This document shows, piece by piece, positions 1 through 10,384 of a stretch of 10,384 nucleotides of DNA. The translations under genes were made by a program, and so were the position numbers. The notes beneath the pieces are model-generated. The model was not told the DNA's origin. It saw only the letters and a list, made by a program, of their open reading frames with translations, and made no database searches. The stretch comes from Bdellovibrionales bacterium (GTDB lineage: Bacteria; Bdellovibrionota; Bdellovibrionia; Bdellovibrionales; UBA1609): contig JBFWVI010000079.1 of NCBI GenBank assembly GCA_050246815.1, positions 1 through 10,384 on the forward strand, given 5' to 3'. Numbering within the stretch: the first letter of the stretch is position 1; every line of letters begins with the position of its first letter.

Positions 1-106
1 TCGAGGGGCAGATGCGGCCAGAAGGGGCACCATTGCCGCCCGTGTCGCCGCAGCCTAAAACCGATAAAAGACTGATCAAAACTGTCAAGCGAATCAGCCA
101 ACCCAT
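1..106 (-). CDS. 5' fragment of a putative lipoprotein (runs off the left window edge; not in the ORF track)
   Basis: Manual translation from the ATG at 106 on the - strand gives MGWLIRLTVLISLLSVLGC GDTGGNGAPSGRICPS..., open to the edge. It has a short basic N-region, a hydrophobic stretch and a lipobox-like VLG|C (Cys19) followed by a Gly-rich tether. A Shine-Dalgarno GAGGTG lies at 116-111 with a promoter just upstream. Confidence 0.8.
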   Translation of the reverse strand, partial: MGWLIRLTVLISLLSVLGCGDTGGNGAPSGRICPS

Positions 107-127
107 TCCACACCTCAAAAGAGAGCC

Positions 128-157
128 TTTATACCACTGTTTAATGCAAAGTGTCAA
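128..157 (-). promoter_or_regulatory. sigma70-type promoter with extended -10 for the lipoprotein gene
   Basis: The - strand reads TTGACA (157-152, perfect -35), an 18-nt spacer ending TGG (TG at 136-135, extended -10), then TATAAA (133-128, 5/6 match to TATAAT). The RBS and ATG follow within about 25 nt. Confidence 0.75.
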
Positions 158-174
158 AACTATGTAAAAATTAC

Positions 175-666
175 CTACTCGTTTGTGGCTGGCTTCACCA
201 GCTCCAAGCGACGCGTGTCTGGATCTAGCCGCAAGGTATTCAGGTGAGCAACCAATTTGTCATCAAAAGATGGCGCAATGATCTCGGGTTTGCCGTCCCC
301 ATCCACGTCCACCAGGGCTAGGCGTGTGGCCTGACTGTTGAGCGAGAAAAAGCCATCGTGCCGATCTGGAATGAAGATCTTATCGACAAGGGTAAAGGGT
401 TTTAAGGCATCGGGTTGCGCCGCATGCACTTCCACCACCAGGCCGCGGGCCGTGGCGAACTTAAGGATTTTCAGCTCTTGCCCGTCGCCAAGCAGGTCAC
501 CGCTGACAGTGGCCAGAAGCTCTTTTTTTTCAGGCATAAAATACGCCTGCACGCGCACGCGCCACTCCGGATGCAACAAAATTGCGCTGACCATCAAGGT
601 CGCCATAATCAGAAGCGCCCAAAGTACGTGCCAAGGCCATTTTTTTTCAGCAAACGAGTCACTCAT
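175..666 (-). CDS. hypothetical protein with one N-terminal membrane anchor and FG-GAP/VCBS-like DxDGDG loops
   Basis: 163-aa ORF co-oriented with the cluster. A hydrophobic helix (WPWHVLWALLIMATLMVSAILLH) is followed by a beta-rich soluble part containing GDLLGDG and LVDVDGDGKPEII. Confidence 0.75.
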   Translation of the reverse strand: MSDSFAEKKWPWHVLWALLIMATLMVSAILLHPEWRVRVQAYFMPEKKELLATVSGDLLGDGQELKILKFATARGLVVEVHAAQPDALKPFTLVDKIFIPDRHDGFFSLNSQATRLALVDVDGDGKPEIIAPSFDDKLVAHLNTLRLDPDTRRLELVKPATNE

Positions 667-691
667 GGGATCTTATTGTGACGGATAATCG

Positions 692-716
692 GCGCAAACG
701 GAAGTCTTCCGCGCGC
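692..716 (-). other. small imperfect GC-rich hairpin directly after the pgeF stop
   Basis: The - strand reads GCGC-G-CGGAA-GAC-TTCCG-TTT-GCGC. There is no U-tract after the outer stem, so it is not a convincing intrinsic terminator. Confidence 0.3.
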
Positions 717-1402
717 TAAAGCCTTGCAACAAAGCTGTATTGACGCGCATCCGGGCTCTTGCCACGGCGAAAGGAGTGAAACATGGGCGAAGAAAAGGTG
801 CTCTCGCGTGAAACCTCAAGGGGGATCATGGCGCCCAAGACCGAGCGCAATTGCGCCGCCGCGATCTGGCCCAAGTTGACCCGCCGCTTCGAGGCCTCAG
901 GATGGGGCAAAACTGGCAAAGGGCCATTGGGCACGACTTCCTTGTAGCGCTGGATCAGTTGATTGGCCACATCCAGCCCCACTTCAAAATCGGGAGCCTG
1001 AATGTGCGGCCCAACCAAAACGCAATCAAGTTGGCATTTGTTTTCTTGCACAAAGCGGGCGCACCTGATCAAGAGGTTATTTTCAACGCCGCGCCAGCCG
1101 GCATGAGCCGCGACGATCAATTTGTCTGTTCCAAACAACACCGGCAGGCAGTCGGCGGTTTGAATCACAAGACCCAGGCGAGTTTGTTTGGTCCAATGGG
1201 CATCGGCCGTTTGAGTTTCGGGTTGCGATTCCACCAGGGCATCGCCGTGCACTTGTTTTAAAAAACGAAATTCATATTGTGGATAGATGTCGCGTAAAAT
1301 TTCACGTGTGCAGGCTGCAGTTCCGAAAAAATAATGAAAATTGTCGCGAATAAGCTCTGAGCCATAAACTTGGTTCTTAAACAAAACCCTTTGACCGATC
1401 AC
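716..1402 (-). CDS. pgeF: peptidoglycan editing factor PgeF / YfiH (polyphenol-oxidase-like, purine nucleoside phosphorylase family)
   Basis: Motifs KQVHG, QTADCLPV, HAGWRG, GPxI..FEVG and FHSFRR, in the usual position downstream of rluD. I prefer the GTG at 1402 to the track's 1408 because it forms a GTGA overlap with the rluD stop and has GGAG 5 nt upstream. Confidence 0.93.
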   Translation of the reverse strand: MIGQRVLFKNQVYGSELIRDNFHYFFGTAACTREILRDIYPQYEFRFLKQVHGDALVESQPETQTADAHWTKQTRLGLVIQTADCLPVLFGTDKLIVAAHAGWRGVENNLLIRCARFVQENKCQLDCVLVGPHIQAPDFEVGLDVANQLIQRYKEVVPNGPLPVLPHPEASKRRVNLGQIAAAQLRSVLGAMIPLEVSRESTFSSPMFHSFRRGKSPDARQYSFVARL

Positions 1403-2385
1403 AACCACTCCAACAAGCTCAGCAGGTCCTTTAGATCATCAGGCCAAGGCGCCTTGAAAATCAAGGACTGCTGGGTGCGCGGGTGAACAAATCCCAGTTC
1501 AGCCGCGTGCAAGCCGATACGTCCCATGGGTTGGATGACCTGGCGCAGGGTTTCACTTTTGACTTTGGTCATTTGCGCTTTGGCGCCGTAAAGCCAATCG
1601 CCGATTAGCGGATGCCCCAGCTCGCTTAAGTGGATGCGAATTTGATGGGTGCGACCGGTTTCCAGGCGCACGCGCAGCAGACTCAACCCGAGTAAATGAC
1701 TTTTAATTAATGCGTAATGGGTTAAAGCGCGCTTGCCGCTGGGCTTTTGCCCGGGCCGCAGCTTTTCAGAGGCAAAACGCTTACGATCCGTTGGGTGGCG
1801 CCGTAAATAGGACTCGATCGTGCCTTGCGGTTTGACCGGCGTGCCATGTGCGATCGCCCAGTAAACACGGTGAATGGTGCGGGCCTTGAACTGTGCGGCC
1901 AAATGGGTTTGTGCTTGATCCGTTTTAGCCACCACCAAAACACCACTAGTGTCTTTGTCTAGGCGATGCACGATACCCGGGCGCTGCTCACCAAAGCCCA
2001 TCGCCAAGTCAGGTGTGTGATGAATCAAGGCGTTGACCAGGGTGTCTTGGGCATGCCCGGCGGCGGGGTGCACCACCAGTCCGGCAGGTTTGTTCACCAC
2101 GATCACCTCGGCGTCTTCATGCAAAATGTCTAATTTTAAATCGAGCGGCTTAAGGTCGGAGCTTTCAGGTTGTGGCAACTGCACGCGATAGGTTTCGCCC
2201 GCTTTGGTCAGCTGTGAGGCTTTGACCGTGCCACCGTTTTTGGTGATGCCGTGGGTTTCGATCAATTTGGCTGCGCGGGTACGAGAATTAATTTGCGGAT
2301 GCGTGGCTAACGCTTTGTCCAAGCGCAGCCCACTCAGTTCATCGGGCACGGTCCAATCAAAGCCAAGTGGTGATTTAGGACCCAA
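1399..2385 (-). CDS. rluD: RluA-family 23S rRNA pseudouridine synthase, RluD type
   Basis: N-terminal S4-like domain (RLDKALA..SRTRAAKLI), VNKPAGLVVHP, catalytic HRLDKDTSG, LETGRTHQIR, HPLIGDWLY and LHAAELGFVHP. The TTG start overlaps the upstream gene by 11 nt, so the exact start is uncertain. Confidence 0.95.
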   Translation of the reverse strand: MGPKSPLGFDWTVPDELSGLRLDKALATHPQINSRTRAAKLIETHGITKNGGTVKASQLTKAGETYRVQLPQPESSDLKPLDLKLDILHEDAEVIVVNKPAGLVVHPAAGHAQDTLVNALIHHTPDLAMGFGEQRPGIVHRLDKDTSGVLVVAKTDQAQTHLAAQFKARTIHRVYWAIAHGTPVKPQGTIESYLRRHPTDRKRFASEKLRPGQKPSGKRALTHYALIKSHLLGLSLLRVRLETGRTHQIRIHLSELGHPLIGDWLYGAKAQMTKVKSETLRQVIQPMGRIGLHAAELGFVHPRTQQSLIFKAPWPDDLKDLLSLLEWL

Positions 2386-3097
2386 CGTGTTTACGGAAGC
2401 TCTTCATGTAGGCATCCGCCAAACGGTCAGGAACACCCAGAGTGCGCGCGATTTGCAGCACAAAACCGCGAACAAAAACCGGGGCTGGCAATGCATCGTG
2501 GGCATTGTTTTCGATCGCTGCCAAATAACTTTTGCTGATGCGAGTGGCGTCGCTCAACTGCTCGAAGTTGACCTTTTTATACTGACGAACCTTTTGTACA
2601 AACGACCCGTCGCACTCTTCAACTGTGGCGAATTCGCTTTCTAAAGCTTTATTGATTTCGTAAATTCCAAAGCGGGTGCGGGCAAAGCCCTCGGGAAGTT
2701 CGTCGCGCAGGTTGGTCGATCGTGCGGGCTTCAGCGCGGCGCCCTCTTCACCCACGATGGTGGGTTTTGCATTGGTCGTCGGTGCGGGGCCCTGGCTGTA
2801 CGAGCTGGCCGGTGTCTTCTTGAGCAATTCAATAAAAGAAGGGTGGCCATTTCGAGCCAACTTCAAATCGTATTCGGTGCGTTTGGCCTGGTTGCTGAGC
2901 GTGGTGAAGGCCTCGTCGATCATTTTCAAAAGCTCGCGCGCCTCTTCGGTGGTGAACATGGTGTAAAGCGCGGGGCTTTCGGGTGAATAGGTTTCTTTGG
3001 CGCGATTGTAAGCGGCATGAATATCGCGGCTCGAAGCGGACGGATCGACTTCTAAAATCTCGTAGTAGTTGGATTCATCCCAGCGGTTAAGGCCCAT
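2375..3097 (-). CDS. J-domain-like (no HPD) plus C-terminal RodZ-type/XRE helix-turn-helix protein, soluble
   Basis: aa ~10-78 follow the DnaJ J-domain pattern (NYYEILEV..AS..DI..AY......Y[SPE]...I.EAF.TLS...KR.EYD). aa ~95-135 form a P/T/A/S-rich linker. aa ~163-222 follow the RodZ N-terminal HTH pattern (G..VQKVR....V.FEQLSDATRISKSYLAAIE.....LPAPVFVRGFV..IAR.LGV). No transmembrane segment is visible. Confidence 0.88.
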   Translation of the reverse strand: MGLNRWDESNYYEILEVDPSASSRDIHAAYNRAKETYSPESPALYTMFTTEEARELLKMIDEAFTTLSNQAKRTEYDLKLARNGHPSFIELLKKTPASSYSQGPAPTTNAKPTIVGEEGAALKPARSTNLRDELPEGFARTRFGIYEINKALESEFATVEECDGSFVQKVRQYKKVNFEQLSDATRISKSYLAAIENNAHDALPAPVFVRGFVLQIARTLGVPDRLADAYMKSFRKHVGS

Positions 3098-3101
3098 GAA
3101 A

Positions 3102-4094
3102 CTACAGTACCATAGCCCGTTTCTGGAGAGGAGAACTCAAACGTCTGGTGATGGCCATCATTTGAGCGTAGACCCGGCTATGGGGATACTCAGTCAGCAG
3201 GTGACGTCGCTTTCGAAGCGCCTGCCACACCGCATTGTCATATTCGATATGTCCTAAGTAGTTGAACGGCACGCCAAAGTATTTGGTGCAAACGCCTTGA
3301 ATCGACGGTCCTAGGTCGGCGTCTTTAAGGCTTCGCACTTGGTTTAAAATAATCTCACAGTTCAAATCACTCATCAATTTTTGTAGGCGCATGCCATTTT
3401 CCACATCTTTGGCGGCTATGGTTTTTAGCAGGTCCGACGGAGATCGCAAACCGAGTTTTGTTCGATTGCCCATCAACTCACCCATCAAATGACCCAGTTG
3501 CAACTGGTCTTCATAGCGACGGATCTTGCGATAAAAAGCGGCCTTTAAAAAGCGATAGGCGTTTTCGATGCTCGAGGGTTCTGGCGTGAATACCACCACC
3601 TTGTGCGAAGCCATCAAAAAGAAGTCCAAGGTGTTGTGGTGCGAACCCGCACTCAGATCCAGAACGATGAACTTTGACTTTAATTTATAAAGCGAAGACA
3701 TCAGGCGTGAGCGCTGAAAATCGTTGATATCGGCCATGTCGACTAAATCACTGCTTCCAGCGATCAGCTTCAAGTTGGGGTAGGCCGTTTGCACGGCGGT
3801 GTCGGCCAGGGTCAGCGAGGTGTCGGTTAAAAACTCATTGATGCCGATTTTGGGAAGGCCTTCACCCAAAGTGGTGTGCAGGTTGGCGCCACCCAAATCC
3901 AAATCCAATAAATAAGTTTCATGGCCCAGATTGGCCAAGAAAATGGCAATACTCGAACTGACAAAGGATTTGCCGATGCCACCTTTGCCGCCACCCACCG
4001 CGATGATTGTGGCCTCTGGAACAACATTCCCGCGCACGAACTGATATTTATTCGAGGGTGAATGTGACGCTGCCACTAACTTTGACCTTTCCAA
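3102..4094 (-). CDS. MinD/FlhG(FleN)-family P-loop ATPase
   Basis: Deviant Walker A GGKGGIGKS with the signature Lys, DLDLGGANLH, Walker B/switch II VLDLSAG, TPEPSSIENAY, ILNQV and YLGHIEYD. TTG start with SD-like AAGGTG overlapping the tsaB stop codon. Confidence 0.92.
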   Translation of the reverse strand: MERSKLVAASHSPSNKYQFVRGNVVPEATIIAVGGGKGGIGKSFVSSSIAIFLANLGHETYLLDLDLGGANLHTTLGEGLPKIGINEFLTDTSLTLADTAVQTAYPNLKLIAGSSDLVDMADINDFQRSRLMSSLYKLKSKFIVLDLSAGSHHNTLDFFLMASHKVVVFTPEPSSIENAYRFLKAAFYRKIRRYEDQLQLGHLMGELMGNRTKLGLRSPSDLLKTIAAKDVENGMRLQKLMSDLNCEIILNQVRSLKDADLGPSIQGVCTKYFGVPFNYLGHIEYDNAVWQALRKRRHLLTEYPHSRVYAQMMAITRRLSSPLQKRAMVL

Positions 4095-4106
4095 GCTGCA
4101 TACACC

Positions 4107-4835
4107 TTATCGTTGTCTTGTTGGCACGGGCTTTAAAAGACCCTGCCGCAACTTCTCTTCGGCTTCAGAGCCGCGAATATAAAGGGGTTTTACATTTTTC
4201 CAGGATTGCGGCTGAAGTTTTCGATCACCTTGGACAAAGATCGTGAACAGATTGCGCGCTTCGGGGAAACAGTTTTCTGACAATTGCACGCGGGCTTTTA
4301 GCTCGGCAGGCCATTGATCCAGAAATGGCACCCAACCGTCACCCACCACAACCAAAGGTCCAGTTGTCGTCAGGCGTTTTGGCAGGTCGGCCACTTGCAG
4401 GGCTTCGGGCGACCAGATTTCGCGCGCCAGACCTTGGTCTAGCTGATAGGCGGCGGCATAGACGATGTCGCGAAAGGCCTTCATCACCACCAAAACAGGG
4501 ATGCGACTTTGGCTTTGCGATTGGGCCCAAAGGTGAAGCGAATTGGTGGACCAGACCGGGCGCTGCAACGAGAAGCCCAAGGCTCGCGCCAAACTCACGC
4601 CCACACGAATGCCGGTGAAACTGCCCGGGCCTACTCCCACCAAAACACCGTCCAACTGGTGGAGCTCTTTTTGTGTATCGCGCAACAGATTTTGCAAAGT
4701 GACGGTCACCAGTTCGCTGTGGGACTTTTCGCGCTGCCAATGCTGCTCACCAAGCAATCGAATGCGTTGCTCGGTGAGTTCGGCCAAAGCCAGGGAACCC
4801 TGTGGGGATGAGGTGTCTAGGGCTAATAAAAGCAT
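4107..4835 (-). CDS. tsaB: tRNA threonylcarbamoyladenosine biosynthesis protein TsaB (YeaZ)
   Basis: LLALDTS, HSELV, VGVGPGSFTGIRVG and C-terminal PLYIR motifs; 242 aa. Confidence 0.93.
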   Translation of the reverse strand: MLLLALDTSSPQGSLALAELTEQRIRLLGEQHWQREKSHSELVTVTLQNLLRDTQKELHQLDGVLVGVGPGSFTGIRVGVSLARALGFSLQRPVWSTNSLHLWAQSQSQSRIPVLVVMKAFRDIVYAAAYQLDQGLAREIWSPEALQVADLPKRLTTTGPLVVVGDGWVPFLDQWPAELKARVQLSENCFPEARNLFTIFVQGDRKLQPQSWKNVKPLYIRGSEAEEKLRQGLLKPVPTRQR

Positions 4836-4854
4836 AGCCCCATGGTTTAGAGGA

Positions 4855-6534
4855 TTACCAGAGCGAGTTCAACCAGTTCGAGATGTCATTAAAGAGGGCA
4901 AAGGCCATCAACGACATCAACAGCACCAGACCCACGGTTTGGGCGATTTCCATCTTGCGCATGCTTAAAGGTGCCCCTTGAAGAGCCTCAATGGAGAAAA
5001 ACACCAGGTGTCCGCCATCTAAGACCGGCACGGGCAAGAGATTGAGAAGAAATAAGTTCACGGAGATCAGGGCCATCATCTTAAGGAACTGCACCAATCC
5101 GGCCTCATAAGACTGGTTGGCGAAGCGGCCGATTGAAATAATACCACCGATGTTGCGTGCTGAGACGTCGCCTTGAATCAGGCGCACAATACTCATGACC
5201 ACCATACTGCTGGTTTCGACCGTGCGGCGTACGCCAAGTGAAAGCAATTCGCCAGCGCCCTTGGCTTTATAAAGGACCGGGCGGGGGTTGGTCTGCATCA
5301 TGCCAGAAACTATACCGATGGTGAAGCGACGCTCATCCTTACCGCGATGATCAATCAAAGCAGTCAGTTCGGGTGTGATTGCGGCTTTGATCTCTTCATC
5401 ACCACGGCGAAAAGTGAAAACAGGCGCGGTGCGATCGGGGTTGTACTTTTTAACCGACTCAATGACATGGCTCCAGGCCTCGATTTTTTGCTCGTCGACG
5501 GCAATCACGCGATCGCCCGATTTCAGGCCGGCTTTTTCAGCGGGTGAGCCGCGTTTCACCTTCCAAAGGTAGAGCTGCGCGGTTTCAAGCCCCAATTCGT
5601 TCAAGTTCTTAGTGCTGGCAGCGGCTTCAAAGACGACGTCGCGGGTGACGGGCTTGTCGTCGTTGCCATAGGCTTGCACCTTTAATTTCAAAGGCAACTT
5701 GCCGGCGGCGATATCGGCCAACATGAAATACTCAAAGTCACGCCAAGTCAGAATTTCGTGATCGTTCACGTGGGTGACAACCTCAAGGCTTTTTAGGCCC
5801 GCCTTGGCGGCGGCTGAGGTTGTGCCGATCACGCCAATCATCGGCGCGTAAGAAAGCGAATCCAAGCCCTCGATCACGCCCACTTGCGACTGTTTGCTTA
5901 AGATATTTTCATTTTCGCCCAGCACAGGTGTTACTGAAATTTCGGCCTGCTCGGATGAGTTTTCGCGTTGGACCACAAAGTGCATTTTCTGATTGGTGCC
6001 CGCATTGATCATGGCCTTGGCTTCGGGCCACGATTCGATGCTTTTGCCGTCGATGCTGATGATTTTATCGCCCGAGCGAAAGCCGGCCTCATAGGCACGA
6101 GAGGTGGTTTCGATATCGCCCAGATAATTGCCGATCTGGGGCTCACCGATCAGGCCGATGGCCAAGAATAAGAAGAAGGCAAAAAACAAATTCATCAGGG
6201 GCCCGGCTAAAACAATGGCAATCCGTTGCGCGACCGGTTTGTGCAAGAAGGAATGGCGCTTCTCACTTTCGGGCACGTCCTTTGAAGGATCGTCGCCGTA
6301 CATTTTCACATAGCCGCCAAGTGGGATCAGTGAAACGCAGTAGTTGGTGTCGCCGCGTTTGTACTGCAAAATCTTGCGGCCAAATCCAAGGCTGAAAGTT
6401 TCAACCCGCACTTTAAAAAACTTGGCGACTAAAAAGTGGCCAAGTTCGTGCACAAAAATCAGCAGGCCAAGAAGAATTAAGAAGGGACCGATTCCATCGG
6501 CGATGCCGCCGACCGCATTCATGAGTGTATTCAT
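4855..6534 (-). CDS. rseP: RIP metalloprotease RseP (site-2 protease, M50 family) with three PDZ-like repeats
   Basis: HELGH zinc motif, FSLGFG, IPLGGYVKM, AGPLMN and NLLPVPVLDGG; position after cdsA. Confidence 0.96.
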   Translation of the reverse strand: MNTLMNAVGGIADGIGPFLILLGLLIFVHELGHFLVAKFFKVRVETFSLGFGRKILQYKRGDTNYCVSLIPLGGYVKMYGDDPSKDVPESEKRHSFLHKPVAQRIAIVLAGPLMNLFFAFFLFLAIGLIGEPQIGNYLGDIETTSRAYEAGFRSGDKIISIDGKSIESWPEAKAMINAGTNQKMHFVVQRENSSEQAEISVTPVLGENENILSKQSQVGVIEGLDSLSYAPMIGVIGTTSAAAKAGLKSLEVVTHVNDHEILTWRDFEYFMLADIAAGKLPLKLKVQAYGNDDKPVTRDVVFEAAASTKNLNELGLETAQLYLWKVKRGSPAEKAGLKSGDRVIAVDEQKIEAWSHVIESVKKYNPDRTAPVFTFRRGDEEIKAAITPELTALIDHRGKDERRFTIGIVSGMMQTNPRPVLYKAKGAGELLSLGVRRTVETSSMVVMSIVRLIQGDVSARNIGGIISIGRFANQSYEAGLVQFLKMMALISVNLFLLNLLPVPVLDGGHLVFFSIEALQGAPLSMRKMEIAQTVGLVLLMSLMAFALFNDISNWLNSLW

Positions 6535-6543
6535 AGATAATCG

Positions 6544-6572
6544 ATTTTAAAGAAAGAGCGGAACTCCGTCTA
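6544..6572 (-). promoter_or_regulatory. putative internal sigma70-type promoter for rseP and downstream genes
   Basis: The - strand reads TAGACG (6572-6567), a 17-nt spacer, then TAAAAT (6549-6544). Only 9 nt separate the -10 box from the rseP ATG, and no SD is visible. Confidence 0.5.
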
Positions 6573-6581
6573 CGGTACGAC

Positions 6582-6628
6582 CACGCTTTTCGTAATTTTA
6601 GACGCAAAACGATGCTTTTTGACGCTTT
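6582..6628. repeat. short 10-bp-phased direct repeats GAYGC(TTT) in the cdsA-rseP gap
   Basis: + strand: GACGCAAA at 6601, GATGCTTT at 6611, GACGCTTT at 6621, plus CACGCTTT at 6582. Confidence 0.45.
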
Positions 6629-6700
6629 GTTGCTTGGTTCAAGGTCGAGGTTTGGTGCCAGATCGGCTTATGCGGCAGCACCGGCGAAAGAATGTCACGG

Positions 6701-7540
6701 CTAGAGCCAAGTCTCAGCGGCCAGGGCGAAGGCGTAAATCAGGGGGCAAGTGACGATAACGCCGTCGATACGGTCCAAGACGCCGCCGTGGCCGGGCATG
6801 ATGCTGCCTGAATCCTTCACATCGGCAACACGCTTGATCAAAGAGATCAGCAGATCGCCCATTTGTGCGACAAAGCCGCACACCAAAGCGAAAAGGGCCA
6901 CTTGCCAAGAACGTGTGTGCTTCAAGGCGATGGCCGCAAAAATCACGCCGATCACAACCGAGCCCACAAGTCCGGCAAAAGATCCTGCCACGGTTTTTTT
7001 AGGTGAAATCTGCGGCATCAATTTTTCTTTGCCCCACAAGATCCCACCAAAATAGGCAAACACATCACCGGCAAAGACAATCAGCAAATGCAGCACAAAC
7101 CAGGCCATGCCGTTGGGCAGGCGCAAAGTGTGAATTTCGTAGGTCGGAAAAACGACGCACAGAAAAAAACCAAGCACGCCCAAGCTCAGCGCGGTTAAAA
7201 GCTTGTCGTTGGGCATGCGATTTCGCGTCAGCCAAAGGGACACGGTCAAAAATGCGGCTATACAAACCGAGGTCATCAACAAAGGCTCCTGGCTGACCAA
7301 AACTGCAGCGAATAAGCCTAAGGCGCAGAGCAAAAACCAAATCAACAAGGGACGACTGATTTGCAAAGGCAAAAGCGACAGGCGCAAATATTCGCGCACC
7401 ATCAAGGCAATCGTTAAGCCGACTAAGACCTCAAGACCAAAGGCCTCAAAACGCCAGCCGACTAAAGCCAACAAAGTGACGGCCACAGCGGCAGAAATCA
7501 CTCGGGTCTTCAGCGAAGCCGCTTTTAGTTTTTCGTTCAT
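6701..7540 (-). CDS. cdsA: phosphatidate cytidylyltransferase (CDP-diacylglycerol synthase)
   Basis: Multi-pass hydrophobic protein with DVFAYFGG, ISPKKTVAG and GDLLISLIKRVADVKDSGSIMPGHGGVLDRID signature; ATGA overlap with the uppS stop. Confidence 0.96.
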   Translation of the reverse strand: MNEKLKAASLKTRVISAAVAVTLLALVGWRFEAFGLEVLVGLTIALMVREYLRLSLLPLQISRPLLIWFLLCALGLFAAVLVSQEPLLMTSVCIAAFLTVSLWLTRNRMPNDKLLTALSLGVLGFFLCVVFPTYEIHTLRLPNGMAWFVLHLLIVFAGDVFAYFGGILWGKEKLMPQISPKKTVAGSFAGLVGSVVIGVIFAAIALKHTRSWQVALFALVCGFVAQMGDLLISLIKRVADVKDSGSIMPGHGGVLDRIDGVIVTCPLIYAFALAAETWL

Positions 7541-8274
7541 GGGGCGCCCGGCGAGGGAGCGTTGGCGATCTGCGCGCTGGTTCGGCCAAAACGCCGTTCA
7601 CGGCCGGCGAAAATTTGCAAAGAGCGATCAAGTTCCACCGAGTCGAACTCGGGCCAAGGCTTCTCACAGACGTGGATTTCAGAATATGCAGCCTGCCATA
7701 AAAAGAAATTAGACAAACGATGTTCACCGCTGGTGCGCACAATAAGATCTGGATCAGGCAAAAAAGAGGACTCAAGGCTTGCGGCCAAAGTGGCCTCATC
7801 AATGTCGTGCGGCTTGATTTCGCCTTGTGCGGCTTGCTGCGCCAGACGTCTGACGGCTGCGGTGAGCTCTTGGCGCCCGCCATAGCTTAAGGCGAAGGTC
7901 AGGTTCATGCCGCTACAATGTGCGGTTTGACGGATGGTGTCGGCTACGCGCTCTTGAACTGCTCGCGGTAAACGCTCGATTTCGCCGATGCAGTGAAAGC
8001 GAATATTATTCTTTACCAGCATCGGCGTTTCACGCTTCAGGCGACGCGCCAACAGACCCATCAAAAACGAAACTTCCGTGCTGGGGCGCAACCAATTTTC
8101 AGTGCTAAAAGTGAAAAGCGTTAAATTTTGAATTTTACGACGGGCACATTCCTCGATGATTTTTTTAGCCACAGTGGCGCCGCGCACATGGCCGTAAACG
8201 CGATGGTGCCCACGTCCTTCGGCCCATCGTCCGTTGCCATCCATTATGATTGCCAAATGTCGGGGAAGTTCCAA
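7537..8274 (-). CDS. uppS: undecaprenyl diphosphate synthase (cis-prenyltransferase)
   Basis: PRHLAIIMDGNGRWA, FSTENWLRP, LSYGGRQE, DPDLIVRTSGEHRLSNFFLWQAAYSE and RERRFG. TTG start with GGAG 8 nt upstream. Confidence 0.97.
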   Translation of the reverse strand: MELPRHLAIIMDGNGRWAEGRGHHRVYGHVRGATVAKKIIEECARRKIQNLTLFTFSTENWLRPSTEVSFLMGLLARRLKRETPMLVKNNIRFHCIGEIERLPRAVQERVADTIRQTAHCSGMNLTFALSYGGRQELTAAVRRLAQQAAQGEIKPHDIDEATLAASLESSFLPDPDLIVRTSGEHRLSNFFLWQAAYSEIHVCEKPWPEFDSVELDRSLQIFAGRERRFGRTSAQIANAPSPGAP

Positions 8275-8293
8275 CGCCCAATCTCCGTGTGGA

Positions 8294-8851
8294 TTAAACC
8301 GTCATCAATTCTTTTTCTTTGTCTTCGGCGATCTTATCCACTTTTTTGATGTAATCGTCGGTCAACTTCTGAATGTCCGCTTCGCCTCGCTTGGCTTCGT
8401 CCTCGCTGATGGACTTTTCTTTTTGTGCTTTTTTGAAAATCTCATTCGCGTCGCGACGGGCCATGCGCACCGCCACGCGAGCGTCTTCGACCACCTTTTT
8501 GATATTTTTAACCATTTCTTTGCGGCGGTCTTCAGTCAGTTCAGGAACTTTCAAGCGGATCACTTTGCCGTCATTTTGTGGCGTCATGCCGACATCGCTT
8601 TTCACAATGGCGGCTTCGATTTCTTTCAAGACCGAAGCGTCCCAAGGAGCAATTAGAAAAGAGCGAGCGTCGGGGCAAGACAACGCAGCCACTTGGTTGA
8701 GGGGGGTCGGTGTACCGTAATAATTCACACGTACACTGTCCAGCATCGAAACTTGGGCGCGTCCGGTGCGGACTTTTTTTAGTTCGTTCATCAGCGCCGC
8801 CACGGCTTTTTCCATTTGGTCTTTGGCGGCTTTTTGTTGTTGTTGCAGCAT
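8294..8851 (-). CDS. frr: ribosome recycling factor
   Basis: 185 aa; VRTGRA, VNYYGTPTPLNQVA, PQNDGKVIRL, PELTEDRRKE, ARVAVR and IQKLTD. Confidence 0.98.
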   Translation of the reverse strand: MLQQQQKAAKDQMEKAVAALMNELKKVRTGRAQVSMLDSVRVNYYGTPTPLNQVAALSCPDARSFLIAPWDASVLKEIEAAIVKSDVGMTPQNDGKVIRLKVPELTEDRRKEMVKNIKKVVEDARVAVRMARRDANEIFKKAQKEKSISEDEAKRGEADIQKLTDDYIKKVDKIAEDKEKELMTV

Positions 8852-8868
8852 GATCTCAACCCCCGCGG

Positions 8869-10268
<1,400 letters not shown>

Positions 10269-10310
10269 GTTTCAAATCCTTCTTAATTTTGAAAGTTATC
10301 AGATCAAAGC

Positions 10311-10336
10311 CGCGGCCGATGAACAGGTCGGCCGCG
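10311..10336 (-). terminator. GC-rich stem-loop between rpsB and tsf (weak terminator/attenuator or mRNA stabiliser)
   Basis: Perfect 9-bp inverted repeat CGCGGCCGA (10311-10319) / TCGGCCGCG (10328-10336) with an 8-nt loop, starting 9 nt after the upstream stop. On the - strand it is followed only by GCTTTGA, a poor U-tract. Confidence 0.6.
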
Positions 10337-10345
10337 TGAATTTGC

Positions 10346-10384
10346 TTATTCGGCGGTGTCGTCGCTTGGAGTTTCTTCGACGAC
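10346..10384 (-). CDS. rpsB: 3' end of a gene, probably 30S ribosomal protein S2 (acidic C-terminal tail)
   Basis: The - strand frame reads ...VVEETPSDDTAE* (TAA at 10348-10346). Identity rests on the conserved rpsB-tsf-pyrH-frr order and the acidic tails common in S2; no conserved S2 motif is inside the window. Confidence 0.65.
   Translation of the reverse strand, partial: VVEETPSDDTAE

Follow-up and report, generated by a model that had tools for sequence, protein, structure and literature searches.

The window analysed here (the whole stretch of DNA, 10,384 nucleotides) encodes a ParA/MinD-type ATPase and, directly downstream, a protein with a J-like domain and a helix-turn-helix (hereafter the partner):

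4107-4835, minus strand: tsaB, upstream of the ATPase gene, a neighbour at the level of gene order only
3102-4094, minus strand: ATPase ORF (P0001), 330 aa, TTG start, an FlhG/FleN paralogue
2375-3097, minus strand: partner ORF (P0002), 240 aa, ATG start, J-like domain, disordered linker and RodZ-type HTH
1399-2385, minus strand: rluD, TTG start, downstream neighbour of the partner
716-1408, minus strand: pgeF, downstream neighbour beyond rluD

Domain searches identified the neighbours as TsaB, RluD and PgeF, and by eye the remaining ORFs of the window look like tsf, pyrH, frr, uppS, cdsA and rseP. The first-pass annotation had described a tightly packed pair, and the ORF coordinates agree: the ATPase stop lies 4 nt from the partner ATG (spacer 3098-3101), tsaB ends at 4107 to leave a 12-nt gap, and rluD, from TTG 2385, shares 11 nt with the end of the partner ORF, the gap and the overlap both hinging on TTG starts (rluD initiated at GTG 2349 would leave a gap and no overlap). 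Purine-rich stretches precede both TTG starts, and the N-termini are the same in the nearest homologue (L001). Promoter or terminator signals exceeding those of shuffled sequence were not found in the window. ParA/MinD ATPases usually act with an adjacently encoded partner that links them to a cargo or surface (MinE, ParB, McdB, ParP, PomX/PomY). As the annotation had noted, the usual partners are missing, with no minC/minE, parB, flh or che genes among the six window ORFs put through the domain scan.

Both genes were detected in 153 of 201 genomes of the phylum, and the ATPase gene lay directly upstream of the partner gene, on the same strand, in 82 of 96 fetched partner loci (L023, from the same genome as L053, was removed). 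This adjacency is far beyond chance and bears out the proposal of a co-conserved module. Before counting, two genomes in which the partner begins a contig and ATPase status is undecidable (G020, G060) were dropped, and an insert-less remnant (G156) was counted as ATPase-bearing. The four genomes with an ATPase only all belong to one family (f11), and the two inspected carry a different, GYF-fused ATPase. Natural ATPase-J-HTH fusions, to which the annotation had pointed as a sign of a module, occur in gene order (P0122-P0124, L119) and in Atlas clusters that come most often from Myxococcota and Acidobacteriota, taxa outside the phylum being assigned from Atlas labels, source names and GC content; P0125 and P0129, apparently joined by frameshifts, were not counted. 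One ATPase query retrieved 4611 protein clusters at E<=1e-40, part of which were checked for partner presence, and a single-protein scan of the genome collection led to one locus. A literature search did not find a description of the pair, the text of a 2026 ParA survey does not contain DnaJ, J-domain, RodZ or Bdellovibrio, literature under presumed locus tags of M. xanthus and B. bacteriovorus HD100 had nothing on it, and a paper on spirochete FlhG had no bearing on it. The pair is ancient, widespread and, it appears, so far unstudied.

The flanking genes differ in how closely they follow the pair. tsaB stood beside the module in 29 of the 96 loci and was rejected as a component; it adjoins the pair upstream only in the gene order seen in this window. 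rluD followed the partner in 93 of 96; together with pgeF it is probably co-transcribed with the pair, and by gene order both are conserved neighbours and at most candidate parts of the mechanism. The rluD linkage, which also holds in 9 of 12 genomes that have lost the ATPase (below) and on one myxobacterial-like contig (L107), might tie the module to RNA modification or ribosome assembly, or to chaperones if the J-like domain acted non-canonically on DnaK. This is very unlikely, as the partner lacks the HPD motif, L106 and three loci of family f19 lack rluD, and rluD-pgeF is often met as a unit of its own. In the loci scanned, mre, rod and division genes were absent from the neighbourhood of the pair, an observation that weighs against the MreB/elongasome proposal developed below.

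The ATPase matched the ParA, CbiA and AAA_31 domain families, and its features were as follows:

3966-3995, minus strand: Walker A of the deviant type, including the signature Lys37 and Lys42 (K37 without exception and K42 in 80 of the 81 ATPases aligned)
3897-3905, minus strand: Asp64 and Asp66, both invariant (81 of 81 aligned ATPases)
3543-3545, minus strand: Lys184, which aligns with K177 of FlhG, a residue of the partner-binding face
3375-3539, minus strand: helical insert of ~50 residues (residues ~186-240), directly after helix alpha6, without counterpart in FlhG/FleN
3279-3281, minus strand: Tyr272, equivalent of FlhG F215
3204-3215, minus strand: basic patch R294-K-R-R297 (K/R in 80, 62, 71 and 58 of 81 ATPases)

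The 81-row alignments omit L022 and L082, which are cut by contig ends. The nucleotide motifs that mark ParA/MinD proteins of the SIMIBI class (a deviant Walker A bearing the signature Lys, the switch I Asp and the Walker B) are intact, D146 and G150 are also invariant among the 81 ATPases, and Asp66 aligns with the position changed from Asp to Ala in mutant FleN/FlhG chains in the PDB (5j1j/8pb9, 4rz2/4rz3). The predicted structure (pLDDT 92.7) has a MinD-like fold, with FleN/FlhG as its best structural matches (Z 28.3, rmsd 2.6 over 249). FlhG (YlxH) and FleN (4rz2, 4rz3, 5j1j, 7ejw, 8p53) are likewise the best sequence matches, sharing the Walker A, the catalytic Asp, an EPTS-type motif and, on the helices that bind the partner, equivalents of K177 and F215. 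Position 184 is K/R in 72 of 81 ATPases and Glu in the nine diverged copies of family f2; FlhG R207 has no conserved counterpart, which speaks against an FlhG-like contact. In contrast to FlhG and FleN, the module ATPase carries the helical insert, which begins in the Lys184 region and was recognized from a profile gap at 166-224 (171-178 in FleN) and from insert helices with pLDDT >95; it is missing from three ATPases (L034, L102, L103).

Many homologues are automatically named FlhG, and this view would make the module a second, redundant regulator of flagellar number, in keeping with the FlhG-like fold and the retained K177 and F215 equivalents. We consider it highly improbable. The true flhF-flhG-fliA cluster lies on another contig of the source genome (C10), and no flhF was found beside the module in the loci examined. 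An FlhG-type FF/FW membrane tail after the last core helix was found in none of 81 ATPases, 17 of which terminate <=36 residues past W290, while a looser aromatic pattern was present in 8 of 10 FlhG-like proteins used as a control. The N-terminal activator motif DQAxxL was absent from all 84 proteins, but the FlhG called in the same genome lacks it as well. In a quick tree of 89 rows, which had no named MinD, PomZ or McdA rows and included one short row of wrong length (L171), the module ATPases formed a separate 60-row clade apart from FlhG (SH-aLRT 96), and in one clade of a quick tree (SH-aLRT 99) 42 of 42 rows were partner-linked. Nor do flagella track with the pair: among 51 genomes tested, five with the module (91-98% complete) had no FlhA match and four without it had FlhA. 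Sequence comparison thus indicates that the ATPase is an FlhG/FleN paralogue distinct from bona fide FlhG and with a fixed partner gene of a different kind. MinD identity was also rejected, given scores of 47-60 bits against cut-offs >200, the missing minC/minE context and the missing membrane tail.

The partner matched DnaJ (residues 10-77) and HTH_25 (residues 168-223), in a model of pLDDT 87 whose linker (101-128) falls below 50:

2852-3076, minus strand: J-like domain (residues ~8-82), HPD-less, J fold
2954-2989, minus strand: loop replacing the HPD and containing a 6-residue insert with [SN]41-x-A43-x-Y45, putative ATPase-docking motif
2384-2650, minus strand: RodZ-type HTH (HTH_25), no membrane anchor
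2462-2476, minus strand: Phe208 and Phe212, matching MreB-contact aromatics of RodZ

HPD is required for Hsp70 stimulation. Positions 38-40 are never H-P-D in 81 partners, and the motif occurs anywhere in the first 95 residues in one of the 81. Database names such as 'CbpA' are domain-based. The partner shares the J fold and core residues with DnaJ, CbpA and HPD-less J-like proteins, yet it differs from them in the longer loop and in an invariant Tyr that is conserved in step with a P-loop ATPase: Y45 is present in 81 of 81 partners beside an ATPase. The HTH shares the HTH_25 family and MreB-contact aromatics with the cytoplasmic HTH of RodZ (2wus, 4gqm, 3fym), aromatics standing at Phe208 and Phe212 in 80 and 73 of 81 partners, respectively. 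Unlike in RodZ, it is C-terminal and soluble, with neither a membrane segment (in sequence or model) nor a periplasmic domain, and a separate membrane RodZ is encoded in the genome. Foldseek returned no two-domain relative of the partner at E<=0.001, only J-domain and HTH matches. Aromatics also stand at the RodZ contact positions in YmfM of S. aureus, a species not known to have MreB, and in RodZ of the MreB-less S. pneumoniae, where changing them gave no phenotype; this weighs against MreB as the target.

An HTH of this kind could instead bind DNA, the partner being a regulator and the ATPase its ATP-dependent anti-activator, as in FleN/FleQ. FleN and FlhG are the closest solved ATPase relatives, FlhG binds a transcription-factor HTH according to the preprint cited below, the partner is soluble and survives alone, and its HTH also scores on HTH_19, HTH_31 and HTH_3 and weakly on SinR (E 0.12-0.29). 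However, the putative recognition helix is variable (S188 in 50 of 81, K189 in 39 of 81, at least 11 residue types at position 190) while the RodZ helix motif is fixed, an AAA+ or sigma-54 domain is absent, and in its own genome the HTH profile found the partner and membrane RodZ and no other regulator. Among 58 ATPase upstream regions no palindrome rose above chance, the best dyad occurring in 8 loci and being equalled by 3 of 40 shuffles, in what is a weak test. The regulatory pair suggested by the first-pass annotation is thereby weakened, and we regard it as quite unlikely.

The two proteins can be separated in evolution. Twelve genomes from six families had the partner and no full-length module ATPase, a pattern amounting to about five or six lineages, since kin are not independent. 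Y45 was retained in 3 of 10 ATPase-less partners, the three coming from one genus, and two further ATPase-less partners also lacked the J domain; J-core and HTH residues remained, with aromatics at Phe208 and Phe212 in 12 of 12. Decay of Y45 with an intact HTH suggests that the J loop docks the ATPase and that the HTH has a target of its own. Of the earlier proposal that the J-like domain contacts the ATPase and the HTH binds DNA or MreB, the first part is thus probable on these residue patterns, and a FleQ-like DNA-binding role has lost ground. J-loop docking is also favoured by the fate of Y45 elsewhere: it is present in 4 of 4 split pairs from other phyla but in 1 of 4 covalent ATPase-J-HTH fusions. 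The three partners that keep Y45 count against such docking, and one fusion of ATPase and HTH with no J domain (L109) fits the HTH as the ATPase contact. Retention of the partner beyond ATPase loss, a point absent from the earlier reading, makes the ATPase look like the partner's regulator, rather than the partner merely its activator. A link between ATPase decay and two mreB copies was rejected: the ATPase is missing from G111 and G184, which have a single mreB, and present in G086, G093 and G148, which have two.

In ParA/MinD ATPases, ATP drives dimerisation and the partner stimulates hydrolysis. Carrying this biochemistry over, we propose a conserved pair in which an FlhG-derived ATPase would dimerise on ATP and dock the HPD-less J loop of a partner that stimulates its hydrolysis, while the RodZ-type HTH would bind MreB or the elongation machinery. 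The S/N-x-A-x-Y loop would be the ATPase contact, going by the gene-loss and fusion patterns, and helices alpha6-alpha7 with the insert the face it meets, by analogy with FlhG; in a preprint, FlhG uses K177/R207/F215 to bind FliM and the FlrA HTH and is stimulated in its ATPase activity by the HTH (bioRxiv 10.1101/2022.04.21.489128). The HTH target is suggested by RodZ homology, and the distribution of MreB, present in 189 of 201 genomes including module-less ones, is non-discriminating. The ATP cycle would gate where and when this soluble RodZ mimic acts, with the partner as the core and the ATPase as its dispensable regulator. We put the probability of this reading at roughly 0.47. A bolder version, in which the J domain was re-tooled from Hsp70 stimulation into a ParA/MinD-type ATPase switch through the former HPD loop while the same protein clamps MreB, we regard as rather doubtful; if true, the actin cytoskeleton, in place of DNA or membrane, would be the matrix or cargo of a ParA/MinD system, and predatory and delta-type bacteria would use it to pattern wall growth or motility that depends on MreB.

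The first-pass annotation had the pair positioning a division, shape or polar structure. In published Bdellovibrio Tn-seq the syntenic genes were non-essential and without fitness cost, which makes an essential role in division less likely; the missing fitness cost also weighs against the main proposal. Rather than choosing the division site, the pair would fine-tune, in a non-essential way, cell shape, wall growth or machinery that depends on MreB. Like ParA-ParB, MinD-MinE, McdA-McdB and PomZ-PomXY, the module joins an ATPase to an adjacent dedicated partner gene, sometimes fused, yet its partner is a folded J-like domain with a RodZ HTH, unrelated to theirs by Pfam and PDB searches, and persists without the ATPase. 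A ParA/PomZ-style arrangement, with the ATPase coating the nucleoid through its basic patch and tied by the partner to a cargo, for instance the division site or a polar machine, is compatible with the J-loop docking step. The missing tail (81 of 81 ATPases) and conserved patch agree with it, as do the contacts of the S. pneumoniae RodZ HTH with division proteins and two published statements: members of the ParA type contact DNA through a positively charged C-terminal face (PMC11407121), and B. bacteriovorus is said to be without MinC and MinD (PMC7186360). It remains unlikely, because FleN shares part of the patch, with basic residues at the same position, so that the patch is not diagnostic, the fold is FlhG-like and not ParA-like, at least five lineages have lost the ATPase, and Bdellovibrio can dispense with the syntenic genes.

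Taken together, these results delineate a large subfamily of ATPases that goes under wrong names ('FlhG', 'CbpA') and has a new type of partner, in Bdellovibrionota, Myxococcota and other phyla. According to a 2024 review, studies cover one of five such ATPases in B. bacteriovorus and two of five in M. xanthus, so the module ATPase is likely an unstudied one in two tractable models, for which the loss pattern singles out Y45, F208 and F212 of the partner and D66, K184 and the insert of the ATPase. Given J docking and an MreB grip, the pair would be a new kind of cell-organisation module. If the MreB link is true, ParA/MinD patterning would be connected to the bacterial actin cytoskeleton, and a J domain would have been turned to a non-Hsp70 ATPase.

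The pair lies on contig C79 of a 3.4 Mb genome that is 99% complete and whose nearest named relatives are Bdellovibrionales. Gene order on the minus strand is tsf, pyrH, frr, uppS, cdsA, rseP (these six assigned by eye), tsaB, ATPase, partner, rluD and pgeF:

3102-4094, minus strand, ATPase gene
2375-3097, minus strand, partner gene
716-1408, minus strand, pgeF

The spacings around the pair described in the first-pass annotation proved correct, with the two outer figures depending on TTG starts. After pgeF, positions 175-666 encode a 163-residue membrane-anchored protein with an FG-GAP-like stretch, conserved in several relatives.

Among 201 genomes sampled evenly over the phylum, a single-protein search (E<=1e-30) matched the ATPase in 157 and a profile search (E<=1e-22) matched the partner in 168; both genes were present in 153, the co-conservation without which the first-pass annotation would have abandoned the pairing. 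The four ATPase-only genomes all belong to family f11, and the two inspected carry a GYF-fused ATPase that falls outside the partner-associated clade of the ATPase tree. At 96 partner loci (95 from the sample plus L001, the nearest homologue; picked from the best-scoring matches and for family spread) the ATPase lay directly 5′ of the partner in 82 and rluD downstream in 93, while tsaB was present in 29. In 12 of 17 sequences from family f14 (L011-L031; counted by eye) the stretch CTATAAT, resembling a sigma-70 -10 box, precedes the ATPase gene, suggesting that this gene may have its own housekeeping promoter.

Outside the phylum, one sixty-fourth of a metagenome collection was scanned and 80 loci were kept, mostly ordinary FlhG/MinD. 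The split pair was present at four of these (L105, Anaeromyxobacter-like judging from source names, L106, L107 and L110). L119 encodes an ATPase-J-HTH fusion, and L109 (2374-3774) encodes an ATPase joined straight to the HTH with the J-like domain absent. Clean fusions were also found among 13 longer proteins (P0122-P0124), so both the adjacency and the natural fusions anticipated for a module were recovered. In Atlas clusters, whose taxa come from few members, the partner occurs in Thermodesulfobacteriota and Aminicenantota as well as in Myxococcota and Acidobacteriota, the latter two also having fusions. The two genes very probably form a module.

In the partner, a disordered linker joins a J-fold domain to an HTH_25 domain. 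Hsp70 stimulation requires an HPD motif; at this position the partner has S-x-D/E followed by six extra residues relative to DnaJ, and H-P-D was found there in 0/81 partners. A link of the module to chaperones, or to the RluD encoded beside it, is very unlikely.

The closest solved relatives of the ATPase by sequence are FleN and FlhG (E 1e-20; 5e-40 by profile), which are also nearest in fold (Z 28.3, rmsd 2.6, 249 aligned), and its nucleotide motifs are intact across 81 aligned orthologues. In contrast to FlhG/FleN, the ATPase carries an insert of ~50 residues after helix alpha6 (extra helices in the model, pLDDT >95), and the aromatic C-terminal tail of FlhG is missing in 81/81. FlhG itself was rejected as an identity, the genome having its own flhF-flhG-fliA on contig C10. 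A quick, preliminary tree of 89 rows, supported by SH-aLRT values only and built without named MinD, PomZ or McdA rows, placed the ATPase in a 60-row clade separate from FlhG, rather than inside it as the first-pass annotation had allowed. Every member of a nested 42-row clade (support 99) is partner-adjacent or partner-fused, with the caveat that the L105 contig holds only the J part and L109 only the HTH. Of 51 genomes tested, five had the module but no FlhA match (G172, G001, G011, G044 and G106; 91-98% complete) and four the reverse. It is thus extremely unlikely that the ATPase is a second FlhG.

Divergent forms were also observed. All nine aligned f2 ATPases (L041-L046, L050, L051 and L054) are fast-evolving with catalytic residues kept and G68, T155, N178, K184 (to Glu), L222 and G274 altered; that of L054 (257 residues) has lost the insert entirely, and the gene is gone from five same-genus relatives. 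Related insert-length ATPases have a fused N-terminal GYF_2 domain (L100, L101, L104, L118); in f11 these ATPases follow a second, degenerate ParA-like gene and have polysaccharide-export or HEAT-repeat genes nearby. Other members of the ATPase clade (P0133, P0134; P0126-P0128; L112-L116) combine an HPD-bearing J domain, ATPase and CheR-like domain, or ATPase and TPR, or are 382-394-residue forms adjoining lgt or fapA.

Fifteen genomes of the sample had the partner without an ATPase match. Excluding G156, where an insert-less ATPase remnant survives at the locus, as well as G020 and G060, which are truncated by contig ends, left twelve, 89-100% complete, from families f1, f2, f5, f6, f10 and f19, where the ATPase profile found only partial FlhG/ParA-type matches; tsaB lay 58-180 bases 5′ of the partner in eight. 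The J-loop residue Tyr45 is present in 81/81 ATPase-adjacent partners versus 3/10 ATPase-less partners retaining the J domain, and these three belong to the genus of G156; the other two of the twelve are reduced to the HTH alone. The J core was kept (L15, A29, Y30 and A63 10/10; Y12 and Y76 9/10), as was the HTH (G164, R171, E196, P204 and V207 10/10; both MreB-contact-type aromatics 12/12). The pattern represents about five or six independent lineages, hence no p-value is given. Outside the phylum, Y45 occurs in 4/4 split pairs versus 1/4 ATPase-J-HTH fusions, as expected if a docking motif relaxes once tethered. This selective loss suggests that the J loop probably docks the ATPase, and we infer that the HTH has a function of its own. 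The f19 loci L185, L187 and L195 hold an ATPase-less partner or HTH-only remnant of 103-124 residues; in L195 and L185 it is oriented divergently to a pilM-like cluster of pilus genes and is close to a nuoN-like gene (by eye).

The partner HTH is of the RodZ kind, its alignment profile matching 2wus, 3fym and 4gqm. Apart from the partner itself, an HTH profile run on the same genome matched just one protein, a distinct membrane RodZ (G000:C59:13973-15037), which lies downstream of a PilW-like TPR lipoprotein (by eye). Partner F208 and F212, aromatic in 80/81 and 73/81 respectively, align with Chlamydia Ct009 Y66 and F70, residues necessary for MreB binding (PMC4047632). Caution against over-reading these residues comes from S. 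pneumoniae RodZ, which retains the aromatics without MreB and gives no phenotype when they are altered (PMC9804626). The odds that MreB or the elongasome is the HTH target appear about even. Two mreB copies occur in all 20 f2 genomes and one in most other families. A DNA-binding regulator pair would also employ an HTH; however, the recognition helix is variable and no operator rose above chance in 58 upstream regions, and such a pair seems quite unlikely.

In FlhG, K177, R207 and F215 on alpha6-alpha7 are reported to bind FliM and the FlrA HTH, and the latter to increase ATPase activity (bioRxiv 10.1101/2022.04.21.489128). Using the 8-residue offset of 4rz2, these align with K184, S264 and Y272; the insert starts immediately after K184, and position 184 is K/R in 72/81 ATPases and Glu in the nine diverged f2 copies. 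By analogy, the alpha6-alpha7 face is likely the docking site for the partner. We propose that the ATP-bound ATPase dimer would bind the J loop, that the partner would stimulate hydrolysis, as in the general ParA/MinD-type cycle (PMC11407121), and that this cycle would gate a soluble RodZ-like domain acting on MreB or the elongasome (probability roughly 0.47). A nucleoid-based positioning system is unlikely.

Tn-seq of host-independent B. bacteriovorus 109J (PMC6561027) included the presumed syntenic pair, EP01_RS11240 (ATP-binding protein) and RS11245 (hypothetical), assigned by gene order after tsaB. Fitness over four predation conditions was similar to that of neighbours (1.1-2.0 and 1.7-2.2), and neither gene appears in the essential-gene list or other supplement files (all 8 searched), so the pair is dispensable in 109J, which probably carries the diverged ATPase form. 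Fitness screens overlook shape or gliding changes. Of the rows examined in supplementary file 5, insertions in EP01_RS11255, at the syntenic pgeF position, scored highest for fitness in predation (W 2.7-4.6).

No paper on the pair was found in a literature collection with limited coverage of subscription journals and bioRxiv supplements, and the main text of a 2026 ParA survey contains none of DnaJ, J-domain, RodZ or Bdellovibrio. The present analysis adds a count across the phylum, the selective decay of Y45 where the ATPase has been lost, the correspondence with the binding face of FlhG, the lack of coupling between module and flagella, and the Tn-seq data. The pair is real, conserved and apparently undescribed, and constitutes a variant of the ParA/MinD ATPase-plus-partner systems with a testable interface and a putative cargo.
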